NCBI GenBank assembly: GCA_963796055.1
Contig: CAWCKH010000004.1
Location: forward strand, 2,688,001-2,752,000
From: an uncultured delta proteobacterium
GTDB taxonomy: Bacteria > Myxococcota > Myxococcia > Myxococcales > Myxococcaceae
Direction of reading: 5' to 3'
DNA: 64,000 nt
Shown here: in pieces, positions 1-64,000 of the stretch
Layout of the letters: each line of letters opens with the position of its first letter
Position numbering within the stretch: the stretch's first letter is position 1
Notes under the pieces: generated by a model
Databases searched by the model: none
What the model was told of the DNA's origin: nothing
The model's input: only the letters and a program-made list of their open reading frames with translations
Position numbers and translations under genes: made by a program

Positions 1-397
1 GCTCGGCTTCCTGGCCTTCCTGCTGCTCGCTCCCGGGGCCCGATGGACCACTGTCCTGCCGGGCGGGGTGCTCCTCGGCCTCGGGCTGTCCCTGGCGGTG
101 GCTCCGCTGACGGTCGCGGTGCTCGACGCGGTGGGTCCGGAACGGGCGGGGATTGCCTCGGGGGTGAACAACGCAATCGCCCGGCTGGCGGGGCTGCTCG
201 GGGTGGCGGCGGTGCCCTGGGCGGCGGGGCTATCCGGACCGGGGCGGATGCTCGACCCGGAGGAGCTGACCGTCGGCTTTCACCGGGCGACGGTGCTCTG
301 CGCAGGCCTCTGTCTCGCCGCGGCGGTCGCCTCCGCGGTGTGGGTCCCGTCCCGGAGACCGGCTCCGGGTTCAGCCAGCGGAGCGGGGGAGGCCTGA
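1..397 (+). CDS. MFS transporter (DHA2-like), C-terminal part, truncated by the window start
   Basis: The frame is open from position 2 (LGFLAFLLL...). Hydrophobic helices and the ERAGIASGVNNAIARLAGLLG motif are typical of DHA2 MFS C-termini. Confidence 0.8.
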   Translation, partial: LGFLAFLLLAPGARWTTVLPGGVLLGLGLSLAVAPLTVAVLDAVGPERAGIASGVNNAIARLAGLLGVAAVPWAAGLSGPGRMLDPEELTVGFHRATVLCAGLCLAAAVASAVWVPSRRPAPGSASGAGEA

Positions 398-432
398 GGG
401 GGCCGGCGCGGAAGCCGGCGTCCGATGGCGAC

Positions 433-831
433 TCAGCCGAGGGCCGCAATTCCTGCGCGGGCGACCTGCTCGTCCTCGTGCGAGGCGACGCCGGAGACTC
501 CCACCGCGCCGACGCACTCGCCCTCCACCTGGATGGGAAGGCCGCCCTGCACCCGGAGCTGCCCGGGGAAGGCGACCAGGGCGGGCCGTTCCTTCACCAC
601 CTCCTCGAGGGCCTTGGTGGGAAGCCGCAGCATCGCTGCCGTCCAGGCCTTCCGGGTGGCGATCTCCGCGCTCGGAAGTGGAGCGCCGTCCATCCGCTCG
701 AGCAGGAGCAGGAATCCGCCGTCATCCACCACCGCGATGCTGACGTTCCACCGTCGCTGCTCGGCCTCGGCGCGGGCAGCGTCGATCATCCGGCGGGCAT
801 CGGAAAGGGAAAGGGCGCGCTTGGTTCTCAT
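433..831 (-). CDS. GlcG/HbpS (DUF336) heme-binding family protein
   Basis: Motifs VSIAVVDDGG, ERMDGA, IATRKAWTA, GGLPI and GAVGVSG. Start taken at MRTKRALS. Confidence 0.88.
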   Translation of the reverse strand: MRTKRALSLSDARRMIDAARAEAEQRRWNVSIAVVDDGGFLLLLERMDGAPLPSAEIATRKAWTAAMLRLPTKALEEVVKERPALVAFPGQLRVQGGLPIQVEGECVGAVGVSGVASHEDEQVARAGIAALG

Positions 832-1004
832 GCGCGCCCCATAACGCCGTGGACACCCCGGGGGGAAGGGGCGCATGTCTTCATCTACCCACCTGCGGTT
901 TCGAAAAGCACGAACAGGGCGCGAGGAACGTCAGCCCACGCCCGTACGGTGGGAACCCGCTGATCGCCCGTCCAGGGCGGCTGCAGGGTGAGGAGCGACG
1001 TGCG

Positions 1005-2441
1005 ATGGACGTGTCCTGGGTGGCGGGGACGGGCGTGCTGGTGGCCGCGGCGGCGGCGCTCGGCTGGGTGCTCGGCCGGGCGCGGCTTGCGGCCATCCAG
1101 GCCCGCGAGCGGGCGGCGCTCGAGGCCGCCCACCAGGTGCTGGCGGAGCGGGTGCGGGCCCGGGAGGTGGACCTCCAGGAGCAGGCGCGCGCCATCGCCA
1201 CTGCGACCGCCCGGGCGGAGGCGCTGGAGGAGGCGCGTTCGCGCGCACTGGCCGAGATCGCCGCCGAGCGGGCCGCGCGGGCCGAGGAGCAGCGGGCCAT
1301 GGATGAGAAGCTGCGCCTCGTTCAGGCGACCCAGGAGCAGCTGACCGAGCGCTTCAAGGCGCTCTCCCACGACGCGCTCCAGGCGAACGCCCAGAGCTTC
1401 CTCGAGTACGCCAGGACCCAGCTGGAGAAGACCCAGGAAGTCGCCAAGGTCGAGCTGGATGCCCGGTCGACCGCCATCGACGTGCTCGTCGCGCCCATCC
1501 GTGAGGCGCTGGAGAAGGTGGACGGCAAGCTGGCCGAGCTGGATCAGTCCCGCGAGCGGGCACAGGGTGCGCTGGGGGCGCAGCTCCGGGCCCTCGCCGA
1601 GTCGCAGGATGCGCTCCGCCAGCAGACCGAGCGCCTCGTCGGCGCCCTCCGGGCTCCGAACACCCGCGGCCGCTGGGGCGAGGTGCAGCTCCGGCGGGTC
1701 GTCGAGCTCGCGGGCATGGTGGACCGCTGCGACTTCACCGAGCAGACGCGGGTGGAGGTCGAGGGGGGGACGCTCCGGCCCGATCTCGTGGTGCACCTCC
1801 CGGGCGAGAAGCAGGTGGTGGTGGACAGCAAGGTGCCGCTCCAGGCGTACCTGGACGCGCACCAGGCCGCGGAGGAGGCCACCAAGCAATCGCGGCTCGC
1901 GGCCCACGCCGCCGACGTGCGTCGGCACGTGCGGAAGCTGAGCGAGAAGAGCTACGCCGCCCAGTTCGAGTCCGCTCCCGAGTTCGTGGTGATGTTCATG
2001 CCCGGGGAGGCCTTCCTCTTCGCCGCGCTGGAGAAGGACCCCGAGCTGATCGAGTTCGGTGCCGCCCAGAACGTCATCCTGGCCACGCCCACCACCCTCA
2101 TCGCGCTCCTCCGGGCGGTGGCCTACGGCTGGCGGCAGGAGCAGGTGGCGAGGAACGCCCGGGACATCCAGGCCCTGGGCCGCGAGCTGCACGACCGGCT
2201 GCAGACGGTGGTGAAGCACCTGGCCACGCTCGGGCAGCGGCTCGGGGGCTCGGTGGACGCCTACAACTCGGCGATCAGCTCGCTCGAGGCACGCGCCCTG
2301 GTCACTGCCCGCAAGTTCCGGGAGCTGGGCGCCGGGGGCGAGTCGGACATCCCCCGGCTCGAGCCGGTCGAGTCGCTGGTCCGGCAGCTCGACATCCCGG
2401 CGCTGCCGTCGGGGCGGCGCGGCGGGCACGAAGCGGCCTGA
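1005..2441 (+). CDS. rmuC: DNA recombination protein RmuC
   Basis: N-terminal TM helix and long coiled coil, then RGRWGEVQL, LRPDLVVHLP, VDSKVPL, EFVVMFMPGE and ATPTTLIALL. AGGAG RBS at 991. Confidence 0.93.
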   Translation: MDVSWVAGTGVLVAAAAALGWVLGRARLAAIQARERAALEAAHQVLAERVRAREVDLQEQARAIATATARAEALEEARSRALAEIAAERAARAEEQRAMDEKLRLVQATQEQLTERFKALSHDALQANAQSFLEYARTQLEKTQEVAKVELDARSTAIDVLVAPIREALEKVDGKLAELDQSRERAQGALGAQLRALAESQDALRQQTERLVGALRAPNTRGRWGEVQLRRVVELAGMVDRCDFTEQTRVEVEGGTLRPDLVVHLPGEKQVVVDSKVPLQAYLDAHQAAEEATKQSRLAAHAADVRRHVRKLSEKSYAAQFESAPEFVVMFMPGEAFLFAALEKDPELIEFGAAQNVILATPTTLIALLRAVAYGWRQEQVARNARDIQALGRELHDRLQTVVKHLATLGQRLGGSVDAYNSAISSLEARALVTARKFRELGAGGESDIPRLEPVESLVRQLDIPALPSGRRGGHEAA

Positions 2442-2465
2442 GGCGCCCCTTCCGCAGCCGCTGCG

Positions 2466-3635
2466 TCAGGCTGCCTCGAAGAGTGCCGCCGCGCCCATCC
2501 CGCCTCCGATGCACATCGTCACCACGCCGTAACGGCCGCCGCGCCGCTTGAGCTCCCGGAGCAGGGTCGCGGTCAGCCGCGTCCCGGAGACGCCCAGCGG
2601 ATGCCCGAGGGCGATGGCCCCGCCGTTGGGGTTCACCTTCGACCGATCGATGCCCAGCTCGCGGATGCAGTACAGCGCCTGCGCGGCGAAGGCCTCGTTC
2701 AGCTCGAAGAGGTCGATGTCCTTCACCTCGAGCTTGTTCTTCGCCAGCAGCTTCCGCACCGCCGGGACCGGGCCGATGCCCATGATCTCCGGAGGCACGC
2801 CGGCCACCTGGAAGTCGATGAAGTAGCCCAGCGGCTTGACCCCCAGCGCCCTGGCCTTCTCCTCGGACATCACCACCGCCGCCCCGGCGCCGTCGGTCAA
2901 GGGCGAGGCGTTGCCGGCGGTGACCGTCCCCCGGGGGTTGAAGGCTGGCTTCAGCTTGGCCAGGCCCTCCAGCGTGGTGTCCGGCCGGAGGATGGTGTCC
3001 TCGCTGACGGTCACCTCGTGCGGCGTCCCGCCGTCGTCGAACACCTCGGTCTTCACCGGGATGATCTCCTCCTTGAAGATGCCTTTCTTGCGGGCCTCGG
3101 CGGCGCGCCGCTGGCTCTCGTATGCGAAGGCGTCCTGGTCGGCCCGGGAGACCTCGAGGCGCCGGGCCACGTTCTCCGCGGTGGCGCCCATCGAGGTGTA
3201 GATCTCCGGCTGCTTCTCCATGAGCTCCGGATTGGCGGAGACCTTGTTCCCGCCCATCGGCACCATGCTCATCGACTCGGTGCCGCCGGCCACCGCGACG
3301 TCGTACATCCCCGCGGCGATGGACTGGGCGACCTGAGCGATGGACTGCACGCCCGAGCTGCAGAAGCGGTTGATGGTCATGGCCGGCACGCTGTCCGGCA
3401 GCCCGGCGAGGAGCGCCGCCTGGCGGGCGACGTTCATGCCCTGCTCGGCCTCGGGCATCGCGCAGCCGAGCACCACGTCGTCCACCGCCGAGGGCTGGAG
3501 CCCGGGCACGGCGGAGACCGCGGCGCGGATGGCCGCGGCGGCCAGGGTGTCGGGACGGGTGTCCTTGAACTCGCCCTTGAGGGCGCGGGTGAAGGGGGTG
3601 CGGACGGCGCTGGCGATGACGACTCGGGAAGCCAT
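2466..3635 (-). CDS. fadA: Acetyl-CoA C-acyltransferase (thiolase)
   Basis: Catalytic motifs NRFCSSG, NEAFA, GHPLG and CIGGGMG. Confidence 0.95.
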
Positions 3636-3647
3636 GGTCTCGTTCTC

Positions 3648-6047
3648 CTAACCGACTAGTTCCGGAGCGGCTTGCCGGTCTCCAGCATGCGCGGCGATCC
3701 GGTCCTGGGTCTTCTCCTCGCCACAGAGCGAGAGGAAGGCCTCGCGCTCGAGGTCGAGCAGGTGCTGCTCGCTCACCGGGGTGAACGCCGAGACGTCGCC
3801 GCCGGTGATGACGTGCGCCAGCTTCTGGCCGATGTGACGGTCGTACCCGGAGATCTGATTGTTCACCTGCATGTCGTACAGCATCATGTCCACCGTCGCC
3901 GCGCCGCTCCGGCCGGGGAGCCGGAAGTGCGTGGGCCGCGGCGGCCGGAATCCCGACTCTGCCATTCCCAGCACCCGCGCCTTGGCGTCACCGAGGAGGA
4001 AGTCGCGGTTGAGGCTGATCCCGTCGGCGCGGCCGAGGAAGCCCATCTCCCGGGCCTCCTCCGCCGAGGTGGCCACCTTCGCCGTGCCGATGGTGAGGAA
4101 CAGCTTCTTCAAGAAAGGCAGCGGATCGAAGTCGCGGTCGGTGGCGAACGGGCCGTAGAGGTTCCGGAGCAGCATGAGGTTTCCGCCGCCGCCGGGGATG
4201 AGTCCCACCCCCACCTCGACCAGGCCCATGTAGAGCTCGGCCGCGGCCTGGATGGCGTTGGCTCCCATCGTGACCTCGGCGCCGCCGCCCAGGGTGAGGC
4301 CGAACGGGGCGGCCACCACCGGAATGGGGCTGTAGCGCATCCGCTGGTTCGTGGCCTGGAAGTCACTGACCAGCTTCTCCACCGAGGCCAGGTCCTCGCT
4401 CTTGATGGCCATCAGCAGGGCCATGATGTTGGCGCCGGCCGAGAAGTTCGCCCCGTCGTTGCCGATGACCAGGCCGCTGGCGGAGGCCTCGGCGCGGTCG
4501 AGGGCCCGGTTCATCATCGCGACGATGCCGTCGTCGATGGAGTTCATCTTGGTGTGGAACTCGAGCAGCAGGGCCCGGTCGCCCATGTCCCAGAGCGTCG
4601 CGCTCTCGTTCCCGTCCAGCCGCCGGTTCGCGCGGCGGAGGTGCTCGACGCGCAGGGTGCGCGGATTCTCGCTCACCGGGGCCGGCTTCCTGGCCGGGAT
4701 GTCCCAGGCGGTGTCCTTCGTCCCCTCGACGCCGTAGAAGCTCTCCCGGCCCGAGGCGAGCATCTGCTCCACCCAGGCCGCTGGCTTCAGCCCTAGCTCC
4801 TTCATCCGCTCCACGCCCTTGCGCACGCCGTACGCGTCCCACACCTGGAAGGGCCCGAGGTCCCAGGCGAAGCCCCAGCGGAGCGCGCGGTCGATGTTCA
4901 CCAGGTCGTCGGAGATCTCCGGGATGCGGCGGCTGGCGTAGGCCAGCGTCTCCAGGGTCACCCGCTCGGCGAACCGTGCCGCCTTGTCGGTCCCGGTGAG
5001 CACGGTGCGGATGCGCTCGGCGACGTCGTCGATGCCCTTCGCCGCGCCGAGCGAGTCGAAGCGGACCTTCTGCTGTGGCCGGTAGGTGAGGGTGGCGAGG
5101 TCGAGGGCCTGGATCTCGCTCTCCCCGTCCTTGCCCTTCACCTTCTTGTAGAAGCCGCCGCCCGTCTTGTCCCCGAGCATCTTCGCCGCGACCATCTTCT
5201 TGACGAACTCGGGGACGAGGAACGTGTCGCGCTCCTCGTCCTGGGTCAGAGTGTCGTAGCAGTTCTGGGCCACGTGGACGAAGGTGTCCAGGCCGACGAT
5301 GTCGGTGGTGCGGAACACCGCGCTCTTCGGCCGTCCCATCGCCGGGCCGAAGATCTTGTCCACCTCCTCGACGGTGAGCTCCGCCTTCGGCATGTCGCTG
5401 AGCACCCGCAGCATCCCGTAGGTGCCGATGCGGTTGGCGATGAAGTTGGTCGAGTCCTTCGCCCAGACGATGCCCTTGCCCAGCGTCTCCTCGCCGAAGC
5501 GGGCCATGCGGGCCAGGACGCCCGGGTCGGTGTCCGGACCGGCCACCAGCTCCAGCAGCTTCATGTACCGGACGGGGTTGAAGAAGTGGGTGACCAGGAA
5601 GCTCTTCCGGAACGCGGGCCCCCGTCCCTGGAGCATCCCGGTGACCGACAGGCCCGAGGTGTTGGAGCTGATGACCGCTCCCGGCTTGAGGTGCGGCTCG
5701 ACCCTGGCGAAGAGCGCCTGCTTGACCGCCATGTCCTCCTTCACCACCTCCACCACCCAGTCGCACTCGGCGATGCGCTGCAGGTCGTCCTCGAAGTTCC
5801 CCACCTCGATGAGGTCGAGCGCGGCGGGAGTGAAGAGCGGAGCCGGCCGGAGCTTCTTCATGTTCGCCAGCCCCGCGAGCGCGAACTTGTTCCGGAAGGC
5901 CTTCTTGCTCCGGTCCTCGCCCGGACCGGCCTCCGGCGGGACGAGGTCCAGCATCAGGACGGGGATGCCGGCGTTGGCCACGTGGGCGGCGATGCCGCTG
6001 CCCATGACGCCGGAACCGAGGACCGCGACCTTTCGGATGAGGCTCAT
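3648..6047 (-). CDS. fadN: 3-hydroxyacyl-CoA dehydrogenase / enoyl-CoA hydratase (FadN-type), with a probable frameshift in the last ~12 codons
   Basis: Rossmann GSGVMG, SNTSG and HFFNP motifs, then a C-terminal crotonase domain (FSAGAN, GGGAE, GLVEVGVGLIP). The canonical end MLETGKPLRN* lies in another frame (stop at 3656). Confidence 0.93.
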   Translation of the reverse strand: MSLIRKVAVLGSGVMGSGIAAHVANAGIPVLMLDLVPPEAGPGEDRSKKAFRNKFALAGLANMKKLRPAPLFTPAALDLIEVGNFEDDLQRIAECDWVVEVVKEDMAVKQALFARVEPHLKPGAVISSNTSGLSVTGMLQGRGPAFRKSFLVTHFFNPVRYMKLLELVAGPDTDPGVLARMARFGEETLGKGIVWAKDSTNFIANRIGTYGMLRVLSDMPKAELTVEEVDKIFGPAMGRPKSAVFRTTDIVGLDTFVHVAQNCYDTLTQDEERDTFLVPEFVKKMVAAKMLGDKTGGGFYKKVKGKDGESEIQALDLATLTYRPQQKVRFDSLGAAKGIDDVAERIRTVLTGTDKAARFAERVTLETLAYASRRIPEISDDLVNIDRALRWGFAWDLGPFQVWDAYGVRKGVERMKELGLKPAAWVEQMLASGRESFYGVEGTKDTAWDIPARKPAPVSENPRTLRVEHLRRANRRLDGNESATLWDMGDRALLLEFHTKMNSIDDGIVAMMNRALDRAEASASGLVIGNDGANFSAGANIMALLMAIKSEDLASVEKLVSDFQATNQRMRYSPIPVVAAPFGLTLGGGAEVTMGANAIQAAAELYMGLVEVGVGLIPGGGGNLMLLRNLYGPFATDRDFDPLPFLKKLFLTIGTAKVATSAEEAREMGFLGRADGISLNRDFLLGDAKARVLGMAESGFRPPRPTHFRLPGRSGAATVDMMLYDMQVNNQISGYDRHIGQKLAHVITGGDVSAFTPVSEQHLLDLEREAFLSLCGEEKTQDRIAAHAGDRQAAPELVG

Positions 6048-6099
6048 CGGAGTGTCTCCCTGCGCGCGCTGACGCGCCGTGTCGGGCGCACCCTATGCG

Positions 6100-6115
6100 A
6101 CTGACTCGATAATCA
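6100..6115. promoter_or_regulatory. Candidate palindromic operator ACTGACTCGATAATCA upstream of fadN
   Basis: TGA-N8-TCA dyad, 14/16 identical to the site at 12881-12896. It sits next to a TAGGGT -10-like hexamer on the minus strand. Confidence 0.6.
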
Positions 6116-6218
6116 ACAAGGCCGAAGAAGACAGCGGTTTCGTAACGGAAACCGCGCCACGGAAGCGGCCAGCCGGCCGTCCCGGACGTCGGGGACGGGC
6201 GCCCGGGAGCTCCTGCCG

Positions 6219-6881
6219 TTAGTCCCCGTTCCAGTCGGAGGCCGGCAGGATCTTCCACCCCGTGTCCAGGCCCCGCGACGTGGTGAAGCGCAAGATCCGC
6301 AGCGGCCAGCGGCGCACTTCCTTCCGCGGGCCCTCGAGGCTCTCGATGGTCATGCGGTGGACCTCGAGGGTGTACGTGCCGTCGGTTCCTGCCTGCGCCA
6401 GCAGCGGGCGAATCGGGTTCTTCGGGTGCCAGTAGACGGGCTTGCTGACCCGGGCGATGTACGCGAAGACGGGCAGCGCGCGGTTGAAGCGGCTCGCCCG
6501 CTCCCGGGTGGGGGCGAGCAGCTTGTTCGCCTCGGCCTCCGACAGCTCCCTGACTTGAAGCTCGTTGCCGAGCGCGCCGGACTGGTTGAGGAGGCTGGCC
6601 AGGGTGGCCCGGCCCGCCTTGTCGAGGTCCGTCATCATCTCCGCGGCGATCAGCAGCTGGGCCGTCTCCCGGCGCACCGGGTCCTCGGCGATGATCCGCC
6701 AGCTTCCAATCGTGGCGATGGAGGCGTTCATCGTCACCCCACCGAGCAACGACTCCCGGGCGGCGTCGTCACCGGTGCCGGTGAGCGCGTCCAGGTAGGA
6801 GCGCGCCACCTGGTGAACGGCGTCCTCCTGCGCGGCCGCGCCGAGGGAGACCAGCAACGTCAGGAGAGCGAGGCGCGGCAC
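6219..6881 (-). CDS. Hypothetical secreted protein
   Basis: GTG start with a signal peptide (PRLALLTLLVSLGAAA|Q) and a globular-looking mature part. The longer ORF in the track extends into non-coding-looking sequence. Confidence 0.75.
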   Translation of the reverse strand: MPRLALLTLLVSLGAAAQEDAVHQVARSYLDALTGTGDDAARESLLGGVTMNASIATIGSWRIIAEDPVRRETAQLLIAAEMMTDLDKAGRATLASLLNQSGALGNELQVRELSEAEANKLLAPTRERASRFNRALPVFAYIARVSKPVYWHPKNPIRPLLAQAGTDGTYTLEVHRMTIESLEGPRKEVRRWPLRILRFTTSRGLDTGWKILPASDWNGD

Positions 6882-7007
6882 GGGGGAGAGAGTGGAATTT
6901 TTACGACAGCACGCGCGGAGGCCTCCAGGCGCGTGGGGAGCAGGATGTAGGTTGCCCCGCCCGCCCCGAGGGCCTAACTCCCCTCGGCCGGGCCGGATGG
7001 AGGCGAC

Positions 7008-7457
7008 GTGAGACACGGAAGACGGTGGTGGTTGCTCCTCGGGCTGCTGGGCGCGCTGGCCGCGGCGCCCCGGGCCGCGGAGGCGCAGGAGTTCGACCTC
7101 GACGCCGGGGCGGACTACTGGACCCAGTCCCCGGGGATGGGGATCTTCTCCTTCGGGCTGGACACGCTCTGGCGCGTGGCACCCGGGTTCCAACTCGGCT
7201 TCAAGCCGGGGTTCTTCCTGACCACCTCGGGTGACATCCCTGCCGGCATCCCGATCGACTTCAAGGTCCGGGTGGACGTGGGGCGGGTGTACGTCGATGG
7301 GTTCGTGGGCCCCTGGTTCTTCTTCAAGGGCGACGTGGCCCGCATCCACGTAGGAATGGGAGCCGGGCTGCGCTTCGGTCGGCTGCTCCTGGGCGGCGAG
7401 GTGTCGTACCTCAACAACGGAGCGACGTTCGGCGGACGGATCGGTTTCCAGCTTTGA
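7008..7457 (+). CDS. Small outer-membrane beta-barrel-like protein
   Basis: Signal peptide ending AEA|Q, alternating amphipathic strands, C-terminal GGRIGFQL beta-signal-like end. GGAGG RBS. Confidence 0.7.
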   Translation: MRHGRRWWLLLGLLGALAAAPRAAEAQEFDLDAGADYWTQSPGMGIFSFGLDTLWRVAPGFQLGFKPGFFLTTSGDIPAGIPIDFKVRVDVGRVYVDGFVGPWFFFKGDVARIHVGMGAGLRFGRLLLGGEVSYLNNGATFGGRIGFQL

Positions 7458-7623
7458 GCCTGGACGGCGGCGCGGGCCATCCACATGTCGGCAGGCCGGG
7501 GCAGCGCGACGCCGCCGTGGTGACGGTCGGGCAGCTCGTTGGCGAGCTGCACCCTGGAACGCCCGCGATGGAGGCTGCGCCCTGAGCGGCGCGTGCCTCA
7601 CCGGCGACGCCCGGGACCCCGCC

Positions 7624-8310
7624 GTGCTGGCGAAGGTCCTCCTCGGCCGCGCACCGTCGCTGCTCCTCACCGACCCGCCGTACTGCCTGCTCACCCGGCG
7701 GCGGAAGGGCGGCGACGAGCGCGAGCGGCGGGCCGGCCGGAAGATCGACGAGGACCCCATCCATCGCTTCGAGGACGTGCGCGCCTACCGCCGCTTCACC
7801 GCGGAGTGGCTTCCGGCTGCTGCCCGTGAGGTGGACGACGGTGGCACCCTGGCCATCTGGACCAACTTCCTTGGCAGGCAGCCGATCCTCGCCGTCGCCG
7901 CGGAGGCGGGCTTCCCGGTGCTCGCCGGCGAGTTCGTCTGGGCGAAGCTGACCACCGACGGCGGGGGAAACGAGCGGCTGGCGCGGGTGTACGAGGTCGC
8001 GCTGGTGCTGCGCCGGGAGCTTCTCCCCCCTCCGGCGCCGGGGGATGCCGCCCGACCGTGGGCGGTGGTGGCGGGCTACGACGACGAGGGCGAGGCAGCG
8101 CGCTGGGGCAGCCACCCCAACCACAAGCCGTTCGGCGTGCTCGAGCCGCTGATCCGGACCTGGTCGCGTCCGGAGGAGCTGATCCTCGACTGCTTCGCCG
8201 GGAGCGGCAGCATCCCCGCGGCGGCGACGCGGCTCCGACGGGACGTGGCCTGCATCGAGCTCGACCCCGGATGGGCGGCGCGCGTCCGGGACCGGCTGGC
8301 CGGCGGATAG
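7624..8310 (+). CDS. Orphan N4/N6 DNA methyltransferase (beta-class motif order); true start probably further upstream
   Basis: LTDPPY (motif IV) precedes HPNHKP and ILDCFAGSGS (motif I). No restriction endonuclease is adjacent. Confidence 0.85.
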   Translation: MLAKVLLGRAPSLLLTDPPYCLLTRRRKGGDERERRAGRKIDEDPIHRFEDVRAYRRFTAEWLPAAAREVDDGGTLAIWTNFLGRQPILAVAAEAGFPVLAGEFVWAKLTTDGGGNERLARVYEVALVLRRELLPPPAPGDAARPWAVVAGYDDEGEAARWGSHPNHKPFGVLEPLIRTWSRPEELILDCFAGSGSIPAAATRLRRDVACIELDPGWAARVRDRLAGG

Positions 8311-8329
8311 GGGGGCGTCTCCGCGCTCT

Positions 8330-8521
8330 TCAGCGCTGCCCGCCCTCGGATTCCCTGGGCCGGAAGTACGGGCATTCGCGCACCGGCTGGGGAGGGTACC
8401 TCTCCGGCACCAGCGGGCAGAGGATGAACGTGCTCCGTGCGGTGCGGACGTACCTCGGCGGCGCCGCGCAGCGGTGGCAGAGGCTATCCGGAAAGGGAAG
8501 GGGAACCGGAGGCTCGCTCAC
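8330..8521 (-). CDS. Small Cys-rich hypothetical protein (possible Zn binder)
   Basis: 63 aa with CxxC...C...YPxQPVxxC. AGGGGAG RBS upstream; directly follows fadL on the same strand. Confidence 0.6.
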   Translation of the reverse strand: MSEPPVPLPFPDSLCHRCAAPPRYVRTARSTFILCPLVPERYPPQPVRECPYFRPRESEGGQR

Positions 8522-8568
8522 GGCTCCCCTTCAAGCACGCCCCGGCGCGGGAGCGGAACTGCGGCCCG

Positions 8569-9777
8569 CTAGATCTTGAACCCGAAGGTCAGGGCGATGA
8601 CGTGCGCGGTCGCGCTGTAGTCGTAACGGTACTTCGGGTTCGGGTAGGTGCTGGTCTCCCCGAGGAACTTGATGAACTGGTACGCGAGCTCGAACCGGAA
8701 TGCGCCGAACCGGTAGGTGCCGCCGAGCCCGATGTTGATCCGGTCGGTGTCCGGGATGTCCGGCAGCAGGGTCAGGGTCGGGCTCGGCGTCTTGTCGTAG
8801 AGGATGCCGGTCCGGAGCTGGAGGTGCTCGTTGAACGTGTACTCGGCCCCGATGCGGTAGTTCCAGCTGTGGTGCCACTGCTTGGCTTCGTAGGTGTTGA
8901 GCTGGGGATCGTCGAACTTGATCTCGATCGCCTGGAGCTGCTGCCAGGCGAAGTAGTTCAGGTCCACGTCGAGGACCAGCTCGGGGATGGGACGCACCGC
9001 CACCCCGAACCCGAAGGTGTCGGGCAGCTTGAGGCTGGTGTGCGCCGCCTGGTCCTTGAAGGTGCCGGCGTACGACGGGGGCACGTTCTCGAAGTGCGCG
9101 TTGCCGTCGAAGTTGAGGTTTACCGAGCTGCGGTAGGTGGCGCCGAGGGTGAGGACCTTCTCGATGGCCTCGTACTGGATCCCGACGTTCCCCCCCACGC
9201 CCCAGGCGCCGGCCCCGAGGTCGACGCCGACATCGCCTTCGGGGAGGATGACGTCCTTGGTCAGCTCGACGGTGGCGCGGACGATCTGGATGCCGCCGCC
9301 GATCCGGAACGGGCCGTTGCGGTAGGCCACCGTGGGGTTGATGTCGTAGACCTTGAGATCCGCCTTCTTGATGATCTCCCGTGCCTCCCAGTCCGGTTCC
9401 CACTCGACCTTCAGCCCGTAAGGGGTCATCACCCCGAGGCCCACCGTCCACTCGTCGCTGATCCCCCAGGTCGCGTAGAGGTGCGCCGGGGTGATGAGGT
9501 TGGAGACGCCGTTGATCTCCTGCCCGGCCGGATTGTGCACCGTGAAGGCGGGGATGATCGGCGCCACTCCGATCATGACCTCCAGCCCCTGACCCTGGGC
9601 GATGCCCGCGGGGTTGAAGTAGATGCCCGAGGCGTCGTCCACCGCGCCGATCAGCGACCCAGCCATTCCCACCCCGCGCGCCGACTGCAGGTCGACCGCG
9701 ATGCCCGCTGCCCGGGCGGAGCCCCCGGCCACCGCGGCGAGGCCCATCACTGCGAACATGAGCTTCTTCATGTGCAT
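8569..9777 (-). CDS. fadL: OmpP1/FadL long-chain fatty acid outer-membrane transporter
   Basis: Signal peptide, SARGVGMAG, DDASGIYFNPAG hatch motif, amphipathic strands, LPDIPDTDR, C-terminal FGFKI. Confidence 0.9.
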   Translation of the reverse strand: MHMKKLMFAVMGLAAVAGGSARAAGIAVDLQSARGVGMAGSLIGAVDDASGIYFNPAGIAQGQGLEVMIGVAPIIPAFTVHNPAGQEINGVSNLITPAHLYATWGISDEWTVGLGVMTPYGLKVEWEPDWEAREIIKKADLKVYDINPTVAYRNGPFRIGGGIQIVRATVELTKDVILPEGDVGVDLGAGAWGVGGNVGIQYEAIEKVLTLGATYRSSVNLNFDGNAHFENVPPSYAGTFKDQAAHTSLKLPDTFGFGVAVRPIPELVLDVDLNYFAWQQLQAIEIKFDDPQLNTYEAKQWHHSWNYRIGAEYTFNEHLQLRTGILYDKTPSPTLTLLPDIPDTDRINIGLGGTYRFGAFRFELAYQFIKFLGETSTYPNPKYRYDYSATAHVIALTFGFKI

Positions 9778-9802
9778 GTGCCTTTCCTGGTGCACGAGGT
9801 GA

Positions 9803-12800
9803 TCAAGGGAACGGCGGGGCGCCGGCGACGAACCCGGCCATCTGCATCTGAGCGTCGGTGGTCAGCTGCAATCCGTTGGTGAGGTCCGGGGCACCGCCGC
9901 AGGTCGCGCTGGGCGGCCGGAGCAGGAACGGGTGCCGGTTCCCGGGGTGGTTGCTCGGGTCGGAGCACGCTGGCAGGGCGTTGGTGTCGAAGGCGAACGG
10001 GGTGGAGCTGCCATTGAACTGGTAGGACCAGAAGGGGGCATCGTTGGTCACCGCGACCTTGACCCCGTCGGCCGTCGAGTCCCCCAGCGCCGCCTGCACC
10101 AGCTCGACCGTGGTCTGGTTCAGCACCACCTGGTCGCCGACGATCCACTGGACGAACGCGCGGCGCTTCGTCGGGTCGATGTTCGGGGGCAGCGGGGCGG
10201 GAAGGCTAGCCGAGTGGGTCAGGTAGTAGGAGGCGTTCACCGGGTCGGCCGGGTCGATGATCCACTTGGCGATGCCGAGGAACTGATCGTAGGTGGGCGA
10301 GTTCTGGGCGACGCCTTCCGCAGCAAGCCCGGCGACGAAGGCGTTCTTCTGCCCGGCGAAGCTCGGGGAGAAGAGCAGGTTGAAGATGTAGTCGGAGCCG
10401 GCGACGTTCAGTCCCGCGGTGCCAATCTCCGGAGCCACGGCCAGGTACAGCGTCCCGAGGAAGCTGCCCAGGCTCTGGGAAACGTAGCTCATCTTCGTGG
10501 GATCGAGCTTGACCGACGTCCCCGGCGGCGTGCTCAGGGTGAAGCCGGTGGGGCCGGTAGCCTGGATCACCCGCGCCAGCTGGGCGAGGGAGATGGTCTG
10601 CTGCCGCGCGTTGTCACGCGAGGCGAAGAGGTCGACCAGGTTGAGGAAGTTCCAGCCGGAGGTCGGGATGCTCACCCCGGGCCCGAGGGTGATGCTGCTG
10701 GCGAACCCGGCGCCGGTTCCCTCGCATTTGCTGTCCGGGGCGCAGGCGCCCTGACCGAAAGCGAAGCAGCCGAGATCCGCTGTCGCGGTGCCGAAGGCGC
10801 AGGCCGCGGGCCCGGTGCGGTTGGTGAGCTGGCAGCGGCCCACGGCATTGCACGTCTGGGTGGCAGGGTTGGTGCAGATTGCGGCGTCGGTAAAGGTGGT
10901 CTGTCCGGTGGCGAGGTTCAGGAAGTTGCCGAAGCCGGTGCAGCTGTTCCGGTCGCCGTGCCAGGGCAGGTCGATGGCGATCATCGCCCGGCCGGCCGCG
11001 GCGAGGGCGTTGGCGACGGCGTAGCCCGCGGTCTTGTTGCTGGCCAGCCCGTGGCCGAAGATCGTCACCGGCCATCCGTTCGCCGGCGCGGTCCCCGCGG
11101 GGATGGTGAGGATGAACGGGATCGGCCGGCCAGTGGCATCGGCCAGGCCCGGGGTGAAGTGGCCAGTGTTCAGGGCCCAGAGGTCTACGCTCTCTCCGGC
11201 CCAGAACGCGCTGATCGCAGCGTGCGGGACACCCTGGGCGTCGAGCCCCGGAACCACCGCGGCGGTGGCATCGACGATCCACAGCGGGGCGGCAGGCACG
11301 TTGGCCAGGGTCGGCGCTGCGTGGAGCTGCGAGAGCGTGGAGACCGTACTCTGGGTGGTGAAGGCCCAGGCGAGGGCGACCTTCTTTCGCGGCAGCCCGT
11401 TCTGAGCGAAGTTGTTGAACAGCGGCTCGAGCCCGGCCCGCAGCTGCTCGAGCTGCTGCGCCTGGTCATCGGTGAGCAGGCTCACCGTGCTCTTGCCGTT
11501 CGCATAGAGCGGCGCCGAGGAGCGCGCCAGCGCGAAGGCCGGACTGGGGATGACGGTCTTCCCCGAGCTGTCGACGAGATCGGTGGTGATGTAGATCGCG
11601 TACCGGGTGCGCTCGGTGAGCGGGAGCCGCGGGACGATCTCCAGCGTCTCGGGCTTGACGCCGCCGTCGAGCAGCGTCGGGCTGACGGTGCAGTTCACGC
11701 AGCCGAACGCGTTGAGCGGTGCGCCGGTGCCAGCACCCCTGCTGCTCCCGGGGACCGCGAGCATGTTGATGGGACTGCTCGGGCCCAGGGTGTACGGGGT
11801 CCCGGGCAGCGTGCCCTGGATCAGCGCGGCGGTGCTGGTTCCGTTCTCGCTGACGACGGGCGCGCTGTTGGAGAACCCGTCCAGAGTGTTGAGGCCGTCG
11901 ACCAGCGCGTCAGGTAGCCCGACCCCCTTGGGGAACTGCACGCCGCCGTCGCTGCCGAGCAGGATGTCATTGGGGAAGGGAATGATGCTGTGGGCCGGAT
12001 CGAACGTGACCTCGGCCGCGCTGGTGATGGTGAAGGTCCAGGCCAGCGCGATGTCGCTCCTGTCCAGGCCAGGGACGGTGGCCAGCGCGCCGTCGATGAT
12101 CGGCTTGTAGTTCAGCCGGAGCGCCTCGAGCTGCTTGGCCAGCGCGACTTGCTGCTGGTACGCCTTGGCCGGATCCTTCTCGGTGGTGGGGATGGCGCTG
12201 GTCTGGACGACGCAGTTGTTCCCGGTGGCGTCACAGGTCACCAGCGGCGTGGGGCTGATGACCAGCGCCCAGGTGGCCGATCCGGTCACCGTCTGGCCGC
12301 TGCTGGCGCCCTTGATGCCGTTGGCACCGCCGAGGATCATCACCGCGTAGTGGCCGCTGGTCGGACCGCGGCGTTTCCAGTAGCCGCTCTTGGGCAGGAT
12401 GTTGAGGGCCATGCCCCCCTCCGCCGTGGGTGCGGTGGTGATGTTCACGTCGGTGACCGGGAGCGGGTTGGCGGTGCTGATGTCGAACACCGCCAGGTTG
12501 CCCCCGGCGGTCGGGGTGAAGAGCTGGATCGAGGTCGGGTCGATGGGCTTGTCGAACAGCGCCGTGGCCGTCGACTCCATCGGGAACCCGTCGAGCAGGT
12601 TCAGGTAGTCCCGGTTGAACTCGTTCTGGGCTTCGGTCCCGCCGGTCTCGGGCGCATGGAGGAAGACGTCCGGCTGCCCGTTGGCGTCGAGGAAGACCAG
12701 GTCGTTGGGGAGCGGGATGACGCTGTGGGCCGGATCGAACTCCGCCTCCACGTACTTGGTGGAGTTGTTCGGCCCGATCGGAATGTCAGGGCTGCACGCG

Positions 12801-12841
12801 GCGAACGCCACCGCGAGCGCGAGAAGCAGCAACCTCTTCAT
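9803..12841 (-). CDS. Large lipoprotein lipase/phospholipase (alpha/beta hydrolase, Pla-1/VolA-like)
   Basis: Lipobox AFAA|C, duplicated IP(L/F)PND...LDGF N-terminal module, TIFGHGL oxyanion motif, IDLPWHG, SQSLG nucleophile elbow, DPADPVN, GDQVV and C-terminal HPFLL. Confidence 0.8.
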   Translation of the reverse strand: MKRLLLLALAVAFAACSPDIPIGPNNSTKYVEAEFDPAHSVIPLPNDLVFLDANGQPDVFLHAPETGGTEAQNEFNRDYLNLLDGFPMESTATALFDKPIDPTSIQLFTPTAGGNLAVFDISTANPLPVTDVNITTAPTAEGGMALNILPKSGYWKRRGPTSGHYAVMILGGANGIKGASSGQTVTGSATWALVISPTPLVTCDATGNNCVVQTSAIPTTEKDPAKAYQQQVALAKQLEALRLNYKPIIDGALATVPGLDRSDIALAWTFTITSAAEVTFDPAHSIIPFPNDILLGSDGGVQFPKGVGLPDALVDGLNTLDGFSNSAPVVSENGTSTAALIQGTLPGTPYTLGPSSPINMLAVPGSSRGAGTGAPLNAFGCVNCTVSPTLLDGGVKPETLEIVPRLPLTERTRYAIYITTDLVDSSGKTVIPSPAFALARSSAPLYANGKSTVSLLTDDQAQQLEQLRAGLEPLFNNFAQNGLPRKKVALAWAFTTQSTVSTLSQLHAAPTLANVPAAPLWIVDATAAVVPGLDAQGVPHAAISAFWAGESVDLWALNTGHFTPGLADATGRPIPFILTIPAGTAPANGWPVTIFGHGLASNKTAGYAVANALAAAGRAMIAIDLPWHGDRNSCTGFGNFLNLATGQTTFTDAAICTNPATQTCNAVGRCQLTNRTGPAACAFGTATADLGCFAFGQGACAPDSKCEGTGAGFASSITLGPGVSIPTSGWNFLNLVDLFASRDNARQQTISLAQLARVIQATGPTGFTLSTPPGTSVKLDPTKMSYVSQSLGSFLGTLYLAVAPEIGTAGLNVAGSDYIFNLLFSPSFAGQKNAFVAGLAAEGVAQNSPTYDQFLGIAKWIIDPADPVNASYYLTHSASLPAPLPPNIDPTKRRAFVQWIVGDQVVLNQTTVELVQAALGDSTADGVKVAVTNDAPFWSYQFNGSSTPFAFDTNALPACSDPSNHPGNRHPFLLRPPSATCGGAPDLTNGLQLTTDAQMQMAGFVAGAPPFP

Positions 12842-12880
12842 CTGGAAACCCCCTCCGCAAGGGCCGTCCGAGCCGCGGCC

Positions 12881-12896
12881 ACTGACTCGGAAATCA
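12881..12896. promoter_or_regulatory. Candidate palindromic operator ACTGACTCGGAAATCA upstream of the lipase-fadL operon
   Basis: Near-identical to 6100-6115, with the same orientation relative to its gene, about 40 bp from the start codon. Confidence 0.6.
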
Positions 12897-13039
12897 GGGC
12901 CGTTTGTAGATGGTTTCCACCCATGCGCCAAGCGAATTGGGCCGATTCGAGACTCTTACGCAGTGAGTCAAATCGGCCTCTGCGTCGGGCCGTCGGCCGC
13001 TCGCTGCAAGCCCGTGTCGCATGGGTTAGCTCTCGGTCC

Positions 13040-13435
13040 ATGACCATTGCCCGCACCATCACCGCCCAGAACTTCCGGGAGACCGTCGAGGCTGGAGGCA
13101 TCGTCATCCTCGACTTCTGGGCCCCCTGGTGTGGCCCCTGCCGTGGGTTCGCGCCGACCTTCGAGAAGGCCGCGGGCGACAACCCCGACGTGGTCTTCGG
13201 GAAGATCAACACCGACGAGGAGCAGCAGCTCGCCGCCGCCTTCGAGATCCAGAGCATCCCCACCCTGATGATCTTCCGGGACAAGGTCCTGCTCTTCCGC
13301 CAGGCGGGCGCGCTTCCTCCCGCGGCGCTGGCCGACGTGGTGGCCCAGGCCAAGGCGCTGGACATGGAAAAGGTGCGGGCGGAGATTGCTGCCCATGAGG
13401 CCGCGGAGAAGGCGGCGAAGATGCCTTCCGCCTAG
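13040..13435 (+). CDS. trxA: Thioredoxin
   Basis: LDFWAPWCGPC active site and SIPTL cis-Pro loop. Confidence 0.92.
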   Translation: MTIARTITAQNFRETVEAGGIVILDFWAPWCGPCRGFAPTFEKAAGDNPDVVFGKINTDEEQQLAAAFEIQSIPTLMIFRDKVLLFRQAGALPPAALADVVAQAKALDMEKVRAEIAAHEAAEKAAKMPSA

Positions 13436-13652
13436 CGGGAGGGCTCCGGGGCGGGGGGAGCGGCCGATGGCGGAGCTTCCCCTGCGTCGGGGAGATCACG
13501 ACTCGCCGATGACGAACGAGTTGCCGTCCGGCGGTCCAGCGGGCCGTGGCACATCTGCAGCGTCGCCAGCTGCTCCGCGCATCGCGGAGATCCGCGACCG
13601 CGGTCCCCAAGTACACCGTGCTGACTCCTGGGCGCGCGGGTGATGGCCTCGA

Positions 13653-14132
13653 TCAGGCGATGGTCCCGCGTGCCAGCGGGGCGATGGAGGCCCCGGTGAC
13701 CCGCTGGTAATCCGCCGGTGCGAGCAGCAGCTGTGCACCCCGGATGCCCGCCGACACCGAGATGACGGGCCACCGGAGCGCCGAGGCATCGAGCACCACC
13801 GGGTAGCTCCGTTTGCCGCCGAGCGCGGTCACCCCACCGCGGACGTACCCGGTGAGCGGCTGGACCTCCTTCAACGCCACCGTCTCGCAGCGCCGGTCCC
13901 CCCGGGCGCGCGCCAGTGCCTTGAGATCGAGCTCCTGGTCCCCGGGGACCACCGCCAGGCACACGCCGGTCCGCTCCCCGCGGCAGACCAGGGTCTTGAA
14001 CAGCTGCCCGGCCGGGAGCCCGAGCTTCTCCGCCACCCGGGCGGCCGAAAGATCGTCCGGATCCACCGCGTACGCCCGCAACTCGTAGCGGATGTTCAGT
14101 GTGTCCAGGAGCCTGGCGGCATTGGTCTTCAT
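13653..14132 (-). CDS. ybaK: Cys-tRNA(Pro) deacylase YbaK
   Basis: MKTNAARLL start, QLFKTLV, LDLKALA, TGYVRGGVTALG and VSAGIRG. Confidence 0.92.
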   Translation of the reverse strand: MKTNAARLLDTLNIRYELRAYAVDPDDLSAARVAEKLGLPAGQLFKTLVCRGERTGVCLAVVPGDQELDLKALARARGDRRCETVALKEVQPLTGYVRGGVTALGGKRSYPVVLDASALRWPVISVSAGIRGAQLLLAPADYQRVTGASIAPLARGTIA

Positions 14133-14175
14133 CGGGGCTACGTCCCCACCGGACGCTGCTAGGGTCCTCCGGCCC

Positions 14176-16065
14176 ATGTCCAGTCCTGGTGAACCCGTGC
14201 CCAGGCGGTGGCCCGGCGCGCAGCTCGCCATCGCCGCGCTGGGCGTGGTGTTCGGAGACATCGGGACCAGCCCGCTCTACGCGATGCGGGAGTGTTTCGC
14301 GGAGCACGGAGTCGTCCCCACCGCCGAGAACGTGCTCGGGGTGCTGTCCCTGATGCTCTGGTCGCTCACCCTGGTCGTGGCGGTGAAGTACCTTGGCTTC
14401 ATCATGCGGGCCGACAACCAGGGCGAGGGCGGGATCTTCGCCCTGCTGGCGCTCATCCCCCGCGCCGAGGACCGCTGGGAGATGCGGCAGCGCACCGTGG
14501 TGGTCCTGCTGGCGCTGTTCGGGGCCGCGCTCCTCTATGGCGACGGGGTCATCACCCCGGCAATCTCGGTGCTCTCGGCGGTGGAGGGTCTGAGCGTGGC
14601 CACCCGCGCTGCCGAGCCGCTGGTGGTCCCCGTCACCTGCGTCATCCTCTTCCTGCTCTTCGTCGTGCAGCGCCGTGGCACCGCCCGAATCGGCGGCATC
14701 TTCGGTCCGGTGATGCTGGTGTGGTTCCTCTTCATCGCGGTGGTCGGCCTGGTGGAGATCGTGAAGGTCCCCGGCGTGCTGGCTGCGGTCAACCCCTGGC
14801 ACGCGGTGCGCTTCTTCCGGGCCAACGGGTTTCGCGGCTTCGAGGTGCTCGGGTCGGCGGTGCTGGCCATCACCGGCGCCGAGGCGCTCTACGCCGACAT
14901 GGGCCACTTCGGCCGCCACCCCATCCGGGTGAGCTGGTTCAGCGTGGTGTTTCCCGCGCTCCTCCTCAACTACTGCGGGCAGGGGGCGCTGCTCCTCACC
15001 GACACCGCCGCGCGGGCCAACCCCTTCTACGCGCTGGTCCCCCGACCGCTGGTGGTTCCTTCGGTGGTCCTGGCGACGGCGGCCACCATCATTGCCAGCC
15101 AGGCGCTCATCTCCGGGGCGTTCTCGCTCACTCGGCAGGCGGTGCAGCTGGGCTACGTCCCACGGCTGAACATCGTCCACACCAGCCGGGAGAACGAGGG
15201 GCAGATCTACCTGCCGGCGGTGAACCAGTTCCTGATGGTGTCCTGCATCGGGCTGGTGCTCGCGTTCCAGCACTCCAGCCGGCTGGCCTCGGCGTACGGC
15301 ATCGCGGTCACCGGGACGATGCTCATCACCACCCTGGTCTTCTATTTCATCACCGTGCACGCCTGGCGGTGGCCGCTGTGGAAGGCGCTGTCGGTGACCC
15401 TGTTCTTCCTGGCCATCGACATCCCCTACTTCGCCGCCAACGTGATCAAGTTCGTGCAGGGCGGGTGGGTCCCGGTGGTCATCGCCATCGCCATCTTCGC
15501 CGCCTTCACCACCTGGAAGCGCGGCCGGGCCGAGCTGGCCGAGCGCTTCGCCTCGAGCGCCCTCACCGTGGATGATCTGCTCCAGGACCTGGCCAGGAGC
15601 CCGGTCACCCGGGTCCGCGGGACGGCGGTGTTCCTCAGCTCCTCCACCAACCTGGTGTCCCCGGTGCTGCTCCACCACCTGAAGCACAACCAGGTACTGC
15701 ACGAGCAGGTCCTTCTTCTCTCGGTCCTACCCCTGAACGTGCCCGAGGTTCCCCCGGAAGAGCGGGTCTCGGTGGAGCCCCTGAGCCTCGGCTTCTACCG
15801 GGTGGCGGCCAAGTACGGGTACCGCCAGAGCCCACGGGTGCCGGAGATCCTTCGCCGGGCGCGCTCGCTGGGGCTTCTGACCAAGCCGGAAACCACCAGC
15901 TTCTACGTGGGGCGGGAGACCGTCCTGCCCCGGGGACGGAGCGAGATGGCCTACTGGCGCAAGGTGCTGTTTCGGTTCATTTCCCGGAATGCCCGGGCCA
16001 CCACGGACTTCTTCTCCATCCCCCCGGGGCGGGTGGTGGAGCTGGGGATGCAGATCGACCTCTAG
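14176..16065 (+). CDS. kup: KUP/HAK/KT potassium transporter
   Basis: GVVFGDIGTSPLY, ADNQGEGG, GDGVITPAISVLSAVEG, EALYADMGHFG, GQIYLP and VVELGMQI. Confidence 0.96.
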   Translation: MSSPGEPVPRRWPGAQLAIAALGVVFGDIGTSPLYAMRECFAEHGVVPTAENVLGVLSLMLWSLTLVVAVKYLGFIMRADNQGEGGIFALLALIPRAEDRWEMRQRTVVVLLALFGAALLYGDGVITPAISVLSAVEGLSVATRAAEPLVVPVTCVILFLLFVVQRRGTARIGGIFGPVMLVWFLFIAVVGLVEIVKVPGVLAAVNPWHAVRFFRANGFRGFEVLGSAVLAITGAEALYADMGHFGRHPIRVSWFSVVFPALLLNYCGQGALLLTDTAARANPFYALVPRPLVVPSVVLATAATIIASQALISGAFSLTRQAVQLGYVPRLNIVHTSRENEGQIYLPAVNQFLMVSCIGLVLAFQHSSRLASAYGIAVTGTMLITTLVFYFITVHAWRWPLWKALSVTLFFLAIDIPYFAANVIKFVQGGWVPVVIAIAIFAAFTTWKRGRAELAERFASSALTVDDLLQDLARSPVTRVRGTAVFLSSSTNLVSPVLLHHLKHNQVLHEQVLLLSVLPLNVPEVPPEERVSVEPLSLGFYRVAAKYGYRQSPRVPEILRRARSLGLLTKPETTSFYVGRETVLPRGRSEMAYWRKVLFRFISRNARATTDFFSIPPGRVVELGMQIDL

Positions 16066-16083
16066 AGTGGCATCCTCGGCCGG

Positions 16084-16884
16084 GTGAAGCGAGCCTTCGT
16101 TCCCCTGGCCTGCTGGATGCTGCCGGCGCTGGCGTTGGCGGCCAGCACGCCCTCGCGCTCTCCGGCCGAGGAGCTCGAGGCGGAGCTCGCAAAACAAGTC
16201 TCGATTCCGGAGCCCGAGCTGGTGGTGGTGACCGATGGTCCCGACCCGGTCCGGTTCCAGCTGCTCGAGGCCAAGGTTGAGCTCGACGGCCGTCCGCTCC
16301 CCGGGCCCGTCGAGCCGGGGTGGGGAAGGGAATTCTTCCGGGGCCCGGTGGTCCCGGGGAACCACGTCCTCGCCGCGCAGTTCGCCTACCGGGGCTCGAA
16401 GACCGGCGCCTACCCCTGGGATGGGTCGTTCAGCTACCGGGTCCCCGGCAAGGTCGAGTTCCAGGCCCAGCGGGGCCTCCGGCTGGTGGTCCACCTCCGC
16501 GTCGAGGTACGCGAGGAGCAGGACGACCCGCGCAACCGGCTGGCGTTCCGGGCCGCGCTGGAGCCGGAGATGACCGCCAAGGTGGACGATTCGCCGATGC
16601 CACCCCCACCGCCGCGCAAGGTGACCCCCGAGGATCTCTTCAAGCCCGAGCTCACCCCGCCGCTGGCCTCGGTGCCCCAGACTCCGCCGCCCGCGCCCGC
16701 CAAGACCAAGAAGAAGCCCAAGAAGAAGAAGACCAGCGTGGCCGGCAGCGGCGCCTCGCTCGACGTGGCCACCGCGCGGTTGCAGAAGGAGATCGCCACC
16801 CCCGCGGCGCCACCCCCCGCCAAGGGGAGCAGCAAGAGCTCCAAGTCGAAGGGGCCGCCCGACGCCGGCCCGCTGCAGAAGTGA
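16084..16884 (+). CDS. Hypothetical secreted protein with a beta-rich domain and Pro/Lys-rich tail
   Basis: Signal peptide, beta-sandwich-like core (FRGPVVPGNHVLAAQFAYRG) and low-complexity C-terminus. Confidence 0.7.
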   Translation: MKRAFVPLACWMLPALALAASTPSRSPAEELEAELAKQVSIPEPELVVVTDGPDPVRFQLLEAKVELDGRPLPGPVEPGWGREFFRGPVVPGNHVLAAQFAYRGSKTGAYPWDGSFSYRVPGKVEFQAQRGLRLVVHLRVEVREEQDDPRNRLAFRAALEPEMTAKVDDSPMPPPPPRKVTPEDLFKPELTPPLASVPQTPPPAPAKTKKKPKKKKTSVAGSGASLDVATARLQKEIATPAAPPPAKGSSKSSKSKGPPDAGPLQK

Positions 16885-16908
16885 GGGGGGCGAGCCCTGG
16901 GGAAGCGA

Positions 16909-19014
<2,106 letters not shown>

Positions 19015-19230
19015 GATGTGTGTCTGCTTCCTCTGGACTGCTGGAGGGGGTGCCCGCTCCCTGCTGAAACGGGCGGCGGCCCTGTACTGCCGAACGGGCC
19101 GGATTTCCAGTGGCTGAACAACCTAACGCGGCCAACGCATCACGCAAACTGATGCCACTGCCGTGTCAGTGACAAAAGGATTCACGACGCGGCCGGTCGG
19201 CAGGAATCCCCTGCGATTTCAGGCATGTCC

Positions 19231-20094
19231 TCACTTCGCCACACTGTCCAGCCAGCCGGTGACCGTATGGACGGCGTCCTGGAAGGAGGGGGCCACGAAG
19301 AGGACCTCCTGGTAGACGGTCGGGTCGTACGGACGGGCGGTCATCGCCTCGATGTTGAGGGGGACGAGCCTGGCGTGCGTCTGGAACCGCTCCAGCTCCC
19401 CGAAGGAGGAGAGGAGCCCGGCACCGTAGGCCTTGAGCCGGTCCCCTTCCTTCGCCACCCCGAACTCGAGCGTGTACCAGTAGACCCGCTCGATCTGCTT
19501 CAGCACGTCGTCGCTCACCCGCTCCGCGGCGCGACCGAAGGCGCGATTGAGCTCGGCGAACCCCGGATCGGCGAGGGTGGCGGCGTGGCCCACCAGCTCG
19601 TGCACGATGTCCGGCTCCGGCGTGTACAGCGGCACCGTGTGGTGGCGGATGTACTGGGTGGAGAGGAACTGGTCGAAGCGCAGGTTGCCCAGGAAGGTGC
19701 GCGAGGTGACCAGGCCCGCGACGGGGACCATCTGGAAGCCGGTCGGACTGGAGGCCAGCCTCTGGTTCACCTCGCGGAGCTGCGGGATGCGCTGACGGGA
19801 GAAGGAGACCTGTGCCGAGCAGACCTTGTACTCGGCGGAGGCGTGCTTGCTGTGCAGCGGCGCGAGGTGCTCCCAGACGGTGCGCCACACCCCCTGCTCG
19901 GTGTCGGTGTACTGGACCTCGGGCACCGGGTCGCCCTGGCGCCAGCGGAGCGCCTGCTGCGCGATGTGGTTCCGCCGCGAGCGGTACTCCGGATCGCGAA
20001 AGCCGGGGTGGTTCTGGTCGAGCTGGACGATGTCCTCCGCGCCCGCCTTGGGAGCGGACTCGGCGACGCCAGCGAAAGGGAGTCCCGGATTCAT
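19231..20094 (-). CDS. phhA: Phenylalanine 4-monooxygenase (biopterin-dependent aromatic amino acid hydroxylase)
   Basis: STQYIRH, YTPEPDIVHELVGH (Fe-binding His pair), YWYTLEFG (Glu ligand) and AYGAGLLSSFGE. Confidence 0.92.
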   Translation of the reverse strand: MNPGLPFAGVAESAPKAGAEDIVQLDQNHPGFRDPEYRSRRNHIAQQALRWRQGDPVPEVQYTDTEQGVWRTVWEHLAPLHSKHASAEYKVCSAQVSFSRQRIPQLREVNQRLASSPTGFQMVPVAGLVTSRTFLGNLRFDQFLSTQYIRHHTVPLYTPEPDIVHELVGHAATLADPGFAELNRAFGRAAERVSDDVLKQIERVYWYTLEFGVAKEGDRLKAYGAGLLSSFGELERFQTHARLVPLNIEAMTARPYDPTVYQEVLFVAPSFQDAVHTVTGWLDSVAK

Positions 20095-20168
20095 CGTCCG
20101 GCCAATCTATCCCCTCTGACTGCCAGATGCTCCGGTGCCGCCGTGCGTCGCGCGCTCCGGGTGGAGCA

Positions 20169-20924
20169 CTAGTAGCGCACGTTTTGCCCGCCCAGCAGCT
20201 GGTTCGCCTGCAGGAGGTAGTACTGCGCCTGCTGTGCGTTCTTCTGGGCGAGCGCCGCCTCCGCGGCCCCGACCAGGCGCGCCGCCTCGGCCGCGCGGCT
20301 GGCCTCCGCCGGAGAGTTGGCCGCGTTCGCCGCCGCAGCCGTCTGCTGGAGGGCGACGCGGGTCGACTGCAGCGCCGCCGGGTCCCAGTCGCCGTAGGCT
20401 TGCAAGGACTGCACGGTCCCGTCGATCGAGCTGCGGGCACCGTCCATCTGCGTCGCGCGCTGCGTCCGGGCCTGCTGCTCGGCGATGCGCGCGTCCTCCG
20501 CCGCGCGCTGCTGGGCGGCGATCTGCTGGAGGGCCTCGGTCTGGGCACGCGACTGCTCGACCAGCTCCTCCATGTAGGGATTCGGCTGACCATCCGTCCG
20601 GTCGGCGCGGGCCTTCTTCCTGTGCGACGTCCCTGCGTCCGGCGGTGCCGGCTCCTGCACCGAGATGCGGGTGGATGGCTCCGGGGCGCCGTCGGCTGCG
20701 GACCGCACGCCGCCATCGCGCGAGGCGCTGGCCGGCCGTCCAGCGTCGGTGGCCGGCCGCTGAGCGTCCCCCCGGAGGACGCCCGCGTCCGGGCCGGCAG
20801 GGCGAGGGCCAGCGTCGGCGGCGCGCGCCGCCTGCGGGGCACCGTGCGGCGCGGCCGGGGCCCGGCCTGGAGCTCCGGCATCCGGGGCCGCCAGCAGAGC
20901 GGAGAGAAGGAAGAAGCCGGTCAT
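20169..20924 (-). CDS. Hypothetical secreted protein (PDAG-rich linker plus helical Ala/Gln-rich domain)
   Basis: Short signal peptide, repeated DAG/DGG motifs, coiled-coil-like C-terminal half. Confidence 0.7.
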   Translation of the reverse strand: MTGFFLLSALLAAPDAGAPGRAPAAPHGAPQAARAADAGPRPAGPDAGVLRGDAQRPATDAGRPASASRDGGVRSAADGAPEPSTRISVQEPAPPDAGTSHRKKARADRTDGQPNPYMEELVEQSRAQTEALQQIAAQQRAAEDARIAEQQARTQRATQMDGARSSIDGTVQSLQAYGDWDPAALQSTRVALQQTAAAANAANSPAEASRAAEAARLVGAAEAALAQKNAQQAQYYLLQANQLLGGQNVRY

Positions 20925-20982
20925 CGGCAGGACTCTAACGCGGAGGCAGTCCGGGCGACGGCGCGAGCGCAGGGGCTCCGCC

Positions 20983-22344
20983 TCAGGAGGCCACCCGGGT
21001 GCGTTCCTGGAGCGCGTCCAGGCACGCCCGCGCTGCCTGCTCCCCCGTCTCCAGCGCTCCGTGCACCGTGCCGGCCTGTCCCTCGGTGTGGGTGTGCTCG
21101 CCGGCGAAGAAAAGCGTGTCGGCCACCGCCCGCGCGAGCACCTGCGGGGCTCCGAGCGCTCCCACCGGCGTCACCGCGTAGCCGCCGCGGGCGAAGGGGT
21201 CGGCTTGCCAGTCGTGGTACCGCTCGTCGTCGAGCAGCTCCTCCAGCCGGCCGCGCGGAACTCCGAACAGCCCCTCGAGGCTCGCCAGCGCGCGGTCACG
21301 GCGGGCGTCGGGTGCGAGCGCCGACAGCTCCTGGGCCAGCGGCCCGCCGGCCCATCCGGTGAGCACTCCGGACTCGACCGGGGCGGTGGTCCACCAGGTC
21401 GGGACCGGTCCCCCGGGCAGGTGGGCGAAGCCGAACCCGCGCAGCCGGGCGTGATGCGCGGTGGGAGTACCCGACGTCCAGAAGTCCTCGCGGAAGCGGA
21501 GCAGCAGCTTGAAGAGCGGCCCCTGCACCAGCGCGCCGGCGGCGCGCTCCACGTCGTGCACCCGCGGGGCGAAGCGGATCGCGCCGGTCGCCCCCACCGG
21601 GGCCCGGAGCACGCCAAGCGGCACGGTGACGATGGCGGCTCGTGCCCGCACCGGGGCGAGCACGTGGCCAGTGCACTTCCGGGCGTGGACCAGCACCTGC
21701 CCGGCGGACCAGAGGACTTCGGTGACCACGGCCGAGAGCCGCAGCGCATCGGGGACGCGCTTCAGCACCGAGGCGAGCACGCGTTCGAGCACCGAGACGA
21801 ACCCGCCCTCGATGCGCGCGGCCCGGTCGGCCTGGAGGGCACGCGAGGCCCGCTCCAGGGCGCCGATGGCCTCGGCGCTGGCCCGGGTGACGTCGGCGGC
21901 GTAGTACCCCTCGATGTATTGCCGGGCGAGCACCCGCTCCTCGGGGGTGAGATGGCCCGCCCGCACCAGCGCCTCCAGGGCCTCGTCCACCGGGAGGTCC
22001 CCGTGCAGCTCCGCCACGGCGGCCAGGGCCTCCTCCAGCAGCGGCCCGGCGTCGACCAGCCGGCCTTCCTGGAGCGTGAGATGCCTCTGCCCGGTGGGAA
22101 CGACGCTCCGTCGCGCCTTCCGTGCCAGGGCGAGCAGGGTGCGTGCCTTGCCCTGGACGAACTCCGCCCCGAGCTCGACCGGCACCGGCCAGCCCGGAGG
22201 AGACTGGGTGTCGATGCGGCCGCCGATGCGCGGGCGGGCCTCGAGCACCCGCACCGTTCGCCCGCGCCGGGCCAGGGCGTCGGCCGCCGCCAGCCCTGCC
22301 GCCCCGGCTCCCACCACCACCACGTCGACGCGCTCCTCTGCCAC
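20983..22344 (-). CDS. Flavin monoamine oxidase family FAD-dependent oxidoreductase
   Basis: VVVGAGAAGL, LEARPRIGGR, ELGAEF, VTVPLGVL, WQADPFARGGY, FFAGEHT and GTVHGA. Confidence 0.9.
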   Translation of the reverse strand: MAEERVDVVVVGAGAAGLAAADALARRGRTVRVLEARPRIGGRIDTQSPPGWPVPVELGAEFVQGKARTLLALARKARRSVVPTGQRHLTLQEGRLVDAGPLLEEALAAVAELHGDLPVDEALEALVRAGHLTPEERVLARQYIEGYYAADVTRASAEAIGALERASRALQADRAARIEGGFVSVLERVLASVLKRVPDALRLSAVVTEVLWSAGQVLVHARKCTGHVLAPVRARAAIVTVPLGVLRAPVGATGAIRFAPRVHDVERAAGALVQGPLFKLLLRFREDFWTSGTPTAHHARLRGFGFAHLPGGPVPTWWTTAPVESGVLTGWAGGPLAQELSALAPDARRDRALASLEGLFGVPRGRLEELLDDERYHDWQADPFARGGYAVTPVGALGAPQVLARAVADTLFFAGEHTHTEGQAGTVHGALETGEQAARACLDALQERTRVAS

Positions 22345-22390
22345 GGCCAGGACGCCTCCAGCACGGGGGTGTCCCGTGTTAGCAGGCAAG

Positions 22391-23344
22391 GTGGTGGAGA
22401 GGCCCGCCCTCGTGCGATCGACTGTCCTTTCCCGGGCGGCTGCGGGGGGGCTGGTCCGTCTTCTCCAGGCGCTCCCGTCCGGTGCCGTCGACGCGCTCGC
22501 CCGCAGGGTGGCGGCGTGCGCGTACGCGCTGGGCATCCGCCGGAGAGTGACGCTCGACAACCTGGCCCGGGCCCTCCCCCAGCTCGGCGAGGGGGAGCGC
22601 CGGGCCATCGCCCGTGCGGCCTACGCCAACATGGCCCGGGTAGTGGTGGACGCGCTCCGCACGCTCGGGGCGCCGCGGGCGCAACTCCTGGCCGAGGTGC
22701 AGGTGGACGACTTCGGGCCGGTGGAGCGGGCGCTGGCCCGCGGCAAGGGGCTCCTGGTGGCGACCGCGCACCTGGGCAGCTGGGAGCTGTTCGGCGCGGC
22801 GATGGCCCAGCGCGTTCCGCTCCACGCGGTCGTCCGGCCGCTGCGCGGCGGTCTGAACGCCCGGCTGGTGGAGGCGCGGGAGCGGGCCGGTCTGCGCCTG
22901 ATTCCCGGGCGCGGCGCCCTGTCCGGCACCGTGGCCGCGCTCCGGAAGAACGAGGTCGTGGCCATGCTGGTGGACCAGGCCATCGGAGGGAAGCACGCGC
23001 TCTTCGTGCCCTTCTTTGGCCGGCCGGCGGCGACTACCCCTGCACTGTCGATGGCCGCGCTCCGCACCGGCGCGCCGACGCTGGTGGTGGTCGCCCTCCG
23101 TGAGGGCGGGCGTCTCAGGTTCAGGGTCGAGGGGCCCTTCGAGGTGTCGGACACCGGAGATCGCCAGCGCGATCTCCGCGACCACACCGCCAGGGTGACC
23201 GCGGCGCTGGAGCGCATCATCCGCGAGGCGCCCGAGCAGTGGCTATGGCTGCACCGGCGCTGGAAGCTTCAGCCACCCGTCGGCTGGTCGACGTCGACCT
23301 CCGACCGGGGGTCGGCAGAAGCGAGCGGACGACCTACCTCCTGA
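22391..23344 (+). CDS. Lipid A lauroyl/LPLAT-family acyltransferase (LpxL/HtrB-like)
   Basis: TAHLGSWE, MLVDQ, VPFFGRPA and PEQWLWLHRRWK. Confidence 0.9.
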   Translation: MVERPALVRSTVLSRAAAGGLVRLLQALPSGAVDALARRVAACAYALGIRRRVTLDNLARALPQLGEGERRAIARAAYANMARVVVDALRTLGAPRAQLLAEVQVDDFGPVERALARGKGLLVATAHLGSWELFGAAMAQRVPLHAVVRPLRGGLNARLVEARERAGLRLIPGRGALSGTVAALRKNEVVAMLVDQAIGGKHALFVPFFGRPAATTPALSMAALRTGAPTLVVVALREGGRLRFRVEGPFEVSDTGDRQRDLRDHTARVTAALERIIREAPEQWLWLHRRWKLQPPVGWSTSTSDRGSAEASGRPTS

Positions 23345-23351
23345 GCCTCGC

Positions 23352-24581
23352 GTGGACACGTCCGTCGAGGCACCCGGGGCGGCCGAGGAGGTCGCCTGTC
23401 ACGATTGCGCGCAGGTCCAGGCCCTGCCGCCGCTGGGCCCGCACGCCCTGGCGCGGTGCTGGCGCTGCGGCGCGGTGCTCGACGTCCGCGAGCCGCCGGA
23501 TGCGACCCCGCTGGCGCTGGCGGTCGCCGGGCTCGTCTGTGGCCTGCTGGCCAATGCCTACCCCATTCTCCAGGTGAGCCTCGCCGGGCGGACGCGGAGC
23601 AACGTCCTGGTGAGCGGGCCACGGGCGCTGATCACCGATCACTTCCCTGGCCTGGCCCTCCTGGTCGCCGCCTTCTCCATCGTCTTCCCGCTGCTGTGGC
23701 TGGGGTCGGTCTCGTACGTGCTGCTCCACGTCCGGGCCGGGACCCGGTCCCCCGAGCTGGGGCCGCTGTTCCGGCTCGCGGAGCGGGTCCGCCCGTGGGC
23801 GATGACCGAGGTGTACGTGGTCGGAGGCTTCGTGGCCTTCACCCGCCTGGAGGAGCTGGGCCGGGTGTCGATCGGCACCGGCGGCTGGGCGATCGCCGCG
23901 ACGGCCTTCCTCACCTTCCTGGTCGACCAGGTCCTGGATCGCCGGCACGTCTGGGACGCGATCCAGGCCCCGCGCCCCGTGCCGCCCGGGCCCACCCTGG
24001 CTTGCCCGCAGTGTGACCTCGTGACCACCCGGTCCGAGGGTGAGCGCTGTCCACGCTGCCGGACCCCACTGTGGCGCCGCAAGCGAAGCAGCCTGGAACG
24101 CACCGTCGCCCTGGTCATCGCCGGCGCGGCGCTCTACCTGCCGGCCAACATCTTGCCGATCATGGCCGTCGGCCGGCTGGGGCGGCCCAACCCCGACACC
24201 ATCCTCACCGGCATCGGGGAGCTGGTGCGGCGCGGCTACTGGCCGCTGGCGATCATCGTCCTCTTCGCCAGCGTGCTGGTCCCGGTGGTGAAGCTGGTGA
24301 GCCTGACATGGTTCGTGGTCTCCGTCCGGCAGCGGTGGCGATGGGCGCTTGCATTCCGGACCCGGCTCTACCGCGTGGTCGACGGAATCGGCCGCTGGTC
24401 CAACATCGACGTCTTCATGATCTCCCTCCTGGTGGCCCTGGTGCAGTTCGGGGTGCTGGCCACGGTGGAGGCGAAGGCGGGGGCGGTGGCGTTTGCCGCG
24501 GTGGTGGTCATCACCATGTTCGCTGCCGAGGCCTTCGACCCCCGGCTGATGTGGGACGCGGTCGAGGAGAGGTGCGAATGA
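23352..24581 (+). CDS. pqiA: Paraquat-inducible protein A
   Basis: Two repeats of CxxC...CxxC plus a TM domain; PWAMTEVY, LYLPANILP and IGRWSNIDVF. Confidence 0.93.
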   Translation: MDTSVEAPGAAEEVACHDCAQVQALPPLGPHALARCWRCGAVLDVREPPDATPLALAVAGLVCGLLANAYPILQVSLAGRTRSNVLVSGPRALITDHFPGLALLVAAFSIVFPLLWLGSVSYVLLHVRAGTRSPELGPLFRLAERVRPWAMTEVYVVGGFVAFTRLEELGRVSIGTGGWAIAATAFLTFLVDQVLDRRHVWDAIQAPRPVPPGPTLACPQCDLVTTRSEGERCPRCRTPLWRRKRSSLERTVALVIAGAALYLPANILPIMAVGRLGRPNPDTILTGIGELVRRGYWPLAIIVLFASVLVPVVKLVSLTWFVVSVRQRWRWALAFRTRLYRVVDGIGRWSNIDVFMISLLVALVQFGVLATVEAKAGAVAFAAVVVITMFAAEAFDPRLMWDAVEERCE

Positions 24582-26176
24582 CCGAGATTCGCGAGGCGCG
24601 AGTCCAGCGCCGTCGGTTCGCCCCCATCTGGCTGGTGCCCATCACCGCGGTGGTGATCGCCGGCTGGCTGGGGTTCAAGACCTACGGCCAGCGCGGGCCG
24701 CTCATCACCATCACCTTCGCCAGCGCCGAGGGCATCGAGGCGGGCCGCACCCGGATCATGCTCCGCAACGTCGAGGTGGGCCTGGTGGAGTTCCTCGATC
24801 TGAGCCGCGACCTCGGCCACGTCGAGGTGCACGCCCGGATGCGCAGCGACCTCTCGGACCACCTGACCACCGGGAGCCGCTTCTGGGTGGTGCGGCCGAG
24901 GCTCGGGGTGGGCGGGGTGTCGGGTCTGGGAACGCTCTTCTCCGGGGTGTACATCGAGATGGAGCCGGGAACGGGGGGAGGAAGGCGGACCGAGCGGTTC
25001 AAGGGCCTCGAGGAGCCCCCGGTGCTCCCGCCGTCGGGCGATGGGAAGACGTTCGTGCTGCGGGCCAAGAGCCTCGGCTCGCTGAGCCGCGGCTCGCCGG
25101 TGTACTACCGGGGCGTGCCGGTGGGCGAGGTGCTCGGGGCGACGCTTGCCCAGGACGCCCAGAGCGTGGGGGTCAACGTCTTCGTCCGTGCCCCGCACGA
25201 CCAGCTGGTCCGGCCGGAGACCCGCTTCTGGAATGCGTCGGGCATCGAGGTCAGCACCGGGGGGGCGGGCTTCAAGGCGCGGGCCGAGTCGCTGCAGGCG
25301 GTCATCATCGGCGGCATCGCCTTTGACACCCGCCCCGAGGGAGCGACCGAGCCGCCCAGCCCGAAGGACAGCGAGTTCGAGCTCTATCCGGACAAGGACT
25401 CCGCCCAGGACACGCCCTATGGCCCCCAGGTTTCGTACCTGGTCCATTTCGGTGGATCGGTCCGGGGCGTGGACGTGGGGACGCCGGTGGAGCTGCTCGG
25501 CATCCGCGTGGGGCAGGTGAGCGACGTCCGGCTCGAGGGGGATGCGGGGCGGCTCCGGGTGCCGGTGACGTTGACGCTGGATCCCGAGCGGGTGCTCCTC
25601 CACCAGGGCGAGCTGCCCGCGGAAGGCCAGCAGCTGCAGCAGTCGACGGACGCCCAGATGGCGCTGCTGGTCGCCCGCGGGCTGCGCGCCGAGCTGGAGA
25701 CGGCGAGCCTCCTGACCGGCCACAAGGTGGTGGCACTCGCCTTCCATCCGCACGCTCCGCGGGCGCGACTGACCTTCGGCGGACGCCAACCGGAGCTCCC
25801 CACGGTGCCGGGAAACGGGTTCGACGACATCACCGAGTCCGCGAACCGGCTCCTGGCGGATGCCCGGCAGATGGTGCAGGGGGCCAACGAGGTGCTCCGC
25901 TCGCCGGAGCTGGCGAGGACCCTCAAGAGCCTCGACGTGCTCACCCGCGAGGCAAGCACCCACATCGGGCCGACGATGCAGAGCCTGCAGGCGGCGTCGA
26001 AGCAGCTGGAGCGGACGCTCTCGGCGACCTCGGGGCTGCTCGGGAACACCACCACCGGGTCGGGCGAGCTGCCGCGGGCGCTGCGCGACCTGCGCGAGGC
26101 CTCGCGCTCGGTGCGGCTGCTCACCGACTACCTCGAGCGGCACCCGGAGGCGCTGGTCCAGGGGAAGCGACCGTGA
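24578..26176 (+). CDS. pqiB: MCE-domain intermembrane transport protein PqiB
   Basis: IWLVP TM helix, three MCE repeats (RFWVVRP, GSPVYYRGVPVG, GTPVELLGIRVG) and C-terminal YLERHPEALVQGK. Confidence 0.93.
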   Translation: MTEIREARVQRRRFAPIWLVPITAVVIAGWLGFKTYGQRGPLITITFASAEGIEAGRTRIMLRNVEVGLVEFLDLSRDLGHVEVHARMRSDLSDHLTTGSRFWVVRPRLGVGGVSGLGTLFSGVYIEMEPGTGGGRRTERFKGLEEPPVLPPSGDGKTFVLRAKSLGSLSRGSPVYYRGVPVGEVLGATLAQDAQSVGVNVFVRAPHDQLVRPETRFWNASGIEVSTGGAGFKARAESLQAVIIGGIAFDTRPEGATEPPSPKDSEFELYPDKDSAQDTPYGPQVSYLVHFGGSVRGVDVGTPVELLGIRVGQVSDVRLEGDAGRLRVPVTLTLDPERVLLHQGELPAEGQQLQQSTDAQMALLVARGLRAELETASLLTGHKVVALAFHPHAPRARLTFGGRQPELPTVPGNGFDDITESANRLLADARQMVQGANEVLRSPELARTLKSLDVLTREASTHIGPTMQSLQAASKQLERTLSATSGLLGNTTTGSGELPRALRDLREASRSVRLLTDYLERHPEALVQGKRP

Positions 26177-26772
26177 GCGCCCGGGTCAAGCTGCCCCTTG
26201 CGCTCGCGGCGCTCGCGGCACTCGCGGGCTGTCTCGGGAGCTCGCCCGCGTCGCGGTTCTACACCCTGTCCACCCTGTCTCCGCACGCGGGGCAGGGCGG
26301 CGGGGGGGGTGGGCCGGCGTTCCGCGTCCGGGTCGCGCCGGTGACGTTGCCCGAGGGCGTGGACCGTCCGCAGCTGGTGCGCCGCACGGGCGAGAACACG
26401 GTGGTGGTGGACGAGTACGACCGGTGGGTCGAGCCGCTCGATGCGCTGCTCCGGAACACGCTGGTGCTGGACCTCGGGGCGCTGCTGCCGGACGCCCAGG
26501 TGCTCGGGGACGCCGTGCCGGGGCTCGCCGCCGAGCGGACGGTGGTGGTCGCGGTGAACCGGCTGGACCTCTCGAGCCAGGTGCTCATGGACGCGGTGTG
26601 GTTCGTGCTGCCCGCGGGGACGGACCAGCCGGAGCGCACACACCGGACGAGCCTGACCGAGAACGCCGGGTCGGGGTCTCCGGCCGACATCGCGCCCGCG
26701 CTCAGCCGGGCCATCGAGCGACTGTCGCGGGAAATTGCCGGCGAGCTCACTCCAACCCAGACTCCGCAGTGA
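26173..26772 (+). CDS. pqiC: PqiC-family lipoprotein
   Basis: Lipobox LAG|C, RFYTL, VDRPQLV and RWVEPL; overlaps the pqiB stop. Confidence 0.9.
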   Translation: MSARVKLPLALAALAALAGCLGSSPASRFYTLSTLSPHAGQGGGGGGPAFRVRVAPVTLPEGVDRPQLVRRTGENTVVVDEYDRWVEPLDALLRNTLVLDLGALLPDAQVLGDAVPGLAAERTVVVAVNRLDLSSQVLMDAVWFVLPAGTDQPERTHRTSLTENAGSGSPADIAPALSRAIERLSREIAGELTPTQTPQ

Positions 26773-26931
26773 GGGTGGCGGCGGGTGGCTAGAGCATCCC
26801 CGCCCGGTGCAGCACCGCGGCGTCTCGTCGGTCTCGGCGAAGAGGGTCGCCACCTCGGCCGGGAGCTCGCAGCTGGAGAGCCCCCTGGGACGCTACCCCG
26901 CGACCGGCCCGGCCCCATCGCCCCAGGGCTT

Positions 26932-28401
26932 CTAGGTCGCCGCGGTGAACGGCAGATCGTTTCCGCGCGTGGGCAGCCGCGACGGGGCGCCGGTGAGCAC
27001 GGAGTCGATGTCCCGCGCGGCCTCGCGGCCGTCGGCGATGGCCCAGACGATGAGGCTCGCCCCGCGCCGCGCGTCGCCCACCGCCCAGATGCCGGGACGC
27101 GAGGTCCGGAACCTTCCGTCCACCCGGAGGTTGCCGCGGGCGTCGAGCGCGAGCCCGAGCTGGGATTCCAGCGCGGCGGTCTCCGGCCCGAGAAAGCCCA
27201 TCGCCAGCAACAGCAGATCCACCTGGCGGGTGGTCTCGGAGCCGGCGACGGGGACGATGCGCCCGCGGCCGGCCTCGTCCGTCTCCAGCCGCACCCGGGC
27301 CAGCTCCATCTCCGCCAGCCACCCGTTCCGCCCGAGGAGCCGGGTGGTGGAGAGCCCGAACTCGCGGTCTCCCCCCTCCTCCTGGCTGGAGGAGGTGCGG
27401 AACACCACCGGCCAGTCCGGCCACCAGTTCCCCGGCGCGCGGCTCTTGGGAGGCGCGGGGAGCAGCTCGATCTGCTCGACGTGCGCCGCGCCCTGTCGGT
27501 GCGCGGTGCCCAGACAGTCCGACCCGGTGTCGCCACCGCCGAGGATGACCACCCGCTTGCCGTAGGCGGACAGCTCGGGTGGCAGCGGTGCGCCGCCGAC
27601 GTGCCGGTTCTGCGCCTCGAGATAGTCCATCGCCCAGACGACGCCGGGGAGCTCGCGCCCGGGGACGACCAGGTCGCGGGGCCGCCGGGCGCCGAGCGCC
27701 AGCACCAGGGCGTCGTGCTCGGCGGCGAGCTGGTCGAATCCCGGCGCCATGCCCACGTCCACGCCGCAGCGGAAGGTCACCCCCTCGGCCTCGAGCAGCT
27801 TCACCCGCCGCTCGACCAGCGACTTCTCCAGCTTGAAGTCGGGGATGCCGAACCGGAGCAGCCCTCCCGGGGCCGGGGCGCGCTCGTAGACGATGACCGT
27901 GTGGCCGGCGCGGTTCAGCCCCGCCGCCGCGGCCAGCCCCGCCGGCCCGCTGCCCACCACCCCCACCGTCCTGCCGGTGCGGGATGCCGGGGGATGCGGG
28001 CGCACCCAGCCCTCCCGGAAGGCGCGGTCGGCGATCTCCTTCTCGATCTGCTCGATGGTCACCGGCGCCTGGTCGATGGCCAGCACGCACGCCGCCTCGC
28101 ACGGGGCGGGGCAGAGCCGGCCGGTGAACTCGGGGAAGTCGTTGGTGGAGGAGAGCGTGGCCCAGGCCTCCTCCCAGCGCCCGCGCCAGACCAGGTCGTT
28201 GAAGTCGGGGATGAGGTTTCCAAGCGGACAGCCCTGGTGACAGAACGGGATGCCGCAGTCCATGCACCGCCCCGCCTGGCGCCGGCTCTGCTCGCTGGAC
28301 TGGGGAAGGATGAACTCCCGGGTGTCGTGCACCCGCTCCGACTTCGGCCGCTTGGGGGGCGCCTCGCGCTGCCACTCCAGGAATCCGGTGGTCTTGCCCA
28401 T
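26932..28401 (-). CDS. gltD: Glutamate synthase small subunit
   Basis: RCMDCGIPFCHQGCP, GRLCPAPCE, GSGPAG, GGGDTGSDC and GASLIVWAI. Confidence 0.97.
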   Translation of the reverse strand: MGKTTGFLEWQREAPPKRPKSERVHDTREFILPQSSEQSRRQAGRCMDCGIPFCHQGCPLGNLIPDFNDLVWRGRWEEAWATLSSTNDFPEFTGRLCPAPCEAACVLAIDQAPVTIEQIEKEIADRAFREGWVRPHPPASRTGRTVGVVGSGPAGLAAAAGLNRAGHTVIVYERAPAPGGLLRFGIPDFKLEKSLVERRVKLLEAEGVTFRCGVDVGMAPGFDQLAAEHDALVLALGARRPRDLVVPGRELPGVVWAMDYLEAQNRHVGGAPLPPELSAYGKRVVILGGGDTGSDCLGTAHRQGAAHVEQIELLPAPPKSRAPGNWWPDWPVVFRTSSSQEEGGDREFGLSTTRLLGRNGWLAEMELARVRLETDEAGRGRIVPVAGSETTRQVDLLLLAMGFLGPETAALESQLGLALDARGNLRVDGRFRTSRPGIWAVGDARRGASLIVWAIADGREAARDIDSVLTGAPSRLPTRGNDLPFTAAT

Positions 28402-28412
28402 GAGTGCTCCGC

Positions 28413-32957
<4,545 letters not shown>

Positions 32958-33091
32958 CCAAGACCTCCCGACCGACCGGTCTGCCGCACAGCGGCAAATG
33001 CACAGCGTACGGGAAGTGGCTGACCCGGCTCAAATGTGGGCCGATGCGCGCAGCTGCCGGGTCGGATGAGCTGGGCTGTCGGCAGCTTGCG

Positions 33092-33108
33092 GAGGTGTCT
33101 GACACCTC
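33092..33108. promoter_or_regulatory. Perfect 17-bp palindrome GAGGTGTC-T-GACACCTC upstream of gltB
   Basis: 8-1-8 inverted repeat in the intergenic region, about 135 bp from the gltB start. Confidence 0.5.
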
Positions 33109-33236
33109 GAAAAACTTAGGAATTCCAGCCTGCTATGTCCGTTCTGGCCACCGAGAAGGCACGTGGCTCCTCCGGCGGGCAGAGGGCATCGTCGCGGCCG
33201 CCGGAACGCCACGGTGGCCGCCTCTGGCGGGGTGCG

Positions 33237-33683
33237 TCAGGCGTGGGTGGAAAGCGAGCGCTCCCAGAGCACCTTGAGGTCGGCTGGCAGCTGCGACTCG
33301 ACCTGCCTGGCTTCACCCTCGCTCACCTGGGCGCGGAGCGCGTGGAAGACGGCCAGGATCAGGCGCTCGGCAGCCGGAGGCGGCACGCCGAGCTCGTCGG
33401 CGACCATGCCCACGAACTCGGTCCGGTCGATGGCGTGCTTCTTGAGGCCGGCGTGACGGTCGCAGCGGGTGATCAGATCCCGCAGCTTCGCCGGGAGCTG
33501 GGCCTCGAGGTCCTTCGCCTCCTCGGGGAGAATTCGTCGCTCGAGGGCGCAGAGCACTGCCACCGCGGACTGCTCGGCCCGCTCCTCGGAGATCGATCCC
33601 ACCCGCCGCAGGTAAGTCATGAAGGCGGCGAACGTCTGGTTGCGCCGCTGCTCGCTTCGCTCGGCCCTGCGTTGCTCATCCAT
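33237..33683 (-). CDS. DUF2267 family protein
   Basis: AVAVLCALERRI...LEAQLP and AVFHALRAQVSEGE...VESQLPADLKVLW helical repeat pattern. GGAGG RBS. Confidence 0.8.
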   Translation of the reverse strand: MDEQRRAERSEQRRNQTFAAFMTYLRRVGSISEERAEQSAVAVLCALERRILPEEAKDLEAQLPAKLRDLITRCDRHAGLKKHAIDRTEFVGMVADELGVPPPAAERLILAVFHALRAQVSEGEARQVESQLPADLKVLWERSLSTHA

Positions 33684-33776
33684 CGGAAGACCTCCGCCGG
33701 CGTGCATCGCCACAACGAGTGCTCGCCTCCCGGCCGGTTTGCAACGTCTCCTGCCCGCCCGAGCAGGACGGGCGTG

Positions 33777-35381
33777 TCAGATGCTGAGCCGGAGGCCCAC
33801 CCCCACGTCGAGGATGGGAGCGTTCAGCGGGCCGAAGAACGTCCCACCGGGAAGTCCGGTGACGCCGGCGACCGTGGAGAGATCGGTCCGGGGGAAGCCG
33901 AGCCGGAGCTCGCCCCCCGTGCGCCCGAAGTGCCCCGCGACGTAGCTCTCGACGGAGAGGTAGCTGAGCACCGTGACCACGAAATCCAGGCGCGCCAGAT
34001 AGCTGCTGTCGCTCAGGTTGCTGATCCCGGAGAGGATCCAGGTCGTCTTGGCGGTGGTGTCGAGCAGGGTCGCGCTGAGGGCCAGGTAGTGCTTGCCGAC
34101 GTAGAACGGCTGGAAGCCTCCCACGATGAGCAGCGGCAGATACTCGTCCCGGGAGTAGCTGGCGGAGTTGAAGAAGTACTCGGCGCCGAGGGTGATGCTC
34201 TTGTTCCCCTCGAAGTTGATCGCGTACGTCACGCCTCCGGCGGCCTGGACCACCGGCCTGCCACGCCCCGGTACCTCCACGTGCGCCTGGCTGGTGACTG
34301 GAATGGTCCCCGGGGGAAAGGTGCCCGGCGGAACGCCCGGAATCGTGGACGGGTCGACCTGGGTGGTGAGAGTGAAATCCCTGCTGGTCGGGGCATCGGA
34401 GTACTCCTTCCAGGCCACCTCGCCGTAGACGTCGATGTCGCCGAGAGACATCGTCACGTCGGCGCCCGCTCGCGCGGCGCGGTTTCGCTGCACGAGGCCA
34501 TCGAGACCGAACGCCCCGTTCTTGAACGCGAACTCGGCCCGGGCCGCGCCGCCCACGTCGCGTAGCGTGGTCCCGGTGGTGCCGGTGGGGTTGATGCCGG
34601 AGCCGCCGGGATTCTCCACCGAGGAGCTGCCCGAGTAGCCGCCGCCCACGTTCTGCGTCGGCTCGAAGAGCGCCACCGCGGTGAAGTTCCACCCCGCCGC
34701 TTCCCAGGGAACCTGCGCCCGCAGCATGGTGACGCCGAGGCGGGCGTCGAAGAGCGCCAGCGGGTCGCGTGGCTGGGAAGCGAGGAAGTCGGTGGGGGAG
34801 AAGAACCGGGCCACGCCCCACTTCACGTGCTGCCGCCCGGCGGTGACGAACACCCTGTGCGCGATGTCGAAGGCGAGCCACGCCTGATCGAGCAGCACCG
34901 CGGGGTTGCTCGCGGTGGTCGACGCCGGGATGCCCGGCAGCGCGGTTCCACCCACGGTGGTGGAGAGGAACGGGTCGTAGGTCAGCCGCCCGAGCACGAA
35001 GGCCCGCAGCCGCTCGGTGGGGCGAGCGTCGAGGTACACGTCCACCAGGGTGGGCAGCGAGACGCGTGACTCGTCGAACGGCTGGTCCTGGGACACCTGG
35101 AGGAAGGCGCGGGTGTAGAACAGCCCGCCGATCTTCAGCGGGTCCTCCTGGACGCGTCCGGTGGCGAAGGCATCGGACGAAGGGGTCAGGTCCAGGCCCC
35201 GTGACTCCTGGGCGCCCAGCGCGCCGGCATCGGGCGCTCCGCCGAACAGCGACTCCTCGCCCGGCCGGGGCGCCGGGGTTCCCCCGTCGGGCGCGCCCCC
35301 GAACAGCGCGTCCTCGTCTGGCCGCTGGGCCCGGGCGGAGAGCGACAGCGCGAGCGCGGCCACCACCGCCCAGCGGCTCAT
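33777..35381 (-). CDS. Putative outer-membrane beta-barrel protein of the ABC operon
   Basis: Signal peptide ARA|Q, LDQAWL...GRQHVKWG...PTDF barrel motif, amphipathic strands, C-terminal VGLRLSI. Confidence 0.75.
   Translation of the reverse strand: MSRWAVVAALALSLSARAQRPDEDALFGGAPDGGTPAPRPGEESLFGGAPDAGALGAQESRGLDLTPSSDAFATGRVQEDPLKIGGLFYTRAFLQVSQDQPFDESRVSLPTLVDVYLDARPTERLRAFVLGRLTYDPFLSTTVGGTALPGIPASTTASNPAVLLDQAWLAFDIAHRVFVTAGRQHVKWGVARFFSPTDFLASQPRDPLALFDARLGVTMLRAQVPWEAAGWNFTAVALFEPTQNVGGGYSGSSSVENPGGSGINPTGTTGTTLRDVGGAARAEFAFKNGAFGLDGLVQRNRAARAGADVTMSLGDIDVYGEVAWKEYSDAPTSRDFTLTTQVDPSTIPGVPPGTFPPGTIPVTSQAHVEVPGRGRPVVQAAGGVTYAINFEGNKSITLGAEYFFNSASYSRDEYLPLLIVGGFQPFYVGKHYLALSATLLDTTAKTTWILSGISNLSDSSYLARLDFVVTVLSYLSVESYVAGHFGRTGGELRLGFPRTDLSTVAGVTGLPGGTFFGPLNAPILDVGVGLRLSI
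35231..35324. repeat. Imperfect direct repeat encoding RP(D/G)E(D/E)(A/S)LFGGAPD(G/A)G twice
   Basis: Copies at about 35231-35268 and 35288-35324. Confidence 0.7.
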
Positions 35382-36166
35382 CGGCTCTTCGACTCCAGCC
35401 ACGCCTTGGTGAAGATGTTGGCCTCCAGCGGTCTGAGGTCCACCGATTTCAGCACCACGATGGTGCTGTTGGCCTTCTCCACCTCGTCGTAGATGCGGAT
35501 CTCCCCCGGGTACCAGACGTCGGCGCCCTTCGACTCGCTGTAGAGCTTCTTCCAGCTCGGGTAGTACAGGGTTCGCATCAGGCGCCCGGAGAGCGCGAAC
35601 TCCTGCCGCTTGAGGACGTTGCCGGTGGCCTGGTCCACCCAGAGCTTCACCACCGGGTAGGCCACGTCCACCCCGGGCTTGACCTTGCACTCGATCACCC
35701 AGGTGTCGAAGCTGCCCAGCTTGGTCTCCCCGGTGAAGGTGGAGTCGTACTCCTCGGCGAGCCGCGACTCGTCGAAGTCGGCGCGCCGGCTGTCGGTGCC
35801 GGCGATCCGCTCCCGCTCGGTCCGGCGCTCCCACTTCCCGGTGGTGGGATCGTAGCTCCAGAGGTTCTTGTCCAGCCGCAGGTAACCCTTCCCCGCCTCG
35901 CCCTTGGGCTTGGTGAAGAGAATCATCAGCTTCTGATCCTGGCTGCGGCGATAGACGATGGCCTCGCGCGCGGTGTCGGTCTTGTCGCGCTCCTTCTGCT
36001 CCAGATACGCCAGCGAGCGGTAGTCGCCGGAGTTCCGCTGCCGGTCGTCGATGGTGCGCACCACCTTCATCAGCCCGTCGTGATCGAGGGGATGCGCCCC
36101 TGCGGTGGACGTGGCGGCGATCAGCCCGGCCAGAAGCAGCCCTCGAGAGATCGTGGCGGGATTCAT
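35378..36166 (-). CDS. Outer-membrane lipoprotein-sorting (LolA-like) protein
   Basis: Signal peptide, ILFTKPKGEAGKGYL, NLWSYDP, IAGTDS..DF, LSGRLMRT and IFTKAWL. Confidence 0.85.
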   Translation of the reverse strand: MNPATISRGLLLAGLIAATSTAGAHPLDHDGLMKVVRTIDDRQRNSGDYRSLAYLEQKERDKTDTAREAIVYRRSQDQKLMILFTKPKGEAGKGYLRLDKNLWSYDPTTGKWERRTERERIAGTDSRRADFDESRLAEEYDSTFTGETKLGSFDTWVIECKVKPGVDVAYPVVKLWVDQATGNVLKRQEFALSGRLMRTLYYPSWKKLYSESKGADVWYPGEIRIYDEVEKANSTIVVLKSVDLRPLEANIFTKAWLESKSR

Positions 36167-36176
36167 GTGTCTGGGC

Positions 36177-37478
36177 TCAGCCCACGCGGTGCATCGCCGT
36201 GACCGGCTGAAGCCGGGCGGCAAGGAACGAGGGGAAGAGGGCGATCGCGGTGGTGGAGCCGGCGATCAGCCCGATGGCGCCGGCGACCGCCGAGGGCTTC
36301 ACCAGGAGGTGGAACTCCTCGCGCATCAGGAAGAGCTGCAGCGCCAGCGGGGCATGGAGGTGGGCGAGGTTGAGGAGCGCGCAGAGGCCCAGGCCCAGCG
36401 CGGTGCCGGCCAGGGTGGCGGTGAGGGCGAGGGTGAAGGCCTCGGTCATGAACATGGCCAGCACCCGCGTCCGCTGCATCCCGATGGCCCGGAGGGTTCC
36501 GATCTCGCGGGTGCGTTCCCGGATGGAGATCCACATGGTGTTCATCAGGCCCACCACGATGATCACCAGCAGGATCCCGATCAGAGTGTAGGAGAGCCAG
36601 GTGATCGCGGTGACGGTCCACTGGATGAACGAGATCTCGTCCTCCCAGGTGGTCACGTCGAGCTTCTGGCCGGTCCAGCCCTCGCGGTTGACCGTCTCGA
36701 ATTTGAACCAGAACGCGCGCGGGTCGGGGTCCATCAACTGGTAGCCGGCGGCAGCGAGCACCCTGCGGAGCCGCTCCTGGACCCGCGGCACGTCCTTCAC
36801 GTCCTTGAGGTAGAGGAACAGCGCGCCGGTGGCCTGGTCGTTCATCTGGTAGAGGCCACGGAGGGTGGAGTCGGGGACGAAGGTGTTCCAGCTGCTGAGG
36901 AGCCCCACGTTGCGCGCGATGGCGGCAATCCGGACGTCGACGGTGTTGGCCACCCCGCGGAGCGTGTAGGCGGAGAGGGTCAGCTGATCCCCGACCCGGA
37001 CGCCCAGCTTCTCCGCCTGCTGGTCGAAGATGAGGATGGTCCCCGGCTCGGCCAGCGCGTCGAAGGACCCCTCCTTCAGCTGGATCACTTGCCTGAACCT
37101 GGGCTCGTGGAGGATGTCGATTCCTTCGATCCCGGACTGCAGCGAGCCCGTGTCGCTGACCACCTTGGCCCAGCCACGTCCTCGCTGGGCGACGTAGTCG
37201 AGCTCGGGCACCTCCTTCCGGACGATCGCCAGGATCTCCGGGTAGTGCGTCACGACCGGGGCGCCGGCACCGGCGGTCACCTTGAAGAAGCCGCCCACGT
37301 TCACGTGCCCGGTCATCAGGGTGGTGGCCGACTCGAGGATGGTGGAGCGGATCCCGTTCAGCACCCCCAGGAGCAGCACCAGGAGGGTGGTCACCCCCAT
37401 GATGGCGCCACCCAGCAGCAGGGTGCGGCGGCCGTGGGTGATGAGATTTCGGACCGCAATCAGGAAGAGCTGGCCCAT
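36177..37478 (-). CDS. ABC transporter permease (FtsX/LolC-E/MacB-like)
   Basis: RNLITHGRRTLL, one TM plus periplasmic domain, ERTREIGTLRAIGM and AARLQPVTAM. Confidence 0.9.
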   Translation of the reverse strand: MGQLFLIAVRNLITHGRRTLLLGGAIMGVTTLLVLLLGVLNGIRSTILESATTLMTGHVNVGGFFKVTAGAGAPVVTHYPEILAIVRKEVPELDYVAQRGRGWAKVVSDTGSLQSGIEGIDILHEPRFRQVIQLKEGSFDALAEPGTILIFDQQAEKLGVRVGDQLTLSAYTLRGVANTVDVRIAAIARNVGLLSSWNTFVPDSTLRGLYQMNDQATGALFLYLKDVKDVPRVQERLRRVLAAAGYQLMDPDPRAFWFKFETVNREGWTGQKLDVTTWEDEISFIQWTVTAITWLSYTLIGILLVIIVVGLMNTMWISIRERTREIGTLRAIGMQRTRVLAMFMTEAFTLALTATLAGTALGLGLCALLNLAHLHAPLALQLFLMREEFHLLVKPSAVAGAIGLIAGSTTAIALFPSFLAARLQPVTAMHRVG

Positions 37479-37483
37479 CTCGT

Positions 37484-39589
37484 TCACTCGTCGGTCTGCA
37501 TCGCCCGGACCGGGGCGACGTGGGTGGCCAGGAAAGCCGGGTAGAGGGTGGAGAGGACGGTCACCAGAATCACGATGACCAGCGCCACCACGATGTTCCA
37601 CGGGCTGAGGGTGGGGAAGAGCCGGGGTCCGGAGAAGAAGAAATAGAGCGTATCGTTCTGCGCGGGGATTCCCCACCAGTGGAGGAGCGCGATCACCCCC
37701 GACCCGAGCGCGGCCCCGGCTCCTCCGAAGATCAGCCCCAGGGTCAAGGTCTCCACCAGCACCATCCCGAGGATGAACCCCCGCGGCGCCCCGATGGCGC
37801 GCATCGTCCCCACCTCAGGCGTGCGCTGGAGGGTGGCCATCATCACCGAGTTGTTGATGATGACCATGGCGACGATGAAGATGATCGCCACCGCGAGCAG
37901 GAGCACGACGTTGGCCAGGAGGATGAACTGCCCGAGGAATCCGGCCGCCTCGCGCCAGGAGAGGACCCTCAGCCCCAGCTGCTCCCGCTCGGAGAGTGCG
38001 CGGATGTCGGCCAGGGTCTTCCCGAGCTGGCGAGGGTCCTCGAGCACGATCGCCGCATCGAGCACCACTCCTCGACCGATCTCCGCCGGATCGTAGACCC
38101 GCCGGACGAGCTCCTCCCGGCGGAGCGCTGCGCCGGTGCCCTTGAACCGCTCCTTCTCGTCGATGATGCCCGGCGTGGCTTCGGCGACGATCTTCCGGCT
38201 GGACTGGCCGAACAGCTCCTCCTCTGCGCGGCTGCGATCGATCTCCCGTGCACCGCCCTCCTTCTTGATCGCCTCGATCTCCGCCTTCCGGTCCGCGCTG
38301 AGGTAGCCGTAGAGCTCCCGGAAGCTCACGATGTCCATGAGATTGATGTTCCCGGACAGCGCCGACTTCTCCAGTCCCCGGAACTGGAACGTTCCCCAGA
38401 CCTTGAGATTGAGGCTCTGGACGTAGCCGCTCCGGGTGAAGGCGGTGATGGTCAGGATGTCGCCAACCTTGAGCCGGTAGAGCTGCAGGAGCGGAGCGAG
38501 GTCCCGGTAGAAGATCCGGTATCGCTCGTAGAAGTTGTTGTCGTCGGTGTCGAAGAAGGCGTTGAGGAGCTTGTCCAGGTCCGTCTCCGACGAGGCCAGG
38601 GTGCGCTGCAGGAGGGCCACGGCCTTCTCGGTCTTCAGGCGATCCAGCTGGAGGAGGATCTCCCGGGTCTGGGTCCGGTTCTCGTGAACGTACCTCTGCA
38701 GCGTCTCGTCGCGGGCGATCTTCCCCTTCAGGTCCAGGGCGTCCTTGATCTTGTCCAGACGCCGCGCGGTCCGGAGCTTGAGCCGGTCCTCGTAGACGAA
38801 CTTGGACATCAGGAAGCCGCGGTGGCCGGGAGGGACTGCCTGGCCGTCGACGATCTCCATCCGATCGAAGTTCTTCTGGAAGGCGTCGAGGTCGGTGCCG
38901 ACGTACCGGAGCGGGACCAGGTCGGCGTCGGACAGCTGCGGGGCCAGGCGGTTCTCCAGGAACTCCAGGGCAGCGTACGGATCACGGTCGAAGCCGTCCC
39001 AGAACGCGTCGGACGACGCCCGGTCGATGGCGGCACGGGCCTCCGGATCGAGCGCCTCGGCGGTGTTGATGTCCTCCATCCGGAGGAGGTCGGCCCGGAG
39101 CACGCGGGCGATCTGCCGGACGTGCTCCTTCAGCGAGGCACGTCGAGCCTCCAGCTCGGGGGTGTTGCCGCGCTCCTTCGCCTCGCGCACCACCGAGCGC
39201 AGCTCCTCCAGCGTGAGGTCGATGGTGTTCCCGCTGGTGATCAGCGCGGCGTTGATCCCCATCGGGATGACCGCCTTGACGTTGGGGACCGATTCCAGCA
39301 GCCGCTGCTTCCGCTCCCAGTCCACCATCGGGCTCAGGTCGGGGTCGTTGCCCCCCATCGGCCAGATGGCGAACTCCTCCTTGCTCGCGGCGCTGTAGAC
39401 CTGGATGTGCCCGGCGACGCTCCCGATGATGCTCCGGCTCATCGAGCTGACGACGCTGTTGAGCAGCGCGCCTCCCACCACCACCAGCAGCGTGCCCCCG
39501 AGGATCACCGAGCCGATGAGGAGGTTGATCCGCGACCGGAACAGGTTGCGGCCCGCGATGGCCACCAGAATGCCGAGCCGGGCGAGCAC
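37484..39589 (-). CDS. ABC transporter permease (FtsX/LolC-E-like) with a large helical periplasmic insertion
   Basis: IAGRNLFRS, GHIQVYS, QRTPEVGTMRAIG and PVRAM; 701 aa. Confidence 0.88.
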   Translation of the reverse strand: MLARLGILVAIAGRNLFRSRINLLIGSVILGGTLLVVVGGALLNSVVSSMSRSIIGSVAGHIQVYSAASKEEFAIWPMGGNDPDLSPMVDWERKQRLLESVPNVKAVIPMGINAALITSGNTIDLTLEELRSVVREAKERGNTPELEARRASLKEHVRQIARVLRADLLRMEDINTAEALDPEARAAIDRASSDAFWDGFDRDPYAALEFLENRLAPQLSDADLVPLRYVGTDLDAFQKNFDRMEIVDGQAVPPGHRGFLMSKFVYEDRLKLRTARRLDKIKDALDLKGKIARDETLQRYVHENRTQTREILLQLDRLKTEKAVALLQRTLASSETDLDKLLNAFFDTDDNNFYERYRIFYRDLAPLLQLYRLKVGDILTITAFTRSGYVQSLNLKVWGTFQFRGLEKSALSGNINLMDIVSFRELYGYLSADRKAEIEAIKKEGGAREIDRSRAEEELFGQSSRKIVAEATPGIIDEKERFKGTGAALRREELVRRVYDPAEIGRGVVLDAAIVLEDPRQLGKTLADIRALSEREQLGLRVLSWREAAGFLGQFILLANVVLLLAVAIIFIVAMVIINNSVMMATLQRTPEVGTMRAIGAPRGFILGMVLVETLTLGLIFGGAGAALGSGVIALLHWWGIPAQNDTLYFFFSGPRLFPTLSPWNIVVALVIVILVTVLSTLYPAFLATHVAPVRAMQTDE

Positions 39590-39590
39590 C

Positions 39591-40313
39591 TCAATGCCCT
39601 CCGGACACGGCCATGGCGGTGCCCGCCAGCTCGCGCCCGACGATCCGGCCGTCGGCCAGCCTCACCACCGCGTCGGCATGGGACATGACCTTGGCGTCGT
39701 GGGTGGAGAAGATGAAGGTGGTCCCGTCGCGCTGGTTCATCTCCTTCATGAGGTCGATGATCCGCTCGCCGGTCTCGGAGTCCAGGTTCGCGGTGGGCTC
39801 GTCGGCCAGGACGATCTGCGGGTTTCCCACCAGCGCCCGCGCCACCGCCACCCGCTGCCGCTGCCCGCCCGAGAGCTCGTTGGGGCGATGGCGGGCGTGG
39901 TCGGCCAGTCCCACCTGCTCGAGGAGGGTCATGACCCGGGCGCGCCGCTCGTGCCCCCGGAGACGTCCCTGGAGCAGGAGCGGGAACTCGACGTTCTGGA
40001 AGACGCTGAGCACGCCCACCAGGTTGAAGCTCTGGAAGATGAAGCCGATGGTGTCGAGCCGGAGCCGGGTCAGCTCTCGCTCGCTCAGCGCGGCGGTGTC
40101 GTGGCCTGCCACCCACACCGTGCCCCGCGTCGCCACGTCCACGCAGCCGATGAGGTTCAGCAGCGTGGTCTTTCCGCTGCCGGATGGACCAGCGATGGAG
40201 ATGAACTCGCCGGTGTGAACGTCCAGCGACACACCCCGGAGGGCCGGGACCACGGTGGTCCCCAGCTGGTACTCCTTGACCACGTCGACGATGCGGACGA
40301 TTGGCTCGCTCAC
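39591..40313 (-). CDS. ABC transporter ATP-binding protein (LolD/MacB-like)
   Basis: GPSGSGKTT, FIFQSFNL, LSGGQRQR, LADEPT and STHD. Confidence 0.95.
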   Translation of the reverse strand: MSEPIVRIVDVVKEYQLGTTVVPALRGVSLDVHTGEFISIAGPSGSGKTTLLNLIGCVDVATRGTVWVAGHDTAALSERELTRLRLDTIGFIFQSFNLVGVLSVFQNVEFPLLLQGRLRGHERRARVMTLLEQVGLADHARHRPNELSGGQRQRVAVARALVGNPQIVLADEPTANLDSETGERIIDLMKEMNQRDGTTFIFSTHDAKVMSHADAVVRLADGRIVGRELAGTAMAVSGGH

Positions 40314-40568
40314 GGTGCTCCTCGCGCCGAGGAACGGTGCTACCGGGCGCGACGTCTCGCGTCAACGAGAGTCGTGGGGAGGTCCTCTCGCAGCAGAGTC
40401 ACGTTGCAGGCGCGTGAAGTTTGGTGAAGGCACGTGGGGCGCCCGGTGCCTCCGTGGGACGACGGTCGCAACGGTTCATGCCAGCCGGGGCGCACCCGGC
40501 CGGCCTGCGCGGCCCCGACGCTCAGGGGTTGGAGCGAGCTGGCGCGGAGGCTTCCCAAAAATCAGAAG

Positions 40569-40587
40569 TTTGCTTCCGGGAAGCAAA
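40569..40587. promoter_or_regulatory. Perfect 19-bp palindrome TTTGCTTCC-G-GGAAGCAAA in an AT-rich patch
   Basis: 9-1-9 inverted repeat, with a degenerate second copy at 40601-40620. Confidence 0.55.
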
Positions 40588-40791
40588 TACTCTCCGGAAC
40601 TGCTTGCATGCAGGAAGCAATCATTTTTTCCAGAAGGCAGGCTCCCCTCGCCGTCGGGCGCGGGCGCGGCTGCTTCAGGTCGGCGGGCGGGCGATCGGGC
40701 GTGCCGTGCTCGTGAGTGCGCCGGCAGCCCGGTCGAACGGCGAGCCTCATCGGAGGCCCTGGGACCGTCGCCCGTGCATGGCAGCCAGGGG

Positions 40792-41100
40792 TCAGTGTGG
40801 CGTTGGGCGGGGTGGTTGCGTGGTCGGCGGAAGATCGGGCCGCGGCGGAGGGCTGGGGGTCTCGGGGGAGCGCGTCGACGGTGGCGTCTCGCTCCCCGTT
40901 CCCACCGGGGCGGTGGTTTGTGTCCTCGGCGCAGGGAGCCCGGCTCCGGTCGGTGGTGGGGCAGGCCGGTCCGGGACAGTCGTCCCCTTCGTCGTCGTCT
41001 TCGTCCCCGCGTCGGGGGTCGCCCGGCGTGGACCTCCGTCCGGCTCCGCGGTCGCCAGGCCGGAGACGCAAAGCGCGGTCAGCAGCAAGCGGGCGGTCAT
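40792..41100 (-). CDS. Small secreted Pro/Thr-rich protein
   Basis: GAGGAGG RBS, signal peptide MTARLLLTALCVSGLATA|E, PDGG/PDAG motifs, low complexity. Confidence 0.55.
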   Translation of the reverse strand: MTARLLLTALCVSGLATAEPDGGPRRATPDAGTKTTTKGTTVPDRPAPPPTGAGLPAPRTQTTAPVGTGSETPPSTRSPETPSPPPRPDLPPTTQPPRPTPH

Positions 41101-41196
41101 CGGGCTTCCTCCTCTCGGGCACGGTCTCTGCACTGCCCCCCGGAACATAGGAACCCGGGGCCGCGCTGCCGCCTCCCTCGGGTCAGGAGGTGAACG

Positions 41197-41796
41197 GTGG
41201 AGACACCCTGGACCTCGGCCCGACCGCCGGCGCGCATCCTCCCGGCGCCGGTCATGGACGCACGTGACCAGGCCCGGGACGTCCTGGGCGTTGCCCAGGC
41301 CCGAGCGGCGGAGCTGATCGCCGAGGCGGAGCACGAGGCCGAGTCCATCCGGAGCGCCGCGCGCGAGGCTGGGCGCGACGAGGGGCTCGGCTACGCGCAG
41401 CGACTTCTGGTCGAGATCCAGCAAGCGCGGCTGCGGACCCTGGAGGGGGAGGCGCTGGGCCGCAGCGTGTCCGAGCTGGCCCTGGCGATGACCCGCCGTG
41501 TCCTCGGTGACGCCTGGGAGGCGGAGCCGGGCCCGTGGATCCGTGCGGTGCTCGAGGTTGCGGCCCCGCTCCGTCGTTCGGCGGCCCTCTCGCTCCGGGT
41601 GGCGCCGGCGGATGCCCCGGCCGTCCGGGAGCGGCTGTCGACGGAGATCGCCGCGGGCACGGTGGAGGTGGCCGAGGACCCGGCGATCGGCGAGGCGGGC
41701 TGCGTCGCCATCTCCAGCTGTGGCCGGGTGGACGGCCGGCTCTCGACGATGCTGGCGGCCTTCCGCGGCCCGCTCGGGCTCGAGGAGCCCGGATGA
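41197..41796 (+). CDS. FliH/SctL-family type III ATPase stator
   Basis: AGGAGG RBS, helical A(x3)A run ending AREAGRDEGLG, then LRVAP.D, EDPAIGEAGC and GRVDGRL. Overlaps the ATPase start (ATGA). Confidence 0.82.
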   Translation: METPWTSARPPARILPAPVMDARDQARDVLGVAQARAAELIAEAEHEAESIRSAAREAGRDEGLGYAQRLLVEIQQARLRTLEGEALGRSVSELALAMTRRVLGDAWEAEPGPWIRAVLEVAAPLRRSAALSLRVAPADAPAVRERLSTEIAAGTVEVAEDPAIGEAGCVAISSCGRVDGRLSTMLAAFRGPLGLEEPG

Positions 41797-43088
41797 CCGC
41801 GCCGACGCCCGTCGACGCGGTGCGCTCGGTCCGGCCCTTCCGGCTGACCGGCCGGGTGGAGCTGGTGCGCGGCCTGCTCCTCGAGGCCACGCTTCCGGGC
41901 GCCCGGGTCGGAGAGGTGGCGACCATCACCGATGCCCGGACGCACGTGCTCGCCGAGGTGGTGGGGTTCGCGGGCTCGCGGGTCCAGCTCCTCCCGCTCG
42001 GCAGCGCCACCGGCCTGGGCGAGGGCGCGGAGGTGGCGAGCCGGGGGGAGGCGCTCACCATCGGAGTGGGACCGGGGCTCGTGGGGCGGGTGCTCGACGG
42101 CCTCGGCCGCCCCATGGATGGCAAGCCTCCGCCTCCCGGCCTGGTGCACTGGTCGGTGGACCGGCCGTGCCCCGAGCCGTTTCGCCGTGCTCGGGTGGAC
42201 CTGCCGCTCCCGCTCGGGGTCCGCGCCATCGACGGGTTGTGCACGGTGGGGCGCGGGCAGCGGCTCGGTCTGTTCGCCGGTGCAGGGGTGGGGAAGTCCA
42301 CCCTCCTGGGCCAGATGGTGCGGCACACCCGGGCGGAGGTGACGGTGGTGGCGCTCGTCGGCGAGCGTGGGCGCGAGCTCCGCGAGTTCGTGGAGGACGC
42401 CCTCGGTCCTCGGGGCCTCGCGCGCAGCGTGGTGGTGTGCGCGACCTCGGACGCGCCGGCGCTGGTACGGCTCCGCGCGGGCTTCGTCGCCACGGCGATC
42501 GCCGAGTGGTTCCGCGAGCAGGGAGGCAACGTGCTCTTCCTCCTCGACTCGGTGACCCGGCTGGCCCGGGCGCAGCGCGAGGTGGGTCTCGCGGCCGGCG
42601 AGCCGCCCGCACGGCAGGGCTACCCGCCGTCCGTCTTCTCGATGCTCCCGCGGCTCCTCGAACGGACGGGAAACTCGGCCGGCGGACACTGCACCGCGCT
42701 CTACGCCTGCCTGGTCGCGGGCGACGACATGGAGGACCCCATCGCCGACGAGGTGCGCGGCATCCTCGACGGGCACGTGGTGCTCGATCGGCGCATCGCC
42801 GAGCGCGGGCGCTGGCCGGCAGTGGACGTGCTCGCCTCGCTGTCGCGGGTCATGCCGCAGGTCACCACCGAGGAGCACCGGCGGCTCGCGGCGCGGTTCC
42901 GGGAACTGCTCGCGGCCTATGAGCAACGGCGGGACCTCATCCTCCTCGGCGCCTACGCGCCCGGGAGGGATCCGCTGACCGACGAGGCCATCGCCCGTCA
43001 GCCGGCGCTGGAGGCGTTCCTGGCGCAGGGACGGAACGAGCCGGCCGGGAAGCTGCTGGAGCGGATGCGGAAGGCGGTGGAGGGATGA
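41793..43088 (+). CDS. FliI/YscN (SctN) type III secretion ATPase
   Basis: GRGQRLGLFAGAGVGKS, VGERGRE, DSVTRLARAQRE, GEPP..QGYPPS, ILDGHVVL and SLSRVM. Confidence 0.95.
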   Translation: MTAPTPVDAVRSVRPFRLTGRVELVRGLLLEATLPGARVGEVATITDARTHVLAEVVGFAGSRVQLLPLGSATGLGEGAEVASRGEALTIGVGPGLVGRVLDGLGRPMDGKPPPPGLVHWSVDRPCPEPFRRARVDLPLPLGVRAIDGLCTVGRGQRLGLFAGAGVGKSTLLGQMVRHTRAEVTVVALVGERGRELREFVEDALGPRGLARSVVVCATSDAPALVRLRAGFVATAIAEWFREQGGNVLFLLDSVTRLARAQREVGLAAGEPPARQGYPPSVFSMLPRLLERTGNSAGGHCTALYACLVAGDDMEDPIADEVRGILDGHVVLDRRIAERGRWPAVDVLASLSRVMPQVTTEEHRRLAARFRELLAAYEQRRDLILLGAYAPGRDPLTDEAIARQPALEAFLAQGRNEPAGKLLERMRKAVEG

Positions 43089-43558
43089 GTGCCCTGCGTA
43101 CGCTCCGGCGGATCAGGACGGAGGCGCGCGACGGTACCCAGGAGGCCTTCGCCCGCCGGCTCTCGGAGCTGCGCCTCGCCGAGGAGCTGCTGCGGCGGGC
43201 GACCGCACGGTGGCAATCGCAGCGGGACCGTGTCACCGGCCGTGCCGAGGCACGGCTCTCGGTGCTCGGGGCGGGGGAGGCTGCGGGGAGCGCGGTTCTC
43301 CACGCCCGGCACGAGTCACGGCTTCGCAAGGAGCTGGAGACCCTCGCCTTCGGGCGGGACGTGGCACGCCGGGAGCTCACCATGCGATCGACCCGGAGGG
43401 ACGAGGCGCACGATGCCCTGGAGCGCGCCGAGGCCAGCCTGGCAGTGCTGGAACGGCTGATCGAGCGGCGGGAAGAAGAAGCACGGAGTCGGCGGCTCCG
43501 GCGCGAGGAGCAGCTGCTCGAGGCGCATCCGAGCGGTGGGGTGCAGGGGATCGGCTGA
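43085..43558 (+). CDS. FliJ/SctO-like coiled-coil stalk protein
   Basis: 157-aa charged helical protein that overlaps the ATPase stop, which is the canonical position for fliJ/sctO. Confidence 0.62.
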   Translation: MSALRTLRRIRTEARDGTQEAFARRLSELRLAEELLRRATARWQSQRDRVTGRAEARLSVLGAGEAAGSAVLHARHESRLRKELETLAFGRDVARRELTMRSTRRDEAHDALERAEASLAVLERLIERREEEARSRRLRREEQLLEAHPSGGVQGIG

Positions 43559-43624
43559 GCGTCGCCTCGGCTCGATGGCGTACCCCCTCTCCTCGAGGCT
43601 GAGGTTCGGCCCGTCCCTGTCGGC

Positions 43625-44113
43625 TCAGACTCGCAGCACTCCCGCCCGCAGCGGCGGGAGGTAGTTCAGGCTGCTCACGGCCAGCGCGGCTCCGATCGCG
43701 AGGTTGACCATTCCCCGCCACAGCGGCGGCACACCCCCGAGCGTCATCCCGAGGCTCAAGGCGGTCATCAGCCCGATCACCACCCAGCTCCGCATCCCGT
43801 AGACGTGGATGGGCCGGCGGTCCTCGGTCAGCGCGGCGAGCCGGTCGACGTTGCGCCGTGCGGTCTTGCGAAGGATGAACCGGCCCTTGGCCACGCCCAG
43901 CGCCAGCGCCGCGATCGCCAGGGCGGCCACCAGGGTGGATGCCGACGCTCCCCTGGACGCCTGGAGCAGGCGCGCGGTGCCGAGCGACAGCAGCACCAGC
44001 CCACCGAGCATCCACAGTCCGAAGGCGAGCCATCCGAGCGAACGCGGAGCGAGCCGGACCGGAAGGGCCAGCAGCACCACCACGACGAACGGCATGATCG
44101 GCAGCGCGGGCAT
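43625..44113 (-). CDS. Hypothetical membrane protein
   Basis: About 4-5 hydrophobic helices; GGAGG RBS directly after rho. Confidence 0.75.
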   Translation of the reverse strand: MPALPIMPFVVVVLLALPVRLAPRSLGWLAFGLWMLGGLVLLSLGTARLLQASRGASASTLVAALAIAALALGVAKGRFILRKTARRNVDRLAALTEDRRPIHVYGMRSWVVIGLMTALSLGMTLGGVPPLWRGMVNLAIGAALAVSSLNYLPPLRAGVLRV

Positions 44114-44129
44114 CGCCCTCCCTCCAGGG

Positions 44130-45635
44130 CTACAGCTCGTCGAGGAACTCGTCGTTGTAGGTGTAGCGCGACAGCCGCTTCACCAGCGCCTCCATCGCCT
44201 CCACCGGCTTCACGCTGAAGAGCATCTGCCGGAGCTTCTTCACCTTCTCGTACTCCTTCTGGGTGAAGAGCTTCTCCTCCTTCCGCGTACCCGACTGGGG
44301 GATGTTGATCGCCGGGAAGATGCGCTTCTCGGCCAGGAGCCGGTCGAGGGTGATCTCGCTGTTCCCGGTGCCCTTGAACTCCTCGAAGATCACCTCGTCC
44401 ATCCGGCTTCCGGTGTCGATGAGCGCGGTGCCGACGATGGTCAGCGAGCCAGCCTCCTCGGTGGCCCGCGCGGCGCCGAAGATGCGCTTGGGGCGCTCCA
44501 GGGCACGGCTGTCCACGCCGCCGGTGAGGGTGCGGCCCGAGCTGTCGACCTCCTTGTTGAAGGCCCGCGCCAGCCGGGTGATGGAGTCGAGGAGGATCAT
44601 CACGTCCTTTCCGCTCTCCACCATGCGGCGGGCCCGCTCCAGCGCCAGCTCGGCCACCTTCAGATGGTCACCGGTGGGCCGGTCGTTGCTCGAGGCCAGC
44701 ACCTCGGCCTTGATGCTCCGGCGCATGTCGGTGACCTCCTCGGGACGCTCGTCGACCAGGAGCACCATCACGTGCATCTCGGGATGGTTGGTGAGCACCG
44801 CCTGGGCAATGCGCTGGAGCATGATGGTCTTGCCGGCCTTGGGCGGGGAGACGATCAGCGCCCGCTGGCCCTTGCCCAGCGGGGCGATGAGGTCCAGCAC
44901 CCGGGTCACCATCTCCTTGGGCCCGTGCTCGAGCCGGATGCGCTCCACCGGGTCGATGCTGGTGAGGTCGTTGAAGTGGGGGAGCCGCGGCGCACCCTCC
45001 ACCGGGCGGCCGTCGACGGTCTCCACGCGCTGGACCAGGCCCTTCTGTCCGCGCATCTGGGCCATGGCAGTCACGTACTGGCCCTGCCGGAGCCGGAGCT
45101 TTTGCACCAGGTTCTTGGGGAGCTCGGCGTCCTCGGGACCGGGCAGGAGGTTCCGGCGGATCTGCCGCAGGAACGCGTTGGGGCCCTTGGCCTCGGTGTC
45201 GAGCACGCCCTCCACGGCCACCAGATTCGGCTGGGCCTGGACCGGAGGCGGCCGGGGGGCGCCGGCCGGCGCCTGCTGCCCGGGCTGTGGCTGCTGCTGC
45301 TGGCGCGCCTGCCACTGCTGCAGCTCCTGAGGGGTGAGGAAGACCTGGTTCTGCTGGCCGTCCGGGCCGGTGAGCATCCGGTAGGCCTGGCCCTCGGGAG
45401 TGAAGAGGACCGGAGCGCCGCGTCCGCGGCGGCGGCGGCGGCGGCGGCGGCGGCCGGGGCCGGGCCCCTGGCCAGGAACCGGGGCGGGACCTCCGCCCGG
45501 GCCGGCGGTCGCGCCAGGAGCCGTCTCGGGCTCGTCGGGACCGTCGTCCGCGCCGTCGTCTCCGTCGGCTTCGGGAGCCTCGGGCGCACCGGCCGGGGCG
45601 GGGAGGCTGTCGAGGGTGTCGTTGTCGTTGCTCAT
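44130..45635 (-). CDS. rho: Transcription termination factor Rho with an atypical N-terminus
   Basis: PLGKGQRALIVSPPKAGKT, LVDERPEEVTDM, LDSITRLARA, TGGVD and FEEFKGTGNSE. Confidence 0.95.
   Translation of the reverse strand: MSNDNDTLDSLPAPAGAPEAPEADGDDGADDGPDEPETAPGATAGPGGGPAPVPGQGPGPGRRRRRRRRRGRGAPVLFTPEGQAYRMLTGPDGQQNQVFLTPQELQQWQARQQQQPQPGQQAPAGAPRPPPVQAQPNLVAVEGVLDTEAKGPNAFLRQIRRNLLPGPEDAELPKNLVQKLRLRQGQYVTAMAQMRGQKGLVQRVETVDGRPVEGAPRLPHFNDLTSIDPVERIRLEHGPKEMVTRVLDLIAPLGKGQRALIVSPPKAGKTIMLQRIAQAVLTNHPEMHVMVLLVDERPEEVTDMRRSIKAEVLASSNDRPTGDHLKVAELALERARRMVESGKDVMILLDSITRLARAFNKEVDSSGRTLTGGVDSRALERPKRIFGAARATEEAGSLTIVGTALIDTGSRMDEVIFEEFKGTGNSEITLDRLLAEKRIFPAINIPQSGTRKEEKLFTQKEYEKVKKLRQMLFSVKPVEAMEALVKRLSRYTYNDEFLDEL
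45426..45452. repeat. (CGC)9 trinucleotide tract encoding Arg9 in Rho
   Basis: Perfect GCG x9 on the + strand. Confidence 0.9.
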
Positions 45636-45819
45636 CCAGTGCTCACGGGGGGTGAGAGGCGAGGCGGAGGACAGGGCGAGAGCACGGATGCGCTCACGAG
45701 CCCCGATCGTTCCGGCAAGCCCCGGAGTGGGTCCCCATCGGCCAGCCCGGGAAGTGGGCCCGACCCGACGGAGACGCCATCCTTATAGCAGGGATGCGCC
45801 CGGGCTGCAGCCGAAGCCG

Positions 45820-48291
45820 CTACTGCACCCGCAGCTCGAACGGCAGCGCCGCCTTCATCCCCGGCTCGAGGAGGAAGAGCGAGGGAAGCCCGACTTCCCG
45901 GGCCAGGCGTTGCAACGCATCGGGTTCCGGGGCTGCCCGCTCTCCGCCGATGCCGAGCTGCGTGAGAACTCCGTTCTCTGCGGCCAGCGCCGCGAACAGG
46001 CCCACCGGCCCGCCGTAGGTCACGAGCTGCAAGTCCTCGCCCTCCGGCACGCCCGCGCGGCGCCGGGCCTCGGCCACCGCCTCGGGCAGCCCCCCGAGCG
46101 CGTCGACCAGGCCGCGGGCGCGGGCGTCCTCGCCGGACCAGATGCGGCCGCGCGCCACCGCGTCCACGCGCGCCGGATCCATCTTCCGGCTCCGCGCCAC
46201 CTCGTTCACGAAGTCCTCGTAGAAGGCGTCCACCCAGCGCTGCGCCGCCGCCTGCTCCGCCGGCGTCCACGGGCGGTACAGCCCGAGGATGTCCGCGAGC
46301 GGCCCGCGCTTCAGCGTCTCGACGTTGACCCCGATCTTCTTTCCCAGCCCTTCCAGGCCGGGCTTGAGGACGAAGACGCCGATGCTCCCGGTGAGCGTCG
46401 TCGGCTCGGCCAGCACCCAGTCGGCGCCCATCGCCGCGTAGTAGCCGCCCGACGCCGCGGCGCTGCCCATGGTCGCCACCACCGGCTTCCGCGCCCGGGC
46501 ACGCAGCACCGCCCGGTACATGATGTCCGAGGCGAGCCCGTCGCCGCCGCCGCTGTCCACCCGGACCACGATCGCCGCGACCCGCGGGTCGCTCTCCGCA
46601 TCCCGGAGCGCCCGCTGGACGGTCTCGGCGCCGGCAGACCGGGAGAAGCCGAACGGGTCGCTGCGGCTCCGGCCGGCGGTGATGGTGCCGATGACCGGGA
46701 CCACCGCGACGCGCCGCGGCTCTCCCCAGCGACGCTCGGGCGGAGGCGGCCAGTAGGTGCCCACCCAGCGGCCGTCCGGCACCAGCGCGGCGCCGGCGCG
46801 ATCGAGCTGCGCCGGGTCCACCACGTCGTCGGCGAGCTTCTCCCGCACTGCCATCCGAGGCGGTAGCAGCCCCTCCTCGAGCACCTTGCGAAAGCGCTCC
46901 GCGGGCAAGGTGCGGGACTGGGCGACCAGGCCCTCGTAGCGGCGGGACTCGGCGTCGAGGAAGGCGTCCAGCGACTCGCGCTGCTCGCGGCTCATGCTCG
47001 ATCGGGTGAGCGCGTCGGGCGCGTCCTTGTAGGGTCCCACCCGCGCGACGTCCCACTTGATGCCCAGCTTCTGCATCGTCTCCCCGAGGAAGATGGCGGT
47101 CGCCGAGAGGCCGTTCACCTCGAGGAACGATTGCGGCGACACCCAGATGCGGTCGGCGCCGGTGGCGATCAGGTACTCTTTGTCCCCTGCGGAGAGCAGC
47201 ATCACCGCCACGCGCTTGCCCCGCTGCCGGAGCCGGACCAGCGCGGCGCGGAGCTCCTCGGCCTGGGCCATCCCCACGGGCAGCCGCTCGATCTTCACCA
47301 CCAGGCCCGCCAGGGTGCGGTCCTCGCCCGCGCGCTCCAGGCGGCGGAGCAATCTCAGGTACGGATCCTCGCCACGGATGCCGAGCAGCCCCAGCGCCGA
47401 GTCACCCCCGGCCAGAGCGTCATCGAGGTCGATGAGCCCCACCCGGCCGCCGAACAGCTCCACCCCGCGGTAGCGCGAGGCCGAGAGGCGTGCGGAGACG
47501 AGGTGGTCCGTCCCGTTCGGTCCTCCACCGAGCGCGTAGCCCGCGCCGGCGTACGCGCCGTTCAGGGTGAGGGACACCTGCCAGAACCATGGCTCGCCCG
47601 CCTCGCGCCAGCTCTTGGTCACCGAGGTCCCCAGCACCACGCCTCTCACCACCTCGGCCTGGACCACCGCCCCGATGCGGCTCTGGTCGAGGGAGTTGAA
47701 CCCCGGGAACTGCCAGTTCGCGCCCAGGGTCAGCCAGTCGCCCCAGGGACGGAGGCCGAAGGCCAGCTCCCACGTGCGGGTGTGCGCCTCGTCGCCGATG
47801 TCCTTCAGAGCCAGGCCGAGTGCCAGCGAACGCATCGGCCGGCTGGAGAGGCCGAGGTCCCAGGTGTTCGGTCCAGGCGCGCTGCCGAGGTTGGGGGTGT
47901 AGACGTTGAAGCTCGTCCCGGCGCTCAGCCACTGCCCGCCGACGGAGAAGGTGTACGAGGTCTTCCGGTAGCCGCTGCGCTCCGTCCCCGCGTAGGGCCC
48001 GCGCACCCAGTCCAGCCCGACGCCGAAGCCCACCCAGTCGAAGAAGGTGCTACCGAAGTAGAGGCCGTCGACGATGGAGTCCAGGTGGAGGTTTCGCTCG
48101 TGCTGGTAGATGAGCATCGGGCCGCCGATGAACTGGAGGCCCGCGGGGTTCACCTCGGGAGCGGTGACCTCGTCGGCCAGCGCGGCGTTGGTGGGCGGAA
48201 GGGTCGGGCGGAGCTCGCCGATGGCCGAGGCCTGGGCGTACACCAGGCCGGGAACGAGCAGGAGGACGAGGGCGACGATCGGGCGAGTCAC
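45820..48291 (-). CDS. sppA: Signal peptide peptidase SppA (tandem S49 domains) with an N-terminal beta-barrel-like domain
   Basis: VGPYKDA (catalytic Lys), RVDSGGG, AASGGYY (catalytic Ser), TGSIGV, GRIWSG and LVDALGG. Extra ~270-aa N-terminal region after a cleavable signal peptide. Confidence 0.9.
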   Translation of the reverse strand: MTRPIVALVLLLVPGLVYAQASAIGELRPTLPPTNAALADEVTAPEVNPAGLQFIGGPMLIYQHERNLHLDSIVDGLYFGSTFFDWVGFGVGLDWVRGPYAGTERSGYRKTSYTFSVGGQWLSAGTSFNVYTPNLGSAPGPNTWDLGLSSRPMRSLALGLALKDIGDEAHTRTWELAFGLRPWGDWLTLGANWQFPGFNSLDQSRIGAVVQAEVVRGVVLGTSVTKSWREAGEPWFWQVSLTLNGAYAGAGYALGGGPNGTDHLVSARLSASRYRGVELFGGRVGLIDLDDALAGGDSALGLLGIRGEDPYLRLLRRLERAGEDRTLAGLVVKIERLPVGMAQAEELRAALVRLRQRGKRVAVMLLSAGDKEYLIATGADRIWVSPQSFLEVNGLSATAIFLGETMQKLGIKWDVARVGPYKDAPDALTRSSMSREQRESLDAFLDAESRRYEGLVAQSRTLPAERFRKVLEEGLLPPRMAVREKLADDVVDPAQLDRAGAALVPDGRWVGTYWPPPPERRWGEPRRVAVVPVIGTITAGRSRSDPFGFSRSAGAETVQRALRDAESDPRVAAIVVRVDSGGGDGLASDIMYRAVLRARARKPVVATMGSAAASGGYYAAMGADWVLAEPTTLTGSIGVFVLKPGLEGLGKKIGVNVETLKRGPLADILGLYRPWTPAEQAAAQRWVDAFYEDFVNEVARSRKMDPARVDAVARGRIWSGEDARARGLVDALGGLPEAVAEARRRAGVPEGEDLQLVTYGGPVGLFAALAAENGVLTQLGIGGERAAPEPDALQRLAREVGLPSLFLLEPGMKAALPFELRVQ

Positions 48292-48496
48292 CCCCACTGC
48301 TTCCTCCAGGTCCGGGGTTCCCGGCAGCAACAATGCGGCGGCTGGCAGCCGGTCCGACAGTGCTCGGCCGCCCACCGTTTCTTGCCAGGTGGGCCCCCGC
48401 CGTTAGGATGCCCTCGCTGCTGCAGGGTGCTACAGGGGAGAACTACGCGGATTTCCTCGCCTTCTTCCTCGGCAGGCGGGCGCCCGGAGCGAGGCG

Positions 48497-50863
<2,367 letters not shown>

Positions 50864-50865
50864 CC

Positions 50866-52814
<1,949 letters not shown>

Positions 52815-52818
<4 letters not shown>

Positions 52819-53267
52819 GCGGTGAGCGGCTGGCGCTGATCGGCCTGGACGCACCCGAGTACGCCCAGGAGCACGATCTGAGGTGGCGGATGCTGCGGAT
52901 GCCGCTCGGCCAGGAGCGCGACGCGGTGGCCTTCCCCTTCGAGGCCGAGAGCCTCCATCTGGTGGCGCTCGATGCGGGGAGGGTCGTCGGCTGCGTGCTG
53001 TTCCACCCCGAGGGGCCCGCGACCGGTCGCCTCTTCCAGATGGCCGTCGAGCCCGACCGGCAGGGGAGGGGGCTCGGAACGCGCCTGGTCCGCGCCCTCG
53101 AGGACGAGGTCCGCGCGCGTGGCTTCCGGGAGATCACTCTCCACGCGCGGGACACCGCGGTCGGGTTCTACGCCCGGCTGGGGTACGTGTCCTTTGGAAT
53201 GCCATACGTCGAGGTCGGAATTCCGCACCAGAACATGCGGCGCACTCTCGAGCCCCGGCAGGCCTGA
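52815..53267 (+). CDS. GNAT family N-acetyltransferase (start uncertain)
   Basis: [14 protein letters not shown] acetyl-CoA motif, [14 protein letters not shown] and EVGIPH. Family-like sequence extends upstream of the ATG at 52890. Confidence 0.85.
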
Positions 53268-53485
53268 GGCCAGGCAACGTCAGCGGCTGCGAACGGTGAA
53301 ACGCCGGCCCCGCCCTCGCACTTCGTGAACGTGGGCGAATTCGAGCTCGGCACCGTGCTCGCGCTCGATGCAGGCCGGGTCTGGGCCCGCCTGGGCGACT
53401 CCGACGTGGGGCCGATCCACGTTCCATCTCGACTTCGGGGAGCTCTTCTGAGCTCCGGCTGCCGCGAGAGCTCGCAGAACGGAGG

Positions 53486-54193
53486 TCAGAGCCTCTCGCG
53501 GACGTTGGCGATGGCCATCAAGGTGAGATCCGCCGCCTTCCCGGAGGAGGCGGGGTTCTGTCCCGTGACCAGCCGCCCGTCGGCGATGGCGAACGGCTGG
53601 AAGCTCGGCCCGGTCTCGACCTTGGCGCCCAGCGACTCGAGCCGGGTCTGGAGGAGGAAGGGCACCGCCCTGGTCAGCCCCACGGCCTCCTCCTCGGCGT
53701 TGCTGAACGCGGTCACCCGGCGGCCGGCCACCACCGGGCGCCGATCCGAGTCCACGGCGCGCAACAGTCCGGCCGGACCGTGGCACACGGCGGCCACCAC
53801 GCGCCCGGAAGTCCAGGCCCGCGAGACGGCGCTGGCCAGGGCGAGGCTGATCGGGAAGTCGAACATCGTGCCGTGGCCACCGGGAAGGAAGACCGCGTCG
53901 AAGCGGGTCGAGTCCACCGACTCGATCGGGACCGAGCGGGTGAGCGTCCGCGCTGCGGCCGGATCCGCCAGGAACCGCTCCACCGCGGGCGCCTCGGGAC
54001 CAGTGGGAGGGGTCGAGCGCGGATCCACCGGAATCTTCCCGCCCTGGATCGAGGCCACGCTCACCTCGGCGCCGGCATTCGCGAATCGCAGGTAAGGGAC
54101 CGCGAGCTCCTCCAGCCACAGGCCGGTGGGCTTCTCCGTGTCCCCCATCACCGCGTGCGACGTCGTCACCATCAGGATCCTCGGTGCCACCAT
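53486..54193 (-). CDS. DJ-1/PfpI (class I GATase-like, Hsp31-type) protein
   Basis: TGLWLEEL, FLPGGHG, AVCHGP nucleophile elbow, VTAFSN and VTGQNPAS. GAGGAG RBS. Confidence 0.9.
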   Translation of the reverse strand: MVAPRILMVTTSHAVMGDTEKPTGLWLEELAVPYLRFANAGAEVSVASIQGGKIPVDPRSTPPTGPEAPAVERFLADPAAARTLTRSVPIESVDSTRFDAVFLPGGHGTMFDFPISLALASAVSRAWTSGRVVAAVCHGPAGLLRAVDSDRRPVVAGRRVTAFSNAEEEAVGLTRAVPFLLQTRLESLGAKVETGPSFQPFAIADGRLVTGQNPASSGKAADLTLMAIANVRERL

Positions 54194-54492
54194 CCGTGTT
54201 TCTCCTCGGCCGGGGAGGTAACGCCGGAGGCGCTCCCGCGCCCGGGACACCCACGCATCGCTGGAATCCCGCTGTCGGCGGTGCTGGCCATGCACCCGGC
54301 CAGCGCCAGTGGAACGAGCCATCGGCCACCCCCGAACAGCTTCGTCGGCAGTCGCATCGGAGGGCCTCCCCGAATCCTGGTACCCGCGAGGGCATTGTCG
54401 GTTAACCGTCGACCGGCAGGAAACCGGGGCGGGGAGGGCGCGGCGACCACGGGTGGTGGCACAATGCCTCCCCGGAGGTCGTCGGCCGGTCC

Positions 54493-55152
54493 ATGCCCGC
54501 TCAGCTCTTCCTGCACCAGCTCCAGCTCGGGCCGATGCAGAACTTCGTGTACCTGGTCGGGACCGAGGGGCAGCGCGATGTGGTGGTGATCGATCCGGCC
54601 TGGGACGTCGACGCGATCGAGAAGACCTGCGTCATCCACGGCAAGCGGCTGTGCGGGATTCTCCTCACCCACTCACACAAGGACCACACCAACGGGGTGG
54701 GGGAGCTGCTCGCCCGGCGCGACCTCCCGGTCTATGCCAACCGGACCGAGATCGAGTTCTCGGAGGATCTCCGGTCCTTTGCCGGCGCCCTCCAGCCGCT
54801 CACTCCCGGGGACCCGGTCCCGCTCGGCGGGGTCAGCGCGAAGGTCATCCATACCCCCGGCCACACTCCCGGCTCCCAGTGCCTGTACGCCGCGGACGCG
54901 CTCCTCTCCGGCGACACCCTGTTCGTCAACGGCTGCGGCCGCTGCGACCTGCGCGGTGGTGACCCGGGACAGATGTACGCCACGCTGTACCAGACGTTGC
55001 GCAAGCTGCCCGGTGGTACCCGCCTCTTCCCGGGGCACGACTACGGAGACGTCCCGGTCTCCTCGCTGGAGCGCGAGGCATCCCGCAATCCCTACTTCCA
55101 GCTCAAGGATTCGGCGTCGTTCGTCGCATACCGGATGCGGCCGCGGACCTGA
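54493..55152 (+). CDS. MBL-fold metallo-hydrolase (glyoxalase II-like)
   Basis: QNFVYLV, IDPAW, THSHKDH, HTPGHTPGS, SGDTLF, GCGRCD and PGHDY. Confidence 0.9.
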   Translation: MPAQLFLHQLQLGPMQNFVYLVGTEGQRDVVVIDPAWDVDAIEKTCVIHGKRLCGILLTHSHKDHTNGVGELLARRDLPVYANRTEIEFSEDLRSFAGALQPLTPGDPVPLGGVSAKVIHTPGHTPGSQCLYAADALLSGDTLFVNGCGRCDLRGGDPGQMYATLYQTLRKLPGGTRLFPGHDYGDVPVSSLEREASRNPYFQLKDSASFVAYRMRPRT

Positions 55153-55876
55153 CCGCCTCCAGCGCGTCCGTCGGCCCGGGTGTCGCTCTGCGGAGCGAGA
55201 CGGCGGCGGCCAGGGCGAGCACCGCCACCGAGGCCGCGGACCAGAGCAAGGACCAGATCAGCGCCGGGACGTGCGTCTGTGCCGCCAGGAGCACCGCGTC
55301 GCTCGGCCCCCCGCCCCCCGGACGCCAGAGGTCGTCGCGCAGGTCGAAGAGCGCGTAGAGCCCGGTGAAGACGGCGATGACCATCACCAGAGCTCGCACC
55401 GCTCCGGCGGGCAGGACCCGGGCCAGCACCAGCAGCACCGCCCCCATCACCAGGCAGTAGCCGACGGTGAAGGCATTGCCGGCGTAGATCAGCCCCATCG
55501 CCGTCACCCAGACGCCCATGGCGTAGAGCACCGCCCGGTGCAGCCGGAAACGGAAGGCGAGCACCAGCTGGAGGGCGCCGGACAGGGCGCTGCCCACGTA
55601 TCCCGCCGAATAGACCGCGATCTGCGGAAGCCAGCCCACGGGGAGAGCGGAGAGACACTGGCCCGACTCGTCGGCGCCGACGACGATGCGCTCCACCCGC
55701 CCGCCGAGGAGCAGCGTTGCCAGGGCGTGGCCCGTCTCGTGGACCAGCACCACCAGGAGCCGGAGCGGCGCCAGCCACGGGGCGCTCCAGAAGAAGAGGC
55801 CGGCCAGCACCAGGACGGCCAGCACGACGAGTCGCCCGGCGTCGAGGCCGGAGCGAGGGCGGAGGAGTTCGGGCAC
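55103..55876 (-). CDS. M50 family (M50B-like) membrane metallopeptidase
   Basis: HETGH zinc motif inside a TM helix, SAGY, SDA motif and multiple TM helices. Confidence 0.85.
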   Translation of the reverse strand: MPELLRPRSGLDAGRLVVLAVLVLAGLFFWSAPWLAPLRLLVVLVHETGHALATLLLGGRVERIVVGADESGQCLSALPVGWLPQIAVYSAGYVGSALSGALQLVLAFRFRLHRAVLYAMGVWVTAMGLIYAGNAFTVGYCLVMGAVLLVLARVLPAGAVRALVMVIAVFTGLYALFDLRDDLWRPGGGGPSDAVLLAAQTHVPALIWSLLWSAASVAVLALAAAVSLRRATPGPTDALEAVRSAAASGMRRTTPNP

Positions 55877-56005
55877 GGAAAGGTCCCATCGTCAGGACGT
55901 TCCAGGCCCGCTGTCTATTTCACGGTCGACCCTCCTCGGGCCGCCACTCCCCCGGCCTTCCCGACCCGAGAAAGGGTGAGGAGACCGGGGGCACCCGCGG
56001 AACGA

Positions 56006-56299
56006 CTACTTGCCCGTACCGCTCGTGTCGGTCGAGCCCGAGCCGCCGGTGCTGGTGGACGTGTCGCCCTTCTTCTTCTCCTTCTCCTTGGTGCTGGTCG
56101 TGCTGGACTTGCTGCTCTTCTCGGTCGTCGATCCGGATCCGCCCGTGCTGGAGCCCGAGTGCATCGGGTCCGTGGTTCCGCTCGTCGTCCCAGCGCTGCT
56201 CTTGTCCGGCGGCGTCGTCGAGCCTCCGGATTGCGCGAAGGCAGCGCCCGCCGCCAGCATCGACACCACCGCCAACCGCTTCCACCAACTGTTCTGCAT
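56006..56299 (-). CDS. Small secreted disordered Ser/Thr/Gly/Lys-rich protein
   Basis: AGGAG RBS, signal peptide ending AFA|Q, low-complexity mature region. Confidence 0.72.
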   Translation of the reverse strand: MQNSWWKRLAVVSMLAAGAAFAQSGGSTTPPDKSSAGTTSGTTDPMHSGSSTGGSGSTTEKSSKSSTTSTKEKEKKKGDTSTSTGGSGSTDTSGTGK

Positions 56300-56454
56300 G
56301 GATGAACACTCCTGTGACGGAGGGCGGTCGTCGCCCTCCTGAGACCCCCAAGCTGGGGCCTCCCCCGTGGATGCGGAACCGGGCCGGCGGTCTGCTCGGT
56401 CGGTGCAGGCACGCTCGCCCGAGCCACCGGCGGAACGGCGTCTCCCGTGCGGTC

Positions 56455-58122
56455 CTACGCCTGGTCCAGCGCCTGCTCGCTCTCGTCTTGGCGGGTCATG
56501 CCCCAGTCCTTGAGACGCTTGAAGAGCGTCGAGCGCGCGACCCCGAGCTCCTTCGCTACCCGCTCGCGGTTGTTGTTGAACTGTCGCAGCGCCGACTCGA
56601 CGATCTGCCGCTCGGCGAGCTCGAGCAGCTCCTCGAGCTTGCGACCGGGGATGTACTGCCCGGCGAGCGTGCTCCCGTTCCGTTGCCTGGGAGAGGGGTC
56701 GGGGTCGAAGGAGAGGTCCGCCTCGTCGATCGCCGCCCCGCGGCGCAGGAGCAGTGCCCGATGGACGACGTTGCGCAGCTCGCGGACATTGCCCGGCCAG
56801 TGGTGGGCCTCCAGCCGGGCCAGGGCGGCCGGGGTGAACCGCACCGTCTGCCCACGGGGCGAGAACTGCGCCAGGAGGAATTCGGCCAGCGCGGGGATGT
56901 CCCCCCGTCGATTGCGGAGCGGGGGAAGGGTGAGGGGGACGACACAGAGGCGGTAGTACAGGTCGTCGCGGAACTGGCCCGTCCGGCTCGCGGCGAGGAG
57001 GTCGCGGTTGGTCGCCGCCACCACCCGTACGTCCACGTGGCTCGGACGGCTCGATCCCACCCGCTTGATCTCGCCCGACTCCAGCGCGCGCAGCAGCTTG
57101 GCTTGGAGATCCAGCGGAAGGTCGCCGATCTCGTCGAGGAACAGCGTTCCCCCGTCCGCCTCCTCGAAGGCCCCCTTGTGGGCGCCGATCGCTCCGGTGA
57201 AGGCGCCCTTCTCGTGGCCGAACAGCTCGCTCTCGATGAGCTCCTTGCTGATCGCCGCGCAGTTCACCGGGACGAAGGGCCGCTCGGCGCGTGGGCTCCG
57301 GGCGTGGATGGCGCGGGCGACCAGCTCCTTGCCCGTCCCGGACTCGCCGAGGATGGTGACCGCGGCCGCCGAGGGCGCGACCCGCTCGATGAGGTCGATC
57401 AGCAGCCGCATCGCCGGGTCCTCGCCCACCAGCCCCTCCCAGGTGACAGGAGCGTCCCTGCGCGCCGACGTGGCCGGCTCGAGCAGCACGTCGGTCTCGC
57501 CGATGCGCAGCTGGGTGTGCAGCGGCACCTCGGCCTCGAACAGCCGTGCCGCGCCGAGCCAGGTGCCGTTGGTGCTGGCGTGGTCGAGCACCAGGAAGCG
57601 GGCGCCGCGGCGGGTGATGCGGAGGTGCTTGCCGGAGGTGAAGCGGTCGTCGAGGACCAGGTCGTTGCCGGGGTCCTTCCCAATCGTCGCTCCCTCCCCG
57701 ACGAGGCGGTGGACCGACTCGGTGCCGGCGTGCCGCAGACGGATCTGCGCCGCCTGCCACCGCTCGGAGACCCCCTCGGCCCGGGGTTGTGCGACCGTGC
57801 CCCGTACCTCGGTCTCGGGCGCCGCGTCGGTGCTCGCCGCGTGCGCCCGGAAGATGGCCCGCCATTGCCCGAGCACGATCTCTGCGCCGTCGGTCAGCGG
57901 AGCTCGGGGCGCACGCGCGCCTCCGACCACCGTCCCCTTGCCCGAGAGGTCCTCGACGGTGGCGGAATCGCCGGAGACGACGACCGCCACCTGTTGCCTG
58001 CTCACCTCCGGATCGGGGATGACCACGTCACAGCGATCCCCGCGACCGAGGACAATCCTCGGGCGATCCAGCGTGAAGCGGAGTACCTCCTCGCCACGCC
58101 GCAAAAACACCAGTTCCGGCAT
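56455..58122 (-). CDS. Sigma-54-dependent enhancer-binding protein with two FHA domains
   Basis: Two FHA-like repeats, [38 protein letters not shown] and a Fis-type HTH. Confidence 0.93.
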
Positions 58123-58205
58123 CCGACGGCCCCCCCGTACGTAGTACCCCACGCTACCAGCGGGCCCGCCAGGAGTTCAACGTCGTCACCCGGGGTGCGC
58201 TCCCC

Positions 58206-59162
58206 TCAGCGGCCGGGCCGGAGGTTCGGCTTTCCGAGGTAACCGGTGAGCTTCGCGTTCCGGTACGCCGAGTCCTGCGGGTCCACCGGAAGCTGGGTGA
58301 ATCCGGCGGCGATGATCCCCATCCGGCGGAGGAAGTCCGCGGTGGGGCGGATCCGCAAGCTGAGGTCTGGCTCGGAGTAGGGGAGCGCGCGCGCCAGCCG
58401 CACCGTCCCCGAAGCCTGGATGTCCAGCTCGGGCCCCTCGAGCCGCAGCGTCTTCAGCGTTCCGGTGCCGCGCTCGATGGGTAGCTCGGCCTCGAGCTTC
58501 CCGAAGTTGACCGGCGGGAGGTCCACCGGAGTCATCTGCCCCATGAGGGGGACGGTCACCGTGCCGCCCTTCACCTCCAGCCCGTTGCCGGTGAGCCGCA
58601 GGCGTCCCGAGGCCTGCGAGAGGTCGGGCTGCCCACCCTGCGGCCCGCTGGCGGGGATGTCGAGCGAGAGCTGGCCGTCGATCGTACCCACCGCGTCCAC
58701 GCCGGTGAGCCCGGCCACACCCGCCCTGGCCAGAGACAGGTGGTCGAAGTGGAGGCGGAGCTTCGACGTGCTTCCCGTCCCGATGGCCCCCCCGGCGTCG
58801 CCGCCGAAGAGCGCGGCGGAGAAACCCACACCCCAGGGGAAGAGGGAGGGCCGGAGCGTGAGGCGGTCGAGTCGCACGGTCTGCGCCGGTGGCCCGAGGC
58901 CATCGGGACGCTCGCCCACCCGTACCCCGCGGGCGCTCACCCCGAGGAACGCCGGGCCCATCGACTCGATGCGTACCCACAGACCCGCGGCATCGGCCTC
59001 GGACGCGATGCGCGCCCGGACCGCGTCGTAGGGGAAGGTGAGCGCGAGGAACAGCGCGAAGAGGAACACTCCCAGGCCGGCCCAGGCCGCGGTGCGCTCC
59101 CAGCCGACGAGCCGCGGCAACTTGATGGCGCGAAGTCGCTCGGTCAGCTCGGCCACCTGCAT
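58206..59162 (-). CDS. gspN: Type II secretion system protein N
   Basis: N-terminal TM with LALTFPYD, beta-rich body; last gene of the gsp run. Confidence 0.8.
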   Translation of the reverse strand: MQVAELTERLRAIKLPRLVGWERTAAWAGLGVFLFALFLALTFPYDAVRARIASEADAAGLWVRIESMGPAFLGVSARGVRVGERPDGLGPPAQTVRLDRLTLRPSLFPWGVGFSAALFGGDAGGAIGTGSTSKLRLHFDHLSLARAGVAGLTGVDAVGTIDGQLSLDIPASGPQGGQPDLSQASGRLRLTGNGLEVKGGTVTVPLMGQMTPVDLPPVNFGKLEAELPIERGTGTLKTLRLEGPELDIQASGTVRLARALPYSEPDLSLRIRPTADFLRRMGIIAAGFTQLPVDPQDSAYRNAKLTGYLGKPNLRPGR

Positions 59163-59728
59163 CAGGGCCCCGCCTTGAGTCGGTACGAGGTGACGGCGGT
59201 CCAGGCGGTGAGCACGCCGTCCTTGGGCCTGGGCTCGATGCGCAGGAAGGTCACCCGCACCACGCCTGGACCCTGCTCCAGGGAACCGAGGAAGTCCACC
59301 AGCTTGGGCAGCGACACGTCGGTGAGGTTGAACTCCACGCTGCTCCCGATGATCCGCCCATCGCCCACCGGGATGTCGTTCTTTGGGTTCAGCGAGGGGA
59401 TGTCGAGGCCGGCCTTGGTCCCCTTCTCGTTGACGTAGGTGAGGAGGCTCACCTCGCTGGCGGTGAGCGCGGCCTCGGCCTGCTTGCGTGCTCGCTCGGC
59501 CTCGGCGTATCCGGCGGCGAGCTGCTCGGCCTCGGCCAGCCGGTGGAGCTTGCTCTCGGTCCGGCGCCGGGTGGCATCGGCCGAGGTCGAGAGCAGGAAG
59601 AGGACGAGGAAGGTGATCACCACCACCGCTGCACCGCCGGCGCTGGTGACCATCACCCGCTCGCGTGGGTTGAGCCGGAGGAACCAGGCCTGGAGGTCGC
59701 TCCAGAGGAGGCGGAGGCGCTCCATCAT
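59162..59728 (-). CDS. gspM: Type II secretion system protein M
   Basis: LNPRER before a TM helix, coiled coil, then ferredoxin-like end (VSLPKLVDFLGSLE). Confidence 0.82.
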   Translation of the reverse strand: MMERLRLLWSDLQAWFLRLNPRERVMVTSAGGAAVVVITFLVLFLLSTSADATRRRTESKLHRLAEAEQLAAGYAEAERARKQAEAALTASEVSLLTYVNEKGTKAGLDIPSLNPKNDIPVGDGRIIGSSVEFNLTDVSLPKLVDFLGSLEQGPGVVRVTFLRIEPRPKDGVLTAWTAVTSYRLKAGP

Positions 59729-61302
59729 GAGCCGCTCCCCGCGCTGACCACGGCGTCGCCGCACTCCACCTGGACGTCGAGCGTGAACTGCACCCGCGAC
59801 GAGTCGCGCGCCCGCTCCACCTTGCCCTCCCTCACCTCCCGGAAGCAGCGGTAGGTCTTCAGCGCCGCGGCGAGCTTGTCGATGCTGCGGGCGGAGTCGG
59901 TCTCCCCCTTCAGGTGCAGCTGGTCGAGGTCGAACACCATCTGGGTGAAGACAACCGTCATCTCGGGGGGGACCCGCTGGGCCACCTCGGCGAGGAGCCC
60001 GGTGGCCGAGACGGGGGGCACGGCGCTGGCCGGGCTCTGCTGACCCCGGAGGAGATTCAGCGCCCGGTCGTAGTTCTTCTCGCAGCTCCCCAGGACCCGC
60101 TGGGTGAGCGCGCAGAGCCGGGCGTCCACCGCCGCCTCGCGCCGGCCGAGCAGGATGCCCCGGGTGATGTTGAAGACGCAGAGCAAGAGCGCGAGCACCC
60201 CGGCGAACGCCGCCACCCGGACCAGGCGCTCGCGCAGGTAATCCACGTGGCCCCGGAAGGCGAACTCGCCCTGGCGGAGGTTGAAGCGCGGCGCGCGGCC
60301 GCTGGACATCGCGCCCCGGAGCGACAGCGCGTACGCCTCGGCGGCGCGCGGCTGGACCTCGGGCGGCACGACCGCCGCGGCGGTGGCCGGGAGCAGGAGC
60401 ACGTCCGCGGGCAGCCCCAGCTCCGTGCCCAGGTGCTCGACCAGGCCGGGGAGCCGGGCGGTACCGCCGGCGAGCAGCAGGCGCGCCACCGGCAGGTGCT
60501 CTCGCCCCGAGGCCGCCTTCAAGGTGGCCCGGGTCTCGCGGACGAGAGGGGCCAGGGCGCGGACGAGCACCGCCCGCGCGCGCTCGTGCTCCGGTCCGCC
60601 GCCGGCGGCGAGCGAGCCGTCGCGCTCCTTCCACACCTCGGCCTCGGAGAGCGGCACCTGGAACTCGGCGGCCAGGGCGCGCGAGAGGTCACGGCCTCCG
60701 CCAGGGAAGGTGCGGGCGAAGAGCAGCCCCTCCGCCGGCCGCCCCACCGCGATGCTGGTCCGCTGGTGGCCGATGTCGATGACCGCCACCGCGGCCCCCG
60801 GGGCAACCTCGAACCGCTCCGGCGCGGCGACCAGCAGACTCTGGTAGGCGATGGCGGGGTGGGTCACCACCCGTGGGTCGAGCCCGCGGGCGGCGAGCGT
60901 CCTGAGCAGCTCGGCCAGCTCCTCGCGCCGGACCAGGCCAACGATGAGGTCGGTCGCGTTCGCCCGCCGGCGGGTTGTTTGGTGGTCGAACACCACCTGC
61001 GACAGCTCGAAGGGCAGCTCGCCCTCGACCTCGAAGGGCAGGGTGGCGGCGATGCGCTTGGCGTCGGTGAAGGGGAGGGTGAAGGCGTGGGTGGCGAGCG
61101 ACTGACCGGGCAGCGCCACCACCAACCGGTCCGGTGCCCAGGCGTTCTCGGCCAGGAACAATGCCAAGGCCTCGTCGAGCGGCGCCTCCTCCGCCCGGCG
61201 CGTCTCGGCGTAGTGGAGCACCGACGTGCCTCGTCCGGTCGCCTCGAGCAGCACGCCCTTCAGCGAGTGACTCCCGAGGTCCAGCCCCAGTACCCGCGCC
61301 AT
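59725..61302 (-). CDS. gspL: Type II secretion system protein L (PilM-like cytoplasmic plus PilN-like periplasmic)
   Basis: LGLDLGSHSLK, LPFEVE..LPF, IDIGH and LAGGTA actin-like motifs, FNLRQGEF, then a TM helix. Confidence 0.85.
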   Translation of the reverse strand: MARVLGLDLGSHSLKGVLLEATGRGTSVLHYAETRRAEEAPLDEALALFLAENAWAPDRLVVALPGQSLATHAFTLPFTDAKRIAATLPFEVEGELPFELSQVVFDHQTTRRRANATDLIVGLVRREELAELLRTLAARGLDPRVVTHPAIAYQSLLVAAPERFEVAPGAAVAVIDIGHQRTSIAVGRPAEGLLFARTFPGGGRDLSRALAAEFQVPLSEAEVWKERDGSLAAGGGPEHERARAVLVRALAPLVRETRATLKAASGREHLPVARLLLAGGTARLPGLVEHLGTELGLPADVLLLPATAAAVVPPEVQPRAAEAYALSLRGAMSSGRAPRFNLRQGEFAFRGHVDYLRERLVRVAAFAGVLALLLCVFNITRGILLGRREAAVDARLCALTQRVLGSCEKNYDRALNLLRGQQSPASAVPPVSATGLLAEVAQRVPPEMTVVFTQMVFDLDQLHLKGETDSARSIDKLAAALKTYRCFREVREGKVERARDSSRVQFTLDVQVECGDAVVSAGSGS

Positions 61303-62555
61303 CAGTCTGCCCTCCAGTACAGCACCCGTCCCAGGCCGTCCCGCTGCGGGTCCGAGAGGCGGATGACCGCCGTCACCCGCCGCTCGACGTCTCCGGCGTT
61401 GCCGGTGGCCACGATGCGGAAGGTGTCGCTCTTGTCGCCGAGGAAGCTGTTGGCGGTGGTGCCCCCGGCGCCCTGCCGCTGGGTGACCTGGGGATTCACC
61501 GCGATGCCCGCGGCCTGAACCACCGTGGTGAAGTCCTGCACCGAGAAGCCCATCGGCATCATCGCCTTGGCGGCACGGACCTTCTGGACGATGCCGTCGA
61601 GGAAGACGGGGTCGTTGAGCCGCGGGTCGGGGCGCGCGGGATCGCCGATGCTGCGGATGGCGAGGGCGATGAGCAGGGGATCGTCGCTGTTCACGTTCAG
61701 GGGGGCGTTCGGGTCGGGGTAAACGGTGAGCCGGTCGCCGAAGGCGGCCATGAAGCGGTCGGTGACCCCGTTGACCAGATACAGCTCGCCGAGAGAATCG
61801 AACCAGGCGTTCTTCGGCCGGTACCGCGGGGTATAGCGGGTGTAGAGGCCGGCCTCGTCGGAGAAGCCATTCTGCAGCGTCACCTGCCCCACGGCGGTCA
61901 CGCTGAGGGCGGACTGGGTGTCGTCGTCGTCGACCCAGTCCTTGAGGGCGATCAGCACGTCGTTGGGGTTGGCCCGGATGCGATTGGCGTCTTCCCGGTC
62001 GAAGACGAACTCGAACCGCTTGTCGGAGACCAGGTTGTAGAGCCGCTGCACCGCGCCCTGGGCGGTGCCGGTCTGGAGCCCGGCCAGGGCGTTCACGTTC
62101 AGCTTCTCCTGCTCGTCCTCGATGCGGGCGTCGAAGCAGCCGGCGAAACCGCCGTACTCGATGCGGCCCTGCTCGTCGACCCCCCCGGCGCCGGTGATGG
62201 AGAACTTTCCGCGCCGTCCTGCTCCGGCCTGGGGCACCACGCTCTCGAGAAGGTGGCAGTCGAGCTTGGCCATCCGCCAGAGCTGGAGGTTGATGCCCTG
62301 CGCGGCCCCGGGCAGGGAGGCGGTGGTCCGGTCGAGCTGCTTCTGGAAGAGGAGCAGCATGCGGGCCAGCCCGATGCTGCTCTTGGCCAGGTACTCGGCG
62401 CGGAGGGCGTCGCGCTGGTGGGTGGCAAGCTCCAGATCGACCCGTGTCTGGAAGGCGAACTCCGCCGCCACCGCGGTGAGGATGGCGATGGAGACCGTGA
62501 CCATCAGGAGCGCGACGCCCCGCTGCTCCCTGCCGCTCCGACCGCGCCGTCGCAT
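61302..62555 (-). CDS. gspK: Type II secretion minor pseudopilin K
   Basis: QRG|VALLMV cleavage site, DEQEKLNVN, DWVDDD, KNAWFDSLGEL, LNVN and YWR end. Confidence 0.9.
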   Translation of the reverse strand: MRRRGRSGREQRGVALLMVTVSIAILTAVAAEFAFQTRVDLELATHQRDALRAEYLAKSSIGLARMLLLFQKQLDRTTASLPGAAQGINLQLWRMAKLDCHLLESVVPQAGAGRRGKFSITGAGGVDEQGRIEYGGFAGCFDARIEDEQEKLNVNALAGLQTGTAQGAVQRLYNLVSDKRFEFVFDREDANRIRANPNDVLIALKDWVDDDDTQSALSVTAVGQVTLQNGFSDEAGLYTRYTPRYRPKNAWFDSLGELYLVNGVTDRFMAAFGDRLTVYPDPNAPLNVNSDDPLLIALAIRSIGDPARPDPRLNDPVFLDGIVQKVRAAKAMMPMGFSVQDFTTVVQAAGIAVNPQVTQRQGAGGTTANSFLGDKSDTFRIVATGNAGDVERRVTAVIRLSDPQRDGLGRVLYWRAD

Positions 62556-63223
62556 CAGAACCTCGGGATCTCGGTGTTGAGCACGATGCGGGCCTGGGTC
62601 ACGTACCGCGCCTCGCGTCCGTTCTCGTCCAGGGCGGAGATGGAGATGCGCACTCGCACCGGGAGGATGGACTTCTTCTCGATCCGCCGGGTGTCCCATT
62701 CGTCCACCCAGTCCTTCTTGTCCGAGTCCCAGTAGGCGAAGTCGATCCGCTTGATGCTCTCCACCAGCACGTCCTCGGTGCCGCCGCGGTCGAGGCGGTC
62801 GTCGAGGAGCGAGTCCTCGCGGCGAATCAGGTTCATCCGCGACTGGCCGCCGGGCGCGGGAGTGGACTTGGCGTAGTACTCCACCACCATCTGGTCGGAC
62901 TCCTTGGCGTCGGAGTAGAGCCGCTGGTGGGCCATGGTGGTGAAGAGCAGCCGGTCGCGGGTGCCGATGAAGTTGGTGGGCCGGTCGTTCTGGTCGCGGT
63001 AGCGGCGGGTGTCGTAGTGGTCGCTGACGAAGGCGCCGGAGATCTCGCGCACCATCCGGTCGGTCCCGGTGCGCAGCGCGCGGTAGCGGTCCTGCTCGGC
63101 CTCCACCAGCTCCTTGGCCCGGTAGCCGCTCTGGAAGGCGGCGGCGATGAGCCCGCCCATCATCGCGGTGATGGCCACCGCGATGACCACCTCCAGCAGA
63201 GTGAATCCAGGTGCGCGTCTCAT
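62555..63223 (-). CDS. gspJ: Type II secretion minor pseudopilin J
   Basis: G|FTLLEVVIAVAI prepilin motif, WVDEWD and LPVRVRI. Confidence 0.88.
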   Translation of the reverse strand: MRRAPGFTLLEVVIAVAITAMMGGLIAAAFQSGYRAKELVEAEQDRYRALRTGTDRMVREISGAFVSDHYDTRRYRDQNDRPTNFIGTRDRLLFTTMAHQRLYSDAKESDQMVVEYYAKSTPAPGGQSRMNLIRREDSLLDDRLDRGGTEDVLVESIKRIDFAYWDSDKKDWVDEWDTRRIEKKSILPVRVRISISALDENGREARYVTQARIVLNTEIPRF

Positions 63224-64000
63224 CGGATGGGCCGTCCGCTGGGGTCGAGCGGCGTGCCCGGGGGCGTGTTGCCGCGGATGGGACCGAAGGTCGGCTGACC
63301 GCCGGGGTTGAGGCCGGGGATACCGCCGGAGAAGGGCTGCTGCCCCGGGGCGCCGGGAACGCCGGGGGTGCCCGGGGCGGTGGACAGCGCCGCGCCGGGG
63401 GTCCCGTTCCGATCCGAGCCCTGCCGCAGCGAAAACACGTCGTTCACCAGGTCGATGCTCTCGGTCCGTCTGCCCTCCTTCCAGCTGACGGTGAGGTGCA
63501 CCTCGCGCACCCCCTTCTGGATCTGCTGGAGGAGCTGCTGCATCTGGGTCTGGGCGAGTGCGGCGAAGGGGCCGAGGGCAGAGAGTCCGGAGGCGGCGGT
63601 GGCGCCGGGCGGAAGCGCGCCGAGGCTGGGCCCGGCCGCCTGCTGGGCAAGGTTGCCGTAGCTCTGCTGGAGCTGCGCGAGGTTCCCCACCCCTCCGTCG
63701 CGCCCTCCGCCGAGGAGCGCGGCCAGGCCGGAGAGGCCGTCCGTGCCCGGGGGAATGTTGAAGAGGGCCTCGAGCAGCTTGTCCGGCGACACCTCCGTGG
63801 TGCGCGGGGCGAGGATCTGCGCCTGCCAGGTGTAGGCCTCCCAGCCCTCGGCGCGGAAGTCGCCATGCGATCTCCTGGTCGTCGTTGTCGAAGCCCTTGT
63901 CGTAGAGCTCCTGCTCGATGTCGGTCATCTTCGAACGGGCGAGCATGGTGGCGATGGTGAGCCGCTTGGCGTAGGCGTGGCTGGCCACCGCCCCGGCGTT
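63220..64000 (-). CDS. gspI: Type II secretion minor pseudopilin I (5' end outside the window; apparent frameshift near 63866)
   Basis: ATMLARSKM and, after the frameshift, GDF...YTWQAQI and VREVHLTVSW; lies directly upstream of gspJ. Confidence 0.75.

Follow-up and report, generated by a model that had tools for sequence, protein, structure and literature searches.

The genes sctL, sctN and sctO, which encode the stator, ATPase and stalk of a secretion system of type III (T3SS), form an operon in the genome of an uncultured myxobacterium (5.53 Mb in 7 contigs, 98.5% complete), and no other T3SS gene was found in the surrounding window, i.e. the whole stretch of 64,000 nucleotides analysed here. 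In a canonical T3SS, SctL ties the SctN ring to SctQ and SctO couples the ring to SctV, while ATP hydrolysis frees chaperones and unfolds substrates. What, then, does this motor drive? A preliminary description of the window had proposed either a motor repurposed as an unfoldase or as the energiser of another machine, or a split system acting in trans.

Two variants of the myxobacterial system have been described. In the available text of Abby and Rocha 2012 (PMC3459982), the Myxo NF-T3SS has long and short loci that are argued to be functional, SctF is stated to be absent and the ATPase is listed among the genes common to both variants; Figure 5 of that paper may already show a separate sctN in Anaeromyxobacter. 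The accessible part of PMC10196010 names the two Myxococcus xanthus clusters and places T3SS(2) at MXAN_5643-5654 and sctQ at MXAN_2445. The long cluster, T3SS* (MXAN_2434-2464), is called needle-less in the accessible text of five of PMC12075869, PMC10433427, PMC10196010, PMC12428579, PMC11509652 and PMC10849154. Among the papers that our literature search covered, few of them subscription titles, none dealt with a motor shared by the two systems or with myxobacterial homologues of SctF.

An intact export ATPase operon in the window

The three genes are translationally coupled by ATGA overlaps (sctL-sctN and sctN-sctO), and the coordinates and identities first given for them, FliH/SctL, an intact FliI/SctN and a FliJ/SctO-like protein, hold (Table 1). 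SctL matches the FliH family PF02108 above cut-off (E 2.5e-11), its best NCBIfam match being SctL TIGR02499 at 55.6 bits, below the 78.7 cut-off. SctN scores above the cut-off of the FliI/YscN model TIGR01026, while its best model, SctN TIGR02546, reaches 563 bits, below the 604.75 cut-off. All the SctN motifs are there, namely Walker A (residue 163), GERGRE (190), the Walker B region (250) and SLSR (349), whose nucleotide-binding and catalytic roles we assume from F1/SctN enzymology. The 157-aa SctO gave no match in Pfam or NCBIfam scans; a three-sequence genus profile of it aligns with a five-sequence profile of the same-place genes of relatives (hhalign 87.6%, E 3.5e-6), two of which match YscO-like PF16789 (E about 1e-38). 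With an SctL stator upstream, an SctO stalk downstream, intact ATPase motifs and an SctN of non-flagellar lineage, separated from myxobacterial FliI with 100% support in the SctN tree, the operon has the make-up of a T3SS ATPase complex. The Shine-Dalgarno-like motif and GTG start of sctL are kept in all four aligned genomes of the genus, and a sigma-70 promoter scan of 40300-43700 found none.

Apart from the window sctN, no export ATPase of a T3SS or flagellum was found in the genome, the next match being 36% identical. When long-locus proteins of a relative with a closed genome (G017) were compared with the window by tblastn, only SctL, SctN and a generic FHA gene were matched, and the single SctR, SctU and SctV matches of the genome all fall outside the window.

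Table 1. The ATPase operon and its flanking landmarks in the window
Feature	Position	Strand	Evidence
Shine-Dalgarno-like AGGAGG, 6 nt upstream of the sctL GTG start	41185..41190	+	Kept in genus
sctL (FliH-like stator/linker, 199 aa)	41197..41796	+	PF02108; dN/dS; complex model with short-locus SctQ
sctN (FliI/YscN ATPase, 431 aa)	41793..43088	+	TIGR01026 above cut-off; motifs; dN/dS
sctO (YscO/FliJ-like stalk, 157 aa, diverged)	43085..43558	+	Profile match to same-place genes of relatives; dN/dS
ABC-transporter ATPase marking the left side of the long T3SS* site, outside the T3SS	39591..40313	-	PF00005
rho, right landmark of the long T3SS* site, outside the T3SS	44130..45635	-	PF07497 and PF00006

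An export apparatus is encoded in a short locus of the same genome

The initial claim that no export apparatus accompanies the operon is correct for the window and wrong for the genome. One SctR, one SctU and one SctV are encoded there, clustered at C4:2427013-2431784 within a short T3SS locus (C4:2423267-2431784) that lies on the same contig, 297 kb to the left of sctL. The order is a 129-aa F-like ORF, an SctI-like gene, SctJ, a diverged ORF, SctQ, a FliO-like gene and SctR, S, T, U and V; the genes 3' of SctV we take to be ihf, rbn and rng, names assigned partly by recognising the sequences. Pfam and NCBIfam models thus identified SctR, S, T, U, V, J and Q at one locus with a rod protein, which is SctI-like by profile (MxiI is the sole PDB match, E 0.08, and orthologues match PF17001 weakly). 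The locus is the one that Abby and Rocha call the 'short' Myxo locus and that is named T3SS(2) in M. xanthus, and it carries none of the motor genes sctL, sctN and sctO.

The genome contains just two secretins, adjoining gsp and pil genes, and two PilC/GspF-type genes, all of which can be assigned by neighbourhood to a type II system and type IV pili; a genome search found no third secretin that could be dedicated to a T3SS. No SctD was found in the short locus or in the motor operon, and 26 FHA-like PF16697 matches all lie elsewhere, so that the secretin SctC and ring SctD of a canonical injectisome are both missing from these loci. Export without such a secretin may stop at the periplasm or make use of some other channel. 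The stator, ATPase and stalk are homologous to flagellar FliH-FliI-FliJ; in contrast to a flagellar system, SctN groups apart from FliI and searches of the genome gave no flagellin and no second FlhA-type gene. At a third locus (C4:2240375-2242608), a NolX-repeat protein is encoded next to a chaperone with TPR repeats. This locus has matches in 24 of 29 genomes of the family; its 586-aa protein has no match in any of 28 genomes of another family, f7.

A complex model of residues 215-370 of the short-locus SctQ with SctL 1-45 scored 0.62 (best of three controls, 0.00), a score that may reflect likeness to solved SctQ-SctL complexes and is read here as likeness only, not as binding by this copy. 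The mark used for such models was reached by 116 of 157 solved pairs, against 2 of 215 mismatched ones. At least 95% of the contacts are common to the runs, the partner pLDDT is at least 74, and the contacts centre on SctL 9-17, the predicted SctQ-binding stretch. Complexes like that of SctQ with SctL are already among the solved structures.

An export apparatus without SctL, SctN and SctO therefore exists in the genome whose only such motor stands alone, the very finding that the preliminary description had named as fatal to a repurposed motor and that supports its split system acting in trans. We conclude that the three genes very probably encode one shared motor, retained to serve the short system in trans.

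The operon occupies the site of a long cluster in relatives

A much larger cluster in an ABC...rho neighbourhood, which the preliminary description attributed to M. xanthus, is indeed seen in relatives. In G017, a long cluster lies between orthologues of the same ABC ATPase and, after it, rho, in the order F-like, TPR, SctI, SctJ, FliG-like, SctL, SctN, SctO, SctP, SctQ, FliO, SctR, S, T, U, chaperones and SctV, and the short locus of this genome has no sctL, sctN or sctO. The ABC gene likewise adjoins the long cluster in G013 and G068, while the cluster is elsewhere in G019 and G104. At the window site, tblastn found no long-locus genes besides sctL and sctN, the long export-gene queries matching the short locus instead; the own export apparatus, FliG-like protein, SctP and chaperones that surround the motor genes in a long Myxo NF-T3SS are absent. 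Genomes G007, G008 and G010 display the layout of the window, with a membrane protein gene between sctO and rho. G061, from another genus, has ABC-sctL-sctN-sctO with rho about 7 kb further and only a short locus. In family f7 a different arrangement, rpoC-sigma-sctL-sctN, was found at all 13 loci read, an O-sized ORF coming next in 11; in four closed genomes its distance to the short sctV is 1.0-1.8 Mb. The short loci inspected (10/10) all lack sctL, sctN and sctO, and their gene order and ihf-rbn-rng neighbourhood are kept across families. This reading of gene order left out the low-GC loci L081, L082, L130 and L131, hence genomes G021 and G041.

History of the operon

An RpoC tree was calculated from 25 of 30 genomes (four split or partial copies were excluded and one genome gave no match). 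In this tree the source genus is nested among long-locus bearers and G061 is sister to three genomes with both loci (SH-aLRT 99), placements that indicate two separate reductions to the three motor genes. The G061 operon is firmly identified as a remnant of a long locus, its SctN fitting the remnant position (AU p 0.57). For the source genus we also read the operon as such a remnant, and here synteny carries the case, since quick SctN trees built on amino acids place the genus outside all long-locus SctN. The amino-acid data reject both a position within the clade of its own family (AU p 0.014) and the position of the species tree (p 0.0009), but not a clade of the genus with f7 (p 0.45).

These trees give weight to another history, in which the stand-alone operon of the genus is an older or acquired 'short-type' motor akin to the f7 operon, around which the long cluster was built or replaced, with the same function in trans. 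Long and f7 SctN can be told apart at 29 sites; of these, 17 carry the f7 residue in the genus and 8 carry the long one. However, many of the residues in common are shifts towards GC-rich codons: the share of G, A, R and P in SctN is 0.425 in the genus, 0.472 in f7 and 0.326 in long-locus copies, and recoding into 4 or 6 classes lifts the rejection of the family clade (p 0.51 and 0.33), the narrower clade still being rejected (p 0.048 and 0.010). The exact ABC...rho synteny with the long locus and the nesting of the genus among long-locus bearers also speak against an older or acquired motor, which we consider unlikely though by no means negligible. This estimate concerns the history only and is not to be added to those for the functional alternatives; the functional reading, a motor acting in trans, is independent of whether the operon is a remnant.

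The motor follows the export apparatus across the order

SctN and the short SctV served as queries against 91 genomes of the order, each at least 92% complete. From its identity, score and position, each match was assigned manually to the short, long or flagellar group, the last of which was set aside. Exactly one non-flagellar SctN was found in 61 of the 91 genomes, among which kin are not independent of each other, and two in none. All 30 genomes with both loci have a single SctN. The short locus alone is present in 31, of which 28 have SctN, which brings the short-locus bearers with exactly one non-flagellar SctN to 58/61; the three misses (G078, G084 and G103) are assemblies of 440-730 contigs. 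Only 3/91 have the long locus alone, while none of the 27 genomes with neither locus, and hence no non-flagellar SctV, has a non-flagellar SctN.

The alternative that the three proteins were repurposed, to unfold proteins on their own or to energise another machine, fares badly against these counts. The operon does stand physically alone, and SctL and SctO are diverged (SctL is 24-36% identical to the SctL of other genera); but a motor-less export apparatus exists in the same genome, no motor without an export apparatus was seen (0/27), the predicted SctQ-docking stretch of SctL is kept and the operon has gained no new partner gene. The reading of the locus as a repurposed orphan motor fails, keeping in our estimate a very slight probability: these genes are one part of a T3SS of the Myxo type whose loci are scattered.

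Purifying selection on the motor and the short locus

Ratios of dN/dS were calculated with a Nei-Gojobori script against nine genomes of the genus. Over the nine pairs they are 0.08-0.16 for sctN, 0.18-0.34 for sctL and 0.13-0.24 for sctO, ranges that overlap that of short-locus genes (0.10-0.37, two genomes), rho giving 0.07-0.11 (four genomes). Values of 0.08-0.34 show purifying selection and do not support decay, for which the preliminary description had looked to a dN/dS near 1. Among the 12 other genomes of the genus, SctN, SctV and the F-like gene are each found in 11.

For these reasons we think it highly improbable that the motor and the short locus are slowly decaying relics, a view that these ratios, the retention of SctN, SctV and the F-like gene in the genus and the conservation of the short locus across families all oppose. 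What does agree with decay is that SctL, SctN, SctO and the short-locus proteins are all shifted towards GC-rich residues, as relaxed selection or low expression would lead one to expect, and that, in the accessible text of PMC10196010, T3SS(2) genes are down-regulated on prey and reported dispensable for killing.

Finally, it is scarcely probable that the three proteins help to kill prey together with a Kil/Tad pilus, in the manner of T3SS* in M. xanthus. The operon does occupy the site of T3SS*, and according to the available part of PMC12075869 the SctN of T3SS* is found with Kil at contacts with prey. However, the Tad marker RcpC was not found in any of six genus genomes searched, as against 15/16 others in the family; the long export genes are missing, and the genome has no T2SSF-type (PilC/GspF) or secretin gene beyond the two of each. 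With RcpC not found in these six genomes, Kil-coupled predation is unlikely here, and the link to prey killing first suggested for the locus is correspondingly weak.

SctF-like genes at the myxobacterial loci

The short locus is headed by a conserved F-like gene whose C terminus is SctF-like, the profile links to needle proteins being indirect. A six-frame search, run blind at an E threshold of 0.05 with T3SS_needle_F (PF09392, about 4-5 chance matches expected), gave matches in 20/91 genomes, two of them above cut-off, and in 1/14 controls, below cut-off. The 20 loci, many from two genera of close kin, comprise 12 F-like genes at the head of a long locus, five related F2 genes, one stand-alone F-like gene in f7, one rod and one apparently unrelated gene. 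With a profile of C termini (A4), needle proteins took 7 of the top 8 PDB places (7y6c_F at E 1e-4, PrgI at 0.07, MxiH at 0.85), in register to the last residue; 7y6c_F is labelled a needle co-chaperone in the PDB, and we take its 43-aa chain to be a needle C terminus. Profile A12, made from 13 positional F C termini chosen without the needle model, gave no needle match in the PDB, which means that the matches of A4 depend on its added F2-type rows, several of them picked via PF09392.

Profile A4 finds exactly two genes in each of 12 f7 genomes, where it reveals a second F-like gene, and none in 5/5 genomes without a non-flagellar T3SS. It also uncovered multi-copy ORFs of 72-74 aa, which in G068 and G085 lie within the long locus. 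A profile of these ORFs, in which one of the four rows matches PF09392 weakly, matches 7y6c_F at E 7e-5 and is linked to A12 at 97.4%. Among ESM Atlas neighbours, PF09392 occurs in 11-32% of members. Full-length profile A1 had 14 weak PDB matches, none to a needle, and profile A7, from 124 of the 150 representative matches listed, had none at all; a Pfam scan of those 124 gave T3SS_needle_F (7), HrpA_pilin (8), HrpF (9) and an unrelated helical family (8), all below cut-off. A single-sequence PDB search with the F-like protein returned V-ATPase noise only, and fold searches with AlphaFold models of this protein (pLDDT 52) and of a 74-aa relative (pLDDT 65.5) were uninformative.

Altogether, the weakly SctF-like proteins encoded at both Myxo loci are a good lead that questions the 'needle-less' label. 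The wider reading, that myxobacterial type III systems are not needle-less, that both loci encode SctF-derived subunits (130-180 aa before sctI, 72-74 aa multi-copy ORFs at long loci and the large chaperoned NolX-repeat protein) and that two paralogous machines share one motor, we regard as possible, with rather more doubt than confidence.

A proposed shared motor acting in trans

We propose that sctL, sctN and sctO would be expressed as the working ATPase module of the single, scattered type III system of this organism, whose membrane part would be built from the T3SS(2)-type locus 297 kb away. In relatives with both loci, the single set of motor genes, placed in the long T3SS* cluster, most likely serves both machines; the source lineage would have lost the remaining long cluster and retained the part still needed by the short machine. 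By analogy with the canonical T3SS, the SctL N terminus would dock on the SPOA domains of the short-locus SctQ and hold an SctN hexamer beneath SctV, SctO would connect SctN with SctV, and ATP hydrolysis would strip chaperones and unfold substrates for export via SctRSTU. Candidates for export in this way are the SctI-like rod, the F-like protein and the NolX-repeat protein of the third locus.

With T3SS(2) the short locus shares its export apparatus, SctJ, SctI-like rod, SctQ, gene order and lack of a dedicated secretin; it differs in being the sole export apparatus, with its motor in a separate operon at the long-locus site, and in an F-like first gene with an SctF-like C terminus, where the available text of PMC3459982 has SctF absent. 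With M. xanthus T3SS* the operon shares the chromosomal site and the sctL-sctN-sctO order, and its SctN is 61-67% identical to the long-locus copies of the family, whereas the remaining long-locus genes are missing and no Tad/Kil marker was found in the genus. As in the Chlamydiales and Hamiltonella, described in the accessible part of PMC3459982, one injectisome-type system is spread over several loci; those systems have a secretin, unlike the one here, and the present split appears to stem, in contrast to theirs, from two paralogous machines with one motor and the later loss of one machine.

These results bear on experiments in M. xanthus. If its gene order matches that of the relatives, the mxan_2438-2451 deletion reported in the available text of PMC12075869 would remove the sole motor of both systems, and SctN-YFP would report on both, as we infer by counting genes from sctQ (MXAN_2445 in the accessible part of PMC10196010). 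Should the SctF-like genes be true needle subunits, delivery by the 'needle-less' T3SS* would become directly testable, and the published SctF-less intermediate in injectisome evolution would need revision; the short system, retained here although T3SS* and Kil are not, would then assemble a filament or periplasmic rod of its own, with a task distinct from Kil-linked lysis of prey. Until now the short T3SS of myxobacteria has been regarded as degenerate or of unknown use. That exactly the missing motor was repeatedly kept when the rest of the predation cluster was lost speaks for a short system that is active and receives its energy in trans. The retention of these three genes is a natural deletion experiment, and strains with the short locus only are a clean place to find the function of the short system.

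Needle-like and accessory genes of the T3SS loci

The motor-less export-apparatus locus of the window's genome (the short locus, 297 kb to the left of sctL) is headed by a small gene whose product is conserved across Myxococcales in its C-terminal 40 residues, a segment that by sequence appears weakly similar to needle (SctF) subunits. This gene was found in 11 of the 12 other genomes of the genus, with a dN/dS of 0.10 between the window's genome and G010. In G007 of the same genus the short locus is broken up (L089, G007:C19): a stretch of ~19 kb with unrelated genes separates sctQ from this gene.

SctF-sized ORFs were also read in relatives. They are identical or near-identical copies in four genomes, with three in G085 (L245), two in G021 (L246) and one in G104 (L248) besides the two tabulated for G068; in G068 and G085 the copies lie on the reverse strand within the long locus, the T3SS* cluster with its own sctL-sctN-sctO. 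A four-row profile of these ORFs matches PDB chain 7y6c_F, labelled needle co-chaperone (E 7e-5), and PF09392 (T3SS_needle_F) occurs in 13-32% of the members of their ESM Atlas neighbours.

A third T3SS-like locus, with matches in 24 of the 29 genomes of the family, encodes a protein with NolX repeats (PF05819, E 2e-7, above the cut-off) and a weakly SctF-like C terminus. The TPR protein directly following it is similar to long-locus chaperones, and such a chaperone adjoins the NolX-repeat gene in 28 of the 30 third loci read.

Between sctJ and sctQ, short loci have a diverged ORF of 90-170 aa. A fliO-like gene is kept in both the short and the long locus.

Features of the window and of the T3SS loci
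Feature	Position	Strand	Remarks
Small divergent ORF	window 40792-41100	-	hydrophobic start, low-complexity tail
F-like (weakly SctF-like) gene, 129 aa, unannotated	L013:3267-3656 = G000:C4:2423267-2423656		heads short locus
Diverged ORF between sctJ and sctQ, short locus	L013:4839-5357
Gene after sctJ, long locus	L074:5485-6885		FliG domains, E 3e-7
SctF-sized ORFs, 72-74 aa	L137:9251-9475 and L137:11666-11890 (G068)	reverse	within long locus
NolX-repeat protein, 586 aa, and next TPR gene	L194:4375-6608 = G000:C4:2240375-2242608		third T3SS-like locus

Surroundings and composition of sctL-sctN-sctO

The small divergent ORF left of sctL had no match in the Pfam search; similar DNA is present in G010 and G008 and, more weakly, in G007. 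Further left, ~300 bases at window 40400-40640 are unique to the window's genome among four aligned genomes and include an AT-rich stretch with an inverted repeat at 40563-40587.

Two genomes of the genus (G010:C140 and G003:C149) encode a second, FliI-like ATPase ~12 kb from an FlhA-like gene; these are flagellar genes, missing from the window's genome.

When loci L118-L119, L077-L078 and L074-L076 were compared, the amino-acid make-up of SctL-SctN-SctO followed the short locus, high in G/A/R/P, in genomes having only that locus, and the long locus in genomes that have it.
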